Part shown: piece after piece, positions 1 to 64,000 of the stretch | Numbering within the stretch: the stretch's first letter is position 1 | Layout of the letters: each line of letters opens with the position of its first letter | IMG/VR virus record: IMGVR_UViG_3300042898_002521 | Span: 1-64,000 of that record | Origin: a virus | Strand: one strand, 5' to 3' | Length of the DNA: 64,000 bases | Translations under genes and position numbers: made by a program | The notes under the pieces: model-generated | The model's input: only the letters and a program-made list of their open reading frames with translations | What the model was told of the DNA's origin: nothing | The model's database searches: none

Positions 1-1
1 C

Positions 2-154
2 TTATCCTTGGGCGTTTCCATCTTGCTCCTCTGAGTAGTGGTTGCCTAATGCGCGCGCAGCTCTGTCATCTCGAAACGCGGACATAGCGGTACTTACACC
101 AAATGACTTTACTAGTCTATCCATGTGTAGTTTGTGTAGCTCATCAACAGTCAT
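2..154 (-). CDS. hypothetical protein, 50 aa (MTVDELHKLH...)
   Basis: Manually translated ORF overlapping the stop of 151..522; followed by GAGGAG RBS and ATG (21) of a gene running off the left edge (METPKDK...). Confidence 0.55.
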   Translation of the reverse strand: MTVDELHKLHMDRLVKSFGVSTAMSAFRDDRAARALGNHYSEEQDGNAQG

Positions 155-522
155 TTTCCGTGCCTCTTTACTACTCTAAAGCCAGAACTGCTGCTATAGG
201 CGCTACCCATAGGGTATGAGCCTTCTTTATCGTATTTTAAGTCTTCAGGGTCTACAGGTTCAACTTCGTACACTTTAGCGTCATATGCGCCATTTTTGTT
301 GTTTCTCTCAGCTGAGTTTATTCCGTAAAACAAAGCCCCTCCTGGATGAGTAATAGCGTAAGCTTTACCACCTGGATTAAAGTCTGGTTTTAGGTTCCCT
401 ACTTCTGGGTCAAAGTTAGGGTTAGCTCCAGTGACATCTCTAGGTTGTACAAGGTCGCCTGGGTTTAAATCTACATGGGTGCCGTGATAGAACTGCGGTC
501 CTGGTTCAATAGCCATTATCAT
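151..522 (-). CDS. Arr-like (rifampin ADP-ribosyltransferase family) ART domain protein
   Basis: FYHGT-x3-L-x-PGDL, VYEVEP and terminal S-x4-FRVV motifs of the Arr-type fold; likely start 516 (MAIEPGPQF). Confidence 0.65.
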   Translation of the reverse strand: MIMAIEPGPQFYHGTHVDLNPGDLVQPRDVTGANPNFDPEVGNLKPDFNPGGKAYAITHPGGALFYGINSAERNNKNGAYDAKVYEVEPVDPEDLKYDKEGSYPMGSAYSSSSGFRVVKRHGK

Positions 523-527
523 GTGTC

Positions 528-872
528 CTAGTGGTGAAAATGGGAATCACCCATAGTAGTGTGCGGCTCATGTTCATCTGCAGGACCAGAGTCACTAGCG
601 GCATGAGATTCTTCATGGAGTGCGTGTAGGTCTTCGTGGGCCATGTCAGGGTGGGTGGTTTCATAATGCCCTGCAGACTCTAAGTGTGCACGTAAAGCAT
701 GAGTGTCTTTTAGGCTAATAGGAGCGGTACGCATGTGCTCAGCCATTTGACCTTGCATACGAGAAGCATCACGAATTGCTGCCATTTCTCTGCGGTCTTG
801 ATCTGTGATGTGGATGTGGTCGTCTTTTCCGCCACATTCTTCACACCACTGTTGTCCTTTATCAATAGCCAT
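528..872 (-). CDS. His-rich hypothetical protein with CxxC
   Basis: ORF track; TAATG coupling with upstream gene; begins MAIDKGQQW. Confidence 0.7.
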   Translation of the reverse strand: MAIDKGQQWCEECGGKDDHIHITDQDRREMAAIRDASRMQGQMAEHMRTAPISLKDTHALRAHLESAGHYETTHPDMAHEDLHALHEESHAASDSGPADEHEPHTTMGDSHFHH

Positions 873-1360
873 TATAAGTTCTTGTACTTTCTCTTAGGTA
901 CTGGGTCACCAGTGCTCTTTGCCCACTTTTCACCTTCGTTGGATAGGTGGGTGCTATGTACTGGTGGTGCAACTGTAGGGTCTGACTCTGACATTTTCTT
1001 TGCATAGCCGTACATGAAAGTAGCTAGTCCCTTACGTCTGTGGTCATCTCTGGTCCAGATGTCGTTAATCTCCCCCGCTTTAACAGGCCAAGGATCATTT
1101 GGTGCTTGTTCTTTCATTAAGTTGCTGTCTTTTGGTTCCCAGTTCATTGCAGCAATAAAGTTGGCGTTAGGCCTGTTTTCATCTTTTGGGACACCTTTTA
1201 AAGGCCTGATGGCAATTCTGTGTTGTTTATCATTTTCTTGATAGAAATAAGGTCTGCTGTATTCACCAACACTACGTCGTTCTACAGGAAGATCGCTTGT
1301 ATCTGATTCAATACGCCCGATAGGCATACCTATAAACTGAGGTCCTGAATCAATAGCCAT
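872..1360 (-). CDS. GNAT-family acetyltransferase
   Basis: acetyl-CoA motif A (IWTRDDHRRKGLAT); paralogous to the neighbouring gene. Confidence 0.7.
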   Translation of the reverse strand: MAIDSGPQFIGMPIGRIESDTSDLPVERRSVGEYSRPYFYQENDKQHRIAIRPLKGVPKDENRPNANFIAAMNWEPKDSNLMKEQAPNDPWPVKAGEINDIWTRDDHRRKGLATFMYGYAKKMSESDPTVAPPVHSTHLSNEGEKWAKSTGDPVPKRKYKNL

Positions 1361-1647
1361 TATTTATCCTCTAAACTTTGTGCCCAAGCTTCGCCATCTT
1401 CAGTCTGAATCTTTGAATGGTATGGATTGGCTAGTTTTGGGTGTTGTGTAGCATAATCCCACATAGCCGTAGCAACACCTTTTCTTCTATGGTCGGGATG
1501 CACGTTTATCATTCCTATTTTACCAGTAGTAAATACACTAAGAAGCCCAACAGGGTATCCAGTTTTACGATGTGTGGCCCTTACGTCATAGCCATCATTA
1601 ATTTGTTTATGTGTAATGTCGTAGGGGAACTGTTGTCCCTTATCCAT
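1360..1647 (-). CDS. GNAT-family acetyltransferase (minimal)
   Basis: INVHPDHRRKGVATAM motif A; shares HS-x3-[ST]-x-[DE]GE-x-WA with 872..1360. Confidence 0.75.
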   Translation of the reverse strand: MDKGQQFPYDITHKQINDGYDVRATHRKTGYPVGLLSVFTTGKIGMINVHPDHRRKGVATAMWDYATQHPKLANPYHSKIQTEDGEAWAQSLEDK

Positions 1648-1853
1648 TAGCGGTAGCCATCCTTAACAGATTCGTGATAAGTATGTAGAGCGTTTTGTGC
1701 CTCGCTTGGCTCAACATCAATTTTTTCAATGATGTTTGCGGGATCGCTAACATGGCTTACATGTAGTTGGCCTTCACGAATCTCTCCACGATACGGACCA
1801 GACTTATAAGTCGTGTCTCCAAACATAGTCATCTGACCGCGCTTTGGTTTCAT
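1647..1853 (-). CDS. hypothetical protein
   Basis: ORF track; coupled to next gene; -10-like GACAAT 6 nt before ATG. Confidence 0.6.
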   Translation of the reverse strand: MKPKRGQMTMFGDTTYKSGPYRGEIREGQLHVSHVSDPANIIEKIDVEPSEAQNALHTYHESVKDGYR

Positions 1854-1867
1854 TCATCTATTGTCCC

Positions 1868-2092
1868 TTATTTTACGCTTGACTGTGCTATGTACTCCAA
1901 ATAAGCATCCCCCAAGACACTCTTCACATTTTCATAATGATTATTATGTGAGTTCTTGAAGTGTTCTGCCCAGCCAATAGGGTCACGATACATCATGGCA
2001 CACCCTGCGTTGTAATCGCTGTAGCAAACCCGAGCTACCTTGCCGATTTCATCAGTTCTTTCTTGCTGTTCTAAAAACCATGTAGTAAACAC
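1868..2092 (-). CDS. YozE-like SAM-fold small protein
   Basis: F-x2-W-x2-QQERTDEIGKVA resembles the YozE N-terminus; leaderless TATCAT-N6-GTG. Confidence 0.45.
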   Translation of the reverse strand: MFTTWFLEQQERTDEIGKVARVCYSDYNAGCAMMYRDPIGWAEHFKNSHNNHYENVKSVLGDAYLEYIAQSSVK

Positions 2093-2185
2093 CCAATAAT
2101 GATAGCCAGCCCGTCGAACCCTGTCCGTCTTAAAAATACAACTATGACATCTTTGACATCTTTAACACGCCCACAAAGCCAAAAG

Positions 2186-2201
2186 TGTGATCCAGCTCAC
2201 A
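2186..2201. promoter_or_regulatory. CRP/GlxR-type box TGTGA-N6-TCACA
   Basis: perfect consensus TGTGAtccagcTCACA. Confidence 0.65.
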
Positions 2202-2379
2202 ATCAAAATTGCTTATACCCCCTCAAACCCGTTTTCCCGATAAAAATAAGCCTATTCTATTAAAAACAACCCAAAACCAGGCTACTGTATCGATAATAAG
2301 CTCGTTACCAGAGCGTGACACCTGGCCCCACGCGCTCGGGCGTGTCGCTTAAGGGGTAGGGGTGCTATCTGAGCGAGAG

Positions 2380-2450
2380 TGTGACCTACCTCACATAAAT
2401 AAGTGAGAATTGTTATCGGGTTTGGCAGATACCGCGATACTCTTTAAAGA
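2380..2450 (+). promoter_or_regulatory. early promoter 1: CRP-type box + TTGTTATCGGGTTTGG + -10 TACTCT
   Basis: box 2380-2395; TTGTT at 2410; -10 at 2438. Confidence 0.7.
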
Positions 2451-2500
2451 GTTAAGCAATACCGCTTAGCGAGAGTCACTCTAAGAGATAGGGAAACACT

Positions 2501-2833
2501 ATGAGTGAGAACACTATCGAACGCGCCGAGTTGCGCGCGTTTCTGCAAGGGCTAGGGAATAAGTTCTTTAGCGTAACTTACATCAAGCGCAAGACTGGCG
2601 AGGTGGCAACAATGACTGCCACGAACGCATACGGCAAGTTTCTTGCTGGCGGTACTCCTGCCTATGACGCTGAGGCAAAGGGACTTTATGTTCTACTTTC
2701 AACTAAGGCGGTTGCCATTGGCAAAGCTAAGGTTGACGCTGGCGAAACGGATAAGGTTCAAGGTATCCGTTCAGTAGGGCTTGAGGGCGTAATCACCGTC
2801 AAGTGTGACGGCACTCTCTACACCGTAGTCTAG
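2501..2833 (+). CDS. hypothetical early protein (possible SH3/WYL-like barrel)
   Basis: ORF track, RBS; FSVTYIKRKTGE..MTAT pattern. Confidence 0.75.
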   Translation: MSENTIERAELRAFLQGLGNKFFSVTYIKRKTGEVATMTATNAYGKFLAGGTPAYDAEAKGLYVLLSTKAVAIGKAKVDAGETDKVQGIRSVGLEGVITVKCDGTLYTVV

Positions 2834-2908
2834 GTGACTAGCCTCGACTCTATCTCTCGGGATAGAGTCGGGGTGGGCTACCTAGCCCCAATAACGAAAG
2901 GGAAAGTT

Positions 2909-3082
2909 ATGTTTGTAAACGGGTTCACCCTTTTACTCTGCCTAGTGTCTTTCATAGGTGGATACGGATACCGCGTGTTGGTTGTTAATTCACGCGAGTA
3001 TTACGATCAGCAACAACGCCAGCGACTACTGGCAAGTGACACGCCAATTCACGACAAACTATCTGAGGAGTGGGACTTCTAA
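2909..3082 (+). CDS. small membrane protein
   Basis: start re-assigned to ATG 2909 after AAAGGGA; N-terminal hydrophobic helix. Confidence 0.6.
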   Translation: MFVNGFTLLLCLVSFIGGYGYRVLVVNSREYYDQQQRQRLLASDTPIHDKLSEEWDF

Positions 3083-3246
3083 TGACTTACTACCGCAAAA
3101 TGACAGTAGTTCCAACACGCGCTGGAATTATGTACCAATGCTGTAACTGCGCGTTATCACTCTCGCCAGAGGAGGCAGATCAGCACCAAGAGGCTGACTG
3201 CCTAGCCTTGCAAGAGTTAGTGGATGCCGTAAGCGATCCACGATAA
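3082..3246 (+). CDS. hypothetical protein, 54 aa (CxxC)
   Basis: manual ORF MTYYRKMTVV...; TAATG coupling and GAGGAG RBS. Confidence 0.6.
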   Translation: MTYYRKMTVVPTRAGIMYQCCNCALSLSPEEADQHQEADCLALQELVDAVSDPR

Positions 3247-3251
3247 CCAAC

Positions 3252-3290
3252 TGGATAGCCAGCCCGACTTCCCTGCGGGTTGGCTATCCA
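3252..3290 (+). terminator. hairpin after early operon 1
   Basis: TGGATAGCCAGCCCG / CGGGTTGGCTATCCA inverted repeat. Confidence 0.6.
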
Positions 3291-3349
3291 CAGGTTATCC
3301 CCAAGCTGTGGATAAAGTTTTCCCCAGCCTGTGGATAACCTGTGGAAAA
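3284..3349. promoter_or_regulatory. array of six DnaA-box-like 9-mers
   Basis: CTATCCACA 3284, TTATCCCCA 3295, TGTGGATAA 3307, TTTTCCCCA 3318, TGTGGATAA 3330, TGTGGAAAA 3341; 11-12 bp period. Confidence 0.75.
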
Positions 3350-3422
3350 GTTTGTGTTGGCCGCCTTTGAGGGGGCCAATCGTCAGCTTTAAAGCTGACT
3401 CGGCCGAAGGCCGACACAAACA
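3350..3422. repeat. cloverleaf palindromic element copy A
   Basis: GTTTGTG...CACAAAC arms enclosing three hairpins incl. GTCAGCTTTAAAGCTGAC. Confidence 0.85.
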
Positions 3423-3430
3423 ACGGGGAG

Positions 3431-3491
3431 TGTGACGAGCGTCACATAAATTGTTATCGGGTTTGGTAGGAATGGGCTTATTCTAGAAACA
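3431..3491 (+). promoter_or_regulatory. early promoter 2: CRP-type box + conserved block + -10 TATTCT
   Basis: box 3431-3446; TTGTT 3451; -10 3479. Confidence 0.7.
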
Positions 3492-3524
3492 GTTGAGAAC
3501 CCGCTCAGCTAAAGAGAGGAAACT

Positions 3525-4043
3525 ATGTCTGAAATGACTAAAGTTGTTGCGTTAGCCATACTTGCTAATGACAACGGCAGGAAAGAAACAGCAATACCCC
3601 GCTTTACTGACCAAGTGAAGCGTGTTGCAAGGTTTAGCGAAGTCTTGGCTTCACTTGACCATAACTACACAGGTAAGTTTGATGTTAAGTCTGCATCTGC
3701 ACTAGCCGACATTCGTATCCGAGATGCGGTACTCCGCACCCTTTACGACTTGAAGCAAGAGGGTAACCTTGAACGGCTTACTAACTACCGCTTAACGCTT
3801 GAAACTTGGGCATCTAAGACAAGCGGTACTGCCCGTCTTGCTATCTTGGCACTTTGGGCAGGTTCGTATTGGCTCGAGGGTAATGATGCGCCAATTGAAG
3901 CCGTCCTTGAAACTGAGGACTTTGGCGAATACAGCCTTTGGCAACTGCTGGACATAGCCAAACGGCACAATGTCCCGTCCTTCGTTTGGGAGAACTCACT
4001 CAAGGAAACTCCCATTAACAAGTGTTTGCAGGGTGCGGGTTAG
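3525..4043 (+). CDS. DUF4192-like protein
   Basis: IRIRDAVL...ALWAGSYWLEGNDA...YSLWQLL resembles the actinobacterial DUF4192 C-terminal region. Confidence 0.6.
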   Translation: MSEMTKVVALAILANDNGRKETAIPRFTDQVKRVARFSEVLASLDHNYTGKFDVKSASALADIRIRDAVLRTLYDLKQEGNLERLTNYRLTLETWASKTSGTARLAILALWAGSYWLEGNDAPIEAVLETEDFGEYSLWQLLDIAKRHNVPSFVWENSLKETPINKCLQGAG

Positions 4044-4060
4044 CCCCGCAAGCAATAAGC

Positions 4061-4088
4061 CAAGCCAGCCCCTACGGGGGCTGGCTTG
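4061..4088 (+). terminator. GC-rich hairpin
   Basis: CAAGCCAGCCCC-TACG-GGGGCTGGCTTG. Confidence 0.65.
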
Positions 4089-4100
4089 TCGCTTGAAATT

Positions 4101-4173
4101 TGTTTGTGTTGGCGGCTTCAAGGCCGCCGCAGCAGCTGCAAGCTTAATCGGGCTTTAAAGCCCGACACAAACA
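4101..4173. repeat. cloverleaf palindromic element copy B
   Basis: TGTTTGTG...CACAAACA with internal GGCGGC-TTCAAG-GCCGCC and TCGGGCTTTAAAGCCCGA. Confidence 0.85.
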
Positions 4174-4182
4174 TCGGCCTAA

Positions 4183-4253
4183 TGTGGCGTAGATCACATA
4201 AATAAATGAGAGTTGTTATCGGGTTTGGTAAATCCCATGAGACTATAGAAACA
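4183..4253 (+). promoter_or_regulatory. early promoter 3: CRP-type box (1 mismatch) + conserved block + -10 GACTAT
   Basis: TGTGGcgtagaTCACA 4183-4198; TTGTT 4213; -10 4241. Confidence 0.65.
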
Positions 4254-4324
4254 GTTAAGCAACGGCTGGCGCGAGAGATTCTCACGTATTCAGGGGTTAA
4301 CGAGAGATAAGGGGTGATTGCCTT

Positions 4325-5341
4325 ATGGCACACGACTTAGAGATGAACGCCAATGGCGACGTCGCATTTGCACTGCGTGGCGCGCCTGCATGGCATGGTC
4401 TGGCTCAACACATCTTCGATGAAGATGAACACGTCACGACCTCGCAAATGTTGGATAGCGCACTGCTGTCTAACTGGGACGTCCGACTAGAGGACGTAAT
4501 CCTGCCCGAGGGTTACACCACGAAATCACCTAGTTTCATGGTGGTTCGGAACGACGTGCTCAACAACAACACGCCCGACGTGTTGGCTGTCGTTGGTGAT
4601 CGTTATCACACCTACCAGAATGAGGATTTATTCGCATTCGGAGATAACCTGCTCGACGGTGGAGGTTACTGGGAGTCTGCTGGTGCAATTCGCAACGGGC
4701 GCACAGTGTTCGGAAGCCTTAAGCTTGGCAAAGACATTGTGATTGACCCTGAGGGTATTGGTGACAAAACCGACACCTACCTACTGGTTACCACAAGCCA
4801 CGACGGATCGAGTGCAATTCAGGCAATGACTACGCCAGTACGGGTAGTTTGCCAGAATACGCTTAACATGGCTCTTGGCTATGGCACTAAGCAATCTTTC
4901 AAAGTTCGCCACACAGCGACTGCGCAAGATCGTGTGTCACAGGCTCGCGAGGCTCTTGGAATCTCGTTTGCCTACCTTGACCAATTCGAGGCCGAGGCCA
5001 ATGCGCTATTCCAGTCGGCTATCACTGACAAGCAATTTGGTGAAATCATCGAATCGCTGTATCCGACACCAGATCGCGCAACTGCTGGTAAAGCAGTTCT
5101 CACCAAGTACGACGATAAAGTCGACACTATGTGGGAATTGTGGCGTGGCCCTACCCAACTGGGTATCAAAGGCACAGGTTGGGGCGCGATGAATGCACTA
5201 ACCGAACGTGTCGATTACTACCGACTAGGGCGCAAGGGTACTAACGCTGGTATTCTCGCCAGTGCTAGTGGGTTCGACGCTCAAGTGAACGCCGAGAAGT
5301 CGCGCATTCGCAAGGCAGTGCTCGAGACTGCTGGTCTGTAA
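4325..5341 (+). CDS. DUF932/DUF945 phage-plasmid protein (TIGR03299-like)
   Basis: MAHDLE...PAWHGL; YLLVTTSHDGS; TPVRVVCQNTL; VRHT motifs. Confidence 0.85.
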   Translation: MAHDLEMNANGDVAFALRGAPAWHGLAQHIFDEDEHVTTSQMLDSALLSNWDVRLEDVILPEGYTTKSPSFMVVRNDVLNNNTPDVLAVVGDRYHTYQNEDLFAFGDNLLDGGGYWESAGAIRNGRTVFGSLKLGKDIVIDPEGIGDKTDTYLLVTTSHDGSSAIQAMTTPVRVVCQNTLNMALGYGTKQSFKVRHTATAQDRVSQAREALGISFAYLDQFEAEANALFQSAITDKQFGEIIESLYPTPDRATAGKAVLTKYDDKVDTMWELWRGPTQLGIKGTGWGAMNALTERVDYYRLGRKGTNAGILASASGFDAQVNAEKSRIRKAVLETAGL

Positions 5342-5344
5342 ACA

Positions 5345-5374
5345 ATAGTGGGGCAGGGCAACCTGCCCCACTAT
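5345..5374 (+). terminator. hairpin with GCAA tetraloop
   Basis: ATAGTGGGGCAGG-GCAA-CCTGCCCCACTAT. Confidence 0.65.
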
Positions 5375-5413
5375 CCACAGCCTGTGGATAAGTTGTGGAT
5401 AACCTGTGGATAA
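5371..5413. promoter_or_regulatory. array of four DnaA boxes
   Basis: CTATCCACA 5371; perfect TGTGGATAA at 5383, 5394, 5405. Confidence 0.8.
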
Positions 5414-5418
5414 CTTTT

Positions 5419-5486
5419 TGTTTGTGTTGGCTGGCTGGCTTCAAGGCCAGCTGCGCCTAATCGGCCTTTAAAGGCCGACACAAACA
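5419..5486. repeat. cloverleaf palindromic element copy C
   Basis: same arms; GCTGGC-TTCAAG-GCCAGC and TCGGCCTTTAAAGGCCGA. Confidence 0.85.
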
Positions 5487-5494
5487 ATCCGCTG

Positions 5495-5555
5495 TGTGAT
5501 CTATCTCACATAAATTGTTCTGGAGTCTGGCAAATACTAGGGCACAATAAGAGAG
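5495..5555 (+). promoter_or_regulatory. early promoter 4: CRP-type box + -10 CACAAT
   Basis: box 5495-5510; TTGTT 5515; -10 5543. Confidence 0.65.
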
Positions 5556-5583
5556 TGAGAGATTAGGAAAGAGAGGTGATTAA

Positions 5584-5790
5584 ATGAGTCACAAAGCAAG
5601 AATACCAATGATAGTAGAGGTTACTTACGGGGGAGATGATTTCCTGACTCTAGACGAGGTAGCAAATCTGATTAACCTGACGGTTACGTCACACGATACA
5701 GATGAGCTCGACGTCTTGAATTATCATTGTGAAGCAACCTACACTGTCGATCAAGGCAGTGTGCGCCCACCTCGGGGAATCAAGGTCTAA
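5584..5790 (+). CDS. hypothetical protein
   Basis: ORF track; GAGGTGA RBS. Confidence 0.7.
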   Translation: MSHKARIPMIVEVTYGGDDFLTLDEVANLINLTVTSHDTDELDVLNYHCEATYTVDQGSVRPPRGIKV

Positions 5791-5824
5791 GTAAGTGTGT
5801 CCTAGGTATGACAAAAACTGCCTA
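5788..5824 (+). repeat. 37-nt intergenic repeat, predicted H-type pseudoknot (copy 1)
   Basis: TGTC/GACA stem and TAGGTA/TGCCTA stem. Confidence 0.65.
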
Positions 5825-5854
5825 CCAAAATAGAGGTTAGGAACAGAGGTGATT

Positions 5855-6028
5855 ATGTACAAAACAACTTGTGAGTCTTGCGAGTCTAAACTAACCGTTG
5901 ATGCCAAAACAGATACGGTTTCGTCTGGAGATCAGAAAGACGAGATTTATTACCTGCACGATGTGGGACTAGCGTATGAATGCCCCGTCTGCGGATACGA
6001 GTCAGGCTTAGTGTTAGACTCTATGTAA
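5855..6028 (+). CDS. zinc-ribbon protein, 57 aa
   Basis: manual ORF MYKTTCESC...ECPVCG; GAGGTGA RBS. Confidence 0.7.
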   Translation: MYKTTCESCESKLTVDAKTDTVSSGDQKDEIYYLHDVGLAYECPVCGYESGLVLDSM

Positions 6029-6062
6029 GTAAGCGTGTCCTGGGTATGACAAAAACTGCCCA
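6026..6062 (+). repeat. 37-nt intergenic repeat, predicted pseudoknot (copy 2)
   Basis: TGGGTA/TGCCCA, compensatory change relative to copy 1. Confidence 0.65.
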
Positions 6063-6091
6063 AATACCTAACTAGAGATGAGGAAAACAAA

Positions 6092-6607
6092 ATGGGTATG
6101 GATGTAATCGGTAAAGCCCCTGCGAACGAAACGGGGGAGTACTTTCGCAATAATGTTTGGTACTGGAAACCACTTTGGAACTACTGCGAGGTAGTTGCAC
6201 CAGAACTAACCAAGTCTGTTAGTGGATACACTAATGACGGTGACGGCTTGCAAGCCAAGGAGTCAGAGTTGTTAGCAAGACTGTTACTCAATGAAATTGA
6301 GTCAGGGCGTACTGTTTCTTACGAGGCAGAGTACCGCAAGGAACAGTCAGAACTACCGTTGGTAGACTGCAAGTTGTGCCACGCAACAGGTATTCGTGGG
6401 GCAGATAGTCCTAACGGTATTGACCAATCCGACAAGGAACTAACAGAACTACAACAATCCTTGTATGGTCGCACCTACGGGTGGTGCAACGGCTGTGATG
6501 GGGCAGGTAACAAGCCTCATTTTGGCACGCAGTACCCATTCTCGGTAGAGAACGTAAAGGAGTTTGCGGAGTTTCTGCAATACTCAGGTGGGTTCTCTAT
6601 CTGCTAA
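6092..6607 (+). CDS. hypothetical phage protein with DnaJ-like CxxCxxxG pairs
   Basis: YFRNNVWYWKPLW; CKLCHATG, CNGCDGAG. Confidence 0.8.
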   Translation: MGMDVIGKAPANETGEYFRNNVWYWKPLWNYCEVVAPELTKSVSGYTNDGDGLQAKESELLARLLLNEIESGRTVSYEAEYRKEQSELPLVDCKLCHATGIRGADSPNGIDQSDKELTELQQSLYGRTYGWCNGCDGAGNKPHFGTQYPFSVENVKEFAEFLQYSGGFSIC

Positions 6608-6636
6608 GCCTACGCGTTACCTAATCTCCGCGTAGT

Positions 6637-6683
6637 GAGTGGCTACCAGTCCTGAGAGGCTGGTAGCCACTCTGCTTTTTTTT
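6637..6683 (+). terminator. intrinsic terminator
   Basis: GAGTGGCTACCAG...CTGGTAGCCACTC followed by T-run. Confidence 0.8.
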
Positions 6684-6755
6684 GTTTGTGTCGGCGTCGA
6701 GGCCGAAACAGCAGCTTTAAGCTGCAAAATTGGGCTTTAAAGCCCAACACAAACA
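6683..6755. repeat. cloverleaf palindromic element copy D
   Basis: TCGGC/GCCGA, GCAGC-TTTAA-GCTGC, TTGGGCTTTAAAGCCCAA inside the same arms. Confidence 0.85.
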
Positions 6756-6761
6756 TCGCAG

Positions 6762-6822
6762 TGTGAGGTAGATCACATAAATTGTTATGGGCTTTGGTAG
6801 AAATGACCTTACTATTTAGAGA
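6762..6822 (+). promoter_or_regulatory. early promoter 5: CRP-type box + -10 TACTAT
   Basis: box 6762-6777; TTGTT 6782; -10 6810. Confidence 0.7.
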
Positions 6823-6859
6823 GTGAGAGAAATACTTTCACTAGAGAGAGGTATCAACC

Positions 6860-7036
6860 GTGAGTAGTTGCCCACGTTGTATTACAGGCATAATGCCTGA
6901 CGCACCCGCCTTGTCACGCACAGATAACAAGACTCGTATCTGTTCAGCGTGTGGGTTATTAGAGGGAATTGAGCAGTTGCTTGATTGCCTGACACCACAG
7001 TCCCAATGGGGCATTACCGTTAATCAGGGGGTGTAG
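6860..7036 (+). CDS. small zinc-finger protein, 58 aa
   Basis: manual ORF, GTG start after GAGAGG; CPRC...ALSRTDNKTRICSACG. Confidence 0.7.
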   Translation: MSSCPRCITGIMPDAPALSRTDNKTRICSACGLLEGIEQLLDCLTPQSQWGITVNQGV

Positions 7037-7038
7037 GT

Positions 7039-7251
7039 ATGGATACATCAAACCTAACCACCGAAGCCGAACACGAGCGCGACTCTGGCTTTGAGACGTT
7101 TACAGTCCGTGCCAAACTTACTATCTGGCACACAGATACAGTCCAAGCCAAAAGTATCGAGGAGGCTTGGAAGCAAGTAGATGAGTGGGTAGCCGAGGAC
7201 TTTACCGAGGACTCGGACTGCTCTAGAAGTTGGGAGATAACCGTATGTTAA
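7039..7251 (+). CDS. hypothetical protein
   Basis: ORF track; VQAKSIEEA motif. Confidence 0.7.
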   Translation: MDTSNLTTEAEHERDSGFETFTVRAKLTIWHTDTVQAKSIEEAWKQVDEWVAEDFTEDSDCSRSWEITVC

Positions 7252-7460
7252 TGAACGCAGTAGTATGCCAAAATCAGTATCGGCTTACCAAGCAAAGTTT
7301 CCAAGAGTTAATTGAGGATCAACGGGAACACGAATACGTCGTAACTGACGAAGTCTGGGAAAGGGTTGCGGGCGAAATACTTGGTCGTATGGACAATTTC
7401 GTAGAGAACCTACTAACAGAACTAGTACACGACGTAATAGACGGAGATTACGACGAATAA
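7245..7460 (+). CDS. acidic hypothetical protein
   Basis: start re-assigned to ATG 7245 (or 7251). Confidence 0.65.
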   Translation: MLMNAVVCQNQYRLTKQSFQELIEDQREHEYVVTDEVWERVAGEILGRMDNFVENLLTELVHDVIDGDYDE

Positions 7461-7465
7461 CAATC

Positions 7466-7589
7466 TTGGTTAGGGGTAACAGAGTAATCTGCAATAAAGA
7501 ACACCCAGTCCTGTCATCGAGCAGGTACGGCTAGTACCGAGCAGACTCACAGTCACGGAAGTGGCACGGCTCTCTCTACCCCTAACCAA
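7466..7589 (+). ncRNA. candidate structured RNA, solo member of the AC/CUC stem family
   Basis: 13-bp closing stem TTGGTTAGGGGTA/TACCCCTAACCAA, AC/CTC internal loop, inner helices incl. GTCAC-GGAA-GTGGC. Confidence 0.65.
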
Positions 7590-7610
7590 CCTATTAAGGA
7601 GGAAAACGCT

Positions 7611-7787
7611 GTGGACATCAGCAAACTGTTCGAAATAGTACCAAAACTGGCAGATGAACTTGTAGAACTGCATAATGCGACAGGCATTGAGTTAGAACTG
7701 TGGGATACCGCGTATGCCCTAGTCAAGGAGTTCTACCACACAGAGGAAGTGGTACAGATCATCATCAGAGACAAGATAGTTAAGTAA
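7611..7787 (+). CDS. hypothetical protein, 58 aa
   Basis: manual ORF, AAGGAGG RBS + GTG. Confidence 0.7.
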   Translation: MDISKLFEIVPKLADELVELHNATGIELELWDTAYALVKEFYHTEEVVQIIIRDKIVK

Positions 7788-7794
7788 GAAACCA

Positions 7795-7834
7795 CCCCGA
7801 GGTTGCCGAACTTGGTAGCCTCGGGGCTTTTTTT
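7795..7834 (+). terminator. intrinsic terminator
   Basis: CCCCGAGG...CCTCGGGG + T-run. Confidence 0.8.
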
Positions 7835-7929
7835 GTTTGTGTTGACCCACCCACCCTAAGCCTTTAAAGGCTGTCCCTTAATGAATTCAGCTTTTAAAAG
7901 CTGAATTGGCTTTAAAGCCAACACAAACA
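7834..7929. repeat. cloverleaf palindromic element copy E (long)
   Basis: three TTTAAA-centred palindromes inside TGTTTGTG/CACAAACA. Confidence 0.85.
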
Positions 7930-7930
7930 A

Positions 7931-7946
7931 TGTGACCAAAGTCACA
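7931..7946. promoter_or_regulatory. CRP-type box
   Basis: TGTGAccaaagTCACA. Confidence 0.65.
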
Positions 7947-8423
7947 CCGCTTAAACGGCGTGTCGGCTTGACAGAGAGAGAGGAGAGTGATAGCTGGAGA
8001 GAGCCTAACAAGCTTGGTAGCCACCCCCGATTTGACAGCTAGGCTACTGCTGTGATATGGGACAAGCCTGACCGCTTGCGTGACCAGATCAGGAGACTAT
8101 CTGCCAGTCCTGTTATGTGATAAGAGATAACAGGCTTGAGAGAGTGAGAGAGTGATAACAGGCTAGTTACTAAAGTTGTTCATAGGTGGTTCAAGTGACC
8201 TGAAGTGTATTCAATCCTCTCTCTCTATCTCTATTAGTATTTGATAGCCAATTCAGGAAACCCCCCGATCTTTATTAGATTAGGTGTTGGGACACGCCCC
8301 GAAAGCTTTGAGACTCACCCCTAGCCTAAATCCTCCACCGCCACCAGATACACCGCCAAAAATAGTTTGAGAAAACTATTGACTTTTGACCCCTATGTGT
8401 GGTATGGGATTAGTCTAAATAAA

Positions 8424-8439
8424 TGTGACGAGGATCACA
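8424..8439. promoter_or_regulatory. CRP-type box upstream of the AAA+ operon
   Basis: TGTGAcgaggaTCACA. Confidence 0.65.
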
Positions 8440-8534
8440 CTAAATCTTTTGATAATAATTATGTAATTTCACCCTTTACTGGTACGGTCTGTGTATTGGA
8501 TAAATAAAAGCTTTATGAAAGGAAGCAATCCACT

Positions 8535-9971
8535 ATGACAATCGCACTCTACGTTGAGTCCCTGTCCGAGACCATTGGTGACAATGGCGAGGCAGGTCTT
8601 GACCAAACTATTATCGTGCCAAACTACACCGTTGGCGCAGTCCAGTTATTCCACCGCACCAGTACGGGTAAGCGTGGTCGTTCCGAGGCTTGGACACTAA
8701 CGCCTCTATCTGATCTACCTAATACCCGTGTCATTAAGAACCCTGTTGCTATCCGTCTCACCGACAATGACCACTTTGCTATTCAAGGTGGCAAGGTAAC
8801 TACTTTGGGATACAAGACCACCACCGCCTCCGATCAACTTACCAAGCTTGGTGGCGATTACACTCTTAACCACTTTGATCTAGTATCAGACTTGGTATCA
8901 CGTTTCGAGAACGCCGATAATAGCCTTGCTATCTACTTGACCGACTCTCGTTACAAGGACACCTCAATCGAGTTTCCTCCTCTAGTGCCTAACCGTGCCT
9001 TTGGTAATAGTCCTGTTAGCACTTCGATCAACCCGACAATTTCCAACGTGGCAGTCCCTAACCAGCCTGTTACACCTCGCCACACCACCACACCAAGCTT
9101 GGTAATGGAATTGGCTAGTGTGCCTGACATTAAATGGGCAAAGCAATACATCAACCGCAAGGTCGTAGGTGACGTTAGTGATTTTGATATCTTTGACGTT
9201 GCTATGCGTAATGACGAGAACGTGCTTATTACTGGTCACGCTGGTTCTGGTAAGACTTCCTCGGTTATGGCTTACGCCTCGGCTCGCGGATACCGTTACT
9301 ACAACTTCTCTTGCTCGGCTGGCACGGATACCAAGAAACTATTTGGTGGATACAACCCAAGCCCAGACGGTCACTTCCATTGGCAAGACGGGGCAATAAC
9401 AGACTTGGTACGCAACGGAGGAGTCCTGCTTATCGGTGAGATTACCTTTATGCCTGAACGTACCGCCTCGGAATTGTATTCTCTATTAGATTACCGCCGT
9501 GAAATCCAACTAACGGATAAAGACGGGGAGGTTGTCAAGGCTCACCCTGATCTGCTCATTATTGCTGACGGTAATCTTGGCTATCGTGGTACGCGCGAAC
9601 TATCCCAAGCTTTCAACGATAGGTTCACACACCACCTCGACTTCCCGTATGACCCAGACATTGAGGGTAAGCTAATCAAGAGTAAGGCAATCTTGGAAAT
9701 GGCTAATTCATTACGAGACCGTTTCGAGGAGGAGGAAATCCAGACCCCGATCTCGACTCGCTCACTTGTCGCTCTAATGGGTAACATTAACAGTCTTGGT
9801 TTGGACTACGGTATCTACGCCTACCTCAACTTATTCCCAATGCGCGAGCAAGCTAGTGTCAAGTTAGTTATTGACACCTACCGCTACAACATTGAGGAGG
9901 AACTAGGTTTGGTTCACTCTGCACCTGCCGAGCCTGTTATGGAGGTGCTTAATAATGGTAATGCCAACTAA
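8535..9971 (+). CDS. MoxR/CbbQ-NirQ-NorQ-type AAA+ ATPase with N-terminal extension
   Basis: Walker A GHAGSGKT, WQDG motif, Walker B LLIGE (variant), AFNDRF arginine finger, ISTR. Confidence 0.85.
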   Translation: MTIALYVESLSETIGDNGEAGLDQTIIVPNYTVGAVQLFHRTSTGKRGRSEAWTLTPLSDLPNTRVIKNPVAIRLTDNDHFAIQGGKVTTLGYKTTTASDQLTKLGGDYTLNHFDLVSDLVSRFENADNSLAIYLTDSRYKDTSIEFPPLVPNRAFGNSPVSTSINPTISNVAVPNQPVTPRHTTTPSLVMELASVPDIKWAKQYINRKVVGDVSDFDIFDVAMRNDENVLITGHAGSGKTSSVMAYASARGYRYYNFSCSAGTDTKKLFGGYNPSPDGHFHWQDGAITDLVRNGGVLLIGEITFMPERTASELYSLLDYRREIQLTDKDGEVVKAHPDLLIIADGNLGYRGTRELSQAFNDRFTHHLDFPYDPDIEGKLIKSKAILEMANSLRDRFEEEEIQTPISTRSLVALMGNINSLGLDYGIYAYLNLFPMREQASVKLVIDTYRYNIEEELGLVHSAPAEPVMEVLNNGNAN

Positions 9972-11820
9972 GAAACCTGCTAAGTCTGCCGATACTGGCA
10001 ACCTGTACCAAGACTGGTATGACTACAACAGCACCAACTCTAGCGAGGGTCTATCCCAGATCGAGCGTGAGGAACTCAAGGATTACCTTGTGGCTAAACA
10101 GGCTAAGAAGCTTGCTAGGTTTCAGGCTATCGCTGGTGTGTACCAGACTGCGGATAGTGTGCTTACCAAAGCTAGTATTACCGTTACTGCTGGTGACTTT
10201 AGTAACCTAGAGTCAATGGGTGAAGCACCTGCGTTCAATGACGGCAAGACTATCTATCTCAACACAAACGTCTTAGCCGAGATTGACGATAACAGTCTCA
10301 TTAGCCTTAACGGTATCAACTACCACGAAGTTGCTCATATCCTGTGGTCACCGCGAGGCAACTCCGAGTTTGGGCGCAAGGTTACTAAAGGTGGATACCA
10401 AACCTCTTTCAATATCCTTGAGGACTTGCGTATCGAAACTCTTATGACCGCGCGTTTCCCAAGCACTACCCTGTCACTTACCCAGTCTGTTTTGACCTAC
10501 ATTATGGATAACCCAGACCCAAGTGACTCGTTTCCTCTAATCCGAGGTCGGCGTTACTTGCCTATCGAGGTGCGCCAACTATCTGCTGATCTCTATGTAG
10601 GTCGGCACGGCTCAACTCACGCTAACAATGTCGCTCGTATCGTAGATGAATACCGACTACTTACTTACCCAAGTGATTATGAACGTGGTTACGATCTCAT
10701 TGTTGAGTTTCATAATCTGCTCAAGCTTGCTGACCCAAAGAATAAGACCGAGGGACAATGTGGCTCACGCCCAATGCTCAAGTCTGGCAGACCTGAAAGT
10801 AACGATAAGCAAAGCAATATTGCTAATCGCGCTAAGGGTATGGACAAGAAAGCCGAGGATATCCCACCCAACGACAAGTCAGGTGCAGGTGCAGGTGACG
10901 AGGGTGAGTCCCAAGAATATGACCCACTTCAAGAACGTACCGAAATGGATACCGAGTTTGCTAACGTAGTGCGCGAGGCTATCAAAACCATTATGAAGTC
11001 CAAGCAAGTCAAGACCGAGGCTCGACAACTACGTTCTGCTATCCGTGAGTCTGACCGTGCAGGTCGTACAGACCTCAAGGCAACCTCCGATCTACTCCCA
11101 GTAGATAACGTGTACCGCGTGGCAAGCAAAGCTTTCGCACAGGAACTTAGCAAACTGCGTATTGACAGCGACCCACATTGGGATATTGAGAAACCTGTTG
11201 GTCGGCTCAATATCAACCGTGTTATGAATATGGATATTAACGATATCAACACGGTCTTTGACGAGTGGCGTGAGGGGCGTGACGAGTTTAATATCGAAGC
11301 CGTTATTATGTGCGACACATCAGGCTCTATGGGCAACGTAATCAAGGAGGTCTCTCAATCTATGTGGGCGATCAAACGTGCGCTGGAGGAAATTGACGGC
11401 AAGGTTACGGTCATTGGCTTTAGTGACAAGACCAAGCTTGTTTATGGAAGCAACGAACGTGCCACTAGCCAATACCGATTTTGGTATGACGGTGGAGGTA
11501 CTGACCCACTTGACGCTTTACTTGACGCGGAAGCAATACTTGAGTCCTCTCGGCGCAAGACTAAGTTGTTATTCGTAATCACAGACGGGGAGTGGTCACG
11601 GTCTGACGATTGTGACTCTACTATTAAGCGTATTAACAATATTGACGGCACTATTAGTCAGATTGTATTCATTAGTAGTAGTGAATACATTATGGAACAG
11701 ACCGTGACGGACAGGGAAGCCACAATGAAGCGTTACCGTCATCACGCTCACGCCATTGAGTTAGTCTCTAAGCCTAATGAACTTGTTAGTGTTGCCCGTA
11801 ACATCTTACGGAGTCTCTAA
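9955..11820 (+). CDS. vWA-domain protein with N-terminal HExxH metallopeptidase-like domain
   Basis: HEVAH, FNILED; MIDAS DTSGSM, GGGT, ITDG. Confidence 0.85.
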   Translation: MVMPTKKPAKSADTGNLYQDWYDYNSTNSSEGLSQIEREELKDYLVAKQAKKLARFQAIAGVYQTADSVLTKASITVTAGDFSNLESMGEAPAFNDGKTIYLNTNVLAEIDDNSLISLNGINYHEVAHILWSPRGNSEFGRKVTKGGYQTSFNILEDLRIETLMTARFPSTTLSLTQSVLTYIMDNPDPSDSFPLIRGRRYLPIEVRQLSADLYVGRHGSTHANNVARIVDEYRLLTYPSDYERGYDLIVEFHNLLKLADPKNKTEGQCGSRPMLKSGRPESNDKQSNIANRAKGMDKKAEDIPPNDKSGAGAGDEGESQEYDPLQERTEMDTEFANVVREAIKTIMKSKQVKTEARQLRSAIRESDRAGRTDLKATSDLLPVDNVYRVASKAFAQELSKLRIDSDPHWDIEKPVGRLNINRVMNMDINDINTVFDEWREGRDEFNIEAVIMCDTSGSMGNVIKEVSQSMWAIKRALEEIDGKVTVIGFSDKTKLVYGSNERATSQYRFWYDGGGTDPLDALLDAEAILESSRRKTKLLFVITDGEWSRSDDCDSTIKRINNIDGTISQIVFISSSEYIMEQTVTDREATMKRYRHHAHAIELVSKPNELVSVARNILRSL

Positions 11821-12560
11821 TGACTTGTGGCATAGGCGTTAAACCGAGTCGTGAAATCTCGGCAAGGACTTCCATAATAAGCACTTACTTCCTTTCAGCT
11901 TTAGAAGTACCTGCGCTTATGCCACTTACTAAACTTAGTACGCCCAACTCCCATTTACGAACGGAACGCCTGTCTGAACGCGCTATGCGTAAGAGTGACT
12001 GTGGTTCACTATTAGAACTTGGGACTCTGGGCGTACTAACAAGCTTAGTAGGCGCAACGTACAACCTGCGTTTGCATATTGCAACAATGACCGTGCCTCT
12101 GCGCCTACTAACTAACTTGGTATCAACAACGGTATCTATCCGAACCACAGAGAACACGCTACGACAGGTTGTCAGGGTTGGTAGTGCTAGATCGCTCTCT
12201 GTTGATACCAAACCCTTTAACCACGCACGTTCAGGAGTATCTTGCCTGTGTCTGGTAAGTAAAGGTCGTGGTAACTACGTTCCGCTTTGCTTATCTATGA
12301 GGTGTTTCCCTCAAATTGGAAACCGTGTTAGACGAAGCGAGCATAATAGGAGTCTCAACTTACGACCTTTACCTCGCGTGGTTAATCCCATTACTACTGG
12401 TGAGAGTGACGATACAACTACTGGTCTGTTCCAAGATGTCCTAAAGCTTACCCAACTTAGGTTGTGGTCTGCTTGTGACCGAGAGAACCACCGAACGGTT
12501 TATCCTCCGCTCTCACCAGTAATAATGCTTATCCCAACACAAACTTTTGCAGGTGCATAA
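11820..12560 (+). CDS. open frame of atypical composition overlying an RNA structure array
   Basis: 246 codons, TAATG overlaps at both ends; rich in T/L/S/R/V, no recognisable domain. Confidence 0.45.
   Translation: MTCGIGVKPSREISARTSIISTYFLSALEVPALMPLTKLSTPNSHLRTERLSERAMRKSDCGSLLELGTLGVLTSLVGATYNLRLHIATMTVPLRLLTNLVSTTVSIRTTENTLRQVVRVGSARSLSVDTKPFNHARSGVSCLCLVSKGRGNYVPLCLSMRCFPQIGNRVRRSEHNRSLNLRPLPRVVNPITTGESDDTTTGLFQDVLKLTQLRLWSACDRENHRTVYPPLSPVIMLIPTQTFAGA
11827..12526 (+). ncRNA. array of six stem-closed structured RNA domains
   Basis: 11827-11925, 11935-12039, 12045-12111, 12117-12211, 12217-12385, 12390-12526; 10-19 bp closing stems, 4-9 nt spacers; AC/CTC junction in five. Confidence 0.75.
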
Positions 12561-12769
12561 TGGCTCTAATACATTCAAGCGGATTAGTTATTACAGAACG
12601 GTCAGAACATCTACCAGAATATGACGGTGACTCTAAGTATGTCGTATGGAACTTATCCGAGGCAGAGCCGAAGGCAAGCTTCACCGCTAGTTATCTACCA
12701 ACTTTGATTAGATATCTTGATATTAACTACACTATTGCTAATAAATACAAACCCGAGAGAGGTATCTGA
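12560..12769 (+). CDS. hypothetical protein
   Basis: ORF track; coupled. Confidence 0.65.
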   Translation: MALIHSSGLVITERSEHLPEYDGDSKYVVWNLSEAEPKASFTASYLPTLIRYLDINYTIANKYKPERGI

Positions 12770-12981
12770 TGACCGAACCAGAACAACCAAAACCACCCCG
12801 ACCCGACTACGAAGTTGCGATCTTAGGTACGCAAGACGGGAATAACATCACATACGAGATGAAAGTCTTTGCTGATGACCCTGCTCACGCGAGCGAGCAA
12901 GGGTTCGAGTGGGCGCAACACCATACAGACGATTGGGCAACCGCAACATACCGTATCAACAAGATCAAGTATTACAACTAA
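12769..12981 (+). CDS. hypothetical protein
   Basis: ORF track; GAGAGG RBS. Confidence 0.7.
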   Translation: MTEPEQPKPPRPDYEVAILGTQDGNNITYEMKVFADDPAHASEQGFEWAQHHTDDWATATYRINKIKYYN

Positions 12982-13020
12982 TAAGTTTATTAGTATTAAC
13001 TACTACAAGAAAGAATAGAA

Positions 13021-13179
13021 ATGGAATATCAAATAACACAAGTAATTACTTACTGGGTACACGCCGAGACAGCTCAGGAAGCTCTCGACAAGTGGAACGC
13101 TAACCCCCGAACAGGCGTGACACAATGGCAAGACGGGGATATTGAACTATCTGATGAACACGTTGAACTAAATGGATAA
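13021..13179 (+). CDS. hypothetical protein, 52 aa
   Basis: manual ORF MEYQITQVITYWVHAETAQEAL. Confidence 0.55.
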   Translation: MEYQITQVITYWVHAETAQEALDKWNANPRTGVTQWQDGDIELSDEHVELNG

Positions 13180-13342
13180 GGAAACTAACAAGGAAATGAA
13201 GCCAATACTTCACCCAATAACTATTAAAGACACCCTTTACTACCTAACTTACCGCGAACTATCTGCTCTCTATGCTCAACTTCAATGTGCCGTAGAGGAA
13301 GCTGATGTGCTTGAGTACGTCACAAGAAAGGAACTAAGCTAG
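13172..13342 (+). CDS. hypothetical protein, 56 aa
   Basis: manual ORF filling the operon gap. Confidence 0.5.
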   Translation: MDKETNKEMKPILHPITIKDTLYYLTYRELSALYAQLQCAVEEADVLEYVTRKELS

Positions 13343-13344
13343 TT

Positions 13345-13584
13345 ATGCTGTACCGAGTTGCGCTAGGAATAGTGCTTAAAGACTTACGGATTAAACAGGG
13401 TTGGACTTTGCGAGAGTTATCTACCAAAGCTCTTATGTCTCTAGGCTACCTATCCGAGATAGAAAGAGGAGTCAAAGAGGTGTCCAGCGACCTTATGTTT
13501 GGACTATGTGAAGCGTTAGACTCTAACGTGCCTGACGTATTAGATCAAGTATCAACCCTAATGAGAGAGAGAGTAACAGTATGA
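13345..13584 (+). CDS. XRE HTH regulator, ClgR-like
   Basis: TLRELS..ALMSLGYLSEIERGVKEVSS..LCEAL closely matches actinobacterial ClgR. Confidence 0.8.
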   Translation: MLYRVALGIVLKDLRIKQGWTLRELSTKALMSLGYLSEIERGVKEVSSDLMFGLCEALDSNVPDVLDQVSTLMRERVTV

Positions 13585-13850
13585 GTAACAACTTAAGAAT
13601 TAGAGGCTCGGTCACAATCTCAACGCCTCAACACAAACTAATTGTGCAAGATATCTTAGACTTCTTATCTAGTTTAGAAAAGCTTGGCGTACCTATCACA
13701 GCAGAAATCCCTGATGGTTTCCTGCACTTCGAGTGGTTCAGCAAAAACGTAGACGTTATCCAATGTGGCGAACACCTTGTAGATGAAGCTGACAAGTTTG
13801 ATTTTGTGATTAACGCCCACGAATGTGAGAAAGAGAGTAATACCGATTAG
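13581..13850 (+). CDS. hypothetical protein
   Basis: ORF track; ATGA overlap. Confidence 0.7.
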   Translation: MSNNLRIRGSVTISTPQHKLIVQDILDFLSSLEKLGVPITAEIPDGFLHFEWFSKNVDVIQCGEHLVDEADKFDFVINAHECEKESNTD

Positions 13851-14005
13851 TAAGAGAAACTTATTTGGTTGGTGTGGTGGCGCAGGTGCTACCCATACTG
13901 ATTGCCGAGTATCATTTACATCAAGCCTGACGGAGAAAACCTACACTTGCGAGTGTGAGTGTCATAAATAATTATGGTAATGTGTACCAAAGAGAGAGAG
14001 AGAGA

Positions 14006-14326
14006 ATGGCAACTAGCCCCGAAATGAAACAGTTTGTAATAGATGTAGCAGACATTATTACTGAATGTAGTAACCTGCTTATCTCAAAGCAAAACGATTA
14101 TGGCCCTCTAAACATAGCGAACGCCCCTGGCGGAGCATTAAATGGTTTAAGAGTCCGTATCTTTGATAAAGTATCTCGCATTAACAATTTAATAGATGAA
14201 AACAAAGACCCAAAGCACGAGTCGCTGAGGGACAGCTTCCTAGACTTAGCCAACTACGGCATTATTGCTTTAATGGTTATTGACGGAGTATGGCCTAAAC
14301 TAGAAAACGGAGAGAACAATGGCTAA
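14006..14326 (+). CDS. DUF1599 / nucleotide modification-associated domain 1 protein
   Basis: KQNDYG...VRIFDKVSRINNL...ESLRDSFLDLANY; start re-assigned to 14006. Confidence 0.75.
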   Translation: MATSPEMKQFVIDVADIITECSNLLISKQNDYGPLNIANAPGGALNGLRVRIFDKVSRINNLIDENKDPKHESLRDSFLDLANYGIIALMVIDGVWPKLENGENNG

Positions 14327-14591
14327 AAAAGATAAGAAGAAAAAGAGTGATAACATCACCATTGAGAAAGTAAGCCTTGAGTTTATTCTTAAGCTTAATA
14401 ACGACAACCCTTTAGTTGAGTTTTTTAACACGTTACCTGATGAAGCAAAGCAGGAAATACTAAAGGGAACTATTTACAGCTCTTTAATAAACTCAAAGGC
14501 TATGCACCTATTAAACGCTGACAACAGTTGGGCAGAACTTAGTCTTGTCCCACTTGATACCTGCACCTGTCCACCAGAGGAGGAGAAATAA
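14319..14591 (+). CDS. hypothetical protein
   Basis: ORF track; GGAGAG RBS. Confidence 0.7.
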   Translation: MAKKDKKKKSDNITIEKVSLEFILKLNNDNPLVEFFNTLPDEAKQEILKGTIYSSLINSKAMHLLNADNSWAELSLVPLDTCTCPPEEEK

Positions 14592-14797
14592 TGAGAACGG
14601 CACTGTGGATAATTGCGTTTGCCCAGATGTATAACATTGTAGAGGCTTGGGTCTGGGCAATACATTGGAGACTCAAAGGAAAGAAAAAGTTTGAGGAGCG
14701 AATGAAAGACCGAGATCGTTCAACGGATTTAGAAAGTTTATTGGCTCTTTACAGCAACGACATTGACAAGCTTGAGAAGAGAAAAAATGGAAAGTAA
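14591..14797 (+). CDS. small membrane protein
   Basis: N-terminal hydrophobic segment; GAGGAG RBS. Confidence 0.65.
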   Translation: MRTALWIIAFAQMYNIVEAWVWAIHWRLKGKKKFEERMKDRDRSTDLESLLALYSNDIDKLEKRKNGK

Positions 14798-15143
14798 TAC
14801 TTTGTTCTGTATCTTTTGTAGTGCTGACTTGGGAGAGGAAGCCACGCATTGTGCGTCTTGCTCTGAATACAAAGGTGTTATGACCTACGAGGACATAGTA
14901 AAACACTATCCTGAATTGGCTAAGGAACTTGTTGAGTCTAATGATCTTGAGGAATACTTTGAGTGGTTAAACACAGGGTTTACTAACAAGTGGATTACCC
15001 CACCGTTTTGTATGACTCACGACGGAGACCCATACCTTACCGAGCAAGAGAGTAATGATTGGGAGGAGGGCGGAGACCCTTGCGCTCACGTTGTTAAGTT
15101 AGCTTTAGAAACCGATTACTACAAGGAGAACCCAAATGGGTAA
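14787..15143 (+). CDS. zinc-ribbon hypothetical protein
   Basis: CIFC...CASC; C-x-THDG...EGGDPC. Confidence 0.7.
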   Translation: MESNTLFCIFCSADLGEEATHCASCSEYKGVMTYEDIVKHYPELAKELVESNDLEEYFEWLNTGFTNKWITPPFCMTHDGDPYLTEQESNDWEEGGDPCAHVVKLALETDYYKENPNG

Positions 15144-15273
15144 GCACCACGATAAAATATTAGAAGCATTAGAAGTCCGTAAGCGGAACGTGCCTAACCG
15201 TAGTGGGTACAACACACCTGGGTCTATGAATAAGAAAAAAACTGGGTATGCGGGAAAGGCTAAGAAACGATAA
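15136..15273 (+). CDS. small basic protein, 45 aa
   Basis: manual ORF MGKHHDKILEAL...; AAGGAG RBS; coupled to next gene. Confidence 0.6.
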   Translation: MGKHHDKILEALEVRKRNVPNRSGYNTPGSMNKKKTGYAGKAKKR

Positions 15274-15491
15274 TGGCTAACAAGCACGTTGAGACTCCTT
15301 GCTATTACACAGGAGAGATAGATTTAGATACTGCCGAGGTCTGGCATTATCCAGAGTCTAGTAAAGTAACTACTAAATGCCCTGCTTGCAGTAACATAGT
15401 AGCAATCAACCAAGTTAATAAGAGACTTCGTAAGCACAACGGAATTAGCATAGCTCCAAACGAGAGAGACTTAATTTATAGCTTCGAATAA
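15273..15491 (+). CDS. hypothetical protein (CPAC)
   Basis: ORF track; last gene of plus-strand block. Confidence 0.65.
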   Translation: MANKHVETPCYYTGEIDLDTAEVWHYPESSKVTTKCPACSNIVAINQVNKRLRKHNGISIAPNERDLIYSFE

Positions 15492-15618
15492 TATAAAATA
15501 GACCAGGAACTGCCACCTCTCTCCTAATCGGGAACGGGTGGCTTTTTCTTGTTTAATAATTAGCTTATGTTCTTCGTACCCCTCAGGCGCAGCTGGAAGG
15601 GGAGACTTGGCATAAGAA

Positions 15619-15646
15619 AAGCCCCCTAGTTTTGACTAGGGGGCTT
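15619..15646. terminator. bidirectional terminator at convergence of the two gene blocks
   Basis: AAGCCCCCTAGT-TTT-GACTAGGGGGCTT flanked by A/T-rich runs. Confidence 0.75.
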
Positions 15647-15660
15647 ATTCTATTTAATTA

Positions 15661-17679
15661 TTACTTTGGTATTTCGCAGAAGTCCGTACTGCAGTATTTC
15701 TCACCGATAGCGTCGGCTGCCATACCTGCATAGACATCTGTGAAGTCAATGGGTAGCAGTTTCATTTTATAAGCTTCATACTGTTCGGCAGTTATCTGTG
15801 TATACGGCATTTGCGGGTAAGTCTTGTTCCCCATTGGTAAGAAGGAAACAGTTTTGAGTTGCCCGTCAAAGAGGTGTAGGACTGTACCAACATCTTTAGT
15901 TTCCGTGTCCTTATTAAAGGATACAGTAACCGAGACCGAGTTGTCTGACCAATGGCGTTGAGCTACCGAAGCGAGAGACATTTTTTCATAGATTGAAACA
16001 TCTTTTTCACTACGAGAAGCGTCTGATTCCACAGGAAAGAAAACTACGCTGGTAGTCTTTGGAGACTCACTAGCAGGTTCAACCGTGTAACCAGAGAACT
16101 CAAAGAGAGGTAACATTGGGTCATCATTAGCAAATCGGATAGCTCGCAAGAAATGCTTACCACCTGGAGTCCAATGCACACCTGGGCTTTCTCCAGCTAG
16201 AATAGACACAGTTCCGCTTGGCTTAACGGTAGTAGTCTTGATTGACTCACGAATACCCAACCATTCCGAGTACATCTTGTCGTACTTCAGCACTGTGTCG
16301 TACCCAGAGTCCATCCAAGTACGCAAAGTTGGAAGCCCGTTCTTATCAGCAAAGTTAGCAATACCTGACATTGAAGTACCAATACGGCGATTGCGTTGCA
16401 TAATAGCGTTGGTTTCTTCCCAATGGGTAGGTAGAAGTGTAACCGTCTTGGCATATAGGTATGCAAACTTCAGGCTTCTTAAGTAGTCTGCCATATCGTC
16501 GTGACGGTTAAGGTAAGTCTCGACTAGAGTACAGCACTCAAACGATTCTAGGCTCTGCTCTGCACAAGGGTTGTAACCAGCCGCTCGCCAATCTTTGTTG
16601 TTAGGTGGGTCAATCAAACGACCGTACTTGCGGGTCACATCCATCCAAATAACACCAGGCTCACCATTCAAAGCAATACCATCAATGATATTGGATAGGT
16701 CGTCACCAACCGAGATGCCAACAGAGTTATTAGACATCCAACCCCAACCTGGAGCTTTCTTGTCATAGCTATTACGCTCTGGAAAACGCTCACTATTTTT
16801 TAGATTAAGGAAGTCATCATCATCCAAGCGACCCATCAGTAGCTCAGCTGAACGGCGCACGTTACCTGACACTACGCATACTCCAATAAGGTTACCCAAA
16901 TCGGCAATGTCCACTCTAGTTAATAGTGTGCCTTCTCTATCTTTAAAGATTCGGGTAATGTGGTCGTGGAGCATCTTCAGAGGTTCAGGGCCCGCTGCCG
17001 TTCCACCAAACGTTCTAATAGGTTCTCCCGCTTTACGGATTTCACTATAATCAAAACTAATGCAGTTTTGGTCGTGGCGCAGGTATGAGTTGATGAGCGC
17101 TGTGGTAGATTCAACCCACCCCTCACGGGTATCGGGGATTACATACTCGGTACAGGTTTGTGTTGGCGCGTAAATGGTGAACTCTTTGTCTGCACCTTTG
17201 TCATCAAAACCCACACCTACACCTAGCATTGAGGCTTCCATTAGGAACGCAAATGGCTTGGCGGGGTTAAACTTGGTCATTGACTCGGTAGATACAAATG
17301 AGCAGTTTTGGAGGGCTGCGCTATTCTTTTGCACAGTAACGATAGGTGTACCCATTACCCATAGCCCACGGCCTGGCGGAGTCCACTTGAGTTCGAACAG
17401 GCGTTCGAAAGCCTCTTTAGCCGAGGCCTGTGCCTTGTTCTCATTCCACGGCAGACGGTTGGTCTTGCAGTGGTCTTTTTGGATTGAGTACATACCCTCA
17501 ATAACGCGACGGCATACTTCTACCCAAGTCTCTTTAGTGCCATCTTCTTTCTTTCTAGAATAGGTTCGTAGAAACGTGATTTCCCCGACCGCGTTTCCAC
17601 CTGCGTCTTGGTAACCCCAGGGAACTTTTTTACCTTCATACGACGAGATGAACTCGTCAGTCAATTTAAATGACAACAT
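15661..17679 (-). CDS. nrdJ: class II (AdoCbl-dependent) ribonucleotide reductase, monomeric RTPR type
   Basis: RTYSR, PPGRGLW, GNVRRSA, NPCAEQ, TTVKPSGT, C-terminal CxxxxC. Confidence 0.92.
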   Translation of the reverse strand: MLSFKLTDEFISSYEGKKVPWGYQDAGGNAVGEITFLRTYSRKKEDGTKETWVEVCRRVIEGMYSIQKDHCKTNRLPWNENKAQASAKEAFERLFELKWTPPGRGLWVMGTPIVTVQKNSAALQNCSFVSTESMTKFNPAKPFAFLMEASMLGVGVGFDDKGADKEFTIYAPTQTCTEYVIPDTREGWVESTTALINSYLRHDQNCISFDYSEIRKAGEPIRTFGGTAAGPEPLKMLHDHITRIFKDREGTLLTRVDIADLGNLIGVCVVSGNVRRSAELLMGRLDDDDFLNLKNSERFPERNSYDKKAPGWGWMSNNSVGISVGDDLSNIIDGIALNGEPGVIWMDVTRKYGRLIDPPNNKDWRAAGYNPCAEQSLESFECCTLVETYLNRHDDMADYLRSLKFAYLYAKTVTLLPTHWEETNAIMQRNRRIGTSMSGIANFADKNGLPTLRTWMDSGYDTVLKYDKMYSEWLGIRESIKTTTVKPSGTVSILAGESPGVHWTPGGKHFLRAIRFANDDPMLPLFEFSGYTVEPASESPKTTSVVFFPVESDASRSEKDVSIYEKMSLASVAQRHWSDNSVSVTVSFNKDTETKDVGTVLHLFDGQLKTVSFLPMGNKTYPQMPYTQITAEQYEAYKMKLLPIDFTDVYAGMAADAIGEKYCSTDFCEIPK

Positions 17680-17753
17680 ACCTATCCTTATTTGTGTGGG
17701 TTTTACTATAGTGCTGTTCCACAGGGGAACGGGGGGCTCTTATAATATAAGAG

Positions 17754-19250
17754 CTAGTCTTCAATTGCTCTTCGGATGACCTGTGTAGTGTCATCTTCAG
17801 ACAGTCCGTTGTTTGGCAACTGACTCAAATCGCGGGCTCTTTCACCAAATATTTGGCTTAAAACCCCGCCTCCATTCTTTGCTTCAACAGTCATCTTAAT
17901 GAATGACGAAGTGTCTTGCAAGTCCTTAGCGTTCTTTACAAGTTTAAGTAATCTGTCCATTTCTTGACCCGTGTTAGGGTCTGGATAACCGCCGTTTAAT
18001 TCCTCAGCAAACCTTGAAAAAGCTACACGCTGGGCCTGCATTTCAATGATTGCATTAAGTAACGAAACTAGTTGTTCTTTTGTTTTAACCTCTACTGGGA
18101 GGTTAAAAGCACAGGTGTTTGCGGGCTTAAACGCGGGGCAATTTGAGGCCACAAAACAGGTATCACACATACGAAGGCTGGTTGCGTTTGACCGCATAAG
18201 GGGAACATCTTTAATGACATCAAACCCGTTTTCATCCTGCTCAACAATGGTTTTGTACTCGGTTCCAAACACAGGAAGCGTAGCCATTTCGGTGCTATCC
18301 CTATGTTCAAGTTTCCGCACCTGACCCCCCTTCTTATCATGTACGGCGGGGGTAGTTTCCGCGTTTCCAGTAGTATGCAATAAGTCGCTGTTATAATATA
18401 ACTCGTCTTCTTGATTGTAGTCATCTTCTGGACTTAAAAAGGGGTTATTCACCATATTAAAGCGCTCCTCAAACTGGTCATATGACCACAAGGCAAGCTT
18501 TGCTACCTCTACTGGGTCGTCTTGTATAATTTTATCAAAGTCTAGCCCAGCTTTCTCATACACCGCTTTGTATCTTGGGCGAGCTTGATCTTTCATTTTC
18601 TTTGGGTATCTAACCAACTTGTTACCATCCCACACAATGGTCTCTCCACGCATCATAGGGGACAGCCAGGACTGAGTAGTGGCTGACTCCACCTGAATCT
18701 GGCGCAAGTTATCTGGCTTGGCACAGGCAAGGGCGTGGAACACCGTACCGTATTGATTAGTCAAGGAACGGGTCTTAGCGGCTAGGGACACGTCTGACTC
18801 AATTAAGTCGTATGGGATGGCTACGTTCTTGTACTGTTGGCACAGGTCTAAGATTTCGGCGTAAGAACTATCTGACCTGATGGTCACCCAAAACTTATCC
18901 TCTTCAGACCAGGCGGCTTGTCGCTGTAGTTGAAGATTCAACTTGTCTACTTGTGGGTGCGTTATTTCTGTAAATGATGCAATCCTATCCATATTATGGG
19001 CTAGAAAGTCCTCATAAGCCTCTGCAAACTCCTCCAACTCAGCTGCCGTTAGCACTGTTGCCTCTGGAATGCCAGGATGAACGTGTATTTCCATGTAGGG
19101 TTGAAAGTAGTTTTCTAGTAAATACCGTTTGCTTTTAGGTAATCCACGGCGGGTTAGTCTCCAAAAGGACACGCCAACGCGTTTAATCCCCATGGTTTCT
19201 AGAATTACCCTATTACTAGGTACATCCGCTCCTAAATAAATTAGGTGCAC
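17754..19250 (-). CDS. hypothetical protein; possible TGT-like barrel plus Cys-rich C-terminal domain
   Basis: FHALAC...ESATTQSW resembles the H-x-LG..S-x-DS-x-SW pattern; CDTC..CPAF..C. Confidence 0.6.
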   Translation of the reverse strand: MHLIYLGADVPSNRVILETMGIKRVGVSFWRLTRRGLPKSKRYLLENYFQPYMEIHVHPGIPEATVLTAAELEEFAEAYEDFLAHNMDRIASFTEITHPQVDKLNLQLQRQAAWSEEDKFWVTIRSDSSYAEILDLCQQYKNVAIPYDLIESDVSLAAKTRSLTNQYGTVFHALACAKPDNLRQIQVESATTQSWLSPMMRGETIVWDGNKLVRYPKKMKDQARPRYKAVYEKAGLDFDKIIQDDPVEVAKLALWSYDQFEERFNMVNNPFLSPEDDYNQEDELYYNSDLLHTTGNAETTPAVHDKKGGQVRKLEHRDSTEMATLPVFGTEYKTIVEQDENGFDVIKDVPLMRSNATSLRMCDTCFVASNCPAFKPANTCAFNLPVEVKTKEQLVSLLNAIIEMQAQRVAFSRFAEELNGGYPDPNTGQEMDRLLKLVKNAKDLQDTSSFIKMTVEAKNGGGVLSQIFGERARDLSQLPNNGLSEDDTTQVIRRAIED

Positions 19251-19717
19251 TACTTTTCCTCAAGTCTGGCATCGTCATCATATAACCCTTGCTGACGGTC
19301 TAACTCCTCGTTAATGGCATCCCAGCTTTTTTTGCCTTCACGCCCATCTGGGCGGAACTCCAGCCTAGTATATCTTGGATTAAGGAACACTAAAACGGGA
19401 ATACCTATTTCAATTAACTGGGTAGCTAGTTCAGTGTCCTCTGTGACAACGTAATCAATTTTGCCTTTACTGCGTATGGTTTCAATAGTGAGTAAACGAG
19501 GGCGTTCTAGAGGGGTATCAACCACTGCTATAATGTCGTCTAATTTTTTAGCCAAATTGTTAGTCTTTAACCAAACGTCTGTTCGTTCTGCGTCATCGCA
19601 CACCAAAATAACCCTGTTAGTTTCATTAAGGGACTTATATAGGGCTACACCTTCCATAATAATGGACTGGTCACGCACTCGGCGCATTACCCCATCAACA
19701 AAAATTACGACTGACAT
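19250..19717 (-). CDS. HAD-like hypothetical protein
   Basis: VIFVDGVMR degenerate motif I. Confidence 0.55.
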   Translation of the reverse strand: MSVVIFVDGVMRRVRDQSIIMEGVALYKSLNETNRVILVCDDAERTDVWLKTNNLAKKLDDIIAVVDTPLERPRLLTIETIRSKGKIDYVVTEDTELATQLIEIGIPVLVFLNPRYTRLEFRPDGREGKKSWDAINEELDRQQGLYDDDARLEEK

Positions 19718-19823
19718 TTAGAGCACGCACGTTTTCCAGAATGGTACGTTACGTCTACACGTAGTTCGTGGCACACGTCGCATAATTGCCAGATTTCCTC
19801 GTACTCTTCTTCAAATGTACCTG

Positions 19824-20540
19824 TCATTTTAGCTGGTCCAATCCAGTTCCAGGCTCGTTCATAGACGCCCAAGACTTGTAGTGCGCTTCATCTAGCCACA
19901 TAGGCTTATGATGTTGCAGTACAGCCCCCGTGTGTGCGTGCATTGGTATTCCAAGTGAGGTAAGCTTTGAACAAAACATCAAGTCTTCGGATAACCATTT
20001 ACCGTCACCAATAGGGCCGTCTTGGAACCAGCACCAATCTTTTAGACCATCGTCTACAGAGTCACGCAGTTTCTGCAAGGCTGAACGGTGCATCAATAAT
20101 GCTCCAGTACCTGCTGCATGGATTTGTACCACTTGATTTTCTGGGTAGTTGTCCCACGGCTGTAATCCATTTTCTTCGTCTAATGTAAAAATTAAAGGCA
20201 CTGGTCGTAACGAAGGGCCTTCCCAAAGGGCTGCAAAGTATAGCCCAGCCATTATTGGGCGCTCGACTTGATCTGCAGTAGCGGATAACAAGTTGAAAGT
20301 GTCTGGGGAAATACGCTCATCAGAATCTAGCATTAATAACCAGTCATCTGTTGTTTTATCTAAAAAATGCTTAACCATAATGTTGCGGCTCTTAGCCAGC
20401 AGCCCTAAGCCCTCTACACAGAAAAATGTACCTACGCGTTTAGGATTTTCGCGGATAATCTGCATAATGCTTAATGCAAATTCAGTGTCTACTTCACCTG
20501 CGTGGCACCAACCAATGGCTACGGTATCTTTTGCTTTCAT
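19824..20540 (-). CDS. glycosyltransferase (GT-A / family 2-like)
   Basis: SRN..V..FL, LMLDSD (DxD), GTGALLMHR, SEDLMFC. Confidence 0.8.
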   Translation of the reverse strand: MKAKDTVAIGWCHAGEVDTEFALSIMQIIRENPKRVGTFFCVEGLGLLAKSRNIMVKHFLDKTTDDWLLMLDSDERISPDTFNLLSATADQVERPIMAGLYFAALWEGPSLRPVPLIFTLDEENGLQPWDNYPENQVVQIHAAGTGALLMHRSALQKLRDSVDDGLKDWCWFQDGPIGDGKWLSEDLMFCSKLTSLGIPMHAHTGAVLQHHKPMWLDEAHYKSWASMNEPGTGLDQLK

Positions 20541-20585
20541 TTAATTCTCCATTTAGTAGAAATCTTGCGTTTACACTATCACAGT

Positions 20586-20978
20586 TTAAGGAATCCACAA
20601 TTTAAATTCGCGGGTAATAATCACCATGTCTTTTGCACCTGCGTGGTACACCTCAAGGCCTACGGGTTGACCCTTGTTGGCTTTAAAAAACCAAGTACCC
20701 GAATGTATGTTATCTAAAGTTAAATCAAGCATGCGCTGCCCAGTAAAATCTGCGTCTTTAGTTCCAATGTCGCGGGTAAAACGAATCTTCATATTTTTAG
20801 CTCCGCCAAGGTCTTTTATGTTAACGTAAAACGCCCAGTTAGCATGGCCTGTGTTTTTTGGAACGATTGAGTCTTGTGCGCCAAAGTCTAGTTGTGTCCA
20901 TACTTTTGGGCGAATTGTTTGCGGAGATGGCTTGATCTTTGGGTCTCCAGCTTTCCAGGATACATATTCAATAGTCAT
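20586..20978 (-). CDS. hypothetical beta-rich protein
   Basis: ORF track. Confidence 0.7.
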   Translation of the reverse strand: MTIEYVSWKAGDPKIKPSPQTIRPKVWTQLDFGAQDSIVPKNTGHANWAFYVNIKDLGGAKNMKIRFTRDIGTKDADFTGQRMLDLTLDNIHSGTWFFKANKGQPVGLEVYHAGAKDMVIITREFKLWIP

Positions 20979-20979
20979 T

Positions 20980-21906
20980 TTATTTCCTCATTGTTCGTGA
21001 TAGTAGTGTACTTGTATCTGGTAATTCTATACCATAAGTCTCTTTTGAAAACCGCTCGCTGGCTTCTTTAGACATTGCATGTATTTTTCTTAATGCTGGA
21101 ACCACACCACTTTGCTTTCCCGCTTGCCAACGGTAGTTTGCAAAATCTGCATAGCCTGCACCCGTAGGGCTAAAAGCTCCACTTCGTGAGGTGTGAATGT
21201 CTTCAAACATTGCGGCTCCCTGTTGCACCGATACAGCCAAAGCCGCCTCTGCATTTATACGCATTGCATCATTAGCCGCGTTCTTGATTTGATCTAACGC
21301 TGTTGAATATCTTTTAACAAGTTCAACGGCTTTGACTTTATCACGCTCAACCGCAGTCATCCATTCAGGGTTAGATGGCGGTTCTAGTTTTGTTGGTGGA
21401 ACTACCCAAGTGTTATTTGTAACTGAATACGCTGCGTAGGGTTTTAGCTCTGTAATGTTTGGATTAGGGTTTACATAAAAAGTAAGCTCAAAGTCATTCA
21501 TAAAATTATCTGTACGGGGATGCAATTCGTTTCTAAACCCCTGGTTAATCTCAGCTGCAATTTCTCTATCCGACCAGCCCTTGTACTCTTGATTAGACTG
21601 GCGAAATTGAATGTAATCTACACTAACTAAGCAATCTAAGTCTGCTGGGGCTCTGTGGGCTTGCCAGTTAAACGACACCCCAGAACCAGCTAAAAATACC
21701 TGTACCCAGGACATAGGTTCGTTATACCCAAGTTCTAAATGGTTTTTAAGTAAAACTAAAACAGCGTTACGCACATTAGGAATTAGGGTAGCCCCACGAA
21801 ATAACCTTGAGTCTAAATGACCAGCAGATTCACTAAAGTAAGAGGTTTCGCTTGGTTCAAACTCTACGGATTCCGCTTGTTTAGCTAGCGTTTCGTAGTA
21901 ATTCAT
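20980..21906 (-). CDS. Pol-beta superfamily nucleotidyltransferase
   Basis: LAGSGVS...ADLDCLV (GS..DxD) motif. Confidence 0.65.
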   Translation of the reverse strand: MNYYETLAKQAESVEFEPSETSYFSESAGHLDSRLFRGATLIPNVRNAVLVLLKNHLELGYNEPMSWVQVFLAGSGVSFNWQAHRAPADLDCLVSVDYIQFRQSNQEYKGWSDREIAAEINQGFRNELHPRTDNFMNDFELTFYVNPNPNITELKPYAAYSVTNNTWVVPPTKLEPPSNPEWMTAVERDKVKAVELVKRYSTALDQIKNAANDAMRINAEAALAVSVQQGAAMFEDIHTSRSGAFSPTGAGYADFANYRWQAGKQSGVVPALRKIHAMSKEASERFSKETYGIELPDTSTLLSRTMRK

Positions 21907-22133
21907 TATTTTTCCTGGTCTATGTTAAACGGTTTGGTTGGGGTTTCACGTTGCTCAAGTAAAGGACTAACTAAACCACACTCAATGTGTGCATTAGTAA
22001 ATCTGTTTACAAGTAACCAACCTGCGTCTTCTCTATTTTTTTCCAGGTCTACACTAATTGAAGCCATGCACGAGCACACCAATTCGACGAACATGGTAGC
22101 ACCACCCCTGCTGATAGGATTTTGTAATCCCAT
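21906..22133 (-). CDS. hypothetical protein
   Basis: ORF track; coupled. Confidence 0.55.
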   Translation of the reverse strand: MGLQNPISRGGATMFVELVCSCMASISVDLEKNREDAGWLLVNRFTNAHIECGLVSPLLEQRETPTKPFNIDQEK

Positions 22134-22148
22134 TCTACCCCCTCAAGG

Positions 22149-22691
22149 CTACTTATACAGCCCCTTCTCGGCGTTAGACTTTTGCATATTAAAGGATTTT
22201 ACGGGGCAGAAGTCACATAAATAGACTTTAGGGCCAGTTTTGCCTGCTTTTTCAAGGCCAGCCTCTTTACGGTCGGCATCTGTGTCAGGCTTAAGCAATT
22301 TCTTATCCGACTTGTAGTCTGGACACTGGCCTTTAGGGCGCATATGGTCTGAATAGCAGGACATGGCGTCCTCAGCAAACTGGTTTTTAGTCTCGTAAAA
22401 CTTAGTTTGAAATACGTCTAAACCTTCAGAGCCGCCACGAATCTGTTTAATGATTTCTTCTTGGATTTTAGGTACTGCCCAGTACTTAAACGGGAACTTC
22501 ATAAGCAAACCAATATGCTCTACAGGTTTTTGGTGCTTAGATACCAATATATTTAATAACGTGTCAGTAGCTGGATCGCCATCGTAGTCTGGCATTTCCT
22601 CAATTGTTTTACAATTACGACATACCAGTACACGAATCATAGGTTCGTCTTTGCTGGCTGGGCTTAGGTCTTTTGCTCCGTTAAAATCCAT
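22149..22691 (-). CDS. hypothetical protein with CxxC pairs
   Basis: ORF track; leaderless TGTGGTAAAAT-N6-ATG. Confidence 0.75.
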   Translation of the reverse strand: MDFNGAKDLSPASKDEPMIRVLVCRNCKTIEEMPDYDGDPATDTLLNILVSKHQKPVEHIGLLMKFPFKYWAVPKIQEEIIKQIRGGSEGLDVFQTKFYETKNQFAEDAMSCYSDHMRPKGQCPDYKSDKKLLKPDTDADRKEAGLEKAGKTGPKVYLCDFCPVKSFNMQKSNAEKGLYK

Positions 22692-22717
22692 GACCCAATT
22701 TTACCACAAAAGGTTAA

Positions 22718-23389
22718 TTATCCTCGGGCACGTCGAACCATAAATTGCTCAGCAATGTCTTGTTGTCCTGAGGAAGTAAGGGAACTAGCTACAGGGGTAC
22801 AAGTAGCACATAGCGTGTCATCACGAGTAGGCTCTTCAAATGTTGTGTTGGTATTACGTCCTACTAATTGCTGACGAGGAGGTTTTCCTGGGCCACCATA
22901 TACTGGAACATACCTAGGTTTGTTTTCTTTAGGGGTTGCTGCTTCTATATCTGGTATAGCAGAATCACAATTAGTGCAAAATCCGCCAACACCACTCTTT
23001 GCTTCAATATCGCTAGAGGCACCACGTTTAGCTACGCTACTCCAATAAGCAGCTGCATTTCCAGACTCTGCGGCACGGCGTTGTTCGTACATTCCTGCTG
23101 GTCGTCCCATAGCATTTCTTTGACCTGTAAGCGTACGGTTTGGCTCTGGGTCTACACGGTTTGCGCTTGTTGATTTAAATAGTCGCCCAGCTTCTGGGTC
23201 TTCCGAACCTATTTCTCCAGCAAATCTTTCGTTTTTTGCAGACCTGTAACGTTGCTGATCATCAGTAGATTCAACTTTACTAGGGCCACGTCTAATAACG
23301 GGACGCGTAGTTGGAATTTCAATTCGGTTGTAGGGACCTTCTATGTCACGACCAAAAAGAAGTTTTTTTGGCTTAGCTGCTTCTTCCAT
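22718..23389 (-). CDS. hypothetical protein (two CxxC)
   Basis: ORF track. Confidence 0.65.
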   Translation of the reverse strand: MEEAAKPKKLLFGRDIEGPYNRIEIPTTRPVIRRGPSKVESTDDQQRYRSAKNERFAGEIGSEDPEAGRLFKSTSANRVDPEPNRTLTGQRNAMGRPAGMYEQRRAAESGNAAAYWSSVAKRGASSDIEAKSGVGGFCTNCDSAIPDIEAATPKENKPRYVPVYGGPGKPPRQQLVGRNTNTTFEEPTRDDTLCATCTPVASSLTSSGQQDIAEQFMVRRARG

Positions 23390-23391
23390 AA

Positions 23392-23808
23392 TTAATGCCT
23401 ATCGTATCTATTTTCTTCAGGAATGTCTTCGCCTTTATAAGATTTGCCGTGTTTTCCACCCATAGCTGAAAATTCTGGGTAGTAACGATTCTTGCCTTCT
23501 ATAGGTTTTAATGGCATATTTACAGGTTCGTCATATTTACCGCCACGAGTAGTGCGCTCAGATTTGGCATGACGTGCGTAACTAGTAGCTTCAGCTAAAC
23601 CTGCATATCCAGCTTCCCTATCAGCTATGTCTTCTCTGATGTCAGACTCATCCATTTGCATCATGTAACTGCTGGCTTGTTCATAAGCATTTGGGCGACG
23701 ACCTGGATCGCTACCACGGTCTGGTGGAGTTAGGGACTCAGCGTGTTCATCTTGCCATTCAGATGTATGGCTAAAATCGTTAGGATTGTCGTTATCTCCG
23801 CGTGACAT
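23392..23808 (-). CDS. hydrophilic protein with PPDRGSDPGRR motif
   Basis: start re-assigned to MSRGD (23808). Confidence 0.7.
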   Translation of the reverse strand: MSRGDNDNPNDFSHTSEWQDEHAESLTPPDRGSDPGRRPNAYEQASSYMMQMDESDIREDIADREAGYAGLAEATSYARHAKSERTTRGGKYDEPVNMPLKPIEGKNRYYPEFSAMGGKHGKSYKGEDIPEENRYDRH

Positions 23809-23809
23809 A

Positions 23810-24262
23810 TTAGTACCCGCCCATATTAGGACGACGTGCCTCACTATTACCGCGGTCTGGTGGAACTACGGGCGTGTCATTAACATCATAACCATCGCGA
23901 TCACGCGTTGCGTACAATGATTTTCCACCCAGTTTAGCCAAGTCGTCTCCACTTATAGGATAACCTGGAATGTCTCGTTCGGCTTCTTTTTTTGTATAGC
24001 CCTTTTTTCCATACTTTAAAATAAAATCATGCTGTTGTTCTATGTGGTCTGAGTACCGTTCTTTAACATCTTCTACACTAGAATGGGCTATAGAAGGGGT
24101 AATGGCTGGGCCAAAGTAAGGATGATAATCTTCTTGATGATCCTCTGGATTATCTAAAATAGCTACGTTTTCAGTAGGCTGTAAATTATTGTCGCGCAAA
24201 TCTTTAACATTTTCGGCAGAAACAGCCCTGTCAAAAGTTGGTTTTTTTGATTTCTTAGCCAT
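23810..24262 (-). CDS. hydrophilic protein with PPDRGNSEARR motif
   Basis: ORF track; paralog of 24265 gene (MAKKSK, P[IV]SGDD[LI]AK). Confidence 0.7.
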   Translation of the reverse strand: MAKKSKKPTFDRAVSAENVKDLRDNNLQPTENVAILDNPEDHQEDYHPYFGPAITPSIAHSSVEDVKERYSDHIEQQHDFILKYGKKGYTKKEAERDIPGYPISGDDLAKLGGKSLYATRDRDGYDVNDTPVVPPDRGNSEARRPNMGGY

Positions 24263-24264
24263 TG

Positions 24265-24708
24265 TTATACCTTTGAACGGCGTGCAGGGTCGCTGCCACG
24301 ATCTGGTGGAGCTACTACATTTGCACGAATAGCAGATTTACTAGGGGTTAACATGTTTGGGCGAATAGGATATCCGCCTTCATCTGCGTCATCATATGAC
24401 CTGTACAGAGTGGTGTACCCCTCTTCATCGTCATAATTACCCCTTCTTGGACTAGGGTCAAGTTCAGTTCGTGAGTTACGCATTTTTGCAATGTCGTCCC
24501 CACTTACGGGACCGCTAGGTGCGTCTTCAAATCTTGAGTTTACAAGACGATCAACTGGTGCTTTATACCCATTTCGAGGGTGCTGTAAAAATTTTTCTGG
24601 TTCATCTAGTACAGCTTCGTCATCAATATGCACTGCTTTACCTAAAGTATCGCGGGCCTTAGCGTGCTCTCGTGTAATAGCTTTACTAAATTTTGACTTT
24701 TTAGCCAT
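24265..24708 (-). CDS. hydrophilic protein with PPDRGSDPARR motif
   Basis: start re-assigned to MAKKSK (24708), AGGAG RBS. Confidence 0.7.
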   Translation of the reverse strand: MAKKSKFSKAITREHAKARDTLGKAVHIDDEAVLDEPEKFLQHPRNGYKAPVDRLVNSRFEDAPSGPVSGDDIAKMRNSRTELDPSPRRGNYDDEEGYTTLYRSYDDADEGGYPIRPNMLTPSKSAIRANVVAPPDRGSDPARRSKV

Positions 24709-24709
24709 A

Positions 24710-24916
24710 TTATGCTCCTGGGTTGACTTTTTGCGGTTCCTCGGAGTTAATAAAACCATAGTTCATGTAAGGATGCAAACCTGCGCGGTTAGCTACGACA
24801 GACTGGTCACCCATGCCAGCAGCGACTGTTGTATTTGGGCGACGCTTTCGGTATTTTCCATCGGTAGACCCTTCATTAAGCTCTGCATTAGGCGAGCGGC
24901 GATATGGTACGGTCAT
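24710..24916 (-). CDS. hypothetical protein
   Basis: ORF track; coupled. Confidence 0.65.
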   Translation of the reverse strand: MTVPYRRSPNAELNEGSTDGKYRKRRPNTTVAAGMGDQSVVANRAGLHPYMNYGFINSEEPQKVNPGA

Positions 24917-25149
24917 TAGGACACCATTCCGTTCTTTACGTGGTTGTAAGACTTGCGATTACTGCACCCTGCACAATATTGATTATGCAATGCACGGTAG
25001 GGGTCTAAATTTAAACCGCATTCTATACAAGGCTTACTATTATTGTAGTACGTATTCTCAAGGTTTTTCTGGGTAACTAAGGAAACATCTGTGGCTCCCG
25101 CCATACCCTCGCCTGTAGCGTCTGTCATTATTCCTGGATCAATAGCCAT
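24916..25149 (-). CDS. hypothetical zinc-binding protein
   Basis: CIEC...CAGC; begins MAIDPG. Confidence 0.65.
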   Translation of the reverse strand: MAIDPGIMTDATGEGMAGATDVSLVTQKNLENTYYNNSKPCIECGLNLDPYRALHNQYCAGCSNRKSYNHVKNGMVS

Positions 25150-25496
25150 TAGACTCCGCCTCCTAAAGTATTTCGTGAGCTTGGTTCAGCCTGGGCCGCT
25201 GGCTTAGCTGTGTCCACACGCTCGGTCATTGGAACATTCAAGTCTATCATGTCATCTATCCCGTACTCACGGGTTTCGTAACCAAATCGTGGGGGAAATA
25301 ATTGAATCTGCGGCAGGTTAGGACGAACGTACTGTTGGATGTCTTCGCTGGACATCTGAAGGGACGCCAGGGCCTGTGACAAGTTTTGCTCTTGGTTGCT
25401 AGCAAAAGGACCAATGTACGCCTGTGGAGGATACGCAGCCTCTGGTGGGGCAATCCACGGCCTATTAGAATAGACACCGCTAGTTAAATTAGGCAT
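25149..25496 (-). CDS. hypothetical protein
   Basis: ORF track; TAATG coupling. Confidence 0.7.
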   Translation of the reverse strand: MPNLTSGVYSNRPWIAPPEAAYPPQAYIGPFASNQEQNLSQALASLQMSSEDIQQYVRPNLPQIQLFPPRFGYETREYGIDDMIDLNVPMTERVDTAKPAAQAEPSSRNTLGGGV

Positions 25497-25720
25497 TATT
25501 TACCCCTTTTAAGACATGTGTCACTGTGTGTTTCTAAAGTACCGACGCAATCTCTGCAAGGCATGTCCGCAAACATACTACGGGAAACTTTATAATAAGG
25601 GTATTCTCCAACCATGTTTTCTGGTTTGGATGCTTCCGCAGCAGCTCGCATGGTGGCTCCATGTTGTTGTTCTGGGGTAAACCCCTTAGCATCAAGAAAA
25701 TCTTTTTTGTTTCTTGGCAT
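25496..25720 (-). CDS. hypothetical protein
   Basis: ORF track; TAATG coupling. Confidence 0.65.
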   Translation of the reverse strand: MPRNKKDFLDAKGFTPEQQHGATMRAAAEASKPENMVGEYPYYKVSRSMFADMPCRDCVGTLETHSDTCLKRGK

Positions 25721-26193
25721 TATTGGTATTCCTTAGGATAAACTTCTTTAACTTTTTTCAAGTGTTCTTCATGGGCTTGAATAAACTTCTTTGGGTCCAT
25801 ATCAACTGGGCCCATAACGTTGGGGTCAGGGTGACTAATGTTAGTAACGTCTAATGTTCCGTGCTTAGCATGGGTATGGTCAATATAAATGCCGCCACTC
25901 CATGTTGATTTCCAAGGGCCACTTGAATGCTCAACATAAGGTGAGTTATCTTCATCAGTTTTAACCATATGAGGTGGAAACGATCTCATTTTGTACAAAT
26001 TATGCGCATCTACAGCGGCTCTAAACCCGCCCTTTTCCCCCGTCATTGCCATTTCTAAACCTTCAAACAAGTGTTCACCAATGGCACGCCCCTGCATTTC
26101 ACGAGATTCACGTTGACTAATGCCAAAATCTTCAGGGTTAAGATTAGGAGTACGGCGTGGGTCAGACCCTTTATCTGAAGGGGTTTCGTTCAT
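25720..26193 (-). CDS. hypothetical protein with N-terminal TPSDKGSDPRR motif
   Basis: start re-assigned to MNETP (26193), GGAG RBS. Confidence 0.7.
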   Translation of the reverse strand: MNETPSDKGSDPRRTPNLNPEDFGISQRESREMQGRAIGEHLFEGLEMAMTGEKGGFRAAVDAHNLYKMRSFPPHMVKTDEDNSPYVEHSSGPWKSTWSGGIYIDHTHAKHGTLDVTNISHPDPNVMGPVDMDPKKFIQAHEEHLKKVKEVYPKEYQ

Positions 26194-26194
26194 G

Positions 26195-26734
26195 TTATCT
26201 CCAGCTTGGGCGCATGTTACGAAGCTGGGATGCCCGCTTTTGGTCAATGTTGTAGGGGGAATCGCTACGTACGTCAGGGCCAGCCTTGCCATCATTTGGA
26301 AGGTGAGGGGCTGGAACAAGTTTTTGGTTCTCAACGTGACGAGGCACCATGTAGGTACTGCCATCAAACTTAGCTTTCATTTGACGCTTAACCCCACGGG
26401 CTGGGTCTAATTCAGTTGGGTAGTAGTAATCAGACGGGTCAATGCGCTCACCACGGTGAACGCCTCTTTGATAACCGCGCTGACCGAGGCGTTGCTTCAT
26501 GCTATTCAGAACTGTGTCTGAAGTGCTAGAAGGACGACCTCGGTCATCACGGCGGGAACGAATAGTTCCTAAATAGCCATCAGGGTATTCAGCAGATGGA
26601 ACCCTACCTACACCAAGGCGCAAGAAATCAAGCTCTCCGCGAGCTACGGGTACGCCACCGCCACCATATGTGGTGTTAGTGCCGTATAGACCGTTGGCGC
26701 CTAGATTTTGAATGTTCTGGTGGGCTTGAGGCAT
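26195..26734 (-). CDS. hypothetical protein
   Basis: ORF track; leaderless TAAAAT-N5-ATG. Confidence 0.75.
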   Translation of the reverse strand: MPQAHQNIQNLGANGLYGTNTTYGGGGVPVARGELDFLRLGVGRVPSAEYPDGYLGTIRSRRDDRGRPSSTSDTVLNSMKQRLGQRGYQRGVHRGERIDPSDYYYPTELDPARGVKRQMKAKFDGSTYMVPRHVENQKLVPAPHLPNDGKAGPDVRSDSPYNIDQKRASQLRNMRPSWR

Positions 26735-26754
26735 ACCCTAATTTTACGGGTAAA

Positions 26755-27783
26755 TTACCTTGCTGTTGACCTAAACTCAGTACCTGCGTAAACTGCCCAG
26801 CCATCCATGATATGAATATTTTCAATACTAAAATCGTTGGCACCTTTAAAGTCGCCTGCTGATTTGTACCAAACTAGACCCATACCTTGTTGCCAGTCTT
26901 CGTACTGTAATACTGGGCGTTCATCAGCTTTAATCCCGCCTTTAACGGAAGGAACTGCGCCATCAATACGGCATAAGCAACCTGGGCTATACGCACCGTT
27001 TTGAACAGGACCTGCAAGTGTATCGTGAGTCTTGTAATGCAAATCCATGCGGTGTGAATGACCGTAAACAGTAGTGTACATAGGCTCTTTACTTACGTAC
27101 TTTGCCGCTGTAGAACCGTTAGAGTTGGCGGTCACGCCGTGGCGTGCTACAAGACGATCGTTAATCCAAAACTTATCTGCTGGATACCCGTCTACATAGG
27201 TTACGCCAATATCGTCAAACCTAAGCAAATGAGGAATACTCATAACGGGAGTATCACTACCAATTTGTTTCATACGTGAACTAGCCATTGCGTTTAAGCC
27301 CACGTATCTTACAAGACGGCAATCATGGTTTCCTTCAATAAACACAATTTCTGCGTCAGGGGAGATTGCTCTTTGACCAGCAATGTAATCATGACCAGCT
27401 TTTAAGGACTCATTAACAGTGTTAAAAAATGCATTTTCTTGAGCATACTTACCAAACATAGGTAGGTCAATAGTATCTCCAAGATTAATAATTTGATCAA
27501 TTCCGTATTCTTCTTCTAAAGTAGCCGTTACTTGCATGGCAACATTAATAGCATTTATATCGTGGAATGGGTCTAAAGAACCGTCTTCATAACGACGGTA
27601 TCCAATTTGGGTATCTGGCAATAGAACTGCCAATTTCCAATCGGTTTTGCCTTTTTTATTTTTAGTCTTTGTGGTTTTAGGCAATTTAGCGGCATTTACT
27701 GGTTTGAGAGTTGTTGACTCATCTACTTGTGGCTCGTTTAACGCAGCCATAATGATGTCGATAAACTCTATTGTGTTTGACAT
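26755..27783 (-). CDS. calcineurin-like metallophosphoesterase
   Basis: PDTQ, LGD, GNHD, HG, GHSH motifs. Confidence 0.85.
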   Translation of the reverse strand: MSNTIEFIDIIMAALNEPQVDESTTLKPVNAAKLPKTTKTKNKKGKTDWKLAVLLPDTQIGYRRYEDGSLDPFHDINAINVAMQVTATLEEEYGIDQIINLGDTIDLPMFGKYAQENAFFNTVNESLKAGHDYIAGQRAISPDAEIVFIEGNHDCRLVRYVGLNAMASSRMKQIGSDTPVMSIPHLLRFDDIGVTYVDGYPADKFWINDRLVARHGVTANSNGSTAAKYVSKEPMYTTVYGHSHRMDLHYKTHDTLAGPVQNGAYSPGCLCRIDGAVPSVKGGIKADERPVLQYEDWQQGMGLVWYKSAGDFKGANDFSIENIHIMDGWAVYAGTEFRSTAR

Positions 27784-28004
27784 TTACAGTCCCCTCGCAC
27801 ATGCGATTTAAAAGTGGTTGATTTGAATGGAAGGTCGGTTAAGGTAGTCATAGAACGGTATAAATTAGCTACATTGATTGATTTTTTTTGCATTAATAAA
27901 GCAAAACCTTCTTGGTCTGATTTACTTTGTTGATGTAACCAAGCGCCAAAACTACACTTAGCATCTGCATCATTTAAATGCTGTTTAATAATTTCACTAA
28001 ACAC
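27768..28004 (-). CDS. hypothetical protein
   Basis: ORF track; AGGAGG RBS. Confidence 0.65.
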   Translation of the reverse strand: MFSEIIKQHLNDADAKCSFGAWLHQQSKSDQEGFALLMQKKSINVANLYRSMTTLTDLPFKSTTFKSHVRGDCKCQTQ

Positions 28005-28129
28005 GATTCCTCCTTGGAATTTCGTTGCCCATTCAGACTAGCATACACATAAATCTAAAAACAACAAAACCCCAACTGAAAATTCAGTTGGGGCGTGTCG
28101 AAAGTCCACCGTAGTCCACGGTAGTCTAT

Positions 28130-28459
28130 TTAGTTAGTGCTGTACATTCCTGCAAGGAAATTAGGTGCGCTTCGGTTGATAGCATGCTGGAACAAACGTC
28201 CGTTAGCCTGCGTCATACCAGCTTCTGGAGCAGTGTGAGCTTCAAAGCCGACCTGTATGCCGTAGCATGCGCCACAACGCTCTTTTGGAGCAAATACATA
28301 GGCAGGACCTGCTGGAGACAAAGCTGGGTTTACAGATTTGCTGTGTCCCTTAGGCATTAGCATTGTGTTCTTTGATGGCGCACCTGATGCGTTCACAACA
28401 GCGCCAGCGCCCATAGGGGCTGAACCGTCTGCTGGAACAGGGGCAATATTTTTAGCCAT
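28130..28459 (-). CDS. hypothetical Ala/Pro-rich protein
   Basis: ORF track; followed by hairpin near 28070-28094. Confidence 0.7.
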   Translation of the reverse strand: MAKNIAPVPADGSAPMGAGAVVNASGAPSKNTMLMPKGHSKSVNPALSPAGPAYVFAPKERCGACYGIQVGFEAHTAPEAGMTQANGRLFQHAINRSAPNFLAGMYSTN

Positions 28460-28524
28460 TTAAACCTCTTTAAGAGTGGGATATCCTTATTAAAGGATAA
28501 AGGGGTTTTCTTTAATAGTCAGGC

Positions 28525-28803
28525 TTAATCAGAAGTGATTGTAAAAACAATAGCTGAAATATCGCCATCATGACTTGTAATAGTGGAAAACCCTGGAATG
28601 CACTTAAGGTCTAAACCTCTAGGAGCTGTGTAACCGCGTGCAATGGCAATAGCTTTAACAGCCTGGTTAACCGCGCCTGCGCCAACGGCACGAAGCTTGC
28701 AAGAATGATTTTCATAAATACTGTGGGCAATAGCCGCAGCCACTGACTGGGGGTTAGACCCAGCGCCAACTTTTAAAATTTGCTCGTCTTGTATTTCAGA
28801 CAT
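28525..28803 (-). CDS. spoVS: SpoVS family protein (Alba-like fold)
   Basis: LKVGAGSNPQSVAAAIA..RAVGAGAVNQAVKAIAIARGY..PGF is the SpoVS signature. Confidence 0.9.
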   Translation of the reverse strand: MSEIQDEQILKVGAGSNPQSVAAAIAHSIYENHSCKLRAVGAGAVNQAVKAIAIARGYTAPRGLDLKCIPGFSTITSHDGDISAIVFTITSD

Positions 28804-28861
28804 TTTGTACCTCGTATTGTAATAGTGTTTTTATCAATTATGAGGTATTACACCCGCATTT

Positions 28862-29404
28862 TCAGGGTGAAGTTAACTTATCGTACACTTCTTTTTCATA
28901 TTCAAAATCATGCTTATTCATTACAATACGAGCTAATCCATAGGAATCTGCTGCGTTATCGTCAGTAAAATCAACATCCCATTTTTTGTAAACCGCTAGT
29001 AACATCTGGCTTTTACTTATTCCTGTGCCTTTTCCAGTCACGTATTTCTTTAGGCTAGTTGGAGGTACCACTAAAGGGAACCGCGCTTGGGGAACCGCTG
29101 GGTACAAGTCATACATTAGTAACCTAAGCATTCCACCTAATTCACCTGCCATGTTAGCCATCTGTGATCCAAATGCATAGCCTTCCATGCAAGTTTTTTG
29201 CACATCATAACTAGATAAAAAATCTTCAGTATAGTTACGCAAGTTTGAAAGTCTTTCTACACCAGTTCCCTCTGGCTTATACACCTCAGTGTAATAGTTA
29301 AGATTTTTATCAATAGCGGTTATAGCAAACCCGCTATACGACTGGTCAATACCTACGGCTACTGCTCCTCGCAGGTTTGGCTTACCAAAAATTTTCTTAG
29401 CCAC
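28862..29404 (-). CDS. ruvC: RuvC-like Holliday junction resolvase
   Basis: GIDQS, MEG, PTSLKKYVTGKG..SK, DNAADS. Confidence 0.8.
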   Translation of the reverse strand: MAKKIFGKPNLRGAVAVGIDQSYSGFAITAIDKNLNYYTEVYKPEGTGVERLSNLRNYTEDFLSSYDVQKTCMEGYAFGSQMANMAGELGGMLRLLMYDLYPAVPQARFPLVVPPTSLKKYVTGKGTGISKSQMLLAVYKKWDVDFTDDNAADSYGLARIVMNKHDFEYEKEVYDKLTSP

Positions 29405-29529
29405 TACTTTTTGTGCTTTTCTTTAATGTGAGCTATAAGGTCTAGAACCTCAACAAACGTGGACTCACAATAAGAACAACGGTGTTCTTGGTTATACATT
29501 CGCATCATATCCTCAGTTTTATTGCACAT
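29404..29529 (-). CDS. 41-aa C2H2 zinc-finger peptide
   Basis: manual ORF: CSYC-ESTFVEVLDLIA-HIKEKH; coupled at both ends. Confidence 0.6.
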   Translation of the reverse strand: MCNKTEDMMRMYNQEHRCSYCESTFVEVLDLIAHIKEKHKK

Positions 29530-30017
29530 TAGGTTGTAAACTTACTGGCTCTGTTAGTAAAGCTGGAAGATGTGCGGCGAGTAAGATCACGGCTAATAAA
29601 CGCACAGTCGCGTTCTACGTTAGCGTGCATCATTTCCATACCTTTGCGGTACGCATTGGCCTCTGTGTGTGCTTGAGCTAGTTTAAATACGTTAGGATCA
29701 GCCATAACTTTAGCCTTAATAGCTGAGACAGTCATTTTAGGTTGAGTATAGTCTTCCATGGCAGAAGCCTCAGCGTAGTCCAACCGTTTCTTAGCGTTGA
29801 CTTCATCAATTTGTGCGCACGCCATTTGAGCAGTAATAAAAGACAAGAAAGCGTTGTATTCTTGAAATAGTCTCATAGCACCCAAATCATCTAAGTCTGT
29901 AATATCAGACGGCATTATTGGGTTGATACCAGTAAACTCTGAATCAAAAGTAAATCCTTGAGCACGAATTGTATCAATAGTACGTTGGCTTTCCTCAGCC
30001 CTAAGTTTAATTGACAT
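29529..30017 (-). CDS. coiled-coil protein, possible recombination mediator
   Basis: start re-assigned to MSIKL; located in the recombination cluster. Confidence 0.6.
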   Translation of the reverse strand: MSIKLRAEESQRTIDTIRAQGFTFDSEFTGINPIMPSDITDLDDLGAMRLFQEYNAFLSFITAQMACAQIDEVNAKKRLDYAEASAMEDYTQPKMTVSAIKAKVMADPNVFKLAQAHTEANAYRKGMEMMHANVERDCAFISRDLTRRTSSSFTNRASKFTT

Positions 30018-30882
30018 TAAACACCTCACATTTAGAACAGCTACCTGTTGGAGATATATTACACCCAGGAGGCTGTTGTTTGTCAATTGCAGCCATAATC
30101 ATGGTAGCGGCTTCAAACAAAGGTGTTACCCCAAAATCACTTTTAGGAATAATAAATTCTTTAACTTCTTGATTAGGTTTAGCTTCGTAAATAAATACAG
30201 CTTCTTTAGGGTAGTTAGTTGGGTCCATAAGTTCCAGTAGTTTCATGTAAACCTGAGCTTGCATGATATGAGTATAAAACGGAGACTTTAAATTAGACCA
30301 TGCTTTTTTAAAATCTTCTCCCTGTTCTTGCCAACCCATTCGGTCTTCCCAAGCAAATGTACCTTCACCTACGGACTTAATCTCAAGCAATAAGTCATCC
30401 CCAAAATCTTTAAGCCAACCGTCAGCATGACCTGAGATACCATGCGCTGGACTGGACACAGGAACTTCGTTGTATACCACTGGCCCACAACCGTCAATGT
30501 GAGGTTCCATTTCAGCCGATAAGCCCCACTCTTTAAGTCCGCAATTTAAACATTTCCATTGACCATACAGCTTACCCATATCTCTAAACCAGTTTTGCCA
30601 ACGAGCATGGATGCGATGACCCTCTTCAAAAGTAAGATGAGTCTTCATGCTGGAACGGTATTTAGGAGGAGCAGGCTCCGCGCCCTGTAAGTGGTAGTAC
30701 TCAGCTCGGTGGCACCAGTCAGGCTTAATCATAGCCGAAGGGTGAATTACATCAGTAGCACGGCTCTTGTCAGCTGGTCGTGCAAGAATCCAACGCTCTA
30801 CAGAACCAACAACTCTAGTTTGTTTTTTCCCAACGTCTACCAATTTTTTAAGAGTACCTAATGGGCGGGTGATTTGGGTCAT
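30007..30882 (-). CDS. Cas4-like PD-(D/E)XK exonuclease
   Basis: HPS..C, GHADG, LEIKS, QAQVY, C-terminal Cys cluster. Confidence 0.8.
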   Translation of the reverse strand: MTQITRPLGTLKKLVDVGKKQTRVVGSVERWILARPADKSRATDVIHPSAMIKPDWCHRAEYYHLQGAEPAPPKYRSSMKTHLTFEEGHRIHARWQNWFRDMGKLYGQWKCLNCGLKEWGLSAEMEPHIDGCGPVVYNEVPVSSPAHGISGHADGWLKDFGDDLLLEIKSVGEGTFAWEDRMGWQEQGEDFKKAWSNLKSPFYTHIMQAQVYMKLLELMDPTNYPKEAVFIYEAKPNQEVKEFIIPKSDFGVTPLFEAATMIMAAIDKQQPPGCNISPTGSCSKCEVFNVN

Positions 30883-31099
30883 GTGGGTCCTTCTTATTTG
30901 GTTTATGGTAGTCATTGCAAGAATGCCAATCGTACTTAGTTACATTCTTACCACACATTGGACAAGAAATCCAACCTTTGCGTGGAGAGTCTGTAGCTTT
31001 GCGTTGATAATCTGTATTTGATTTTGCAACTATGCATTTGTGCGTCTCTCCACGCCACCATACACTACAGTCAGGACATTTAAAAGGATCATACGTCAT
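30848..31099 (-). CDS. small zinc-finger protein
   Basis: CPDC...CPMC. Confidence 0.6.
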   Translation of the reverse strand: MTYDPFKCPDCSVWWRGETHKCIVAKSNTDYQRKATDSPRKGWISCPMCGKNVTKYDWHSCNDYHKPNKKDPHDPNHPPIRYS

Positions 31100-31419
31100 T
31101 TTTTTTTACCACTTTCTACCCAGTCTTTCAGGGTCACTCCGTTACGTTCAGCTTTGCGTTTTAACGCATTTCTTTCTCTATGGCTTAGCCCACCCCAAAT
31201 ACCATACTGCTCGTTCATAGTTTCTGAGTACATCAAACACTCTTTACGAACAGGGCATTCAGGACGACCGTCTCTACCAAAGCATATTCCTTTAGAAACA
31301 TCAGCAATAGATTTGTAAAGTTCTTTTTCTCTGGGTGGAAACCATAGCTCCGTATCCATACCTTTACATTTAGCGTCTGCGCGCCAGTTCTCTACGTCTA
31401 AGGGGTCTCGCACGAACAC
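31096..31419 (-). CDS. whiB: WhiB-family transcription factor
   Basis: WRADAKC..D.ELWFP...C..CPVRKECL...YGIWGGLS.RER. Confidence 0.9.
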   Translation of the reverse strand: MFVRDPLDVENWRADAKCKGMDTELWFPPREKELYKSIADVSKGICFGRDGRPECPVRKECLMYSETMNEQYGIWGGLSHRERNALKRKAERNGVTLKDWVESGKKK

Positions 31420-31730
31420 TCCTGGAGCTTTTGGCGAAGCTCCAGGAAATCGTTTTCATCTAACATGACATAGTTCTCGCCATTAAGATGGAAACCTAGG
31501 ACAGGCATCCTACCGTCAAGGATAGCTTCCTTAACAATTTTTTCCAGGACCCCCGCTTTAACGGTTACCTGTTGCTTGCCTGTCCACTTATGTTCTATAA
31601 GTAGGTCGCGAGACCTGACATCACCTTTGCGGCTCCAAAAAGCTCCACTGGCAGCTACGGTACTACCGCCAACTGCTTTAGCTAGTCTGTTCTCGTGCTT
31701 CTTAGACTGCTTTTGCCCTTCAGAGCGCAC
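31398..31730 (-). CDS. PD-(D/E)XK Holliday-junction-resolvase-like nuclease
   Basis: SGA...KGDV...LIEHK. Confidence 0.7.
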   Translation of the reverse strand: MRSEGQKQSKKHENRLAKAVGGSTVAASGAFWSRKGDVRSRDLLIEHKWTGKQQVTVKAGVLEKIVKEAILDGRMPVLGFHLNGENYVMLDENDFLELRQKLQECSCETP

Positions 31731-32778
31731 CAGCCACCTCGTAAGTTGCACTAGCTTCTGGACGTACGATTCTTCGTACGTCTCGTTCTAGAGCTTCTTT
31801 GAGGTCAACCTCTTCCCTAATAGAGTTTACCACAGCATCTCCGCCTAGCCATTTTCGATCTCCGTAGCTGTAATAAGCGCCTGCACGAGTAATTATCTTG
31901 TAAATAATGCCCAAGGCTACAATCTCTTTTGCAAAGTCAAAATCACCTGCGTAACAGTTACCACCGTCACTGAAGTAAAAATCTACGTACGCTACCTGTG
32001 CTGGTGGGGCTGACTTATTCTTTATGGTGCGTACCTTGATAGTTTGACCTACCTTACGCTTCTCCTGTCCTGTACCAGCCTCAATCCACTCATCACGCTT
32101 TACTTCAAGACGAGTAAAGAACGCGTAGTTCTTAGCCTCTCCACCTGGGGTGGTACGAGGATCACCGTACATAACGCCAATCTTCATGCGGTACTGGTTA
32201 ATGATAATGCCAATGAATGGTCTTTCTGATTCTACAAGGGAACGACGTGATGCCTTACCTACCTTGCGGAAAAACTTACCTGTAAGCAGTGCACCGCGAC
32301 CAACGGTTGCTTCGTCCATGTTCTTGTCATCTTCTGCTATTGGTACAAGAGCAGGTAACGAGTCAATAACTACGCAGTCAATGGCTTTGGTCTCTACTAA
32401 TTCAATAACTGCTTCGTAGGCTTCTTCCATAATGTTAGTAGCAACTACGTACACGCGAGATAAATCTATGCCACACATCTCTGCGTATTGTGGCACCCAA
32501 GTTTCAGCGGCTACCCAAACAGTAGTAAATTCTGGATCACGGGCTTGGTTGGCAGCAACAGTCTTAAGCGCAAGAGCTGTCTTACCGTTAGACGCTTCGC
32601 CTACGATCTCATGCCATTGATTAACAGGAAACCCGCCACCAAGAATCATGTCTACTGCAAGTGATCCTGTAGTCATACGACCTAGGACATCGTCTTTAAT
32701 GTCTGCTCCTAGGACAATCATTTCTGAACCAAACTTTTTGTTAAGTTTGGCAATTGCTTTGGCGAGGTCTAAGTCCAT
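31720..32778 (-). CDS. recA: RecA recombinase
   Basis: TGSLAVD..LGGGFP, GEASNGKT, VIDSL, INQYRMKIGVMYGDPRTTPGG. Confidence 0.93.
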   Translation of the reverse strand: MDLDLAKAIAKLNKKFGSEMIVLGADIKDDVLGRMTTGSLAVDMILGGGFPVNQWHEIVGEASNGKTALALKTVAANQARDPEFTTVWVAAETWVPQYAEMCGIDLSRVYVVATNIMEEAYEAVIELVETKAIDCVVIDSLPALVPIAEDDKNMDEATVGRGALLTGKFFRKVGKASRRSLVESERPFIGIIINQYRMKIGVMYGDPRTTPGGEAKNYAFFTRLEVKRDEWIEAGTGQEKRKVGQTIKVRTIKNKSAPPAQVAYVDFYFSDGGNCYAGDFDFAKEIVALGIIYKIITRAGAYYSYGDRKWLGGDAVVNSIREEVDLKEALERDVRRIVRPEASATYEVAGAL

Positions 32779-33161
32779 TATTCAATCTTTCCGATGATAG
32801 TTTGCGGGTTAAAATTATTAGCAGTACTAATTTGTCTAGCTGGAGTGGCTGGTCCCCCGCCACCTTGTTGAGAAACGCCTCTACCCATACCGCTACCTGA
32901 TTGAACTATAGGGTAGCCACAGTCGTAACACCTAGCTTTAGACTCAAGAGTTACCGATCCATAGTTTCCGCTACCGCAACCAGGGCACCTATTGGCTGTT
33001 CTAGCGCTCTGAGGCAGCGTAGAAGCCTCTTGAGGGGGCATATTAGGTTGGGGTACGGGATTGTAGGGAACTGGCGCTGGAGGCGTGTACGGAGGCGTAG
33101 GAGAAGGCCTACTTGTTGGAACTGGGGCACCTAGTTTGTCTGCCCACCAATTACCGCTCAT
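32778..33161 (-). CDS. Pro-rich zinc-ribbon protein
   Basis: CPGCGS...RCYDCGY; start MSGNWW. Confidence 0.7.
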   Translation of the reverse strand: MSGNWWADKLGAPVPTSRPSPTPPYTPPAPVPYNPVPQPNMPPQEASTLPQSARTANRCPGCGSGNYGSVTLESKARCYDCGYPIVQSGSGMGRGVSQQGGGGPATPARQISTANNFNPQTIIGKIE

Positions 33162-33615
33162 AGAAATCTCCCGATACAAATGACCCTGGGTTTACCAAGA
33201 TACCTAACTCTAAAGCAGCCGCAAGAGCTGGAATAAGAACTGCTGCTGACACCCGTGTGTAAATCTCAGCCATTAATTCCATGTCTTCTGCAAGGCTTGA
33301 GTCATCACCAATAACGCCATCTTCTTTTAACGTTGTAGTAAGGGTCTCCGCTAAAACTTGTCCGTTCATGGAAGCCATCATGTCAACAAAAGCTTTGTAA
33401 GGAATAACTTGAAGCAATCTGTCAAGGCTTTCTTTACGTTCCATCTCGTCACCCTCATCACTTACAGGGGTAAACCCAGCCGTTACTGCGTATTTATTAG
33501 GGTTATCAATACCACTATCGTACAAGAACCACCTGTAAAGAGTAGTTGCAGGAACGTCTGCGGTCTCAAACACATACTCAGGCTCGCTATTACGTTCCCA
33601 AAATTTCCAATTCAT
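33151..33615 (-). CDS. hypothetical protein
   Basis: ORF track, start MNWKF. Confidence 0.7.
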   Translation of the reverse strand: MNWKFWERNSEPEYVFETADVPATTLYRWFLYDSGIDNPNKYAVTAGFTPVSDEGDEMERKESLDRLLQVIPYKAFVDMMASMNGQVLAETLTTTLKEDGVIGDDSSLAEDMELMAEIYTRVSAAVLIPALAAALELGILVNPGSFVSGDFYER

Positions 33616-35591
33616 TTTGCTTCTCCCCAACGGTCTACTACTTTTATGTCAGCTACTATAGGCACAGATAACAAATCAATACCCTCCATAGCATCTCGGA
33701 TTGCTGACACCGTGTCATCAACCTTATCATTTGGAGTTAGTGTAACCAACTCGTCATGAACTGTAAGAAGGAGCCTAGCACCTTCTGGCAGCCTTTTGTA
33801 CGCACGCACCATAGCCAACTTAATAATGTCAGCGGCAGAGCCTTGAATGCGTGTATTAAAAGCCTGTCGCTCTGCGGCAGACCTTAAAAATGGGTCACTA
33901 GATAAAATGTCTGGAAGGTACCGTTTACGACCTAATACGGTAGTTACATAAGGAGGAGTGTTAGCTTTAGTTGCCCCAATAACTTTTATCCTATAAGAAC
34001 TTACGGATGAAAACTCTGCCCCAAACCTAGAAAGCAAATCGCGGGCCTCAGTAATAGAACACCCAATAGAACGAGAAATTTTATCTGGGCCTACTCCGTA
34101 TGCCATAGCGAGCACTAACACCTTACCTGCTTTACGATCCACTCCCATGGTGTCACCTACTGTTGTGTAGATATCCCCACCCCTTGAATAGTTTTCCATC
34201 ATAATAGGGTCTTTAGACATAGAGGCAATAACGCGGGGTTCAATCTGGGAGTAATCCGCCACTACAAGTTTGTATCCTTCGGGGGCAAAGAAAAGGTTTC
34301 TGATTGCCTTTCCGTGTGCTGTATGAGGTGCAGGAACGTTTTGAAGGTTAGGGTTACGACTGCTGAAACGACCAGTTTCCGCGCCGTGCTGTATGAAATC
34401 GCAATGAATCCTACCGCTAATAAGGAGCGAGTTTTTATGTTCACGTTTTTCCTTTCCTCCTGTAGTTCGAACTACTTCCCCACCTAAATAAGGCACTACA
34501 TAAGTAGTACTCAATTTGTTAAGATCAGCGTAGGTAAGCATAGCATCCACTAAAGGATCAGCTAACTTGTACGCTTCTAAAGCCTCGGCTGACACAGAGT
34601 AGTCTGAATAAGTAAGTTCCAAACCTTGTTCGGCCTTACGATTTCCAGCGGTAGTAAGAATTTTAGGCTTAAGCCCCCTACCGCCCTCGTCCTTAGAGCC
34701 GTACAACAATAATTGTTTTTCCTGGTTAGAGTTAATATTAAATGGGCGCTCAGCAATACGGAATATCTCTGCCCTGGCAGTTTCAATGTCAATTCGTAAT
34801 TGCGCATCAAGGGCCTCTAGTTCAACCACATCTATTGGAGCACCTTCAAGTTTCATAGCGCATAAAACTTTAAGCACGTCCATTTCTAAACTCATAATAA
34901 CGTCAAGCTCTGAGTCTTTAATTTTTGGAACTAAAGCTTTCCATAATAAGAAAGTATATTTAGCATCAAGAAAAGCATACTTGGCAACTTCGGTAAACGA
35001 ATACTTCTCTACCTCTTTACCTACACCTTTAACCATCTCGTAACCAAACTCACGCTTAAGGCAAGCGTCAAGCCCGCACTTGTTCTTGTTACGGTTATCA
35101 CTAATAAATGATGCAATCATAGTGTCAAAATATGGGCCTGTAGGAACTTCCCCTTTATAGTACTTTGCGATGGATGTCAAATCAAAGATTAGGTTATGAC
35201 CTACTGTAAGAAGGTTACTATTGAATAGAATAGGACGCAAAGCCTTAAACACTTCATTAGGGTACAGCTGGGCTGGTGGGGGACCAAACTTTTTAGTGGC
35301 TTTTTTCTTATCCCGTGAGTAATCACTAGGGCGAGCGGTAAGGCCTGCTTCTACGCGTTTCTCGCCTTGGCCTGTAAGTGGAAACACTTCCTCTACAAAA
35401 TCACCGTTAGGGTGTCCCATTGGAATTACATCGCACCGACCGTGAGTGGCAAAAGTAATCCATAAGACCTCGTTAATCGGAGTAACCCCACGATTATCGC
35501 CAACGGTTTCTACGTCAAATGCAAAAGCGTCTTGTGTTAAATAATGTGCGACCATGTCATTTAACTGGTCAAGTGTAGTAATAATATTCAT
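33612..35591 (-). CDS. polA: family A DNA polymerase with 3'-5' exonuclease
   Basis: FDVET ExoI; TGRFSSRNPNLQNVP; DYSQIE; ERQAFNTRIQGSAAD; VHDEL. Confidence 0.93.
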   Translation of the reverse strand: MNIITTLDQLNDMVAHYLTQDAFAFDVETVGDNRGVTPINEVLWITFATHGRCDVIPMGHPNGDFVEEVFPLTGQGEKRVEAGLTARPSDYSRDKKKATKKFGPPPAQLYPNEVFKALRPILFNSNLLTVGHNLIFDLTSIAKYYKGEVPTGPYFDTMIASFISDNRNKNKCGLDACLKREFGYEMVKGVGKEVEKYSFTEVAKYAFLDAKYTFLLWKALVPKIKDSELDVIMSLEMDVLKVLCAMKLEGAPIDVVELEALDAQLRIDIETARAEIFRIAERPFNINSNQEKQLLLYGSKDEGGRGLKPKILTTAGNRKAEQGLELTYSDYSVSAEALEAYKLADPLVDAMLTYADLNKLSTTYVVPYLGGEVVRTTGGKEKREHKNSLLISGRIHCDFIQHGAETGRFSSRNPNLQNVPAPHTAHGKAIRNLFFAPEGYKLVVADYSQIEPRVIASMSKDPIMMENYSRGGDIYTTVGDTMGVDRKAGKVLVLAMAYGVGPDKISRSIGCSITEARDLLSRFGAEFSSVSSYRIKVIGATKANTPPYVTTVLGRKRYLPDILSSDPFLRSAAERQAFNTRIQGSAADIIKLAMVRAYKRLPEGARLLLTVHDELVTLTPNDKVDDTVSAIRDAMEGIDLLSVPIVADIKVVDRWGEAK

Positions 35592-35607
35592 AGCATGCCC
35601 CTTAAGA

Positions 35608-35647
35608 GCCACTAGCGGTAGGAAAGGGGGTACCTACCGCTAGTGGC
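35608..35647 (-). terminator. hairpin between SSB-like gene and polA
   Basis: GCCACTAGCGGTAGG...CCTACCGCTAGTGGC. Confidence 0.55.
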
Positions 35648-35661
35648 AGTCTGTGTGTTAT

Positions 35662-36345
35662 TTAGGAATTACGAAGGCTTTCAGCAATTTCAAGAAGCTG
35701 ATCGTAAGGTGTTTCACGGATTACTTCGTCAGTATAAACCTCTACTGTTGCAATGTAAGCGTCTGCATCTGCCTGGTTAATTCCCCAGTCTTCATCTAGA
35801 TCGCGTGCCTTAATAGCGTTGACGTGGTAAGTAGTACCAGCCTTTTCTCCTGTGCGACTAATCGCCCAGTAGTTCTTATTAATTGGACCTTGTGGAGAAC
35901 TGTTTGCCTGCAACAAAGTGCGAAACAAAGGAGGGGTTGCAGTAAGGATTTGGCGCTGTGGGCCACCTTCTGCGCTTAGGTTAACAATCGTGAAGCCACG
36001 CTTGTCGTCTGGACGGTGATCTAAAACTGTGCACAATGGGCAAGTCTGACCACTTGGCTTGAGGCAAATGTATGACTTTTTGCCTGGCTTGTTAGTTAAG
36101 AAATGTTGCTTGTAGGTAGCAAAGGGGCCACCTTCATCCAAAAACTTTACAACTTGCAAAGTTTCACTTGCTTTGAAGTCAATTGGAAAACTACCTGATG
36201 GGGTAGTCATGCTTTCGGCTGCATCCCAGCCTGACTTAACTGCACCGCTACTTGCTTGAGCGGGACGGGCGTTTACATCGAAGTCTTCACCAAAGCTATC
36301 TGCTACGGAGTACTTCTCTTCTTCTATCGAACGGTTAACTGGCAT
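35662..36345 (-). CDS. putative single-stranded DNA-binding protein
   Basis: KFL..PF..Y.QH..Y.C..CPLC pattern, YWAISRTG; adjacent to polymerase. Confidence 0.6.
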   Translation of the reverse strand: MPVNRSIEEEKYSVADSFGEDFDVNARPAQASSGAVKSGWDAAESMTTPSGSFPIDFKASETLQVVKFLDEGGPFATYKQHFLTNKPGKKSYICLKPSGQTCPLCTVLDHRPDDKRGFTIVNLSAEGGPQRQILTATPPLFRTLLQANSSPQGPINKNYWAISRTGEKAGTTYHVNAIKARDLDEDWGINQADADAYIATVEVYTDEVIRETPYDQLLEIAESLRNS

Positions 36346-36346
36346 T

Positions 36347-36841
36347 TTATTTCTCTTTTTCTGCTTTATCGGCATTGTTGGTTGTTTCTTGCATCTTAAT
36401 GTGTTCCCACATCTCAGCAAGTTCTTGGGGAACTTGCTGGTATTCGGACCACTCGATTCTATCTAAACCTAATAGTCCGTGCTTGTCAAATAGATCGACA
36501 GCTGCATCTACCATAGCACGGCTGTACAGCTTTCGACCTCTTCTTGTGTCACCATTTTTATCAACTACATCAGGTAATCGATATGGTGCGTTAGGTAAAT
36601 ACCCTAACATACCCCAGGTTCGTACCGTGACAATCGGTCTACCTAGAGCCTGTGCCAAAGCACCGAGCGTAAACATTTCTACGTCAATACCACTTGGCAA
36701 AGTTTTTACAAAAGGACGAGCATCCCAAGTTTTTTCTACAATTACTTTGGGCTTCTCTTCTTTAACTAATTTTCTTTTACGTTTACTGCCTGGGTAATAC
36801 TGGTCAATAGCAGAAAACATTTCATCAATTAAATCTTCCAT
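36347..36841 (-). CDS. MerR-like HTH protein
   Basis: FTLGALAQALGR..VTVRTW...G.LP..R.LYS. Confidence 0.6.
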   Translation of the reverse strand: MEDLIDEMFSAIDQYYPGSKRKRKLVKEEKPKVIVEKTWDARPFVKTLPSGIDVEMFTLGALAQALGRPIVTVRTWGMLGYLPNAPYRLPDVVDKNGDTRRGRKLYSRAMVDAAVDLFDKHGLLGLDRIEWSEYQQVPQELAEMWEHIKMQETTNNADKAEKEK

Positions 36842-36842
36842 G

Positions 36843-37250
36843 TTAACTCTTTGACATTACTAACGCCCAAGTTATTTTAGCTGGAAACATCTTGTCAATA
36901 TCTTCTTCAGTAACTAAGCCTTCGTAATAAGCAGCCATAATTGCTTCCTCATCTAGAACAGGAATCATTGTGACGCAGCGCTCGTGCAATCCCTTTTCTT
37001 TTAAGATGTCCTCAGCAATATCCATGTCTAAAGACTTGGATACTTTCCGCTGATTAAGTACTCTCTTGATGCCTGTTATGTCGTCATTAATTTCTACTAC
37101 AACATGCCCACGATCATCAACTTCACCTAGCTCTTTTAAACCGTCGCGTAGTTTTTCTTTAATGTCATTTTGAATTGCAATTGTGCTATCAATACGATCT
37201 TTAAGCGTAGCGTTTTGGCGGACTAGGTCTAACATATCTTCTACGTTCAT
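36843..37250 (-). CDS. hypothetical coiled-coil protein
   Basis: ORF track. Confidence 0.7.
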   Translation of the reverse strand: MNVEDMLDLVRQNATLKDRIDSTIAIQNDIKEKLRDGLKELGEVDDRGHVVVEINDDITGIKRVLNQRKVSKSLDMDIAEDILKEKGLHERCVTMIPVLDEEAIMAAYYEGLVTEEDIDKMFPAKITWALVMSKS

Positions 37251-37274
37251 GTGAACCCCCTTCTTAGGTAGAGA

Positions 37275-37448
37275 TTACTCTAGCACATCAACCTGACGTG
37301 CACGGGCACTCTTTAGATACGAGTACAACCCGTCAATAATAATACTAGTTACCGTAACTCCGTCAATTCGGGCTTGGTCTTGAACAGCAAGCCAAAGCTC
37401 GTCATCTACCCGTAGGGTGCGAGTTGGCGTCTTAGGTGCGTTAGGCAT
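37275..37448 (-). CDS. ribbon-helix-helix DNA-binding protein, 57 aa
   Basis: manual ORF MPNAPKTPTRTLRVDDELW..A..DGVTVTSII; leaderless TACAAT-N6-ATG. Confidence 0.75.
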   Translation of the reverse strand: MPNAPKTPTRTLRVDDELWLAVQDQARIDGVTVTSIIIDGLYSYLKSARARQVDVLE

Positions 37449-37489
37449 ACCTATATTGTACCAAGATGTACTGACAAAATCAGTAAAGA

Positions 37490-38056
37490 TTATAATTTTT
37501 TAAACCAAACTTGCGAGTTAGCCACTAAAAGTTCTATTAAATCCTTACAAATATGGTGAAAAGCATCAACTCCTGGGGCTGGGTCATAGTATGAACCCTT
37601 ACCTGATGCCCAAGTGTAGTCATCAAACGCAATGATTCCCCCAGGCTTAAGTAACTGAAAAGCGTTAAGCCCGTCTTTAACAGTTTGACTAGCCGTGTGA
37701 TCACCGTCAATGTAAATAAAATCATACTCATCTGATTGCTGATAGTATTCATAGAAGAAACAATCGCTAGTCATTTTCCATTTGCGAATTGACTTATTAT
37801 CTTTATGGCGAGAATCGTAAACAGATTCAACTTTAGTAAAATCTATTTGCTCGTGCGCATCTTCCTGACTACCCTGCCAAGTATCAACGTCATCAAGTTC
37901 CCATTTAGTATTGTTTGCAATCCACTCAGTAGCATCTCCTGTGTAAGCACCAATTTGTAAAGCTTTTATACTGGAGTTACTACGCATTTTTTTAGGCAGT
38001 AAAGTGTCAAAGTTGTCTTTGGCAGTAATGTTAAACCAGTTGGGAAAATCAGACAT
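37490..38056 (-). CDS. class I SAM-dependent methyltransferase (Methyltransf_24-like)
   Basis: LQIGAYTG, DTW.GS, YDFIYIDGDH, LKPGGIIAFDDY. Confidence 0.85.
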   Translation of the reverse strand: MSDFPNWFNITAKDNFDTLLPKKMRSNSSIKALQIGAYTGDATEWIANNTKWELDDVDTWQGSQEDAHEQIDFTKVESVYDSRHKDNKSIRKWKMTSDCFFYEYYQQSDEYDFIYIDGDHTASQTVKDGLNAFQLLKPGGIIAFDDYTWASGKGSYYDPAPGVDAFHHICKDLIELLVANSQVWFKKL

Positions 38057-38082
38057 GCCAAGATAGTATCACAAGATACTAA

Positions 38083-38268
38083 CTACTCGTCGTTGTCTTT
38101 ATCTTCACGAATCCGAATAGTGATTAGATGTATAAGGGTTACTAATAGGATTGCGTAGCCCACAACTGTGCGTGCGCTGCCTTCCAATAGTAGCCAGGCT
38201 ACAAAGAACCCAAGGAGTGTGTATCCCTGGTTCAATGATTCAATGATTGCGTCTTTTAACCAGCGCAT
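38083..38268 (-). CDS. small two-TM membrane protein
   Basis: two hydrophobic helices. Confidence 0.7.
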   Translation of the reverse strand: MRWLKDAIIESLNQGYTLLGFFVAWLLLEGSARTVVGYAILLVTLIHLITIRIREDKDNDE

Positions 38269-38269
38269 T

Positions 38270-39964
38270 TTATCTCCTTGCTAACGAGGTGGTAACTCCA
38301 CCAACAATTACTTGTCCAACAAGAACCACAGCTACTGTGCCTTGTTGAGCGGTCTTTCTAATTTCTTTTGGTAGGTCTGCACCTACGTTGGAAATAGCTT
38401 TAAGGGCTTTTTCTGGGTCTGTGAATACTGTGGCAAGAAGTTCTGCTGGGTCTTCAAAGATTTCAATAGCGTCTGCAATTTCTGCAAGCAAAACCACACC
38501 GTTTTCTAATGTGATCGGTTGGTCTGGAGGCAAATCTTCGTAATCCAAACCAGACTCTTCAAATACATCAGCGGGAATGGCTGTATCTTCGTACGCGGCT
38601 ACCAAAACATCAGATAAAAATTCTTTTTCATCTTCAGTTAAAACCACAGTAGGGTCAAAAGTATCAAACAGATTTGTTAATTCTTCTTCAGTAATCTCTC
38701 CATCAGACAAAAAAGCATCAATTACATCAGCCGTATCCGCTGCAGAAATTGAACCGTCAGATAGTGCTTCAGAAACAAGTTCTGTAGTTTCTTCTGCGGA
38801 TGTTATAGTTGGTTCTATTGTAGGTTCAGGAAATGGTGATTCACTTTGAGTAGGTTCAGGTATTGGCGTTGGCTCTGGGTCCAGAGGTGGCTCAACACTC
38901 GCAGTCGGTTCAGGCTCTGGAGTCTGTGTTTCTACTGGCGTTGGTACAACAACTTCAGGAGTTGGTTCAGGTGTTAAAGTTTCTGAAGGGCTTGGGGTTG
39001 GCTCTGGGGTTGGTTCTGGGGATGGCGTTGGTTCAAGGCTTGGTGTTGGCTCTGGCGTGGGTGTTACTGTTGGTTCTGGTGTCGGGGTGGGACTAGGTTC
39101 CACAGGGCACGTCTGATTCCACATAATTACAGACCCGTCCCAGCAAGTAATGTCTGGTGGCGTAGGCGGACATTGAGCGTCCCAGCTAACTGAAGTACCG
39201 TCCCAGCACTCAAGTGGTGGAGGTTGTTGAGGGCAGGTTTGGCTCCAAGTAATCCATGACCCATCCCAACACTGTGTATCAGGCGGTACGGGTGGGCAAG
39301 TCTCATTCCAAGCTACGGTAGACCCATCCCAGCATTGGCCTGGAGGGGGCTCTGGAGGGCACGTAGAGGTCAAGGGAATGACAGACCCATCCCAGCATGA
39401 CTGCATCTCTACAGGAAGCCCACCGTTGACGGTAAAGGCCTCAGAGATGGTTACAACGTCTGTGTTAGGGGCAAATCGGATACCACGCCGCAAGTCTGCA
39501 GGAAGCCATCCTGTGGTTTCTACAGTGCCCGACCATGAAGGGTACCTGGCTATATCTACAGTTAATTTAATTTCAGTTATTGCTCCAGTTGATTGTGGGT
39601 AAGGTCGAACCTTCCAAAGCACACAAAAACCTGTGTTGTTAACGCCATAACTTAAACTAGTACCCTCACCAAAAGTTACCCAGTCATACCCAGCAAGGGA
39701 AATAGATGGGGTATTAGGGTAGGAACTAAAATTAGCGTCAGGAGTACCAAACGTAAGCGTTCCATTAGTAGTTACATACGTAATGTCATAGGTAGTATCA
39801 CCTAGTGGTAATGAAAATGGCAAAATCATTTGATGCGCAGCGTCATCTTCCCGCGTCCATGAGTAAGTGTCACAGGGAGCATCTACCACTGCGTAAGCGG
39901 GCACAGCGTTTAACGGAAAAGCAAATGCAAATGCCAGGGCAGCAAAAATTTTAAAGGATTTCAA
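38270..39964 (-). CDS. secreted, membrane-anchored protein with five CWDG repeats and Pro/Thr/Glu stalk
   Basis: signal peptide (AYA), 5x CWDG-x8-CP, PTPEPT repeats, C-terminal hydrophobic segment. Confidence 0.8.
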   Translation of the reverse strand: MKSFKIFAALAFAFAFPLNAVPAYAVVDAPCDTYSWTREDDAAHQMILPFSLPLGDTTYDITYVTTNGTLTFGTPDANFSSYPNTPSISLAGYDWVTFGEGTSLSYGVNNTGFCVLWKVRPYPQSTGAITEIKLTVDIARYPSWSGTVETTGWLPADLRRGIRFAPNTDVVTISEAFTVNGGLPVEMQSCWDGSVIPLTSTCPPEPPPGQCWDGSTVAWNETCPPVPPDTQCWDGSWITWSQTCPQQPPPLECWDGTSVSWDAQCPPTPPDITCWDGSVIMWNQTCPVEPSPTPTPEPTVTPTPEPTPSLEPTPSPEPTPEPTPSPSETLTPEPTPEVVVPTPVETQTPEPEPTASVEPPLDPEPTPIPEPTQSESPFPEPTIEPTITSAEETTELVSEALSDGSISAADTADVIDAFLSDGEITEEELTNLFDTFDPTVVLTEDEKEFLSDVLVAAYEDTAIPADVFEESGLDYEDLPPDQPITLENGVVLLAEIADAIEIFEDPAELLATVFTDPEKALKAISNVGADLPKEIRKTAQQGTVAVVLVGQVIVGGVTTSLARR

Positions 39965-40029
39965 TGCCAGTTCTCTCCTAAGGGCAATACATAAAGTTTA
40001 CCCGAAGAAAGAATAATAATCTTGGCTTG

Positions 40030-40101
40030 CTCCCCGCCGTGGACTTGAACCACGAACATTTCGATTAACAGTCGAACGCTCTGCCATTGAGCTAGCAGGG
40101 A
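40030..40101 (-). tRNA. tRNA-Asn (GTT)
   Basis: TCCCTGC acceptor, TAGCTCAATGGCAGAGC D arm, CT-GTT-AA loop, GGTTCAAGTCC T arm. Confidence 0.92.
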
Positions 40102-40105
40102 TTAG

Positions 40106-40184
40106 TGGAGCAGTCGAGAGTCGAACTCGATTCCTAACATTTCCGACATGCGGAGTTAATGCCAGTCGATACCAAATCTGCCCC
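40106..40184 (-). ncRNA. tmRNA-like RNA reduced to the tRNA-like domain (no tag ORF)
   Basis: GGGGCAG/CUGCUCC-A acceptor with G3:U; stemless D loop ..GGUAUCGAC; helix 2a; GAA linker; T arm UCGAG-UUCGACU-CUCGA. Confidence 0.75.
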
Positions 40185-40193
40185 TGGTAGAAA

Positions 40194-40667
40194 TTAAACT
40201 CTACCATAGCGGACGTTAGACGTCCAGATACTTTCTATTCGTACACGGTGCCCGTGTTTAGGAGAATGAATAACCTTTCCATTACCTACATAAATTGCTA
40301 CATGGTAAGCGTAACCTTGCTTAGTGACAAAAAATACTAAGTCTCCTGGTTTTGCTTTTGAAGCAACAATTTTTGTGGCAATACGATATTGACCTTGTGC
40401 AGTTGGTGGCAACTTAATGCCCTGATGGTTATATACGTATTTTGTAAATCCAGAGCAATCAAAGCATCTGGGGTTTTGTCCACCCCGACAGTACGGGGTT
40501 CCGATATATTGTTTAGCAATAGCTACGATCGATTTAACCGCAACTTTTGTTTCGATTTTTGTCTGCATTTCATTAGCATTAGCCTGACCCTGGGCTACTG
40601 GTAGCGATACAAGTAAACTTGCAAGAAGCGCAATAGCGGTGGTCAGACGTTTGGTTCTGTCTAACAT
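40194..40667 (-). CDS. NlpC/P60 cell-wall peptidase, secreted
   Basis: GTPY..GG...FDCSG, PGDLVFF, HVAIY.GNG..IHS. Confidence 0.92.
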   Translation of the reverse strand: MLDRTKRLTTAIALLASLLVSLPVAQGQANANEMQTKIETKVAVKSIVAIAKQYIGTPYCRGGQNPRCFDCSGFTKYVYNHQGIKLPPTAQGQYRIATKIVASKAKPGDLVFFVTKQGYAYHVAIYVGNGKVIHSPKHGHRVRIESIWTSNVRYGRV

Positions 40668-40722
40668 ACATTTCTACCCTAACATAAAAAAAGTTAAGGT
40701 TCAGATAGACAGGGTGTATTAC

Positions 40723-42306
40723 TTAAACAGATGTTCCTTCAATAAATGACTTCAAAGAACCAAGAGTTAGGTCTACTCCGCCTTTATCGTCAATGCCTTC
40801 GCCGTCCATAACAGCGTTAGCTATTGAATTTTTCTGCTGTAGTGACTCATGTTGGCGGACTTCAATAGAGCCAGACACTAGAAAATCCTGAATAACAATA
40901 GTTTCCCAAGTAGATGAAGCTCTTTTTATTCGACCGTTTCTTTGCGTCGCAAGGCCAGACGACCACGGCATGTCATAATTAACCAGTAGATTGGCAGCAG
41001 GAAGGTCAACACCATAACCCCCAGCGTCGCTACTAATAAGAACACGCACATCAGGGTTAGTGTTAAATTCAATCTTATTATCTTCTTTAGATTTTGCATC
41101 AAGCTGCCCTGTGTAGGTTCGACAAATGTCTTCTCCTAGCTTATCTTTAATCATGCTTACCATGTCTATGTAAGTAGCAAAGATTACAACTTTATTGTCT
41201 GGGCGTTGCCCTAAAAAATCTTGTACATATTCAATTAAAGCGTCTAGTTTAGGAGAGGCGGTAACTCCATCTAATAACCCTTCTAACAAGAGGTAACTAG
41301 CGTATTGGGAACCTGCGTCTCCTACGGCTTGAAATTTTTCTGCACTTAACTTAACTAGCTCTGGGTGGGAACATAGCATCTTAAGGCATCCTACTTTAGA
41401 CATAATTCTGCCGCGTATCTCATCGGCTCGGCTACCTGTTTTATCGGCATACCCGTAGTGGGAAAGCATATTAAAAGAACCGCCAAATAAATCTTTAGCA
41501 TTATCAAGTTCTTGAATTAGATCATCAACAATTTTTCTGTATAACTTTGCAGATTTCCTGTCAAAGTAAACAAGAATAGGTTCTTTATGAATTGAGTCAG
41601 GTAAGTATGGAGCTACGTCTGGGTCTTTCTGCGACTTCCTTACGGAAGCCTCTTTCATTTTCGTATGTAGCGTAGGTAAATTTCTGTACCTATCAACGCC
41701 GCCCCAAGTATTACGGACAATAAATGTTGTGTCAAAAATATCAAAACGTCCCAGCACTTTCTGATCTACAAATTGCATGATTGAATACAGCTCTTCAGGC
41801 TTACCGTTTTCAATAGGTGTTCCCGTAAGGGCAAATTTAAAAGGAGCATTAGCTAACTTCTTTACTTGTTTAGCTCTTTTAGACTTAAAAGATTTAATAG
41901 CGGTGGCTTCATCTAAAACAACAAACCCGCGAGGTAACTTAGATACGTAAGCCCAGTCGTTTACTACTTGTTCGTAGTTCATAATGATGTAGTCAACTTC
42001 AGAAGTTTCCCAGTTCATTGCTTCTGCGTATTGGGCTTGGCGTTGTTTGGGGGTTCCGTCAATTACTAGTGAAGTAGAGTCACTAAATTTTGTAATAGAG
42101 TTAGCCCACTGGTATTTAAGGCTGGACAAGCATACTACTAGTCCAGGCTCATAGATTTTGTCTTCATCCATTAATCGTTCAACAGCTGCAATGGTTAGTA
42201 CAGTTTTACCTAGTCCTAAATCATAAGCAACCAACATTGAGCCTTGTTCACACATACGGTCTACAGCTTCTACCTGATAAGGCAGAAGTGTTCCAATAAA
42301 TGACAT
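40723..42306 (-). CDS. SNF2-family helicase
   Basis: LGLGKT, LDEA, LTGTPIEN, GGYGVDL, QRNGRI.R. Confidence 0.9.
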   Translation of the reverse strand: MSFIGTLLPYQVEAVDRMCEQGSMLVAYDLGLGKTVLTIAAVERLMDEDKIYEPGLVVCLSSLKYQWANSITKFSDSTSLVIDGTPKQRQAQYAEAMNWETSEVDYIIMNYEQVVNDWAYVSKLPRGFVVLDEATAIKSFKSKRAKQVKKLANAPFKFALTGTPIENGKPEELYSIMQFVDQKVLGRFDIFDTTFIVRNTWGGVDRYRNLPTLHTKMKEASVRKSQKDPDVAPYLPDSIHKEPILVYFDRKSAKLYRKIVDDLIQELDNAKDLFGGSFNMLSHYGYADKTGSRADEIRGRIMSKVGCLKMLCSHPELVKLSAEKFQAVGDAGSQYASYLLLEGLLDGVTASPKLDALIEYVQDFLGQRPDNKVVIFATYIDMVSMIKDKLGEDICRTYTGQLDAKSKEDNKIEFNTNPDVRVLISSDAGGYGVDLPAANLLVNYDMPWSSGLATQRNGRIKRASSTWETIVIQDFLVSGSIEVRQHESLQQKNSIANAVMDGEGIDDKGGVDLTLGSLKSFIEGTSV

Positions 42307-42375
42307 ACAAAAAGACTACACCACGTTAAGCAAAAAGAAAACCCACCCTTTGGGGTGGGTCATCTTTAGTAAAAA

Positions 42376-42780
42376 CTATGCGTCTAGAATTGCCTGTGGA
42401 TTAAGACCTGCGCCTTTTTTCCAGCCTGGACCCTTTTGAAGTTCCATGTGAAGATGTGGACCCGTGACATTGCCTTCGGCTCCAACCTTCCCAATTACAT
42501 CTCCAACTGCAAGAGCTTGACCAACCTTGACGTTATTGGAAGATAGGTGAGCAAAAAGAAGGTGTCCACCTGCAACTTTCATTAATACGGAGTGTTGACC
42601 AAAGGCAGCACCCCAGCATTGACCAACTTTGACTACCTTGCCAGCTACAGGAGCAACAACTACAGCACCCGTTGGAGCAGCAAAGTCTACTCCTTCATGC
42701 TTTCCGCTGGACCATCGTTTCCCCGCGATACCCCAAGGTGTCGTGACCTTATACTTTTTATCTTTCATTGGTGAAGCCAT
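42376..42780 (-). CDS. M23 family peptidase
   Basis: HEGVD, AHLS, TGPHLHME. Confidence 0.9.
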   Translation of the reverse strand: MASPMKDKKYKVTTPWGIAGKRWSSGKHEGVDFAAPTGAVVVAPVAGKVVKVGQCWGAAFGQHSVLMKVAGGHLLFAHLSSNNVKVGQALAVGDVIGKVGAEGNVTGPHLHMELQKGPGWKKGAGLNPQAILDA

Positions 42781-42789
42781 GTTCTCTCC

Positions 42790-43716
42790 TTAGAGACTAG
42801 TTTTATATCGAATTGAATGTCTAGCAGATTCCAAACCAAGGAGTACCTCGGTTTTGCTCATGCCACCAACATCCTTCATATCAGTACCAGAGTAGTCAAA
42901 GAACCAAGCTTCAAAGTTTTGAGTCTTAGTTAGCTGTGCCAGTTTAAAAGAAGCTGACGTACCAGCCTCATCGGAATCTAACGCCATTACAATTCTATCA
43001 GCGGAACGTATGTATTTCAGTTGAATGTCTGAAATTAATGCCCCATAGACAGCTACTCCACCAGGTATTCCTATAGACGCAAGCCGTACAACGTCTAGTG
43101 GGGACTCTACAACTATCATGTCGCCATCTGTGTACTGCTGAAACCCAAATAATCCGTTGGACTTCTTTACCCCCACAGGGTAATTTCGGAAGTGCCTTCC
43201 AGTAAAGGCTTTAACTTGCCAGCCTTGCAGGTTACCTGTTTGAGGGTCTCTAATAGGAATGATCCAGCTTTCAGTAGATCGTTCCCACCGTAAACCAAAC
43301 TGCTGAGCAGCAGCTAGTGTCAACCCACGAGCTTGCAAGGCATGCTCTGGAGGGTCTGTAAAAGCTGCTAGAGAGGCTTCTGAAATGTAAACCAACTCTT
43401 CAAAAATTTCTTTGGGTTTACTAATTGCTCGCTCAAAAGCATCCATAAGTTCTCCGCCACTAGACAACCAAGCCTTAGCATCGTCGTAGTTTAATTCACG
43501 CAAAGTTGCTGTAAGAGAAATGATGTTACCGCGGTACTCGCACGAGAAACAGATGTGAGCTCCAGTATCGGCGTTTATATACCAAGAAGGATTGCGGTCT
43601 GCTTTCCCTGTGCGCTGTTCATGCATGGGGCAAAACCCTTGTATCTCGTTTCCACGAGAACCTACATGCTCAATACCTAAGTCGTCTAAGACGCGCTCCA
43701 TTTCATCTATGGTCAC
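42790..43716 (-). CDS. DNA primase (CHC2 zinc finger + Toprim)
   Basis: CPMH..CFSC; VVESPLD; LDSDEAG; KDVG. Confidence 0.85.
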   Translation of the reverse strand: MTIDEMERVLDDLGIEHVGSRGNEIQGFCPMHEQRTGKADRNPSWYINADTGAHICFSCEYRGNIISLTATLRELNYDDAKAWLSSGGELMDAFERAISKPKEIFEELVYISEASLAAFTDPPEHALQARGLTLAAAQQFGLRWERSTESWIIPIRDPQTGNLQGWQVKAFTGRHFRNYPVGVKKSNGLFGFQQYTDGDMIVVESPLDVVRLASIGIPGGVAVYGALISDIQLKYIRSADRIVMALDSDEAGTSASFKLAQLTKTQNFEAWFFDYSGTDMKDVGGMSKTEVLLGLESARHSIRYKTSL

Positions 43717-44942
43717 ATGTCATCACTACTAATCTCACGGAACTCACCTGTGTTCCAATCCCACACTAATGAAACCTCTAAAGGGCCACAGTTACGGCTA
43801 GCCATAACCTTTAACAACCTAGTGTCGTCTACGTTTTCATCCTCACGTTGCAAACCAAATACAACATCAGCATCTTGAAAAAACGAGGAGGAGTAACCAA
43901 TAGAGTCTACTGTTACGTTACCCTTACGCATCTTCCATCCCAAAGCCTGAGTGGTAATAACAATTGGAATCTGATGCTTCTGTGCAAGACGCTTAAGACT
44001 ACGTGTGATGTTAGTAAGAGCTAAAGCAGTGTTTGCTTCTCCAGACTGCTCATCCATCATTAAGTACACACCGTCAATAAATAAAACGTTAGGCTGCAAC
44101 TGCTGAATCTTATTTGATATTCCAGAAACTACGGATGCTCCTGCTGAGTCGGTCAACCAAAACTTATGTTGAAGCATTGTCATACCGCGAAGCTTTGCTT
44201 GGTACCGCGCTTCTTCCTCTGAGGTAAGAGTTCCTGTGGTTAGGCGGTGGTGTGAGATACGAGCACGCATAGCATCGTAACGAGTAATTTGTTCTTGGTT
44301 ACTCATTTCAAATGATTGAAAAACAGGAACCTTTCCACCACTATGAATGTTATGAGCCATCTGTAATGCAAGAGTTGACTTACCAGTTTTAGGTGGAGCA
44401 ACAATTACAATCAGCTGACCTGGCTGTAGACCGCTGGTTGCTTGATCAATAGTACTAAACCCTGTTGCCATTCCACGAAGACCTCCTGGAAGGTTCTTAC
44501 GCTCAAGGTACTCTTCCCAACGCTGATCAGTGTTCTGGGTAATATCAATGTCACTAACCGCGTGAAATCCATTGTCGTCAAGTGTGGAAAACCCGCTTTG
44601 TAAAATAGATACAGCGTTTTCGTGGTTACCAAACTTTTCAATCTCTTCAATTGCTTTTCGAATAGAGTTATTAACAATAGCTTTACGTTGGGCTTTGACT
44701 ACTTCATCTACTAAAAAATCAAGAGAGTCGCTAACTTCAACAAGAGCGTACGTAGGAAAATTATCTTTAATAACTTCTGTGCTAGGAACTTCATTGTAAT
44801 TGGTGTAATGGTTCCTGACAAAAGACCATACTCTTCGGTCCTCATTGTTTGAAAACCAGGGCTCGGACACGCCGCGCTCAAGCAGAAAACTAATGCTTCG
44901 TTCGTTTAATGCTCGGTTTAGTAGTAGGTTTTCGTAGTTCAT
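43713..44942 (-). CDS. dnaB: DnaB-like replicative helicase
   Basis: TGFSTID..TSGLQPGQL, APPKTGKS, SFEMS, FIDG, QDAD. Confidence 0.88.
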   Translation of the reverse strand: MNYENLLLNRALNERSISFLLERGVSEPWFSNNEDRRVWSFVRNHYTNYNEVPSTEVIKDNFPTYALVEVSDSLDFLVDEVVKAQRKAIVNNSIRKAIEEIEKFGNHENAVSILQSGFSTLDDNGFHAVSDIDITQNTDQRWEEYLERKNLPGGLRGMATGFSTIDQATSGLQPGQLIVIVAPPKTGKSTLALQMAHNIHSGGKVPVFQSFEMSNQEQITRYDAMRARISHHRLTTGTLTSEEEARYQAKLRGMTMLQHKFWLTDSAGASVVSGISNKIQQLQPNVLFIDGVYLMMDEQSGEANTALALTNITRSLKRLAQKHQIPIVITTQALGWKMRKGNVTVDSIGYSSSFFQDADVVFGLQREDENVDDTRLLKVMASRNCGPLEVSLVWDWNTGEFREISSDDM

Positions 44943-44951
44943 CTGTTCCCC

Positions 44952-45347
44952 TTAAAAGTCCAATCCTAAGCGACCATACATTAGTTGGTGCTCTGGGTCA
45001 ATTACGCCGATTACTTCTGGTCTGTATGGTAAGTCTGCAACTAACTTCTTTGGAGAAGCGTAATGGTTATAGTACCTGAACGGGTTGTTGCCTGCCCTAT
45101 CAATTTTGTTAAACAAGATTTCAAGTTCAGAATCTTTGTACTCAAATGAAACTAGCTCAAGTGTTATCCCTGCACGAGTAGTGTACAAGTAAAACTTGTT
45201 TAAAAGAAACTTGTCAAACCCAATCTCTTCAGACTTAACATTAAATATTTTTAATTTCTTTTCTATTACGGGTACCTTGATAAATATTAAATTAGCATTT
45301 ACAAGTACACGCCGTGGCATGTCATTGCTTATGTCCCCTTTATACAT
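44952..45347 (-). CDS. hypothetical protein
   Basis: ORF track. Confidence 0.7.
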   Translation of the reverse strand: MYKGDISNDMPRRVLVNANLIFIKVPVIEKKLKIFNVKSEEIGFDKFLLNKFYLYTTRAGITLELVSFEYKDSELEILFNKIDRAGNNPFRYYNHYASPKKLVADLPYRPEVIGVIDPEHQLMYGRLGLDF

Positions 45348-45350
45348 GGT

Positions 45351-45662
45351 TTAACAAACCTCTATTTTTCCAAATTTAATAATGAACTTTCGCAGTTCTT
45401 CTGAAGACTCGTGAGCCCTATCAGTTTCTTCATCAGTTACTTCTGTAGAAATTTGTAATGGGTAAGTACCGTGGTTTTGTTTGACGCGTGAGGTTACAAA
45501 TTTAGTATGCTTGCACGTCCCACGTCCAGCGTATCCTGGACAAGTGCAGATAAAGTTTCTATCTCTGTTAATACTTACTTCAAAAATACCTGGGCCTGGG
45601 GTGCCTGAACCGCCTAAGAAAATCTGAACTAACTTGGTGTCTTCCATAACTCCCTCGCTCAT
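45351..45662 (-). CDS. SWIM zinc-finger protein
   Basis: CTCPG...CKH. Confidence 0.7.
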   Translation of the reverse strand: MSEGVMEDTKLVQIFLGGSGTPGPGIFEVSINRDRNFICTCPGYAGRGTCKHTKFVTSRVKQNHGTYPLQISTEVTDEETDRAHESSEELRKFIIKFGKIEVC

Positions 45663-46354
45663 TTTTTTCGTAAGTCTCCCTTAGTAGATTTTAGTTCAAT
45701 TGTGGCAAAAGCTTCGTGTATAAACGACCCAGTTGCTTCACCATACGCAGCGGACCAAGCATCTATGGGAAGATTTGTGGTAACTATGGTGGGAAGTCCT
45801 AGGTTAAATCTGGTACGCAAAATATGATGAAGCAAGTTCTTGTTCCAGCCACTGCCTGATACATGCTCTTTACCTACGTCATCAATGACTAGTACTCGAA
45901 TGTTATATGCATCGTCTTCGCACTCACCGTGCATACCTAAAAACAAACGCTCTTGCTCATCGGTTTTATCTGATCCCATCAATGCGCCTTTAAGTTCAAT
46001 AATGTCGTTATAAGTAGCAAAGTGACATGGCTTTACAAGAACTCTACCTTTGTTTACAGCAAAATCTTCTAAATCAAATGTCCGCATCATCTCTTGGATA
46101 ACCGCCAAAGAAAGAGTAGTCTTCCCATGCCCTGGCTCCCCAACAAGTAACAAGCCTTTGCCACAAATAGGTTTACCATCTGCACGGATTACGTCTCCAG
46201 ACTTAACCTTGCGTATCCAATTAGATACAAGTTTTAAGTCTTGCGCAGATACCTCTTTGCAGTCTGATAACTCCCAGCCCCTGCGGTTTGAAGGGACGTT
46301 AGCAATAGTTAACCAGGACTTACGTCGCACAGGTAACTCGCTAACATTAATCAT
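45659..46354 (-). CDS. DnaC/IstB-like AAA+ helicase loader
   Basis: GEPGHGKT, LVIDDVGKE, R.N..LPTIVTTNL. Confidence 0.85.
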   Translation of the reverse strand: MINVSELPVRRKSWLTIANVPSNRRGWELSDCKEVSAQDLKLVSNWIRKVKSGDVIRADGKPICGKGLLLVGEPGHGKTTLSLAVIQEMMRTFDLEDFAVNKGRVLVKPCHFATYNDIIELKGALMGSDKTDEQERLFLGMHGECEDDAYNIRVLVIDDVGKEHVSGSGWNKNLLHHILRTRFNLGLPTIVTTNLPIDAWSAAYGEATGSFIHEAFATIELKSTKGDLRKK

Positions 46355-46514
46355 TTGCTTCCTCTGACTTACCGCAACTGCAATTAGTGCACTTACAATC
46401 TGGGTTAGACTTCTCTGCTTTCTGAATCCACTCAGTTATGCGCTGAACAGATTCTGAAGTTAAACCTGCTTGACGGTAATCACGCTCAATACTTTCTTCA
46501 AACGCACGTTTCAT
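46347..46514 (-). CDS. hypothetical protein, 55 aa
   Basis: manual ORF MKRAFEESIE... between loader and initiator. Confidence 0.5.
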   Translation of the reverse strand: MKRAFEESIERDYRQAGLTSESVQRITEWIQKAEKSNPDCKCTNCSCGKSEEAND

Positions 46515-46515
46515 A

Positions 46516-47448
46516 TTACTCACTTAACCACTCCTGTGACTTAGCAGCTTGTAAAGCTGATGTTTCTTTTTCCTCTGGTGTTTGTACCATACGTTTTGCC
46601 TGTACTGCAAGTTCGGGTGAACGAGTAATAAACAGTTTCCACATATGCTCTCCGTCTTCGTACTTTTCAAACTTTGTAGTTTCAAAGAATAAATCTAACA
46701 TCTTGTACTCAGTCTCACCATCAGTCTGATGCACCATTCGCATTTTAGCAAATGCGCCTGTAATCCTGCGTACGGTAATGTTGTTTTTAATATGAAAATA
46801 CCGAGTTAAACGATCCATAAATTCATAAGCAACTTCGTTACTACCCCATTTTTCAACTGCAAGATCGTGACGAGAGCCTAACTTAGCCCTTTTCGTAGAA
46901 GTAAAAGTTGTCTGAGACTCCGCCATCTTAGCATCCCGTAGTTTACGCCGTTCTTCTTTACCGTCCTGAGTGTAATCATCTTCTGACTCATTTGCGTTAA
47001 AAAAATGATACGGCATTTCCTTCTCCTCTACCAAGATGTTAAATGTCTTGTCTTCGTTACGAGGGTTTCCCCTCGTAACTTCTTTACTAGTTATACTAGT
47101 TATATTATTAGGATTAATAAGCTGGTTCCCACTTAAAAGGACGACGGGTTTTCCGACCCCCGACCCCCACTCCGCAGTCGGATTATCCGACCGCGGCAAC
47201 CAGTCTCTGATGTACATCCAACCAAGGTCGGTAATGTCTTCAAAGTTGTTCCATTGTTTTTGCGGCCCTGTTTGATAGCTGCCTCTTTTGATCATGCCCG
47301 CTTCCTCAAGCTCCTTTAAAGCCCCGCTCCAATAGTCTCTACCGAACCCTGGAAAGGCCTCCATAAGCCCAGGCCTGGTCATGCGAACCTTACCTGTAGC
47401 TCCTGCCATAAGGGCAACTAGTGCCTTAGGCGATAACATGCTTATCAT
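46516..47448 (-). CDS. putative replication initiator (N-terminal wHTH)
   Basis: GRD..SGALKELEEAG.I.R wHTH; upstream of DnaC-like loader; internal iteron-like/AT-rich DNA. Confidence 0.6.
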   Translation of the reverse strand: MISMLSPKALVALMAGATGKVRMTRPGLMEAFPGFGRDYWSGALKELEEAGMIKRGSYQTGPQKQWNNFEDITDLGWMYIRDWLPRSDNPTAEWGSGVGKPVVLLSGNQLINPNNITSITSKEVTRGNPRNEDKTFNILVEEKEMPYHFFNANESEDDYTQDGKEERRKLRDAKMAESQTTFTSTKRAKLGSRHDLAVEKWGSNEVAYEFMDRLTRYFHIKNNITVRRITGAFAKMRMVHQTDGETEYKMLDLFFETTKFEKYEDGEHMWKLFITRSPELAVQAKRMVQTPEEKETSALQAAKSQEWLSE

Positions 47449-47981
47449 TTCTTTAATACTCGCTTTAACTCTTTGCCAATAGCCTCGGCAAAAATGTCAG
47501 CAATAATACGAACGGCTTCATATAGTGGGTCTTCAAATTCCTCTGGGTCCTCGTCATCCTCAGAGTCAGACTCAAGTTCTTCTTCCGTCATTTGTTCTTG
47601 TTCAGGAATAGCAGGTGCCGTAACAGCTTTGATTGAATCTTGAGGTACTAGTTCGTTAAGCCCCTCAGTCAAGTCAAACGCTGGAATTCCGTTTTCTTTA
47701 GCAATAGCAAGGCTAGATAAAGACTCAGGATCATCGTCATCCCAAAGAATGAACATAGCTGAGTTATCTGGCATATCCTCAGGGTTTGAAAGCTCTGTCT
47801 TAAACTCAATTTCCTTATCGGCAAGGTATTGTTTAAGCCAAACTTGACCCTCGGAAAGTCTAACAGGGTTAGCTAATGTAAACTTAATTTTTGGGTTAGC
47901 GTGAATGTAGTCATCTACTAAAGCCTCAACATTTGCACGGCTAGTTTTACCATTTCCCGTAACTATAATGTGGTCGTACAT
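47445..47981 (-). CDS. acidic hypothetical protein
   Basis: ORF track; AGGAG RBS. Confidence 0.7.
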   Translation of the reverse strand: MYDHIIVTGNGKTSRANVEALVDDYIHANPKIKFTLANPVRLSEGQVWLKQYLADKEIEFKTELSNPEDMPDNSAMFILWDDDDPESLSSLAIAKENGIPAFDLTEGLNELVPQDSIKAVTAPAIPEQEQMTEEELESDSEDDEDPEEFEDPLYEAVRIIADIFAEAIGKELKRVLKK

Positions 47982-48036
47982 AAAATCTCCTTATAGGTAG
48001 GAGACCTACTATACACGTACTGTTATAATTTACAAA

Positions 48037-51000
48037 TTAAGGTACATTCCAAGATGGAACTACATTATAATTCACAGTAAAATAAGGTTTTAGACTGTTA
48101 GAAGATACCGCGTGCCCATACACCTTACTGTAATAAGTTAACGAGGTTGAAGTAGGTGGTCCAAGCGTAAATCCTCTTACACCTCCATCGTATAGTAAAT
48201 CCCTAATAGTTGAGTTTAATGTAACTGTTACAGTAGTATCATCTGCATGGCTGTATGATTGTTTACGAGGGTTTATGGTACCAAAAGCTGTTTCTCCATA
48301 AGTATCCCAACTTGTACTTGAACCGCTTGCGTTTTCGTGAGTACCAATGTAAACGGTTCCAGGGTCTGTACCAGCAGCATTACCTCTAGATAAACGCAGC
48401 GTTGCAGAGTTAATTGCATTCGAAGCGTCAAGTTTTTCCCATGCTGGAAATGTCGTAAAGCCCATTGCACTCTTTTGTGTATCCCATGATGTGTCATAGT
48501 AACCAAAGTATAGGAAGTCTCCTTGACCTGTACGGACCGCATTAGAACCCGCGTAAGAACGAGAAATGTTAGCGTAAGCAACATCGGTTTCATTTACATA
48601 AATTGTGTAATACGCCTCATCACCAGCTACAGAAGTATAATTATTTTTAGTTGCACTAATAAAGAACTCAAAAGAAGTAGTTAAGTCAAGTGCTGGTGAC
48701 GCACTACTTAAAGTTAACGTTGCTTGACCGCTAGCGTTTGTAGTGCCTGTTGCTCTAGATGTGTAAGAAGATGCTGGGAATTGAACAGCACTCCAAGTAA
48801 TTGCTGCTCCTTCTACAGGTGTGTTGTACACATCAGTTACTTCAACTGTTACAGTTCCTGTAGATGCTATAGCTGGAGCTGACCCTCCTGGGGCATTAAA
48901 CGTACCTTGATGGTTATATGTATCAGCAACAACAACTACATATAAAGTATTGGATACAGGGTCAATAGTTACAGTATTGCTAATGGTTTGAGTGTATGTA
49001 GAGTCTTGAGCAACTACCATTCTAAAGTATCTAGCGGCTGTGGTATCAGCGGTCCATGTTATGTCGTTAGTTCCACTGCTAGTGTACGTGGTAAGGTCAC
49101 TCCAACCAGAAGTTCCTGTTGTAGATATTTGAATAGCTACCGACCTACCCGATTGTGTAACTCCACGCAATGTTGTGCCTGTGTTAAAGTACGGAGAAGC
49201 TCCCGAAGGAGCTGACAAAGAAGCCGACCCTTCAACTCTTACAGGTGTAGCCGTAGCAACAATTGCACTTGAAGTGCTTGATGTACCAATACTATTAACC
49301 GCAAGAACACGGAAGTTATACGCAGAGTCAGCAGTCAACCCATTTAATGTATAGGAGCTTGAACCCGCAGAAATTCCCGTAAGAGTTGTGTAAGTAGTAG
49401 TGCTAGTTAACTTATACCCAAGCGTGTAACTTGTAATTGGTGTGTTAACACTATTAACACTAGCGCCCGACCAAGTAATTGCAACCGTTGATGCGTTTAT
49501 TGAGCTTGCACTAACGCTGGTTGGGTTAAATGGAATTGAATACGAAAGCACGGAGTTACTTGAAGCAGACCAACTCAAGGTTGTAAGTTCAGAGTTTTTA
49601 GCTTTGACCTGGTACAAGTATGAAGTATTTGCAGATACAGAAGTATCAACATATGGAAGCGTAATAGAGAAGTTAGTTGCACCAACAGACGAGAACGATG
49701 TTGGAGAGCTAGTAAGTGCGCGTTGTATGTTGTAGCCACTAATAGCTGGGTTAGCTGTGTATGACCCTGTAACTGTAAGACTTGTTGTAGACGTAGATGA
49801 GTTGCTAGTTACAGGTGCGCTTATTGGATCGGCTAAATAGAATGCTTGTATAGAGTTACTCTCTACGTACGCGCTAGTTAATTGAGTATTTAAAGCCCTA
49901 ACTCTGTACTTGTAATAGATAGCAGAGGACGCGGCAGTATCAGAATACGAAGTTGCGGTAGGCGAACCAAGAGTTAAACTTGACCACCCAGAAAAAGTAG
50001 AGTTATTACTAGACGAGGCTCTTTGAAGTTCGTAACTTGTAACAGCTGGGTTTGCCGCAGAAACAGCACTCCACGATACAAGTAATCTGTTTGCAGTAGA
50101 GGCAACTGTAGCCGCAGTAGGAGTTGTTGTAGATATAAAGAATGGGTAAATTGCCGAGCTACTTGTGTAAGAACTATAAATATCTCCACCAACTCCAGCG
50201 GCGTACGCGGCTTTAGCCCTAATTCTATACGTGTAAGCCGTACTTCCATTTGCAGTTGCTGTTGTATCTGCATAAGCAAAAATAGAACTTGATGTAGTAG
50301 CTAAAGTTGACCATGAAGACCCGCCGTTAGAACTTCTATCAATTTCATATTGACTTATTGCAGCATTTGTTTCAGGAGCGCCCCAAGATAAAGAAACAGC
50401 ATTTGCCGTATTGGGCTTAGCCACTGCAGTTAAAGCAGATATTGCACTAATGTATAACGTAGTTACGCTACTAGTAGCCACTTGACTTGAAATAGAGTTT
50501 AACGCGCTAACTCTATAAGTGTAAGATACTCCAGAGGTTAAGCTTCCGTCTAAAACATAAGATGCAGAAGTAGAAACACTAGTAGCCGCAGTGCTAATTA
50601 CTGTGGTAGTTGTTCCAAGAATTCTTTCAACTGATACTGTTGCTTGAGGGTTAGATACGCCCAACGCGTCCCAGGTTACAAGAACACCGTTTCCAGAAGC
50701 AACTAATGATATTTCAGGAGAAATAAAATTAAAGTATTGCGGTCTAACAAGTTTTTCAGGCTGTGCAAATAATAACTCTGAAGACATTAACGAGCCATTA
50801 ATTGAATAGACTGTTGCATCACTACTAACAGCTAATGTTGCTGGGAAAGTTCCTCCGTATGTGAAGTCAGAACCTGGTTTAACACTAAAAGAAGTTGCAT
50901 TGTTTACTTTGTACACTAAAGCACTAGTTACGTTTGGCAGTACTCCAGTAGTTGCTGTAATGCCCGTTACTGTTACTTTAGCACCTTCAAAAATTGAGTG

Positions 51001-51096
51001 CGGGTTAGGCGTAGTGTACGTAATAAGAGTATTAGACTCTACAGTAGCAGTAGCTACTTGGGCAGCTGAGTTTCCCAAACTTGCTTTTTTAAGCAT
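48037..51096 (-). CDS. tail fibre / receptor-binding protein with fibronectin type III repeats
   Basis: repeated L.W...Y.I.R...W...Y.D...Y.YRV.A.N FnIII units; Ser/Thr-rich. Confidence 0.8.
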   Translation of the reverse strand: MLKKASLGNSAAQVATATVESNTLITYTTPNPHSIFEGAKVTVTGITATTGVLPNVTSALVYKVNNATSFSVKPGSDFTYGGTFPATLAVSSDATVYSINGSLMSSELLFAQPEKLVRPQYFNFISPEISLVASGNGVLVTWDALGVSNPQATVSVERILGTTTTVISTAATSVSTSASYVLDGSLTSGVSYTYRVSALNSISSQVATSSVTTLYISAISALTAVAKPNTANAVSLSWGAPETNAAISQYEIDRSSNGGSSWSTLATTSSSIFAYADTTATANGSTAYTYRIRAKAAYAAGVGGDIYSSYTSSSAIYPFFISTTTPTAATVASTANRLLVSWSAVSAANPAVTSYELQRASSSNNSTFSGWSSLTLGSPTATSYSDTAASSAIYYKYRVRALNTQLTSAYVESNSIQAFYLADPISAPVTSNSSTSTTSLTVTGSYTANPAISGYNIQRALTSSPTSFSSVGATNFSITLPYVDTSVSANTSYLYQVKAKNSELTTLSWSASSNSVLSYSIPFNPTSVSASSINASTVAITWSGASVNSVNTPITSYTLGYKLTSTTTYTTLTGISAGSSSYTLNGLTADSAYNFRVLAVNSIGTSSTSSAIVATATPVRVEGSASLSAPSGASPYFNTGTTLRGVTQSGRSVAIQISTTGTSGWSDLTTYTSSGTNDITWTADTTAARYFRMVVAQDSTYTQTISNTVTIDPVSNTLYVVVVADTYNHQGTFNAPGGSAPAIASTGTVTVEVTDVYNTPVEGAAITWSAVQFPASSYTSRATGTTNASGQATLTLSSASPALDLTTSFEFFISATKNNYTSVAGDEAYYTIYVNETDVAYANISRSYAGSNAVRTGQGDFLYFGYYDTSWDTQKSAMGFTTFPAWEKLDASNAINSATLRLSRGNAAGTDPGTVYIGTHENASGSSTSWDTYGETAFGTINPRKQSYSHADDTTVTVTLNSTIRDLLYDGGVRGFTLGPPTSTSLTYYSKVYGHAVSSNSLKPYFTVNYNVVPSWNVP

Positions 51097-54000
51097 AGTA
51101 AGTCACATCCGTAATTAATGAGTCTAGTTTACCAAATGTAGTTACCCTATCAATGTACAAATGGCTAGGGCTTAATCGAGCCGTAGCCTCCCACATTGAG
51201 TCTCTATCATCCGAGTAATTTTGTCCGTCGTAATCTCCGTCAAAGTAATAATCTAAAAACTCAGACTTTTCTGCCATTACTGCGTCTACTAAAAATGTAG
51301 CTGTGTTAGTCATTGCACTTAGTTTTCTAACAGAAACCGCAGCTCTAAAAACGCCGCTAGGGGCCGTACCTTTAACGGTTAACCTTGTCCATCCGCTAGC
51401 AGTAGTTATTGTTGTAGCGGTAGTAGTAGATAAAGTACCAAGTACTGCTGGGGAAGCTACACTGGAATCATACCAAACTACGTTAAGATCATAATTTGCG
51501 GAAGCCCCATTTGTTACTTTTACATAAGCACTAAATGTATATATCTCTCCACTGCTTACTTTTATTGGGTAAGACGTATCACTTGACACCACCCCGCTGT
51601 TAACCGCAGCGGCCGAAGCTACAACTGCTTCCAAAGAGGCTGAGCCTTTATAATAATCTGACGTTACCCTAGAGATTGTTACCGCAGAAGTACTTGCTGC
51701 TGCTGCCCAACTAGTAGTATTTGTTTCAAAAGAAGGATTAGGAACTAAGTTAGTTCTATTTGATTCTACTGTAATTTCAGAGGCTCTTGCATCTACAAAA
51801 TTTGTTGGGATTGACGCGGCGTAGCCTAAACAAATATCCCCAATAATATTAGCATTAGTAGCTGCATAAGTAAACGAATAATTACCTGTAGAAGCATTGT
51901 TAGTTACTGCTGTTATAGTAAAAGTTCCATCAAACGGCGCTCCTAAACCAGTAACACTAACCGTGCGATTAGCTACAAAGTTATTTTCTTCGCTAGTAGA
52001 TAAAGTAGCAAAGTCATCTGTAAGACTTCTGTAGGTTATTTGTATAGGGTGAGTAAATGAGGACGCGTCTACGTAATAACTTTCGGCAGAACCCATACTG
52101 TTAATAGCAAATGCAGGCTCAGCATAGGCCGCATTAACTGGACTAACTGCAGTTATATGATTTAAGTACCAAGCGTTTGCAGTAGATTGAGTAGCAGATG
52201 CCAACGATCCAGTAGCTGTAGTTCCTACTGATTCACCTTTTACGTTGTACCAAGATACTCTAACTTCAGTAGTCCTAGCAGTTCCTGCGCCTTTACTAAA
52301 GTACATCCCAAACGCATACGGTTTATTTGATTGAACCGCTTGCCAGGCTGTAGATGCTGCAGGAATATCTGAAGCAGGAGGTGGAGAAAGCCAAACAGAT
52401 TGGGCAGATGCTATTGATCCCCCAGTAGGATTAGATATAGATGCGGTTGCAGATGAACTTGTAGCAGAAGTTACGTAAGTTCCTTCTATAATTGAAATGC
52501 TTGAATTACCAGTAGGTAATAGCACGTAGTCATTTGTAGCTGCAATATTTGGTTTTAAACTTAATGAAGTAGCTCCGCTACTAGCCGTAGCAGTTAGCTC
52601 CGCTCTTTTAGGCCCTGTAGAGAACAAAGGGGACCCTGCGGTTGCGGCCGTTATTTTTCCCATTCCAGATACTATGTTATCTGAAAATTGAATAGTAGCA
52701 CCGCTCAAAGGAGTGCCTGGAGTTAAATTAACTATAAAAGTAGTTGAACTTTCAACATACGTTACTACGGTACCAACAGCAAACGCTCCAGTTCCAGAGG
52801 ATACGTTAACGCGCATACCAGAACGTATTTTTGAAGTGTCTGCGCCTGATAAAGTTACAGTTTTTCCCACAGAAGATGCGGTAGCAAGAGTTAAGTTCCA
52901 GTTTGCGTAAGAAGCTAGGCTTCCATCAACAGGCCCTACTAAAGTTAAAAGGCTTGAAAAAGGAGCACTAGTCCCATACGCAGCGGAGTTTCTAGGGTAC
53001 CAATCCCCAGTGTTTTCTACAAACGAAGAAGTATTGTAATCGTGTAAATAGTTAGTCCCCGCTTGTATTGAAACTGGGTATCCGCTATGTGATTCAAGTT
53101 GATTAGCTACACCAATAGAAGAACCTGAAGTCGAGTAGTTTCTAATAAGATTTGCTAATAATGTTCTAGCTTGAATTAAACTACTTACGTTTTCGTAAGA
53201 ACCGCCCAATTGTTTTATTAATAGTTTTAGTAATGGCTCATCAACTGTTTTTGGATCGGACATCTCAAATACAGCTTTATTTGAAGTACGGTAAAGGTCT
53301 ATATGAAAAGCAAACAAACTTAAAAAGTCTTTTAAATCTTGGTTGTCTTGACCTCTAGCATTAAGTTTATATATTGCAGGGAGGTGTTGACGAATTGTTT
53401 CTACCGTCCCAGCATTAATAATAGCAAAACTAGATGCTTGATTTAATTTTTTCCATCTACGAGTGGCTCCGTCGTTATACTCCGCAAATAATGAATAATA
53501 GTATTTTGGAGAGTTTAATGGGCTACCAGTAACGCCTTTACCTGGGTTGGAAGTTAACGCAGAGCTAGTTCCTGTATCGTATATGTGAAATGATCCCTCT
53601 ACACCCAGTTCAATTTCTGTTACCCTACCTCCAATAAGAGACGCAGGTATTCTAATTTTATCTCCCACATTATAGTTAGAGCCGCTATTTCTAAGCGTAA
53701 CTGTTGTTGTAGCAGTAGTTCCGTTACCTACTCTAGACACGTCAAAAGTTGCACCCCTACCTTTTGATGACCCTACCGAAACTCCTGCTAAATTAGTATA
53801 CGTAAACGTACCGCTATCAGGAATTATTTTTGATTTGTCATACGTAACAGTACTAAACCCAGTAGCTGTAATACCTTTTTGAGTTCCTCCTAAAGCCGTT
53901 ACGGTTAAAACTAGATCAGTAACTAGTGGAGTAGCAGTAGTTGAAACATACCCAATGCTAGCTTTTGGTATTGTTAAAGTATCCCCAACAGCATACCCAC

Positions 54001-54412
54001 TACCGTATGAAATAATTTCAACTTCAATCACGGCTCCAAGGTCTGCTGATGCTCGTGCTACATTAAATTTTGCACCTTTTGTATCACCACTTGCAGTCAG
54101 GTTTGTATAGTACACATAGTCTTCGGATAACGGAGCGTTACCCCCACCAGCGTAAGTAAGAGCTCCAAGAGAATTTGCACCAGAAACGGCTGTAGCTACA
54201 GTAATAATTATAGATTCAGGTCCTTCAGAAAATATAGCTACGCCATCATTAATGTTTCTAGGGTATCCAGACGTGTTTCTAATTATTCTTAAGTCTGTCC
54301 AATCAGTTGCTTCAGAAGGAGGTTCCCAAGCAATATGATTAATTAAATAGTTAGATGGTTGTGCGGAAACCTCTGAAGTAAAAAGAGCATCAAGGCTATT
54401 TACTAAAGGCAT
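51089..54412 (-). CDS. baseplate/tail protein with carbohydrate-binding-like domains
   Basis: LP.IY...LKDFLSLFAF gpI-like segment; NLVPNPSFE CBM-like domain; YFDG. Confidence 0.75.
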   Translation of the reverse strand: MPLVNSLDALFTSEVSAQPSNYLINHIAWEPPSEATDWTDLRIIRNTSGYPRNINDGVAIFSEGPESIIITVATAVSGANSLGALTYAGGGNAPLSEDYVYYTNLTASGDTKGAKFNVARASADLGAVIEVEIISYGSGYAVGDTLTIPKASIGYVSTTATPLVTDLVLTVTALGGTQKGITATGFSTVTYDKSKIIPDSGTFTYTNLAGVSVGSSKGRGATFDVSRVGNGTTATTTVTLRNSGSNYNVGDKIRIPASLIGGRVTEIELGVEGSFHIYDTGTSSALTSNPGKGVTGSPLNSPKYYYSLFAEYNDGATRRWKKLNQASSFAIINAGTVETIRQHLPAIYKLNARGQDNQDLKDFLSLFAFHIDLYRTSNKAVFEMSDPKTVDEPLLKLLIKQLGGSYENVSSLIQARTLLANLIRNYSTSGSSIGVANQLESHSGYPVSIQAGTNYLHDYNTSSFVENTGDWYPRNSAAYGTSAPFSSLLTLVGPVDGSLASYANWNLTLATASSVGKTVTLSGADTSKIRSGMRVNVSSGTGAFAVGTVVTYVESSTTFIVNLTPGTPLSGATIQFSDNIVSGMGKITAATAGSPLFSTGPKRAELTATASSGATSLSLKPNIAATNDYVLLPTGNSSISIIEGTYVTSATSSSATASISNPTGGSIASAQSVWLSPPPASDIPAASTAWQAVQSNKPYAFGMYFSKGAGTARTTEVRVSWYNVKGESVGTTATGSLASATQSTANAWYLNHITAVSPVNAAYAEPAFAINSMGSAESYYVDASSFTHPIQITYRSLTDDFATLSTSEENNFVANRTVSVTGLGAPFDGTFTITAVTNNASTGNYSFTYAATNANIIGDICLGYAASIPTNFVDARASEITVESNRTNLVPNPSFETNTTSWAAAASTSAVTISRVTSDYYKGSASLEAVVASAAAVNSGVVSSDTSYPIKVSSGEIYTFSAYVKVTNGASANYDLNVVWYDSSVASPAVLGTLSTTTATTITTASGWTRLTVKGTAPSGVFRAAVSVRKLSAMTNTATFLVDAVMAEKSEFLDYYFDGDYDGQNYSDDRDSMWEATARLSPSHLYIDRVTTFGKLDSLITDVTYYA

Positions 54413-56322
54413 TAACTAGCACCGCCCGTAGTAATAATGTTAATGTACGAGCTCTCAAGAATTGGAACTTCATTTACAGAGCACGATAGGTCTGCTACGT
54501 TTCCGTAACCTTGAATAACAATTGCTGTTCCACTACTTACTGTTGAAGATGGGGCAGTACTAACGGTTACCCCACCCGTTGTAGCGTTTGCAACAGCAGT
54601 AGATGTAGAACCCGAAGCAGCTGTTGCTACAATAGTAAACTGTGTTGCAGTAGCGCTAGCAATTGGTAAAGTTACGTTGTACTGAGTGCTAGTTGCTCCA
54701 GTAACTGCCACCGTTTGCCCAGGAACAAACGTGTTGCCTGCCGTGTAGGTAATGACCGTTCCTGATGAGGTATAAGAAATTGCTGTAATACTGGCACTAG
54801 TTCCAGCTAAGCTAGATATGGTTGCGTTATTAAAAGCCGTTGGAGAAATGATTCTAGGCTTAACTGTTCCAGATGACCATAATCCAGCTGTGCTGTCTAC
54901 TATTAACACGGTTGACCCTGTAGTAGCGTTAGTCTGTAGAGTTGCAGTTTGGCTATAGATTCCTGAACCGCTACTTGGGTTGCTAATAAACTTTTCAAAG
55001 TCATTTATAATGACATACTCAACCCCATCTACGGCATTACAAGTTGCGTAAATGTCACCCAAAGTAATTAAATCATTAAAAGTAACGTTTGCAAAGTTTA
55101 GTAACGTTTCTAAAGCATCCGCTACAGCAGCTCCTACAAGAGCCGCGTTATATTGATTGCGAACATGAACAGTAACTGTTAAGTATGGGTAAACCGCAGT
55201 AAAATCTTGAATAGACACAGTTGTTCCAGGTGGAATTTTATCAACAAAATACTCAGACACAGTTTGTTTAAACGCAGTGGTAGTTAATCTACCGCCAGAA
55301 GCAGCAATAAATAAAACAATAGAAGCTAAATTTGTTGCCATAGCATTTGCTTTTTCTACCCCGTTAAACTGCACGGCAAGACTTGCGTAGTCTTTTAGAG
55401 ACACTGCCCTATCTAAAGCTCTTAAAGAAAGCGGAGCATTTATTCTAACGGAGTCAGTAGGTTCAGCATCAGTTCCTCCAGAAAAACCAAGCGCGTTATT
55501 TACAGAAATTCCAAACTCGTTTACAGTTTTTACTGAGCTAGCCGCCACATTTCCAGCAGCGCCTGCGGTTGATGAGTACCTGTAAGTTACTGAAATTGAA
55601 GACCCGTTTGGTGGAATGCGGCCAGATACCCCATCACCAAACACTACATACGTAATTCCAGCGCCATCAGTATAAGTGTAGTAAACAGCGTCCGTGCTAT
55701 TTGCGTCAATAATAAAATTAATTTTACTGTAGTTAATCCCACCAACAGTAACAGTAATTCCTGATCCAGTTATTACTCCAGTATTTAATAAAGGAAATTC
55801 TTGGTTAGGCGTGCCGATAGACGTGCCTACAGTTTCTGTTATAACTTTTCCTTGAGTTACTGTGGCAGTTTTTGTACCATTAACAATACCAACTTGTGGC
55901 GGCACTGTTACTGTGGAGTCAACAGTAAAAATTATTGCTGGATTAATTCCGTCAGACGTTGTAGAGACTTCAGTTCCAGCAACAATGTCTTTTTCAATAG
56001 CTTCAGAGTTACTAAATGTTACTGTGCCCGTTGCGGCATTAACCTCGTTTGGAATATAATTTAATAATTTAGCTAAATTAAGAACTGTTTCTCTTTGGGT
56101 AGCCGTAGAAATAAATGATTCATTAGCTGCTCTGTCAATTTGGTAGTTAAGGAGATCACCAAGATAAGCAAACAATTCAAGCAATACAATGCCAAAGTCT
56201 CCCGAGTCACGGGAAGTCCACTGAGGAGCAAAATTTGGGATAAGAGCTTTAAGGTCTTTACTTAAAGACGCGTAGTCCCTAGATGTGTAATCTACCTGTG
56301 GTAGGTATAAATTGTCAGCCAC
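54412..56322 (-). CDS. baseplate wedge protein (gpJ / T4 gp6-like)
   Basis: DYTSRDY, D.GIVLLE.FAY, FGDG..G.IP, GG.D.E, RAVSL.DY. Confidence 0.88.
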   Translation of the reverse strand: MADNLYLPQVDYTSRDYASLSKDLKALIPNFAPQWTSRDSGDFGIVLLELFAYLGDLLNYQIDRAANESFISTATQRETVLNLAKLLNYIPNEVNAATGTVTFSNSEAIEKDIVAGTEVSTTSDGINPAIIFTVDSTVTVPPQVGIVNGTKTATVTQGKVITETVGTSIGTPNQEFPLLNTGVITGSGITVTVGGINYSKINFIIDANSTDAVYYTYTDGAGITYVVFGDGVSGRIPPNGSSISVTYRYSSTAGAAGNVAASSVKTVNEFGISVNNALGFSGGTDAEPTDSVRINAPLSLRALDRAVSLKDYASLAVQFNGVEKANAMATNLASIVLFIAASGGRLTTTAFKQTVSEYFVDKIPPGTTVSIQDFTAVYPYLTVTVHVRNQYNAALVGAAVADALETLLNFANVTFNDLITLGDIYATCNAVDGVEYVIINDFEKFISNPSSGSGIYSQTATLQTNATTGSTVLIVDSTAGLWSSGTVKPRIISPTAFNNATISSLAGTSASITAISYTSSGTVITYTAGNTFVPGQTVAVTGATSTQYNVTLPIASATATQFTIVATAASGSTSTAVANATTGGVTVSTAPSSTVSSGTAIVIQGYGNVADLSCSVNEVPILESSYINIITTGGAS

Positions 56323-56742
56323 TTAAAGCACCTCTAACGTTTCACCCGCATTATTGAGGGAAGATGTTGATATTTTAACAGAATCTGTATCCCCAGAGGG
56401 AAGTAAATAAATTATAGTAAAAGTAACCGCTGCATTGTCTGAGTCAATTTCAACAGCAACTTCAGATAGTTCTAGGTCGGGCAACCAGGATACAAATAGT
56501 TGGGAAATAGCTGTTCTTGCATCTTCCACAACTTGAGAACTGGTTTCAAATATTAGACTGTTTAAGTTAGCTCCATAAATATAATACCAAACTCGCTCGT
56601 TAATTCCCGTTGATAACAGGGCTAAAAGCTTGTTTCTCCAAACTTTTGGAGAGTTATCAACAATAGAATTAACCCTGCCTTTAGTAGATAAATCAAAAGG
56701 AAGGTCAATAACATAAGAGTTATCTAGTACCGTTTTTTTCAT
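56323..56742 (-). CDS. gp25-like baseplate wedge subunit
   Basis: LLST..NERV....YG..L..LIFE...WLP. Confidence 0.8.
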   Translation of the reverse strand: MKKTVLDNSYVIDLPFDLSTKGRVNSIVDNSPKVWRNKLLALLSTGINERVWYYIYGANLNSLIFETSSQVVEDARTAISQLFVSWLPDLELSEVAVEIDSDNAAVTFTIIYLLPSGDTDSVKISTSSLNNAGETLEVL

Positions 56743-56743
56743 T

Positions 56744-56998
56744 TTAGAACGCTCCTAGCCATAGTGGAAAATTAGGGTCTCCGCCTTCAAACATTACCCA
56801 GACCCCCGTACCAGGATTACCTGGAGAAGTGCTAATAATAGGATAAGACCAACCTGTAACAGCACTACCTAAAATTTGCGGAATTTGCACTTTAATGCGG
56901 TTTGCATTTTCTGGGTCGTTTTTATCAACAACAATTCCACGGTAAATACCATAAAACCTTTTATCGGCAAGATCATTAGCAAGTAGGTTAGATAACAC
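56744..56998 (-). CDS. baseplate spike protein, OB-fold (gp5/gpV N-terminal domain)
   Basis: YRGIVVDKNDP...RIKVQIP...VWVMFEGGDPNFPLW; start re-assigned to GTG 56998. Confidence 0.8.
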   Translation of the reverse strand: MLSNLLANDLADKRFYGIYRGIVVDKNDPENANRIKVQIPQILGSAVTGWSYPIISTSPGNPGTGVWVMFEGGDPNFPLWLGAF

Positions 56999-58316
56999 CG
57001 CGAGACTCCAACCTGGTAGCTGCTGCTCGAGAACGTACCCGTGTGTCACTTGCAGTAGTTGCTTCTGACTTAGGGAGTTTTGCTCTCCATGTTGTTGCCT
57101 TATTAGTGACTGCAATATTTGGCAAAACTGCATTTGTTACAAGAGTAAACCCATCATTAGCCGTTGCTTGTGACCCCGTTATTAATACGGACTTTGAATT
57201 TACTGAAACATTTTTTACTCCAGAAACTAAAATTCTTTCTGGAATATTGTTTGGCGCTTGTACAAGTCCGTCAGACCATACAGAAGCTGCTCCAATTGAG
57301 TCAGACCCAACTTCTAGAATAGTTGTATACCGTAATATATTAGGGCTAGTTTCAACTATGCGATGCGCAGCTGATAGAACTATCCAATAACCAGTGTAGT
57401 CTTTGCCAATACCACTTAAGTAAATAGGTTTATCTGGCCCTAACGTAGGAGTTCCTAAGACTTCAATTTTAGCCCTGTAAGGGAAACGGTTTCTTTGGTT
57501 GACCCCAATAGCTTCATAGTATGCTGCATCGTAGCCAGGGGCCACGGTATCCACAGAATAGCTATCAAATAATTCAGTTCTGTATACTTCTCTTAAAGTA
57601 TCTAATCTAGTGTCTGTTACTAAATTTAAATTAGTATTTTTTGGGTCAACGCCGCCAATTTGAGTTGCGGACTTATAGGCATCTAAATACCGTACAGACT
57701 CACCAAGAGTTAAATTAAAAGAATATAAAGTAGAGCCTGCTGGGTTATTAGCTTCTCGCATAATAAAAGATTTAGCATTTTTTCTTTGGTACGTATACTC
57801 GCTAGTTAATCCTTGAAAAAATATTGAGGTGTTTTGAATACGAAACGTGTACCCACATTGTTTAGCTAGTCTAGTTATTAATTGGAGTTCAGTTTGACCA
57901 GCCTGCACAATTTGCTCGTAAACTCTGGGATGTGGTTCTACAATAGCTTGTAAAGAATACTCCTGTGCTATTTGCTCTACTACTTGGGACGCGGTTACAT
58001 TAGTAAATACTCGTTGCCTCGCTTGTTTTAACTTATAAGATGCCCCAATTAAAGTCATTTTTACAAACGCTTTTCCAGGAGTTATCTCAGGGTTAATGTC
58101 GTGGATGTACCCCACAAATTCCCGAAGCTCTTCTCGACCTTTAATTACACAACGAACTGGCTCACCTGGTCTGATGTTAGCGTACTTTACATCCCAATCC
58201 CTAAATTTAACAACGGCTACTTCATGTGCGTAACGCTCTTGATTTAGGGTAAACGAAAGTAACCGTTGAGGCGGAGTTTCTGCCAACGGAAATTCAATCG
58301 TAACGTAATTAAGCAT
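56988..58316 (-). CDS. baseplate hub protein (gp27/VgrG/gpD-like)
   Basis: TASQVV..IA..Y.L, Q.G.T..QL..RLAK..G, G.W.V...H. Confidence 0.8.
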   Translation of the reverse strand: MLNYVTIEFPLAETPPQRLLSFTLNQERYAHEVAVVKFRDWDVKYANIRPGEPVRCVIKGREELREFVGYIHDINPEITPGKAFVKMTLIGASYKLKQARQRVFTNVTASQVVEQIAQEYSLQAIVEPHPRVYEQIVQAGQTELQLITRLAKQCGYTFRIQNTSIFFQGLTSEYTYQRKNAKSFIMREANNPAGSTLYSFNLTLGESVRYLDAYKSATQIGGVDPKNTNLNLVTDTRLDTLREVYRTELFDSYSVDTVAPGYDAAYYEAIGVNQRNRFPYRAKIEVLGTPTLGPDKPIYLSGIGKDYTGYWIVLSAAHRIVETSPNILRYTTILEVGSDSIGAASVWSDGLVQAPNNIPERILVSGVKNVSVNSKSVLITGSQATANDGFTLVTNAVLPNIAVTNKATTWRAKLPKSEATTASDTRVRSRAAATRLESRGVI

Positions 58317-58590
58317 TAGGTATTCTTAACTCAGTTCCTGCAGGTATATTTATAAAATCCGTTACTTCGGGGTTGTACTCAGCAATAGCCCACCATAAAT
58401 CTGGTCGGTTATAGTATTTATTTGATATCCCTTGTAGAGTTTCTCCTTCAATAAGTGTATGAAGGTTAAACGATATGTTAGTTAAAGAATCAAAAGAATA
58501 AAAAACAATAGGGTAGGTATTACCATTTTCGTCTTTTTTAAAGTAATCAACAATTGAGTTTTCATACCTAGAGCCTGATACAATAGCCAT
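58309..58590 (-). CDS. LysM/tail-X baseplate protein
   Basis: GETLQGISNKYY..PDLWW.IAEYNP...G..LRIP. Confidence 0.8.
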   Translation of the reverse strand: MAIVSGSRYENSIVDYFKKDENGNTYPIVFYSFDSLTNISFNLHTLIEGETLQGISNKYYNRPDLWWAIAEYNPEVTDFINIPAGTELRIPNA

Positions 58591-59624
58591 TATTTTGTCG
58601 CCAATCCTGCAGTAGCCATTAAGTTGAACTGAAGGGATACATCAGTTCTAATTGGAACCATGCTTCTATTAAAAGCTATATGGCTTACCGAAATGTTATT
58701 TACATAACCTAAGTAACTCAAAGGCCCAATATCTACACGAAGAAGGGTAGGGCTTAGGAAACCAATATCAGAGCTGTCACGCCCAGTAGCTTGGTTTGTC
58801 CAACCAGGACCATTAATAGCTTTATATAAGTACTCAATGTCGGCTATAGTTCCAAGTTTTCTAAGTTCTTTTATTTTATTTTTAAAATAATCCTGGTAAG
58901 AGCCAGTAGTATCAAACGTTCCCGCTAAATCGTAGTATTGTTTATCTGCAAATTTTTTTGCAATTTGATCTTCACTTGGATTTGCAGCTCCAGGGGCAAT
59001 ACCTTGAATACAAGCAAAGTCATTAGTCCTATCTAGACGAATTGTAAATGCAAGCGCCTCACCACTTGGAAATGCCCCAGCAACATCAACAAACTTATCA
59101 GCAAACGTGGGGGTAATGTCAAGGTTTACAGCAACTGAGGTGGTAATTGTGTCAGGGTTCCATAGAAACTGAAATCCGTATCTAGGGTCTTTTTTATTGG
59201 TTCCGTTATTATTACCAGTTGAAGTAGCGTATGTATTACCAGGTCGGGCATACCAATAAATTCTTCCTCGCCTATACCTATCGGATACGCCAATGTTTAA
59301 CTGTCGAACTTTTTGATTAACTACAGTATTGCCTATCATAGTTGACGGTTCAACGGGCATACTCCATTGGTGTGGAGGTAAGTTCCATTGATACCGATAT
59401 AAAATGTTTGGAGTAGCACTCAACGTTGGAATAGCAGTAGCGAGAGGGGCTGAAGACAAAGCATCATCTATTTTACCTAGCAACTCATCTGTTGCGGATG
59501 TTCCAAGATTTACTGGATTAAAAGGTAAACTTTCTGTTACTACACTGTTGTTTTGTGCAATTTGCCTCGAAGAAGACGCGCTAGAGCTTGGTAGACTGCT
59601 GTTACCATTAGTAATATTTGCCAT
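58590..59624 (-). CDS. tail tube initiator-like protein
   Basis: FQFLWNP.TI; F...MVP.RT.V; position after tape measure. Confidence 0.65.
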   Translation of the reverse strand: MANITNGNSSLPSSSASSSRQIAQNNSVVTESLPFNPVNLGTSATDELLGKIDDALSSAPLATAIPTLSATPNILYRYQWNLPPHQWSMPVEPSTMIGNTVVNQKVRQLNIGVSDRYRRGRIYWYARPGNTYATSTGNNNGTNKKDPRYGFQFLWNPDTITTSVAVNLDITPTFADKFVDVAGAFPSGEALAFTIRLDRTNDFACIQGIAPGAANPSEDQIAKKFADKQYYDLAGTFDTTGSYQDYFKNKIKELRKLGTIADIEYLYKAINGPGWTNQATGRDSSDIGFLSPTLLRVDIGPLSYLGYVNNISVSHIAFNRSMVPIRTDVSLQFNLMATAGLATK

Positions 59625-59632
59625 TGTGTCCT

Positions 59633-61171
59633 CTAACTCTTAGCCGTCATAGCTTTGTAAATTGCATCCCCAAATGCATATGGATCGTCAGAACTGCTAG
59701 TAACATTAATTGTTATGCTGCCTGTGTATAAAGGTCCAGCTTTTGAAGCCATAGTTGCGCCTGTTGTACGTATACCAGTTGACTCAATGGCTTGGTCTGC
59801 AACACCAAAATTTCTGTTTTCTGCATCTTTTAAGACTGCAGCTAGTGCCGCACCGCCAAGAAAATGACTAGCGTTTCCAGCAGATAATGCGTCCGATAAA
59901 ACTCCACCAGCTCCGCCTCGTATTCCCGCAAATGTTTCCATTACGGTAGCTAAATTTAATCCTTTTCTCATAGCTGTTCTCATTTTATCTTGCGCCCCAG
60001 CCGCTTTTCCTGTTCCATATTCGCTACCAAAAATATTAAACATTCCTTGAATTGCGTTATTTGCGCTAGTAAGCCCTTGAATAACAGGATTAGACAAGTT
60101 TTGTAACATTTGTAACTCTGAAGAACTTCTGTTACTTGTGGTCATTGCGCCTTGACTTAAAGCGCCACTTTCTTCAAGAGAACCTCTTTTAGGATATTTT
60201 TTGCTTGTATTTTTTGAAAAACCCATTCCTTTTGATTTTTGAATAAGTCCAGCAATAATTGTAGAACGAATATTAGGGTCTCCGCCAAAATATTGATTAA
60301 TAATACTATCTAACGCATTACCAGACATAGCAGATATAGCAATGTCTCTTTCAGTAAGGGCCCCACCTCTAGCTAGTAATGTGTATAACTGGTCAATAAT
60401 ATTACTTAAATCATTCATACCAGTACCATCAGGAGTTCTAACTTGAACGCCAAACATTCTTAACATGTTTACGTTAGACGCTTGGTTTAATCCAGCCATT
60501 ACTCCAGCACCACCAGTAATTCCTATACCAGGAGTAAGGTTTGAGGCTAGTGCTGCGCCACCAAGAATTCCTGTGTATCCTGTGCCAGCTCTAAAATTTT
60601 TTAAACCAGGCATTAATCCCGATGAAGTTAAACTATTAATTGCGGTAGGGGCGTCTAGTGCACTAATTGCGGTACCCATACTTGAGGCTTGTTTTTGAAT
60701 ATTAAAGCCTTCTTTATTGGATATATTTCCGTTATTGTAAAATCTAAGCCTATTTGAAAGTTGCTCCAGATACACAGCTTCATTAGTGGTTGGACCTAGT
60801 GCGGCTCCAGCCATTCCAACATTAAGCGCATAGGACCCAACTTTTCCTAGCATGCCAAGGCTTTTTTGAAGTCCCGTACGATCGTCTGCCGATTTAAATC
60901 TTTCGGGAGTACTAGGTATTGTAGCGCTCGGTGCGGTACTTGTAGGTGCCCCGCCTGCAAATGAGGCAAACCCAGTAGAGCCAAAAGTTCCGCCAGGACC
61001 AGGTTTAGATGTGCTTACGTTGCCTTGGCTAGAGGAACCACCACCAGAAGAAGATGAGCCACCAGATATAGCCGCACCACCTCGTTCCAGGTGGTTTGCG
61101 GTTTTTTCAGCTTTAGATACGATACTATCTAAAATTTTATCGGTATTCTCTAAATCATCATTGAGTGCCAT
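59633..61171 (-). CDS. tape-measure-like protein
   Basis: Gly/Ala-rich helical protein following the tail chaperones. Confidence 0.6.
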   Translation of the reverse strand: MALNDDLENTDKILDSIVSKAEKTANHLERGGAAISGGSSSSGGGSSSQGNVSTSKPGPGGTFGSTGFASFAGGAPTSTAPSATIPSTPERFKSADDRTGLQKSLGMLGKVGSYALNVGMAGAALGPTTNEAVYLEQLSNRLRFYNNGNISNKEGFNIQKQASSMGTAISALDAPTAINSLTSSGLMPGLKNFRAGTGYTGILGGAALASNLTPGIGITGGAGVMAGLNQASNVNMLRMFGVQVRTPDGTGMNDLSNIIDQLYTLLARGGALTERDIAISAMSGNALDSIINQYFGGDPNIRSTIIAGLIQKSKGMGFSKNTSKKYPKRGSLEESGALSQGAMTTSNRSSSELQMLQNLSNPVIQGLTSANNAIQGMFNIFGSEYGTGKAAGAQDKMRTAMRKGLNLATVMETFAGIRGGAGGVLSDALSAGNASHFLGGAALAAVLKDAENRNFGVADQAIESTGIRTTGATMASKAGPLYTGSITINVTSSSDDPYAFGDAIYKAMTAKS

Positions 61172-61180
61172 GCTAATCCT

Positions 61181-61291
61181 TTATCTTCTGGCTCTTCTAA
61201 GCCAATTTTGCCTTTCCCTAAAAGAAAGAGAGCGCACATCGCTCATGCTCCAACCAGGAAATGCACGGATTAGTACTTCATAGGTGTCCAT
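61181..61291 (-). CDS. small tail assembly chaperone extension (possibly a frameshift product)
   Basis: manual ORF MDTYEVLIRAFPGWSMSDVRSLSFRERQNWL; frame open back to the upstream TTT CGC. Confidence 0.6.
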   Translation of the reverse strand: MDTYEVLIRAFPGWSMSDVRSLSFRERQNWLRRARR

Positions 61292-61313
61292 TAGGTATTC
61301 GTAGTCTTTATTA

Positions 61314-62111
61314 TTATAAGCGAAATAAGTCCGCTAGACTTAGTGATAACGGAATTTCCGTACCACATGCCTTGCAAGCCTTACTCACCTCCCCAAGGCG
61401 TGGGCCTGGGTTTCTTTTGTATATTTCATTTGCAAGAAGTTCTCGGTCAGCCATTCCCAGTCCTAGAGCAGTACTTCTACCCATTGAAGGCTCACCGTCT
61501 ATAGAGATTAAACATCCTGATAGCAGCGCAGTAACAAGTTCTGGAAAAGCGCCGTTTTCAATTTCTAGTAGGCGTTTTGTTGTTACGCCATTAGGCATTC
61601 CAACTTTAAATTCGCCAGCTTTTCCTTTTACGGTAAACACTCGATCATTAATTGGGTTTTCTAGAAATTCAGTTTTTAAATCTGTTTCTAAATCAAACTC
61701 AATATCTTGAAGTTCTCCGCAAGTGCAGGTTACTTTAAATGGAACAGTGCTGCCAAAAGTAGCAATCCTAATACCTACAAGAATAGATTCTCTATCCCCA
61801 GCTAATAAAGTATCTAAATCTTGTTTTGTAGGAGGCTCGTCCCCTAACAATACAAGGCCTTGTTTAAAGATAACTTCTAGCGCACGACCTACAGAAAGTG
61901 TTGAGGCAATAAGTTCCTCATCAGCCCCAGTAAGTTCACGAATAGTAGCAGATTTAATTAATATTCCCTCGTTATTAATTAAACCCCCAGGTAAAAATAC
62001 CTCATTACTAATTGGCATTTGAGTAGTAATAGGCTCTAGGTCACTAGACTCGTCCATAAACTGCTTAGCAAGTTCATTAATTTTATCTGGGTTGGTAATT
62101 GTTTGTTCCAT
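61314..62111 (-). CDS. tail assembly chaperone / gp26-like hub assembly protein
   Basis: IRELTGADEE, L..GDR..IL..IRIATFG, CxC and CxxC. Confidence 0.75.
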   Translation of the reverse strand: MEQTITNPDKINELAKQFMDESSDLEPITTQMPISNEVFLPGGLINNEGILIKSATIRELTGADEELIASTLSVGRALEVIFKQGLVLLGDEPPTKQDLDTLLAGDRESILVGIRIATFGSTVPFKVTCTCGELQDIEFDLETDLKTEFLENPINDRVFTVKGKAGEFKVGMPNGVTTKRLLEIENGAFPELVTALLSGCLISIDGEPSMGRSTALGLGMADRELLANEIYKRNPGPRLGEVSKACKACGTEIPLSLSLADLFRL

Positions 62112-62149
62112 TAGTGCTCCTTATTTAACTCGAAATAGTCTATCGTAGT

Positions 62150-62773
62150 TTAAGCAAACCCAGCTGGTTTGTAGTTTCCAGTAGCAGCAGTTCCATCTGC
62201 GTTAAGCATTGCTACAGATAAACCTTCGTGAACTAATGTCATTTGCTCAAACATAAGCTCGTTAGCACCAGCGTTTAGATCAGAAAACGCTAGGCTAGTA
62301 ATCCAAGCATTGTGTAGGTAAAATCCAATTCTTGGAATGTTGGTGGAAGTCCCAGCATTTGGGTGGTCCATAGCTTCAATAGTTACTTTACAACGGAAGT
62401 TGTTAGCGTTACTGGTAGTACCTACAGCCAGTCCTTCTCCCGATGCTGCGGCAAATAAGCCTCTCATCCAAGTAATAGCACTATCATTTCCGTACAAAGC
62501 TCCACGGCTAAACGTTACAGGCGAGAATGTAGCCATGCCAGGAACCTGGTGCATAGTAGTGTTGTACCCACCCTCACGGTACGTGATAGGAGCTACCGTA
62601 GTATTAAGACCAGATACAGAGTTAAACCCGCCACTAAAGCTAGTAATAGCGGAACTAAATGCGGTTCCACCAGCAATGTTAAATTTAGCGCGGAATCTAA
62701 ATGCACGCATTGGGTCAGTTTGAATGGTAGAACGTGAGTCAATCACATTCAGATTTTTAGTTGTTTCTGACAT
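62150..62773 (-). CDS. tail tube protein (T4 gp19-like)
   Basis: DP.R.FRF, GF..VSGL, YREGG, PG...F..VT.SRG, NAW....SDL.A. Confidence 0.88.
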   Translation of the reverse strand: MSETTKNLNVIDSRSTIQTDPMRAFRFRAKFNIAGGTAFSSAITSFSGGFNSVSGLNTTVAPITYREGGYNTTMHQVPGMATFSPVTFSRGALYGNDSAITWMRGLFAAASGEGLAVGTTSNANNFRCKVTIEAMDHPNAGTSTNIPRIGFYLHNAWITSLAFSDLNAGANELMFEQMTLVHEGLSVAMLNADGTAATGNYKPAGFA

Positions 62774-62787
62774 GTTGTGTTGTCTCC

Positions 62788-63999
62788 TTAAATAGAGGTA
62801 GTAACGGTGGCTCCACCGTCAATCTGACCAAGTTTAATAATTACGAATTCAGCTGGGCGAAGCAACGCTACGCCTACCTCAATTCTGAGTTCTCCAGCAG
62901 CAATTACTTGTGAGGTATTAATAGTTGCATCACATTTAACGTAAAACGCTTCAGATTCTGTAGAACCAAATAAGCCACCATCGTTCCAGAAGTCTGAAAG
63001 AATTCCTCTTACAGTTCCAGTTACAGTGTTCCACAATGTAGCGTTGTTAGGCTCAAATACTGCAAATGCAGTGGAGTTTTTAAGGGTGTTTGACAAGTAG
63101 TTCAAAGTACGACGCACTGGAACATACTTATCTGAGTACAAGCTGCTAAGAGTTCTAGCTCCCATTACACAAATTCCTGAACCTGGTACAAAACGAATAA
63201 CGTTTAAGTTGCTTGTACTTCCGCTAATTAAATCAAACTCTTCGCTAGTTAGCGCGGGTACAGAGACCGCTGAACGAACCAATGCATTTGAACCCGCAGG
63301 AGCTTTAAACACGCCTCTAGCTGCGTCTGTGGACGCGTAAAGAGCAGCTACAGCGCCTCCAGGACCGACAGTCTTGGTAGCACCAGTTGTAGATGCTGGA
63401 TCAGCAATTACAATGTACGGGTAGTAGGCAGCACCATAATTCAAGTTATTTGTGTAAGAACCGATTCCAACATCAGCTGTGGTGCTTAATACATTAGCTA
63501 CCGTATCGTTTTTAGCATCAATTACTACAAATGAATCTCCGCGGGTTGCCGCGTAGCTTAATAACCCGTTAATTGTTGCCGTAGTGCTAACATTTGGGTA
63601 GTTTAAAATAAGTGGAGAAGAAACAGCGTCTAATCTAGCAAGTACTTGAGAAGATAAAGTAGGCGCAGTTGAACCGTCAGAACCAGCAACTCCTGCAAGA
63701 GTAACAACGGTTGTACCTGTTTTTCCAAGTTTTGCAGCAGACAAAGTTGCTGTACTAAAACTTGCGGTATTCCAAACAAACGAACCGTCTACTCCGCTAA
63801 TATTTGCAGACGTAGTTGCAGTTCCCCAGTAGCCAGTAAATGCTGGAAGGTCGTACCGTCCAGTAGTAGCCGCTGCATTATCTGATACCGTAATCCAATT
63901 AGAGTTGCTTCCAATAATATTTACAAAATAACGAGCGTTTGTTGAATCCATGCTTAAACTAGTAAACCGCTCAACCCTGTTAGTGGCGGTAAGTTCAGT
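62788..63999 (-). CDS. tail sheath protein (5' end beyond window)
   Basis: AAYYP, RGVFKAPAG, GARTL, YVPVRR, FEPN..LW, AFYVKCD, PAEF; frame open to the edge. Confidence 0.92.
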   Translation of the reverse strand, partial: TELTATNRVERFTSLSMDSTNARYFVNIIGSNSNWITVSDNAAATTGRYDLPAFTGYWGTATTSANISGVDGSFVWNTASFSTATLSAAKLGKTGTTVVTLAGVAGSDGSTAPTLSSQVLARLDAVSSPLILNYPNVSTTATINGLLSYAATRGDSFVVIDAKNDTVANVLSTTADVGIGSYTNNLNYGAAYYPYIVIADPASTTGATKTVGPGGAVAALYASTDAARGVFKAPAGSNALVRSAVSVPALTSEEFDLISGSTSNLNVIRFVPGSGICVMGARTLSSLYSDKYVPVRRTLNYLSNTLKNSTAFAVFEPNNATLWNTVTGTVRGILSDFWNDGGLFGSTESEAFYVKCDATINTSQVIAAGELRIEVGVALLRPAEFVIIKLGQIDGGATVTTSI

Positions 64000-64000
64000 A

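Follow-up and report, generated by a model that had tools for sequence, protein, structure and literature searches.

A stop-free reading frame threaded through a conserved RNA array in a lake phage operon, probably selected for ribosome passage rather than for a protein

An uncultured lake phage carries, in the middle of an operon, a 246-codon open reading frame (P0001; 11820-12560, plus strand) that consists of sense codons only and overlies an array of six RNA modules. The frame is non-random, the RNA structure beneath it has been kept by compensatory change, and related lineages swap frames over the same bases and yet stay open. We hold with moderate confidence that this 741-nt frame is a pass-through, or 'relay', frame laid over a functional RNA array. 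Because the frame is held open and its peptide can vary freely, the selected property is probably the passage of ribosomes rather than a protein, and the evidence says that the conserved object is the RNA array and the 'protein' a by-product of moving ribosomes.

Position and coupling of the frame, and its product

The window, that is, the whole stretch of 64,000 nucleotides that was analysed, contains a chain of genes (8535-15491) nearly all of which overlap or abut, with no terminator inside. The frame, its junctions and its surroundings are as follows.

7466..7589, plus strand: solo module of the same type as those of the array, with a 13-bp stem and AC...CUC; intergenic
7795..7826, plus strand: intrinsic-terminator-like hairpin, end of the preceding transcription unit
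8535..9971, plus strand: MoxR-type AAA+ ATPase (AAA_5), first gene of the operon
9955..11820, plus strand: vWA protein ('CobT-like') with a metallopeptidase-like N-terminal domain, upstream of the frame
11810..11822, plus strand: 5' junction, Shine-Dalgarno GGAG (11810-11813) and TAATG (11818-11822; vWA stop and frame start)
11820..12560, plus strand: threaded ORF P0001, stop-free, overlying the RNA array; open in 35 protein clusters
12550..12562, plus strand: 3' junction, Shine-Dalgarno AGGTG of the next gene and TAATG (12558-12562)
12560..12769, plus strand: 69-aa gene whose start is coupled to the frame's end; lost from the relative L006
15619..15646, no strand assigned: two-way terminator-like hairpin ending the 8535-15491 chain

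A MoxR ATPase and a vWA protein have been proposed to act as a chaperone/co-chaperone pair in phages. Since the upstream protein has a vWA domain, a Ro60/Y-RNA reading of the locus was also considered; it was rejected, as the protein is without a TROVE domain and is paired with a MoxR ATPase.

The ATG at 11820 shares bases with the TAA of the vWA gene and lies 6 nt downstream of GGAG, and the TAA of the frame (12558-12560) shares bases with the ATG of the next gene. The 5' junction (GGAG and TAATG) is unchanged in the relatives L001, L002 and L006, and in L010 it reads GGAGTCTGTAATG. TAATG stands at both ends (double coupling) in this phage, L001 and L002, at both outer ends in L006, where the two ORFs into which the frame is divided also overlap internally by 14 nt, and at the 5' end only in L010. 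With a TAATG overlap and a Shine-Dalgarno sequence at each end, the frame of this phage would be translationally coupled on both sides. The AGGTG of the next gene in the window is accessible, and this gene may therefore be independent of coupling.

Over 11820-12560 the ORF frame is without stops, whereas the other two plus-strand frames contain 16 and 22, and none of 20,000 dinucleotide-preserving shuffles reached a stop-free run of 246 codons (shuffle mean 71, maximum 200). A sequence-only reading of this DNA had described a coupled frame of 246 codons between TAATG at 11818-11822 and TAATG at 12558-12562, and had considered a stop-free stretch so long, with both ends coupled exactly, unlikely by chance; the observation is confirmed, and the coordinates are exact.

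The product does not resemble a protein, and its composition is near that of random codons (L 14.2, T 11.0, S 10.2, R 9.8 and V 8.1 %; L, R and S together 34 %). Acidic residues (D+E) make up 6.1 %, against 11.4 % in the other ORFs of the phage, and the codon score of 0.064 lies 2.6 SD below that of the phage's ORFs (0.324 +/- 0.099). No match to P0001 was found in Pfam or PHROG, in agreement with the sequence-only reading, which had noted the lack of a recognisable domain, the skew to T/L/S/R/V and the few acidic residues. A profile search of 1.84 billion representatives returned only its own narrow, nucleotide-conserved family; P0036, the sole additional profile match, is a repeat protein of chance-level similarity and was discarded. 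AlphaFold2 gave a pLDDT of 36 and a pTM of 0.12 from a 26-sequence alignment, and in the ESM Atlas the model had a pTM of 0.12 and only chance-level neighbours. Thus the homolog that the same reading had named as evidence against itself did not emerge, by structure or by sequence, from AlphaFold2, the profile search or the ESM Atlas. The usual marks of an ORFan gene (strong purifying selection, the same frame in relatives, and gene-like codons, fold or relatives) are all absent.

The RNA array and its six modules

Modules take up about 700 of the 741 nt, and the array folds into six conserved RNA domains.

11827..11925, plus strand: module A, a 12-13 bp closing stem around two hairpins
11935..12039, plus strand: module B, a 12-bp closing stem, AC/CUC handle and long irregular hairpin
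12045..12111, plus strand: module C, a 12-bp closing stem with AC/CUC handle; not in L010
12117..12211, plus strand: module D, a 12-bp closing stem with AC/CUC handle
12217..12385, plus strand: module E, a 10-bp closing stem with AC/CUC handle, multi-branched
12389..12527, plus strand: module F, a long hairpin with AC/CUC handle across 12395-12521

The minimum free energy of the array corresponds to z = -6.1, against 0.02 for an equal-length stretch of vWA coding sequence. RNAalifold, applied to four genomes, gave 225 pairs, 20 of which have changes on both sides (compensatory); double-sided changes were seen in 37 pairs when sequences were back-inferred from the 35 proteins. Short, low-depth contigs from sequencing runs contributed one extra compensatory pair and a net 3-nt indel; in module D, 12124 C>T is paired with 12204 G>A (sequencing run X11), and a 3-nt indel is present in L001 and L002. 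Between this phage and L006 the array has diverged by 15 %, compared with a dS of 0.41 in the neighbouring gene, which amounts to about one third of the synonymous rate.

The modules share a 'handle', in which a stem of at least 9 bp is followed by AC...CUC and the other arm. The 87.5-kb genome has six such handles, all on the plus strand, and the interiors of the six handle-bearing units are unrelated. The closing stems measure 10-14 bp, often with TA on their flanks. In module A the pyrimidine-rich loop ACUUACUUCCUUUCA is invariant, also in L010, and its stem covaries. This loop was considered as a ribosome-binding-site-targeting element within the window and rejected, since its complement with at most three mismatches was matched by itself only. 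Covariance models of Rfam 15 had no match in 11500-12900 or 7400-7660 beyond chance-level E values of 2.4 or more, and ARAGORN found no tRNA there. The plus strand is preferred over the minus strand because of its covarying pairs (20 against 12), the 156 G-U against 89 A-C cells, the plus-only handle and the orientation of the genes; the consensus energies are similar (-230.3 against -232.8 kcal/mol) with about 18 majority G-U pairs on either strand, and the call from G-U against A-C is suggestive only.

The solo module has stops in all three plus-strand frames in this genome, is open in L001 and is embedded in an ORF in L010. As it persists untranslated here, the modules need no ribosomes as such.

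It is possible, if rather unlikely, that the modules are selfish or mobile palindromes of the MITE or RPE type which settled in a translated operon site, in which case the structure would reflect inverted-repeat biology and not a phage RNA function, and only open-frame versions would have been tolerated because a stop would be polar. Rickettsia palindromic elements (RPEs) and ORF-compatible MITEs are units of 100-170 nt with long stem-loops and inverted repeats of about 12 bp (Ogata et al., 2000; PMC2229807); they lie in translated frames and are read through as peptide segments of no evident function, and Correia variants carrying stops are intergenic only (PMC2229807). The phage modules are likewise hairpin units with closing repeats of about 12 bp and presumably in-frame read-through, a frame being open across every module of the array and across the solo copy in L001 and L010. 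Modules of this type stand in an array and also singly, their number and order vary by lineage, and the one copy with stops is, as with Correia variants, intergenic (PMC2229807). However, RPEs and MITEs are many dispersed, near-identical selfish copies within functional proteins, whereas the phage has six different units. With only the handle in common and unrelated interiors, these do not form a family of near-identical copies; moreover, their interior helices are kept by compensatory change in orthologs at the reduced rate given above, and some loops are invariant even in L010. Module content varies between lineages; no transposase, target duplication or empty site was identified. Nor is there a surrounding host protein, the modules making up nearly the whole ORF with stop-to-start coupling on both sides.

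Frame and peptide among relatives

The relatives comprise 35 protein clusters and five genomes, P0002-P0035 being known from protein sequence alone. Protein length classes of 30-134, 135-431 and more than 431 aa were searched, and together they gave the 35 clusters. Scans for the DNA pattern returned two already-known relatives only from viral contigs, no match from genome contigs and, in a single metagenome scan, one locus, L006. Searches of cultured phages by blastn and tblastn found no close relative; the matches were to CobT-like proteins of Gordonia, Brevibacterium and Microbacterium phages at 25-30 % identity, and in Gordonia phage DalanDe ordinary small genes (fold z = -2.4) follow CobT.

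All 35 clusters either begin at the coupled start and reach the array's end or form two overlapping ORFs, with no other truncated form. In P0010, P0022 and P0025 the start is at codon 20, so that the 5' coupling may be broken in these three. The substitution events that can be seen number at least 408, and none is a nonsense change; when only the four close genomes are considered, the probability of no new stop is 0.31, 0.20 or 0.057, which is not significant, and the argument for openness draws mainly on called proteins, an ascertained sample, and on one distant genome.

Two lineages depart from the single frame. In the split clade (L006) ORF1, of 158 aa, ends within module E at a stop 11 nt past the ATG of ORF2, which encodes 93 aa and has GAGG upstream; ORF1 is represented in 12 clusters and ORF2 in 8. 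With the 69-aa gene deleted in L006, the frame is joined in phase to the last 13 codons of that gene, and its end still lies on the start of the next gene. L010 is a distant relative (vWA 65 % identical) whose array has another module set and order (z = -6.25). From the same TAATG start it has 148 open codons, a 20-nt gap and 53 more codons, followed after 17 nt by the next gene with its own AGGAG, and one of its modules has stops in all frames. A restart codon lies at or near each frame break. Given the restarts of the split clade and the 20-nt gap of L010, neither an unbroken single frame nor exact coupling at the 3' end is obligatory. The expectation of the sequence-only reading that stops would be avoided therefore holds for the relatives found, but with internal stops in the split clade and in L010.

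While the frame stays open, the peptide is replaced. A frameshift-aware alignment shows at least six segments that are read in another frame and then restored, two of them in module F in several lineages, and the same stem B bases encode KLSTPN or SLVRPT, depending on the lineage. These compensated frameshifts fall at non-paired positions. Part of module F is deleted in frame, as is all of module B in P0027. Indels either keep to multiples of 3, as had been predicted, or are offset within a few codons. In L010, module E is read in a different frame, which has no stops there and seven in the window.

That the frame is untranslated, open by chance and inherited with a conserved RNA, with only its open versions called as genes, is very improbable. 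Such a reading would fit the non-significant result from the four close genomes and the fact that a protein database holds called ORFs only. Against it stand the probability of the original open frame, below 1 in 20,000 by shuffling, the lack of truncated forms in any length class from 30 aa up, the non-paired positions of the compensated frameshifts, the restart codons at the breaks and module E of L010, read in a frame with seven stops in the window and none in L010, which calls for selection on that frame, such as translation alone provides. We infer from this frame-specific conservation alone that the frame is translated.

Selection on the peptide itself is at most weak, as judged from substitutions. 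The dN/dS of the frame is 0.51-0.61, against 0.06-0.24 in neighbouring genes and 0.75-1.03 when the same substitutions are read in two control frames. Variable columns are distributed 41/42/56 over the three codon positions, a marginal third-position excess (p about 0.05), and those in unpaired loops 10/11/10, without codon periodicity. Some constraint on the peptide is possible, because dN/dS is below that of the control frames and the third position is in marginal excess. A value near 1 had been anticipated; the value found falls short of that and is above those of the neighbours. These data also bear on whether P0001 could be a genuine, fast-evolving, disordered basic protein, such as an RNA-binding partner of its own transcript, whose overlap with RNA structure is incidental. 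We regard this as improbable. The frame is conserved, its dN/dS is lower than in the control frames and the product is rich in Arg and poor in acidic residues, as such a protein might be. Nevertheless, the segments described above and the whole of module E in L010 have been replaced by what the same bases encode in another frame, codon usage is random-like, as is composition, the pLDDT is 36, the search of 1.84 billion representatives brought up no relative beyond the narrow clade conserved at the nucleotide level, and the unpaired positions lack periodicity. The earlier proposal of an open frame maintained for something other than its protein thus comes through most of the checks named with it, finds support in the frame swaps and the lack of a homolog, and is qualified by a dN/dS below 1 and by relatives with internal stops.

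Proposed ribosome passage and comparison with known systems

The relay reading could operate as follows. On finishing the vWA gene, ribosomes would begin again at the AUG that overlaps its stop and that is, on its downstream side, 5 nt away from the 12-bp stem closing module A. They would then cross some 700 nt of modules and end translation on the start codon of the gene that follows. Their passage would be kept uninterrupted, or nearly so, in whichever frame each lineage uses, with the peptide as a by-product. The benefit could be continuity of translation for the small overlapping genes downstream, protection of the transcript from polarity or nucleases, or both. Since highly structured RNA offers Rho a poor place to load, the argument from Rho is weak.

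It is also conceivable, though we consider it fairly unlikely, that translation acts as a gate, with ribosome traffic controlling the modules and the switch being selected rather than the delivery of ribosomes downstream. Translated transcripts would then be unfolded and serve as mRNA, and those untranslated or cleared of ribosomes would fold and then be processed into stable small RNAs or be bound by a partner. The position of the AUG, 5 nt from the module A stem, is consistent with this, since entry should then depend on ribosomes derived from vWA. The whole array is open, beyond just its ends, the sequence of the handles is conserved in the manner of sites for recognition or processing, and the accessible Shine-Dalgarno sequence of the next gene means that coupling alone may not explain the frame. 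The untranslated solo module of this genome, and the tolerance of L010 for a frame break within a module, argue the other way. Sequence data cannot separate the gate from the relay.

More broadly, we tentatively suggest that the phage modules represent a class of non-coding RNA (stem-AC...CUC-stem) lying inside 'content-free' frames that are selected for nothing but letting ribosomes through, the transcript serving both as array precursor and as ribosome relay. The phase of such frames might, again tentatively, drift, split and re-fuse, with stops purged from the phase in use. If true, non-coding RNA genes would here be embedded in translated operons in a manner not described so far. Gene callers label the stretch a hypothetical protein, and the 35 database clusters are so annotated. 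The locus also points to an uncatalogued RNA module family adjoining MoxR-vWA genes in freshwater phages. Confirmation of the relay reading would mean that a long reading frame can be maintained by selection purely for continuity of translation. Its signature, in which the frame is open, homologous bases are read in swapped frames, the composition is close to random and the stems covary, could distinguish pass-through frames from genuine ORFan proteins within viral dark matter, and the locus would offer a natural system for the interplay of ribosome traffic, polarity and the folding of embedded RNA.

Among known systems, large phages carry clusters of stable RNAs, such as tRNA arrays and the T4 tRNA region with its species 1 and 2 RNAs. 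These resemble the phage array in their head-to-tail units of 70-170 nt, set a few bases apart in a longer transcript, but they lie outside reading frames, whereas the phage modules are threaded by one and none is a tRNA or belongs to an Rfam family. Dual-function RNAs (SgrS/SgrT, RNAIII/hld and tmRNA) also combine conserved structure and a translated frame on one RNA; in these, however, a short functional peptide occupies a separate segment, whereas the phage frame runs through every domain and its peptide is not conserved.

Regulatory ORFs matter through their translation rather than their product, as in the leader peptides and uORFs of attenuators and in Rho-dependent polarity control (PMC12360218). 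In these, ribosome occupancy is what is selected, as proposed here, and passing ribosomes refold the RNA and protect the transcript, as may be the case for the phage frame. Those frames, however, have about 10-30 codons, lie in a 5' leader and sense a signal, whereas that of the phage has 246 codons, lies in mid-operon and covers conserved RNA domains. Finally, both junctions are textbook examples of the TAATG/ATGA overlaps, with an upstream Shine-Dalgarno sequence, that couple genes in phage and bacterial operons, and the 5' end, with its start beside a stable stem, has the layout of structure-dependent coupling. The usual coupled cistron encodes a protein, whereas that of the phage appears to encode passage only.

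The frame and its product

The window derives from an 87.5 kb IMG/VR virus record from lake water, and the frame examined here lies midway along an extended + strand operon with tight coupling, a position indicated by the close packing of the genes and by the fact that no terminator-like site interrupts the stretch from the hairpin at 7795-7826 to that at 15619-15646. The genes upstream form a MoxR and vWA pair, which in phages is predicted to act as chaperone and co-chaperone (PMC7824862), and about 12 small genes, nearly all overlapping or abutting, follow 3' of the frame. The two-way terminator-like hairpin at 15619-15646 parts the operon from a convergent gene (15661-17679, -) for a B12-dependent (class II) ribonucleotide reductase.

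The frame, its junctions and its upstream neighbours
8535-9971, +, MoxR-type AAA+ ATPase, upstream of the frame
9955-11820, +, vWA-domain protein whose N-terminus is metallopeptidase-like, directly upstream of the frame
11818-11822, +, 5' junction TAATG, where the ATG of the ORF shares bases with the vWA TAA; GGAG lies 6 bases upstream
11820-12560, +, threaded ORF of 246 sense codons
12558-12562, +, 3' junction TAATG, where the TAA of the ORF shares bases with the ATG of the next gene

The sequence-only reading had described a 246-codon frame coupled by TAATG at both ends and improbably free of stops, and both statements hold. The junction coordinates agree, the other two + frames contain 16 and 22 stops over 11820-12560, and in 20,000 dinucleotide-preserving shuffles the open run averaged 71 codons and peaked at 200, so that none reached 246; the double coupling is thus exact and the openness far beyond chance.

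The product does not look like a protein. As the same reading had noted, it lacks a recognisable domain and is poor in acidic residues: no family in Pfam or PHROG matched it, and D+E make up 6 % of residues vs 11 % in the phage's long ORFs. A 26-sequence profile run against 1.84 billion representatives recovered nothing beyond its own narrow family except a repeat protein, a spurious hit. The confident structural homolog that had been named as contrary evidence was not found; AlphaFold2 with the alignment gave a pLDDT of 36 and a pTM of 0.12, and the ESM Atlas model was equally poor, with neighbours at chance level. The codon-usage score was 0.064, whereas the 68 long ORFs of the phage scored 0.324 +/- 0.099, and L+R+S account for 34 % of residues vs 20 % in those ORFs, as expected for near-random codons.

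It could nevertheless be argued that the frame encodes a real disordered protein. A dN/dS near 1 had been anticipated, and this was borne out only in part: the values in the frame (0.51-0.61) exceed those of neighbouring genes (0.06-0.24), but they lie below 1 and below those obtained when the identical substitutions are read in the other two frames (0.75-1.03). At codon positions 1, 2 and 3, variable columns numbered 41, 42 and 56 (p about 0.05), and unpaired variable columns in three close genomes 10, 11 and 10. Taken together, these comparisons leave room for weak constraint on the peptide at most.

RNA modules beneath the frame

The predicted fold of the stretch consists of six stem-closed modules in succession.

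Modules of the RNA array
11827-11925, +, RNA module A
11935-12039, +, RNA module B
12045-12111, +, RNA module C
12117-12211, +, RNA module D
12217-12385, +, RNA module E
12389-12527, +, RNA module F

The fold z-score of the array is -6.1, vs 0.02 for vWA coding sequence of equal length. An RNAalifold consensus of four genomes (the window and its close relatives L001, L002 and L006) contains 225 pairs, 20 of which still pair after changes on both sides, and one metagenome contig carries the compensatory changes 12124 C>T and 12204 G>A. When sequences conservatively back-inferred from 35 related protein clusters were added, both-side-changed pairs rose to 37; cells were Watson-Crick in 4,732 cases and G-U in 476, vs 99 A-C and 150 other. 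Window and L006 differ by 15 % over the array, compared with a dS of 0.41 in vWA, which points to clear nucleotide-level constraint on paired and unpaired parts alike. Module A has a pyrimidine-rich loop, ACUUACUUCCUUUCA (window 11883-11898; 6998-7012 in the more distant phage L010), which is invariant in 5/5 genomes while its stem covaries; it resembles an anti-Shine-Dalgarno sequence, and no complement within 3 mismatches occurs elsewhere in the window.

A handle recurs in each of modules B-F, consisting of a closing stem of 10-14 bp and then AC (5') and CUC (3'). In a whole-genome scan it occurred six times, always on the + strand, namely in B-F and in one solo copy. Wobble pairs alone are only suggestive of the strand; + is favoured by the handle, by covarying pairs being more numerous on that strand, and by the direction of the genes. 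Neither the array nor the solo module matched an Rfam family or a tRNA. Elsewhere in the window (40029-40184, -), a tRNA-Asn (GTT) is followed at once by an 82-nt tmRNA-model match that covers model positions 1-374 with most of the model skipped; this match may represent either a reduced tmRNA-like element or a fragment resembling a tRNA.

The solo module
7466-7589, +, solo AC/CUC-handled module of the window, from the whole-genome handle scan
L001 1543-1667 and L010 2614-2744, its orthologues

Between genomes the solo handle is invariant and the interior about 60 % identical, with compensatory changes. The window copy is intergenic, with stops in all three + frames and then a strong AAGGAGG, and modules as such therefore appear not to require ribosomes. 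The L001 copy is open, and that of L010 lies within a 76-codon ORF ending in ATGA with the next gene, so that modules would seem repeatedly to sit in frames coupled to the following gene. In these very few cases, threading seems to accompany a weaker Shine-Dalgarno sequence on that gene and to lapse at a strong one.

Stops and phase among relatives

A search of 5.8 billion proteins in three length classes (30-134, 135-431 and >431 aa) identified 35 clusters related to the product across all classes. Fourteen are essentially full-length, including P0010 and P0014, the latter missing part of module F in frame; 12 represent an N-terminal part of 158 aa (or 138 aa) ending inside module E, eight a C-terminal part of 93-96 aa, and one (P0027) has module B deleted in frame. 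No other truncated products and no fused forms occurred among the 35 clusters in any length class. The expectation that relatives would be free of internal stops thus held outside two lineages, the split clade and L010.

In L006, ORF1 stops at 2977 and ORF2 begins with an ATG at 2964, a 14-nt overlap with GAGG upstream of the second start. Conservation of the N-terminal tail and of the MLT(L/P)D start throughout the split clade marks the split as a single event, after which the overlapping restart was retained. L006 lacks the 69-aa gene that follows the frame (L006 3200-3277 vs window 12528-12771); a deletion joined ORF2 in phase to the last 13 codons of that gene, and ORF2 still terminates in TAATG on the following gene. 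Clusters P0010, P0022 and P0025 start at codon 20 (MDTYFLS), and in L001-type sequences this ATG is part of another TAATG with its TAA in the +1 phase, so an early frameshift with restart may exist in these lineages.

A frameshift-aware alignment of every protein against the four DNAs revealed at least six segments that leave the frame of the nearest reference and later return to it. The clearest is in stem B: the bases are identical, yet one group reads them as KLSTPN and another as SLVRPT, owing to two 1-nt indels, a deletion and an insertion, which are separated by 30 nt and are not opposed in any helix. The window and L006 differ by nine indels in four groups with sums of 0, +7, -3 and 0; the predicted multiples of 3 are therefore seen except in the +7 group, which alone breaks the frame, and the restart lies at the same place. 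A net 3-nt deletion is common to L001, L002 and the sequencing-run contig X11.

L010, with 80 % identity to the window in MoxR and 65 % in vWA, has an array at 6961-7606 that is just as structured (z = -6.25). Its order is A', B', E', a small perfect hairpin (~7322-7348), D', F', with E preceding D and C absent; given this altered order, missing module and extra hairpin, the modules appear to behave as shuffled cassettes. A less likely alternative to the main reading gives them a selfish-element origin. The L010 frame begins in TAATG with the vWA stop and meets its first stop after 148 open codons. Another 53 codons, in a frame with an ATG of its own that is separated from that stop by a gap of 20 nt, extend as far as the end of the array, and 17 nt further on comes the next gene with its own AGGAG. 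For the homologous bases of module E, L010 uses a phase that has seven stops in the window and zero in L010. This change of phase argues against a conserved protein. Were the frame instead an untranslated accident, the apparent purging of stops from each lineage's used phase would be hard to explain.

Random placement of the observed substitutions in the four close genomes often yields no new stop (31 %, 20 % and 6 %), and these genomes alone therefore prove little. In the protein set, which consists of called genes only, at least 408 visible substitution events include zero nonsense changes, against an expected number of roughly 10-15. Together with the lack of other truncated products and with L010, this makes a strong comparative argument for stop avoidance.

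Probable ribosome passage and its precedents

The best-supported reading is that of a pass-through frame, in which passage is selected and the peptide hardly, and it rests on comparative sequence evidence only. That the frame is kept open for something other than its protein accords with the swapped frames, the missing nonsense changes and the poor structural model; the dN/dS below 1 weighs the other way. Ribosomes terminating on vWA would restart at the overlapping AUG, and since this AUG adjoins the stem of module A, entry is probably dependent on coupling. They would then cross the array and terminate on the start of the next gene.

Such passage could be of benefit in a few ways. First, it could provide unbroken translation for the downstream gene chain. 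Second, it could avoid the polarity that arises where a long stretch stays untranslated (PMC12360218). Third, it could protect the transcript from nucleases. Finally, ribosomes could gate the folding or processing of the RNAs. Of these candidates, avoidance of Rho polarity has the least in its favour, as Rho loads poorly on tightly folded RNA.

The threaded array was found neither in Rfam nor in the literature searched. Its nearest precedents are ORF-compatible MITEs, among them the in-frame palindromic elements of Rickettsia (PMC2229807), and short regulatory ORFs in which translation, not the product, matters. None of these matches the present case, in which the entire 246-codon frame consists of distinct RNA domains that covary, has coupling at its two ends in the window, and drifts in phase between lineages.

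What the first reader, a model, noticed from the sequence alone, without database searches (positions are those of the whole stretch)
11827..12526. Tiled array of six structured RNA domains sharing an AC/CUC junction: candidate polycistronic small-RNA system
Seen: 700 nt are tiled almost without gaps (spacers 9, 5, 5, 5, 4 nt) by six domains whose two ends pair: GTGGCATAGGCG/CGCTTATGCCAC (11827-11925), TTAGTACGCCCA/TGGGCGTACTAA (11935-12039), TTAGTAGGCGCA/TGCGCCTACTAA (12045-12111), TTGGTATCAACA/TGTTGATACCAA (12117-12211), TTAACCACGC/GCGTGGTTAA (12217-12385) and ATTACTACTGGTGAGAGTG/CGCTCTCACCAGTAATAAT (12390-12526). In domains 2-6 the closing stem is followed by AC on the 5' strand and preceded by CTC on the 3' strand. 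Pairing usually resumes inside this 2x3 loop (TCCCA/TGGGA, GTAC/GTGC, GATA/TATC). Stem sequences differ while this geometry is kept, and the enclosed 40-150 nt cargo differs in every unit. Inference: a common handle (processing or protein-binding site; RNase III-processed T7 early hairpins with internal loops are a precedent) carrying different RNA cargos such as decoys, antitoxin mimics, anti-defence RNAs or antisense guides. I recognise no described family.
Basis: partly seen in the sequence, partly recalled or inferred. Interest (0 to 1): 0.95.

Follow-up and report, generated by a model that had tools for sequence, protein, structure and literature searches.

The report
Phage structured-RNA array threaded by ORF
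An uncultured lake-water phage carries, right after its MoxR/vWA genes, a 700-base row of six different folded RNA modules (five share the same small "handle"), and the whole row is also kept free of stop codons so that ribosomes can run through it although the encoded peptide looks meaningless; nothing like it is catalogued.

Summary
Six stem-closed domains tile 11827-12526 with spacers of 9, 5, 5, 5 and 4 nt. Units 2-6 carry the AC/CTC junction, and a seventh, solo intergenic copy lies at 7466-7589. The genome holds 6 such units; shuffles give 0.07.

The architecture recurs downstream of vWA homologues that are 91%, 65% and 43% identical, with different stem sequences and many compensatory pair changes. 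Substitutions show almost no third-codon bias, unlike the neighbouring vWA gene. Selection therefore acts on RNA structure, not on a protein.

Yet one frame (11820-12560, 246 codons) is stop-free (0 of 2000 shuffles). It starts at a Shine-Dalgarno (SD) sequence plus ATG fused to the vWA stop in all three lineages, and usually ends on the next gene's ATG. In a sublineage where an insertion broke the frame, a conserved 93-codon relay ORF restores cover.

Nothing matches Rfam or tRNA models. The vWA protein is NorD/MIDAS-like, not Ro60.

My best reading is a co-transcribed precursor of distinct small RNAs that share a recognition handle and are threaded by coupled ribosomes. Processing, partner and function are untested.

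The scan noted the same array earlier in a related genome (e1-5961636).

The parts
11820..12560 (+). Stop-free frame of 246 codons that threads the whole array. Its ATG shares a base with the vWA stop (TAATG) and GGAG lies 7 nt upstream. Its TAA shares a base with the ATG of the next gene.
   Evidence: Inside the array 232 of 233 possible codons are open, against 0 of 2000 shuffles. The other two frames carry about 20 stops each. No Pfam match.
11827..11925 (+). Unit 1 (99 nt). It has a 13-bp closing stem and no AC/CUC junction. Its terminal loop carries a conserved pyrimidine tract.
   Evidence: In 15 of 30 pairs both sides have changed across 6 sequences from 3 lineages.
11884..11897 (+). 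Loop of unit 1, CUUACUUCCUUUCA. It resembles the anti-Shine-Dalgarno tail of 16S rRNA and is conserved in all three lineages.
   Evidence: (alignment A5). It also explains the invariant 'YFLS' in the ORF translations.
11935..12039 (+). Unit 2 (105 nt): 12-bp closing stem, AC/CUC loop, 5-bp inner helix.
   Evidence: The inner helix TCCCA/TGGGA becomes GCTCA/TGAGC in L001 and GCTTA/TAAGC in L004.
12045..12111 (+). Unit 3 (67 nt): 12-bp closing stem, AC/CUC loop, 4-5 bp inner helix. It is absent from the L005 lineage.
   Evidence: The closing stem GGCGCA/TGCGCC becomes GGTGCA/TGCACC in L004.
12117..12211 (+). Unit 4 (95 nt): 12-bp closing stem and AC/CUC loop. Its orthologue in L005 is at 4006-4098.
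   Evidence: In 9 of 31 pairs both sides have changed.
12217..12385 (+). Unit 5 (169 nt): 10-bp closing stem and a four-way junction with strongly conserved loops. Its CUC probably pairs with an internal GAG.
   Evidence: In 16 of 53 pairs both sides have changed, against 0-3 when the partners are slid. 96.7% of cells are paired.
12390..12526 (+). Unit 6 (137 nt): 14-19 bp closing stem, AC/CUC loop, 4-5 bp inner helix.
7466..7589 (+). Solo seventh unit (124 nt): 13-bp stem, AC/CUC loop, AGAGU/GCUCU inner helix. It is intergenic, 5 nt after a stop codon and 7 nt before an AAGGAGG SD sequence, and has stops in all three frames. Its orthologue is the last unit of the array in L006.
9955..11820 (+). 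Upstream gene. The C-terminal vWA domain is of the NorD/Rea1-MIDAS type and the N-terminal domain carries an HExxH motif (CobT-like annotation). It served as the anchor for finding the homologous arrays.
8535..9971 (+). MoxR/CobS-like AAA_5 ATPase, the first gene of the operon that contains the array.
12560..12769 (+). Downstream 69-codon gene whose ATG overlaps the stop of the array frame. It is absent in L004, where the array frame ends on the ATG of the following gene instead.

Best explanation
The stretch is a co-transcribed row of distinct structured RNA modules on the + strand, inside the MoxR-vWA operon. Each module is closed by its own 10-19 bp stem. All types except unit 1 carry the same handle: closing stem, a 2x3 internal loop 5'-AC/CUC-3', then an inner helix. 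Each cargo is an orthologously conserved RNA in its own right.

Most likely the modules are released or survive as separate stable small RNAs. In this reading the shared handle is the site read by one common factor, either a nuclease or an RNA-binding protein. At least one cargo probably acts by base pairing or mimicry: the unit 1 loop resembles the 16S anti-SD tail.

The row is also translated. Ribosomes that finish the vWA gene restart at the fused SD/ATG, run through the modules, and stop on or near the next start codon. The peptide itself appears not to matter. The open frame probably keeps the downstream genes expressed (coupling, no polarity), and may decide whether a given transcript is read as mRNA or folds into the small RNAs.

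Shown here: the structures, their conservation, the handle, the modularity, the selected open frame and its coupled start.

Inferred: transcription with the operon, processing into separate RNAs, a handle-binding factor, and the purpose of translation.
For: 1. Structure. The stems and folds stand above shuffles.

2. Conservation across three lineages. Arrays with the same architecture follow vWA homologues of 91-95%, 65% and 43% identity (L001, L002, L004; L005; L006). Their closing stems are entirely different, but every non-U1 unit keeps AC...CTC.

3. Covariation. Pairs with both sides changed number 16/53 in U5, against 0-3 in slid controls and 0/500 shuffles. The counts are 15/30 in U1, 9/31 in U4 and 10/35 in U7.

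4. No amino-acid constraint. Differences by codon position are 18:17:28, 22:23:32 and 35:37:42 in the array. In the adjacent vWA gene they are 22:15:64, 19:12:73 and 38:24:138. The L005 and L006 frames share no real protein similarity with the window's frame beyond the unit 1 loop.

5. Modularity. The solo intergenic unit 7466-7589 is the last array unit in L006. Unit 3 is absent from L005.

6. Strand. G-U cells outnumber A-C cells 64 to 9 in the consensus pairs. The U5 consensus folds at -55.4 kcal/mol on the + strand against -42.7 on the - strand. All flanking genes are on the + strand.

7. Open frame. The longest open run is 232/233 codons in the window, 146 in L005 and 163 in L006, each reached by 0 of 2000 shuffles. 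The SD plus ATG fused to the vWA stop is present in all lineages.

8. Relay ORF. In the split variant, a 158-codon ORF is followed by an overlapping 93-codon ORF. That second ORF is conserved in 8 protein clusters and in L004.

9. Operon context. No promoter-like or terminator-like site flanks the array. A strong terminator at 7795-7826 precedes the operon.
Against: There are no RNA data, so there is no evidence for discrete 5' and 3' ends or for stable small RNAs.

No candidate handle-binding protein was found.

The array has no promoter or terminator of its own, and ribosome passage should unfold the modules. Both points fit a cis-acting mRNA element equally well.

The strand preference is clear only for U5 and U4. 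U1 and U7 are ambiguous, and single-sequence MFE favours the + strand in only 14 of 29 units.

Covariation rests on about 3 independent lineages (4-6 sequences per unit).

The full-length and relay ORFs found through the protein database are ascertained by having been called as ORFs.

vWA homologues of similar distance (L007, L026) lack the array, so there is no obligatory link to the neighbouring proteins.
Confidence: 0.5

Rival explanations
1. The array is a purely cis-acting mRNA architecture. The stem-closed domains are intercistronic or intragenic processing and stability elements, like the T7 early RNase III hairpins with an internal loop. Alternatively they are ribosome speed bumps that set the expression ratio between the MoxR/vWA genes and the genes downstream. 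No trans-acting RNA is made.
For: The array sits inside an operon with no promoter or terminator of its own. It is threaded by a coupled frame. The solo unit sits exactly between a stop codon and the next SD sequence. The handle (about 12 bp, an asymmetric loop, then a helix) has the overall shape of a T7-type RNase III site (own knowledge).
Against: Simple processing or roadblock hairpins need no large cargos. Here the cargos are individually conserved multi-helix RNAs with invariant loops, such as the U5 four-way junction and the U1 loop. Six different units in a row, each kept as an orthologue across lineages, go beyond what spacing or stability would require.
Confidence: 0.25
2. The array is one large composite RNA or RNP. 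The six domains act together as a roughly 700-nt ornate RNA (in the manner of GOLLD/ROOL), or as a scaffold handled by the adjacent MoxR ATPase and MIDAS-type vWA protein. The AC/CUC loops would serve as repeated docking sites.
For: The tiling is tight, with spacers of 1-10 nt. The same loop recurs 3-5 times per array. The position directly after the vWA gene is conserved in three lineages. The vWA domain is closest to Rea1-MIDAS and NorD, which are partners of AAA+ remodellers.
Against: The unit content differs between lineages, and one unit lives alone 4 kb away in this genome. The one inter-unit complementarity seen (11999-12007 with 12142-12150) is not kept in L001. vWA homologues exist without any array (L007, L026, Gordonia phage DalanDe). 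There is no Rfam match to GOLLD or ROOL.
Confidence: 0.1
3. The units are DNA-level or selfish palindromic elements, like Rickettsia palindromic elements or MITEs, that inserted in-frame and are tolerated. Alternatively they are single-stranded-DNA hairpins used in replication.
For: The units are hairpin-forming elements threaded by an open frame whose peptide looks meaningless, as with RPEs (own knowledge; review PMC10969869). Unit content varies between lineages. Strand asymmetry is weak for some units.
Against: The units share no sequence with each other apart from AC/CTC, so no common terminal repeat exists for a transposase. No target-site duplications are visible. Each unit is an orthologue kept through compensatory changes in internal multi-helix structure with invariant loops. 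Conserved G-U pairs would be A-C mismatches on the other strand.
Confidence: 0.05
4. It is a genuine protein-coding gene of 246 aa, and the RNA pairing is incidental or merely tunes its translation.
For: The frame is open with an SD and ATG, and 26+9 database ORFs have been called on it.
Against: There is almost no third-position bias. Whole blocks are read in different frames in different variants. The frame is split in many variants. There is no family match and no protein similarity between lineages, while the RNA architecture is kept. The same handle occurs in a non-coding intergenic copy.
Confidence: 0.03

Closest known systems
Ro60 (Rsr)/Y-RNA modules of bacteria and phages (YrlA/YrlB, Yrn1; Thermus phage phiLo Yrl1/2; PMC4201824, PMC12135203)
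   Same: Both have several different small RNAs in a row. Each is closed by a stem formed from its 5' and 3' ends, carries a conserved handle near that stem and a variable cargo, and is encoded next to a gene with a vWA domain.
   Different: No TROVE protein is found in the genome. The neighbouring protein has an HExxH N-domain and a NorD/MIDAS-type vWA domain. The handle is AC/CUC, not GNCGAAN0-1G or CGAA. There is no Rfam match, no tRNA-like module was found, and the array is threaded by a translated frame.
RNase III processing hairpins of the phage T7 early polycistronic transcript (own knowledge)
   Same: Both are hairpins inside a polycistronic phage transcript, built from a lower stem, an asymmetric internal loop and an upper helix. 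The solo unit lies between two cistrons.
   Different: Here the upper parts are large, unit-specific, conserved RNAs. Six units abut each other. They lie inside an open frame. Cleavage is untested.
Polycistronic tRNA and stable-RNA clusters of phages (for example the T4 tRNA region with species 1 and 2 RNAs; own knowledge)
   Same: Both are head-to-tail structured RNAs with spacers of a few nucleotides, each closed by pairing of its two ends, and presumably cut out of one precursor.
   Different: These units are not tRNAs (ARAGORN and Rfam). They have no transcription unit of their own, and a reading frame is maintained through them.
ncRNAs carved out of protein-coding transcripts (decRNAs; Dar and Sorek 2018, PMC6156199) and dual-function sRNAs
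   Same: Structured RNA fragments reside inside a translated region of an mRNA.
   Different: In those cases the ORF encodes a real, constrained protein and the RNAs are single fragments. Here the ORF consists of nothing but RNA modules and shows no amino-acid constraint.
Rickettsia palindromic elements and other in-frame MITEs (PMC10969869; own knowledge)
   Same: Palindromic, hairpin-forming stretches are read through by an open frame that yields a meaningless peptide segment.
   Different: RPEs are repeated copies of one sequence inserted into real genes. Here every unit is unique, orthologous between phages, and kept by compensatory changes.
GOLLD/ROOL large ornate RNAs of phages and prophages (PMC12286853)
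   Same: Both are several hundred nucleotides of multi-domain conserved RNA structure in phage genomes of lake and other microbial communities.
   Different: There is no model match. The present domains are independent beads whose number and order change, and they are ORF-threaded.

Membership tests
Y RNA / Ro60 RNP | A Ro60 (TROVE domain) protein encoded nearby | tested here: not met
   PF05731 has no match in the 87.5-kb genome at E<=1, while the control genomes ring. Pfam on the neighbouring 621-aa protein gives only vWA and a weak DUF2201_N match. A PDB profile search gives only vWA chains.
Y RNA / Ro60 RNP | The neighbouring protein has the Ro60 fold (HEAT-repeat ring plus vWA) | tested here: inconclusive
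   The AlphaFold model has pLDDT 78. Foldseek and VIA-align rows cover only residues about 380-621 and are best matched by NorD and Rea1/MDN1 MIDAS. The N-domain was not searched alone; it carries an invariant HExxH motif.
Y RNA / Ro60 RNP | GNCGAAN0-1G (GGUCCGA-like) motif on the 5' strand of the stem (PMC4201824; CGAA in PMC12135203) | tested here: not met
   The 5' strand reads stem-AC-G/U/A in all 22 units examined. CGAA follows the stem in only one unit, in L005.
Y RNA / Ro60 RNP | RNA closed by a 5'/3' stem with an internal loop and a variable upper part | tested here: met
Any Rfam 15 family (including YrlA, GOLLD, ROOL, tRNA, ribozymes) | A covariance-model match | tested here: not met
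   Nothing relevant at E<=10 on 11000-13500. Nothing on the arrays of L005 and L006 at E<=1. At gathering scores the window gives only tRNA-Asn and a tmRNA-like hit near 40.1 kb.
tRNA / tRNA cluster | A cloverleaf recognised by ARAGORN | tested here: not met
   The only tRNA in the window is at 40029-40101.
T7-type RNase III processing site | About two turns of helix interrupted by an asymmetric internal loop inside a polycistronic transcript | tested here: met
   Each handle has a 10-17 bp closing stem, a 2x3 loop and a 2-5 bp helix. No promoter or terminator flanks the array.
T7-type RNase III processing site | Cleavage by RNase III at the loop or stem | not testable with these tools
   No RNA run holds the stretch.
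Protein-coding gene | An open frame with translation start signals | tested here: met
   246 codons with GGAG and an ATG fused to the upstream stop, conserved in three lineages.
Protein-coding gene | Purifying selection on the amino-acid sequence (third-position excess, conserved frame) | tested here: not met
   Differences by codon position are 18:17:28, 22:23:32 and 35:37:42, against 22:15:64 and similar in the vWA gene. Blocks are read in alternative frames and the ORF is split in many variants.
RPE / MITE-like selfish palindromes | Multiple copies sharing terminal and internal sequence | tested here: not met
   The units share only AC/CTC and their arms are all different. A relaxed scan finds no further copies.

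The most novel reading that the evidence does not exclude
This is a new class of phage RNA system: handle-tagged small RNAs stored inside a translated 'carrier' frame. Ribosome traffic would decide whether the transcript serves as mRNA or folds and releases the RNAs, for example when host defences or late infection shut translation down. The released cargos would act as mimics or decoys of host RNAs. The unit 1 loop displays a UCCUU-containing copy of the 16S anti-SD tail, the kind of sequence that some actinobacterial MazF toxins cut (own knowledge). The shared AC/CUC handle would recruit one as yet unknown protein, possibly the adjacent MoxR/MIDAS-vWA pair.
Probability: 0.2. Interest if true: 0.9.

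Novelty: categorically new. Interest (0 to 1): 0.75.

Why it matters
If the reading holds, this is a conserved family of phage non-coding RNAs with an unrecognised shared protein- or nuclease-recognition motif. It is packaged in a way not described before: a reading frame kept open only so that ribosomes can traverse a string of RNA genes.

That would have three consequences.
- It would add a new answer to how phages fit RNA genes into tightly coupled operons without polarity.
- It would warn annotators that 'hypothetical proteins' can be disguised RNA arrays. At least 35 database ORF clusters are called on this one.
- It would give a tractable entry point (a seven-member RNA set with a common handle) for finding a new RNA-binding partner, and possibly RNA-based counter-defence, in phages of abundant freshwater bacteria.

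Tried and rejected
- Rfam cmscan at permissive thresholds on the array, on the L005 and L006 arrays, and on the whole window: no family.
- blastn and tblastn of the array against 50,697 phage records: no match.
- The nearest cultured phage with the vWA gene (Gordonia phage DalanDe, 28% identity) has ordinary small genes downstream and no tiled AC/CTC units.
Covariation therefore rests on 5-6 loci.
- Public runs: no RNA holder is listed.
- Laying four DNA runs added only L001-like variants, among them the A12063G/C12092T pair that turns an A-C into a G-U.
- A scan of 185,579 prokaryote genomes for the U5 core found 0 hits. The same scan of IMG/VR found only the three known relatives.
- A U7-based pattern gave two chance hits inside ORFs, with no handle.
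- Ro60 idea: no TROVE hit and no Ro60 chain among the structural matches. The N-domain was not folded alone.
- The inter-unit pairing 11999-12007 with 12142-12150 is not conserved in L001 and is treated as chance.
- Single-sequence MFE does not tell the strands apart (14 of 29 units favour +).
- Complement of the unit 1 loop: 3 matches with up to 2 mismatches, against 0.84 expected, and 7 of 100 shuffles do as well. One match lies on the SD sequence of the MoxR gene, but this is not significant on its own.
- Literature searches found no description of such an array. One possibly relevant preprint could not be opened.

Full report
**What is there**

The window is part of an 87.5-kb IMG/VR virus record from lake water, 43.7% G+C.

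At 11827-12526 six domains tile the + strand, each with its two ends paired. Each unit folds more stably than its dinucleotide shuffles, with z from -1.7 to -5.9.

In units 2-6 the closing stem is followed by AC and preceded by CTC, and a 2-5 bp helix resumes at once. Such units, with an arm of at least 10 bp, occur six times in the genome, all on the + strand, against 0.07 expected. A scan that tolerates a mismatch finds no more.

The sixth copy is a solo unit at 7466-7589. It lies between a stop codon and the SD sequence of the next gene and has stop codons in all three frames.

**It is RNA structure that is conserved**

I used the upstream vWA gene as an anchor, which does not depend on the array. 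This recovered loci from metagenomes and IMG/VR at 91-95% (L001, L002, L004), 65% (L005 = L025) and 43% (L006 = L019) protein identity.

All of these carry a tiled array directly after the vWA stop. The closing stems have different sequences, yet every unit except the first keeps stem-AC...CTC-stem.

The units are orthologues of one another rather than copies.
- L005 has counterparts of units 1, 2, 5 and 4.
- L006 has a counterpart of unit 1.
- The last unit of L006 is the counterpart of the window's solo unit.

Covariation is strong for so few sequences. In U5, 16 of 53 pairs have both sides changed and 96.7% of cells are paired; slid controls give 0-3 such pairs, and 0 of 500 shuffles reach the observed value. 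The counts are 15/30 in U1, 9/31 in U4 and 10/35 in U7. Even the close relative L001 shows whole-helix swaps, such as AAGC/GCTT to GGAT/GTCC and TCCCA/TGGGA to GCTCA/TGAGC.

Differences between close relatives are spread over codon positions as 18:17:28, 22:23:32 and 35:37:42. In the adjacent vWA gene they are 22:15:64, 19:12:73 and 38:24:138.

In the consensus pairs, G-U cells outnumber A-C cells 64 to 9. U5 folds much better on the + strand (-55.4 against -42.7 kcal/mol). U1 and U7 do not discriminate between strands. All neighbouring genes are on the + strand.

No Rfam family, tRNA or ribozyme model matches.

**It is also an open, start-coupled frame**

The frame 11820-12560 (246 codons) covers the whole array. 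The other two frames hold about 20 stops each.

The longest open run inside the array is 232 of 233 codons in the window, 146 in L005 and 163 in L006. None of 2000 shuffles reaches these values; L004 has 155 codons, reached by 2 of 2000.

In all lineages the frame starts at an ATG fused to the vWA stop (TAATG, or TAAATG in L006), with GGAG or GAGGA upstream. In the window, L001 and L004 it ends in TAATG on the next gene's start.

The peptide is not conserved. The L005 and L006 frames resemble the window's frame only where the conserved unit 1 loop is translated. Among 26 database ORFs, whole blocks are read in another frame of similar nucleotides and then return to the original frame.

In L004, unit 5 is 7 nt longer, which ends the frame at 4350. 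An overlapping frame starts at an ATG 11 nt before that stop and runs to the next gene. This is not a one-off: twelve clusters have the short first ORF, and eight clusters have the 93-codon relay ORF with a conserved start.

Stop-freeness and coupling therefore seem to be selected, while the product is not. The caveat is that the database ORFs are ascertained as ORFs. The anchor-based loci are unbiased, but there are few of them.

**Context**

The array lies in an operon that begins after a strong terminator at 7795-7826. The operon encodes a MoxR/CobS-like AAA_5 ATPase, followed by the 621-aa vWA protein.

Earlier notes of this scan describe Ro60-like vWA proteins next to handle-sharing RNA arrays in other phages, so I tested that idea here.
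- There is no TROVE match in the genome.
- The vWA domain is closest to NorD and Rea1/MDN1 MIDAS.
- The N-domain has an invariant HExxH motif and a weak DUF2201_N match.
- The Y-RNA motif GNCGAAN0-1G/CGAA (PMC4201824, PMC12135203) is absent from the handle.

vWA homologues as close as L007 and L026 (43% identity), and the more distant Gordonia phage DalanDe (28% identity), have no array. No obligatory protein partner is therefore evident.

**Cargo hints**

The terminal loop of unit 1 (11884-11897) is invariant across lineages and resembles the 16S anti-SD tail.

Its complement matches the SD region of the MoxR gene (8516-8529) with two mismatches. That number of matches is not beyond chance.

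U5 is a four-way junction with invariant loops.

**Interpretation**

The modules are self-contained, individually conserved, portable between positions, and share one handle. This fits best with separate small RNAs read by a common factor, which I hold at about 0.5 overall.

The sub-claims differ in strength:

| Sub-claim | Confidence |
|---|---|
| The structure is real | about 0.95 |
| The open frame is selected | about 0.85 |
| Discrete processed RNAs exist | about 0.45 |

The rivals, listed with their evidence in the Rival explanations section, are:
- a purely cis-acting processing, stability or roadblock architecture;
- one composite RNA or RNP;
- selfish or DNA-level palindromes;
- a real protein gene.

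Expression, RNA ends, cleavage and binding could not be examined.

**Novelty**

I found no description in Rfam or in the searchable literature.

The scan itself noted the same array in a related genome (e1-5961636) and a similar ORF-threaded array in a soil phage (e1-6035067). I did not check either of those.

Noticed in passing
window 40103-40184 (-), next to tRNA-Asn 40029-40101: Rfam tmRNA model hit (61.7 bits, gathering score 47) on only 82 nt. It spans model positions 1-374, so it is a tRNA-like-domain-only 'mini-tmRNA' directly beside the phage's single tRNA.
   Followed up: no
window 8516-8529 (+): The SD region of the MoxR/CobS-like gene (TGAAAGGAAGCAAT) is complementary to the conserved unit 1 loop, with two mismatches. 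This could be autoregulation, but the match count is not above chance.
   Followed up: partly
window 9955-11820 (protein residues 122-128): The 'CobT-like' vWA protein has an invariant NYHExxH motif in its N-terminal helical domain, with a weak DUF2201_N match. It looks like a zincin-type peptidase fused to a MIDAS-type vWA domain, paired with a MoxR ATPase.
   Followed up: partly
L004 4586-4648 compared with window 12527-12769: The 69-codon gene that follows the array in the window is absent in L004. There the array's relay frame ends directly on the ATG of the homologue of window gene 12769-12981.
   Followed up: partly
L005 3968-4005: A plain 38-nt hairpin (11-bp stem, no AC/CTC) occupies the slot between two handle-bearing units in the L005 array.
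   Followed up: no
L006 779-917: A long near-perfect palindrome upstream of the MoxR gene gives sub-threshold hits to unrelated hairpin models (Phe_leader, several miRNAs). It is probably a plain inverted repeat.
   Followed up: no
L007 4890-4940 and L026 4926-4976: In vWA relatives that lack the array, the gene is followed by a single 16-bp hairpin and then AT-rich sequence. This may be a terminator or a remnant of unit 1.
   Followed up: no

Follow-up and report, generated by a model that had tools for sequence, protein, structure and literature searches.

A tag-less mini-tmRNA gene in a lake-water phage, a further member of the DS6A-type phage tmRNAs made of the tRNA-like domain only

Positions 40106-40184 (minus strand) of the window, by which we mean the whole 64,000-nt stretch of DNA analysed, are a genuine RNA gene and an unannotated further member of the DS6A-type phage tmRNAs, which consist of the tRNA-like domain (TLD) only. 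The window belongs to an IMG/VR virus record of 87.5 kb with 43.7% GC and an estimated completeness of 91%. Bacteria rescue stalled ribosomes and control protein quality mainly by trans-translation. The sequence and the parts of this mini-tmRNA had been described in an earlier note from the letters alone, and all letters, stems, loops and the linker were confirmed. The features of the locus are as follows.

40106-40184, minus strand: mini-tmRNA (TLD only), 79 nt from G1 to discriminator A79; 61.7 bits with the Rfam tmRNA model RF00023 and 85.7 bits with our own covariance model R1
40178-40184, minus strand: 5' strand of the acceptor stem, GGGGCAG, seen in the sequence, with G3 opposite U70
40166-40177, minus strand: stemless D-loop analogue AUUUGGUAUCGA, 12 nt unpaired, with conserved GG and UCGA
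40134-40165, minus strand: helix 2a (CUGGCAUU/AAUGUUAG), 8 bp around an AAC bulge and the apical hairpin UCCG-CAUGU-CGGA
40131-40133, minus strand: linker GAA from helix 2a to the T arm; the family consensus is GAC
40114-40130, minus strand: T arm UCGAG-UUCGACU-CUCGA; 99.6% of cells paired across relatives
40106-40113, minus strand: 3' strand of the acceptor stem, CUGCUCC, and discriminator A, seen in the sequence
40102-40105, minus strand: spacer CUAA, 4 nt, between the mini-tmRNA and tRNA-Asn
40029-40101, minus strand: tRNA-Asn(GUU), called by ARAGORN, 64 bits with the tRNA model RF00005; CCA likewise unencoded
40194-40667, minus strand: NlpC/P60-type peptidase gene (phrog_329, 5.7e-31), upstream of the mini-tmRNA

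The features of the tRNA-like domain of tmRNA were present, namely a 7-bp acceptor stem (GGGGCAG/CUGCUCC) with G3:U70, discriminator A, a stemless D-loop and a T arm. The minimum free energy fold was the proposed structure (-26.2 kcal/mol, z = -2.4). Inside helix 2a only a 13-nt hairpin of 4 bp with a CAUGU loop was found; it occupies the place of the pseudoknot and tag region of about 300 nt, and pseudoknots PK1-PK4 were absent from the RNA. Because the bases after the discriminator A are CUAA, CCA is unencoded, as the earlier note had said.

RF00023 matched positions 40103-40184 from end to end (model positions 1-374) with an E value of 1e-21 for the 64-kb window; the cut-off of the model is 47 bits, and ordinary tRNAs from three metagenome-assembled genomes (MAGs) reached at most about 42 bits. 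Match and fold together are far beyond chance. In the alignment, 306 internal model positions, which comprise the pseudoknots and the tag frame, were reduced to 14 nt, which bears out the claim that a small hairpin replaces this region, and no mRNA-like domain (resume codon, stop-terminated tag frame) was present. The mt-tmRNA model RF02544 gave no match to the mini-tmRNA at E <= 1, and ARAGORN, run on the window and on the genome, called tRNA-Asn and reported the mini-tmRNA neither as a tRNA nor as a tmRNA.

A second tmRNA piece was sought in the 87.5-kb genome, as the earlier note had proposed, but the RF00023 match was single and no separate coding piece was found. The permuted tmRNA model RF04321 scored 17.2 bits at the same spot as the mini-tmRNA. 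The evidence speaks against a two-piece (permuted) tmRNA: no coding piece was found, and a hairpin of its own closes helix 2a. A match to YrlA (Y RNA-like) was noise (15.5 bits against a cut-off of 69), and tmRNA calls made by ARAGORN with -ps80 elsewhere in the genome were spurious. A hidden tag frame, GCA-UGU-CGG-AAA-UGU-UAG, can be read in this mini-tmRNA and was rejected because no frame is conserved across the family: a GCN codon with an in-frame stop occurred in 8, 2 and 1 of 79 members in the three frames.

The earlier note stated that no phage TLD-only tmRNA was known. This has to be corrected, since mycobacteriophage DS6A has a published one, listed by Hudson, Lau and Williams 2014 (PMC4131195) as 'Mycobacterium phage DS6A (TLD only)'. 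According to what PMC4131195 and the 2025 tmRNA database paper (PMC11915505) relate, it is entry tmID 11587 of the tmRNA Website and goes back to Mao et al. 2009 (RNA Biol 6:355). We re-located the element at 28478-28560 of JN698994, where it is unannotated in the GenBank record; it scored 43.2 bits end to end with RF00023 and 71.6 bits with R1. RNAs of this class are taken to be phage-encoded, about 60-100 nt long and conserved as RNA, with both TLD halves, a short cap and both ends of the model matched. The RNA described here has all of these features, its conservation as RNA being seen in covariation and in conserved identity elements. Like the DS6A element, it is about 80 nt long and phage-encoded, has a GGGG...CUCCA acceptor with G3:U70, a stemless D-loop GG..UCGAC, a helix 2a with a small CCGCACGCGG-type hairpin cap, a T arm and discriminator A, and shows the internal deletion in RF00023. 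The two differ in that there is no BLAST-detectable sequence similarity between them, in lineage, in GC content (43.7% here), in habitat (lake water here), and in that the present copy is joined to a tRNA-Asn gene in a replication module. DS6A is temperate, whereas the present phage has no integrase.

With the bacterial one-piece tmRNA (ssrA, RF00023) the mini-tmRNA shares the whole tRNA-like domain and the alanine identity elements, but it has no resume codon, tag frame or pseudoknots. CDS-less tmRNAs are known from mitochondria and some plastids (PMC11915505). Those of jakobid mitochondria and Mallomonadaceae plastids (RF02544; PMC11915505) resemble the mini-tmRNA in having a TLD without a tag frame; they differ in being organellar, in co-occurring with a nuclear-encoded SmpB and in having a separate evolutionary origin, and RF02544 misses the mini-tmRNA. 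The closest man-made counterparts are TLD fragments such as the T. thermophilus construct of PDB 2CZJ, in which the 5' 25 nt and the 3' 34 nt are joined by a UUCG loop (PMC3929946); in vitro, such laboratory fragments have been found to bind SmpB and to be active on ribosomes (PMC3929946). The design is essentially shared, with an acceptor stem, a D-loop, a loop-closed helix 2a and a T arm. The mini-tmRNA, however, is a natural RNA, and in place of an arbitrary loop it has a conserved bulge rich in A and a hairpin, AAA-xCCx-CANG-xGGx-A.

Relatives were collected with patterns and a covariance model. A strict pattern found versions of 74-99 nt in 34 IMG/VR viral contigs. Most family sequences came from a second pattern, in which UCGAC and the T arm were fixed and the acceptor stem was free, and which matched at least 119 loci. 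R1 was built from 25 sequences of the GGGG/CUCC type including that of DS6A. Among the matches listed, R1 matched at full length in 60 of 85 loci that were new to the set, and the other loci of the second pattern appear to be class II tRNAs and 3' ends of full tmRNAs. In total, at least 79 distinct relatives were found in viral contigs, with lengths of 69-103 nt (mode 79 nt) and a locus GC content of 33-71%. When the 91-nt element was compared by BLAST with 50,697 phage records, nothing meaningful was matched; the family is visible only to patterns and covariance models.

The structure was conserved across these relatives. In a set of 54 sequences, 90.8% of cells formed a standard pair, and the covariation score was 0.579, compared to 0.131 for shuffled alignments (none of 500 reached the observed value) and at most 0.10 with slid partners. 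Changes on both sides of a pair were found in 7 of the 8 helix-2a pairs and in all 4 hairpin pairs; compensatory changes occurred in acceptor pairs 4-7, helix 2a, the cap hairpin and two T-stem pairs. In contrast to acceptor pairs 4-7, which vary freely, the alanine identity set was nearly invariant in the 79 members listed (G1-C72 in 79, G3:U70 in 78 and discriminator A in 79), counts that lean slightly to the GGGG/CUCC set, as R1 was trained on such sequences. In the D-loop the GG was conserved in 92-95% of the family; UCGAC was fixed by the search pattern. The linker had G in 99% and A in 100% of members, with C (75%) or A (13%) as the third base. CCA was encoded in only 22 of 78 members. 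Most members have the cap AAA-xCCx-CANG-xGGx-A (window 40142-40157 in the present copy), across loci of 33-71% GC; the apical loop, of 5 nt in the present copy, usually has 4 nt (CANG) in relatives. The A-rich run and GCC of this cap resemble a stretch, AAAGCCUC, of the full tmRNAs of Streptomyces phages Riptide and Tomas. The cap motif may be a remnant of that stretch or a functional contact.

Comparison with close relatives points to purifying selection on the RNA, because it outconserves its flanks in one relative and outlasts the adjoining tRNA gene in two others. In the first (L020), the mini-tmRNA was 96.6% identical and the flanks 71.6%, which speaks against decay in relatives, a possibility that the earlier note had raised. 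In the other two (L013 and L016), which are about 90% identical to this phage, the mini-tmRNA was kept and tRNA-Asn was lost. The tRNA-Asn thus is an indel between phages that are about 90% identical: at window 40012-40103, compared with 309-340 of L013 and 4190-4221 of L016, some 30 unrelated nt replace about 92 nt that include the tRNA.

When 185,579 prokaryotic genomes (596 Gb) were searched with the strict pattern, only 3 matches were obtained, all in metagenome-derived assemblies, and the elements of 2 of the 3 were identical to versions from viral contigs. Since there are only these three matches, the mini-tmRNA appears, on pattern matches, to be essentially a viral feature. The mini-tmRNAs of an Ilumatobacteraceae MAG contig (L123) and a Gemmatimonadetes MAG contig (L124) are identical to those of the viral contigs L008/L014 and L010/L015, respectively, and both MAG contigs are probably phage DNA binned with a genome. 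As regards mimicry of a host tmRNA, in two MAGs with a mini-tmRNA contig the tmRNA of the MAG differs from the mini-tmRNA at the variable acceptor and T-stem positions; as the binning of these contigs is doubtful, the comparison says nothing about hosts.

Copies were also present in cultured phages. R1 found 78-nt copies in Streptomyces phages BRock and GiJojo, and BLAST with the BRock copy added Tomas, Naboo, LuckySocke, Riptide, Alone3 and pSt2308. Thus, eight cultured Streptomyces phages carry a mini-tmRNA, and in none is it annotated. Four of these loci are given below.

BRock, KX925554 97143-97220, minus strand: mini-tmRNA found with R1, in an unannotated gap of a tRNA array
GiJojo, PP725410 17025-17102: mini-tmRNA found with R1, under the 'hypothetical protein' gene 44
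Riptide, PV654398 83298-83375: mini-tmRNA; the full tmRNA lies at 94862-95130
Tomas, NC_070781 88027-88108: mini-tmRNA; the full tmRNA lies at 97147-97421

The CDS of GiJojo gene 44 (PP725410 17023-17265) starts on top of the 78-nt mini-tmRNA, and this gene is probably an annotation artefact. The mini forms of Riptide and Tomas scored 41-45 bits with R1, with degenerate UCGAC and GGA motifs. Their full tmRNAs are 269-275 nt long, encode the tags ANSKFAFALAA and DNSNVAFALAA, which are of the degradation type (...ALAA), and lie about 9-11.5 kb from the mini form. Since both forms are found in these two phages, the mini-tmRNA can coexist with a complete phage tmRNA.

In the genome described here, the stop codon of the NlpC/P60 gene lies 9 nt before the mini-tmRNA. 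A scan for promoters and terminators around the mini-tmRNA gave nothing above shuffle expectation, including between this gene and the RNA. Because no such signal separates the two, the simplest reading is that the mini-tmRNA would be co-transcribed with the upstream NlpC/P60 gene and then undergo processing of the tRNA type. The mini-tmRNA and tRNA-Asn are probably on one precursor. The tRNA-Asn gene had been reported 4 nt from the mini-tmRNA; this is correct for the present genome, where it starts at 40101, but the arrangement is not fixed, since L013 and L016 have no tRNA there. Across the family, tRNA genes were located within 300 nt of 22 of 96 copies, and some copies lay inside large tRNA arrays. 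The neighbours on the minus strand encode a DnaB-like helicase, a primase, an M23-type peptidase, a helicase, the NlpC/P60 peptidase and a DNA polymerase. The stand-alone cell-wall peptidase genes of NlpC/P60 type (40194-40667) and M23 type (42376-42780) are located between helicase and primase genes; enzymes of lysis or associated with the tail are not usually encoded in a replication module. Genes that recurred within 3 kb of family members were those for portal, terminase, prohead protease and capsid, WhiB and M23 peptidase. No translation gene or factor recurred within this distance, including Pth-like and ArfB-like ones.

The closest cultured phages are BRock-type Streptomyces phages, with about 37% helicase identity. 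Metagenome contigs from lake water and freshwater, deriving from about 20 studies, contain the same DNA; none of the public runs listed as containing it is an RNA run. In each of two other lake metagenome runs, one contig spans both the mini-tmRNA and tRNA-Asn. The host may be a freshwater actinobacterium because of the likeness to Streptomyces phages in the helicase, the presence of WhiB near family members and the lake-water source.

Taken as a gene with a function, the element is, in the reading that we hold to be the most probable, with moderate confidence, a tag-less mini-tmRNA whose alanylated form competes for host SmpB and thereby blocks or diverts ssrA tagging. The two functions proposed in the earlier note, a decoy for SmpB/AlaRS and a tag-less rescue RNA, are both still to be reckoned with. 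The RNA would probably be transcribed with the leftward genes of the replication module and with tRNA-Asn. Its 5' end would be generated by RNase P and its 3' end by a 3' nuclease; CCA would be added, and the RNA would be charged with alanine by host AlaRS. The charged mini-tmRNA would then bind host SmpB and also EF-Tu. Having no reading frame, it would be a competitor of host tmRNA for SmpB and stalled ribosomes, and during infection ssrA tagging would consequently be blocked or diverted. For this phage we infer processing, charging, SmpB binding and a benefit. An SmpB gene was not found in the phage genome, which would leave host SmpB as the only available partner. Inhibition of tmRNA is suggested by analogy with DS6A in E. 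coli: PMC4131195, citing Mao et al. 2009, relates that tmRNA is strongly inhibited by a DS6A-like molecule whether or not this can be charged, perhaps because SmpB is titrated, and PMC11915505, citing the same work, that the DS6A form has an inhibitory effect on the endogenous tmRNA of E. coli. Although inhibition in E. coli needed no chargeable RNA (PMC4131195), the near-invariant alanine identity of the family speaks for a function of the charged RNA on the ribosome. A purely passive SmpB sponge is further argued against by the coexistence of mini and full tmRNA in Riptide and Tomas. This coexistence, with full tmRNAs that encode an ...ALAA tag, is also awkward for a simple model in which tagging is shut down.

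A tentative alternative, to which we give roughly half the weight of competition for SmpB, is rescue without a tag and not inhibition. Here the alanyl-mini-tmRNA might enter the stalled ribosome with SmpB and EF-Tu and take over the nascent chain. The product could conceivably be released free of a degron, by drop-off with Pth or hydrolysis of the ArfB type, or after addition of a few template-free alanines. Ribosomes would possibly be freed in this way and phage proteins spared ssrA-directed proteolysis. We retain this reading at that weight because the identity set is near-invariant and mini and full tmRNA coexist in Riptide and Tomas. Charging appears to be selected, since G3:U70 and A73 hardly change while neighbouring pairs covary. 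Moreover, polyalanine was made in vitro without a template when a TLD fragment was combined with SmpB (Shimizu and Ueda 2006, reviewed in PMC3929946), and jakobid mitochondria have kept CDS-less tmRNAs along with SmpB (PMC11915505). However, no release step is known for a peptidyl-Ala-TLD in the P site, no gene of the Pth-like or ArfB-like kind recurs beside family members, and the only in vivo datum in the accounts cited above is inhibition, by DS6A in E. coli. In a specific form, equally tentative, a charged mini-tmRNA entering the ribosome would perform rescue without a tag or with a short alanine tail, and the A-rich bulge and CANG hairpin would contact SmpB or the ribosome. If such rescue is true, phage proteins translated from non-stop or cleaved mRNAs would escape ssrA-directed proteolysis, and the retention of the mini form beside a full tmRNA in some phages would be explained.

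It is very unlikely that the element is a decaying, functionless remnant of a once full-length phage tmRNA. Full tmRNAs do occur in some phages, and the apical AAAGCC motif resembles the A-rich stretch of the Riptide and Tomas full tmRNAs mentioned above, but the length distribution of the family is narrow, compensatory changes occur in every helix, the identity elements are invariant over 79 distinct sequences from loci of 33-71% GC, and the element stays 96.6% identical where its flanks are at 72%. Even less credible is an attP core, i.e. a copy of the 3' end of host ssrA used for integration into the host tmRNA gene: many temperate elements do integrate in ssrA and carry its 3' end (PMC11915505, PMC9004378), but here the 5' and 3' halves are both present and pair together, a tyrosine integrase was not found in the phage genome (G000), the element is carried by Streptomyces phages whose relatives reportedly have no integrase and repressor genes, and in DS6A it lies about 10 kb from the integrase gene. 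Equally improbable is an aberrant tRNA such as a tRNA-Ala without a D-stem, which would account for the alanine-type acceptor stem, the normal T arm and the adjoining tRNA gene: the 7-nt anticodon loop by which the earlier note would have recognised a normal tRNA is missing, the apical loop having 5 nt here and mostly 4 in relatives, ARAGORN called none of 96 mini-tmRNA copies, and RF00005 alone, at E <= 1 over the whole genome, matched only tRNA-Asn.

Standard annotation is blind to the mini-tmRNA, as ARAGORN misses it and GenBank records are blank or show a hypothetical protein over the locus. The value of the present locus lies mainly in a correct annotation and in evidence of selection on the alanine identity set. 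Judged by DS6A, the single published example, the family would seem far smaller than it is. Since cultured Streptomyces phages carry the RNA, inhibition and rescue can be put to the test in a native host. If a small phage RNA does hijack or block trans-translation through SmpB, it would be a compact tool of host takeover.
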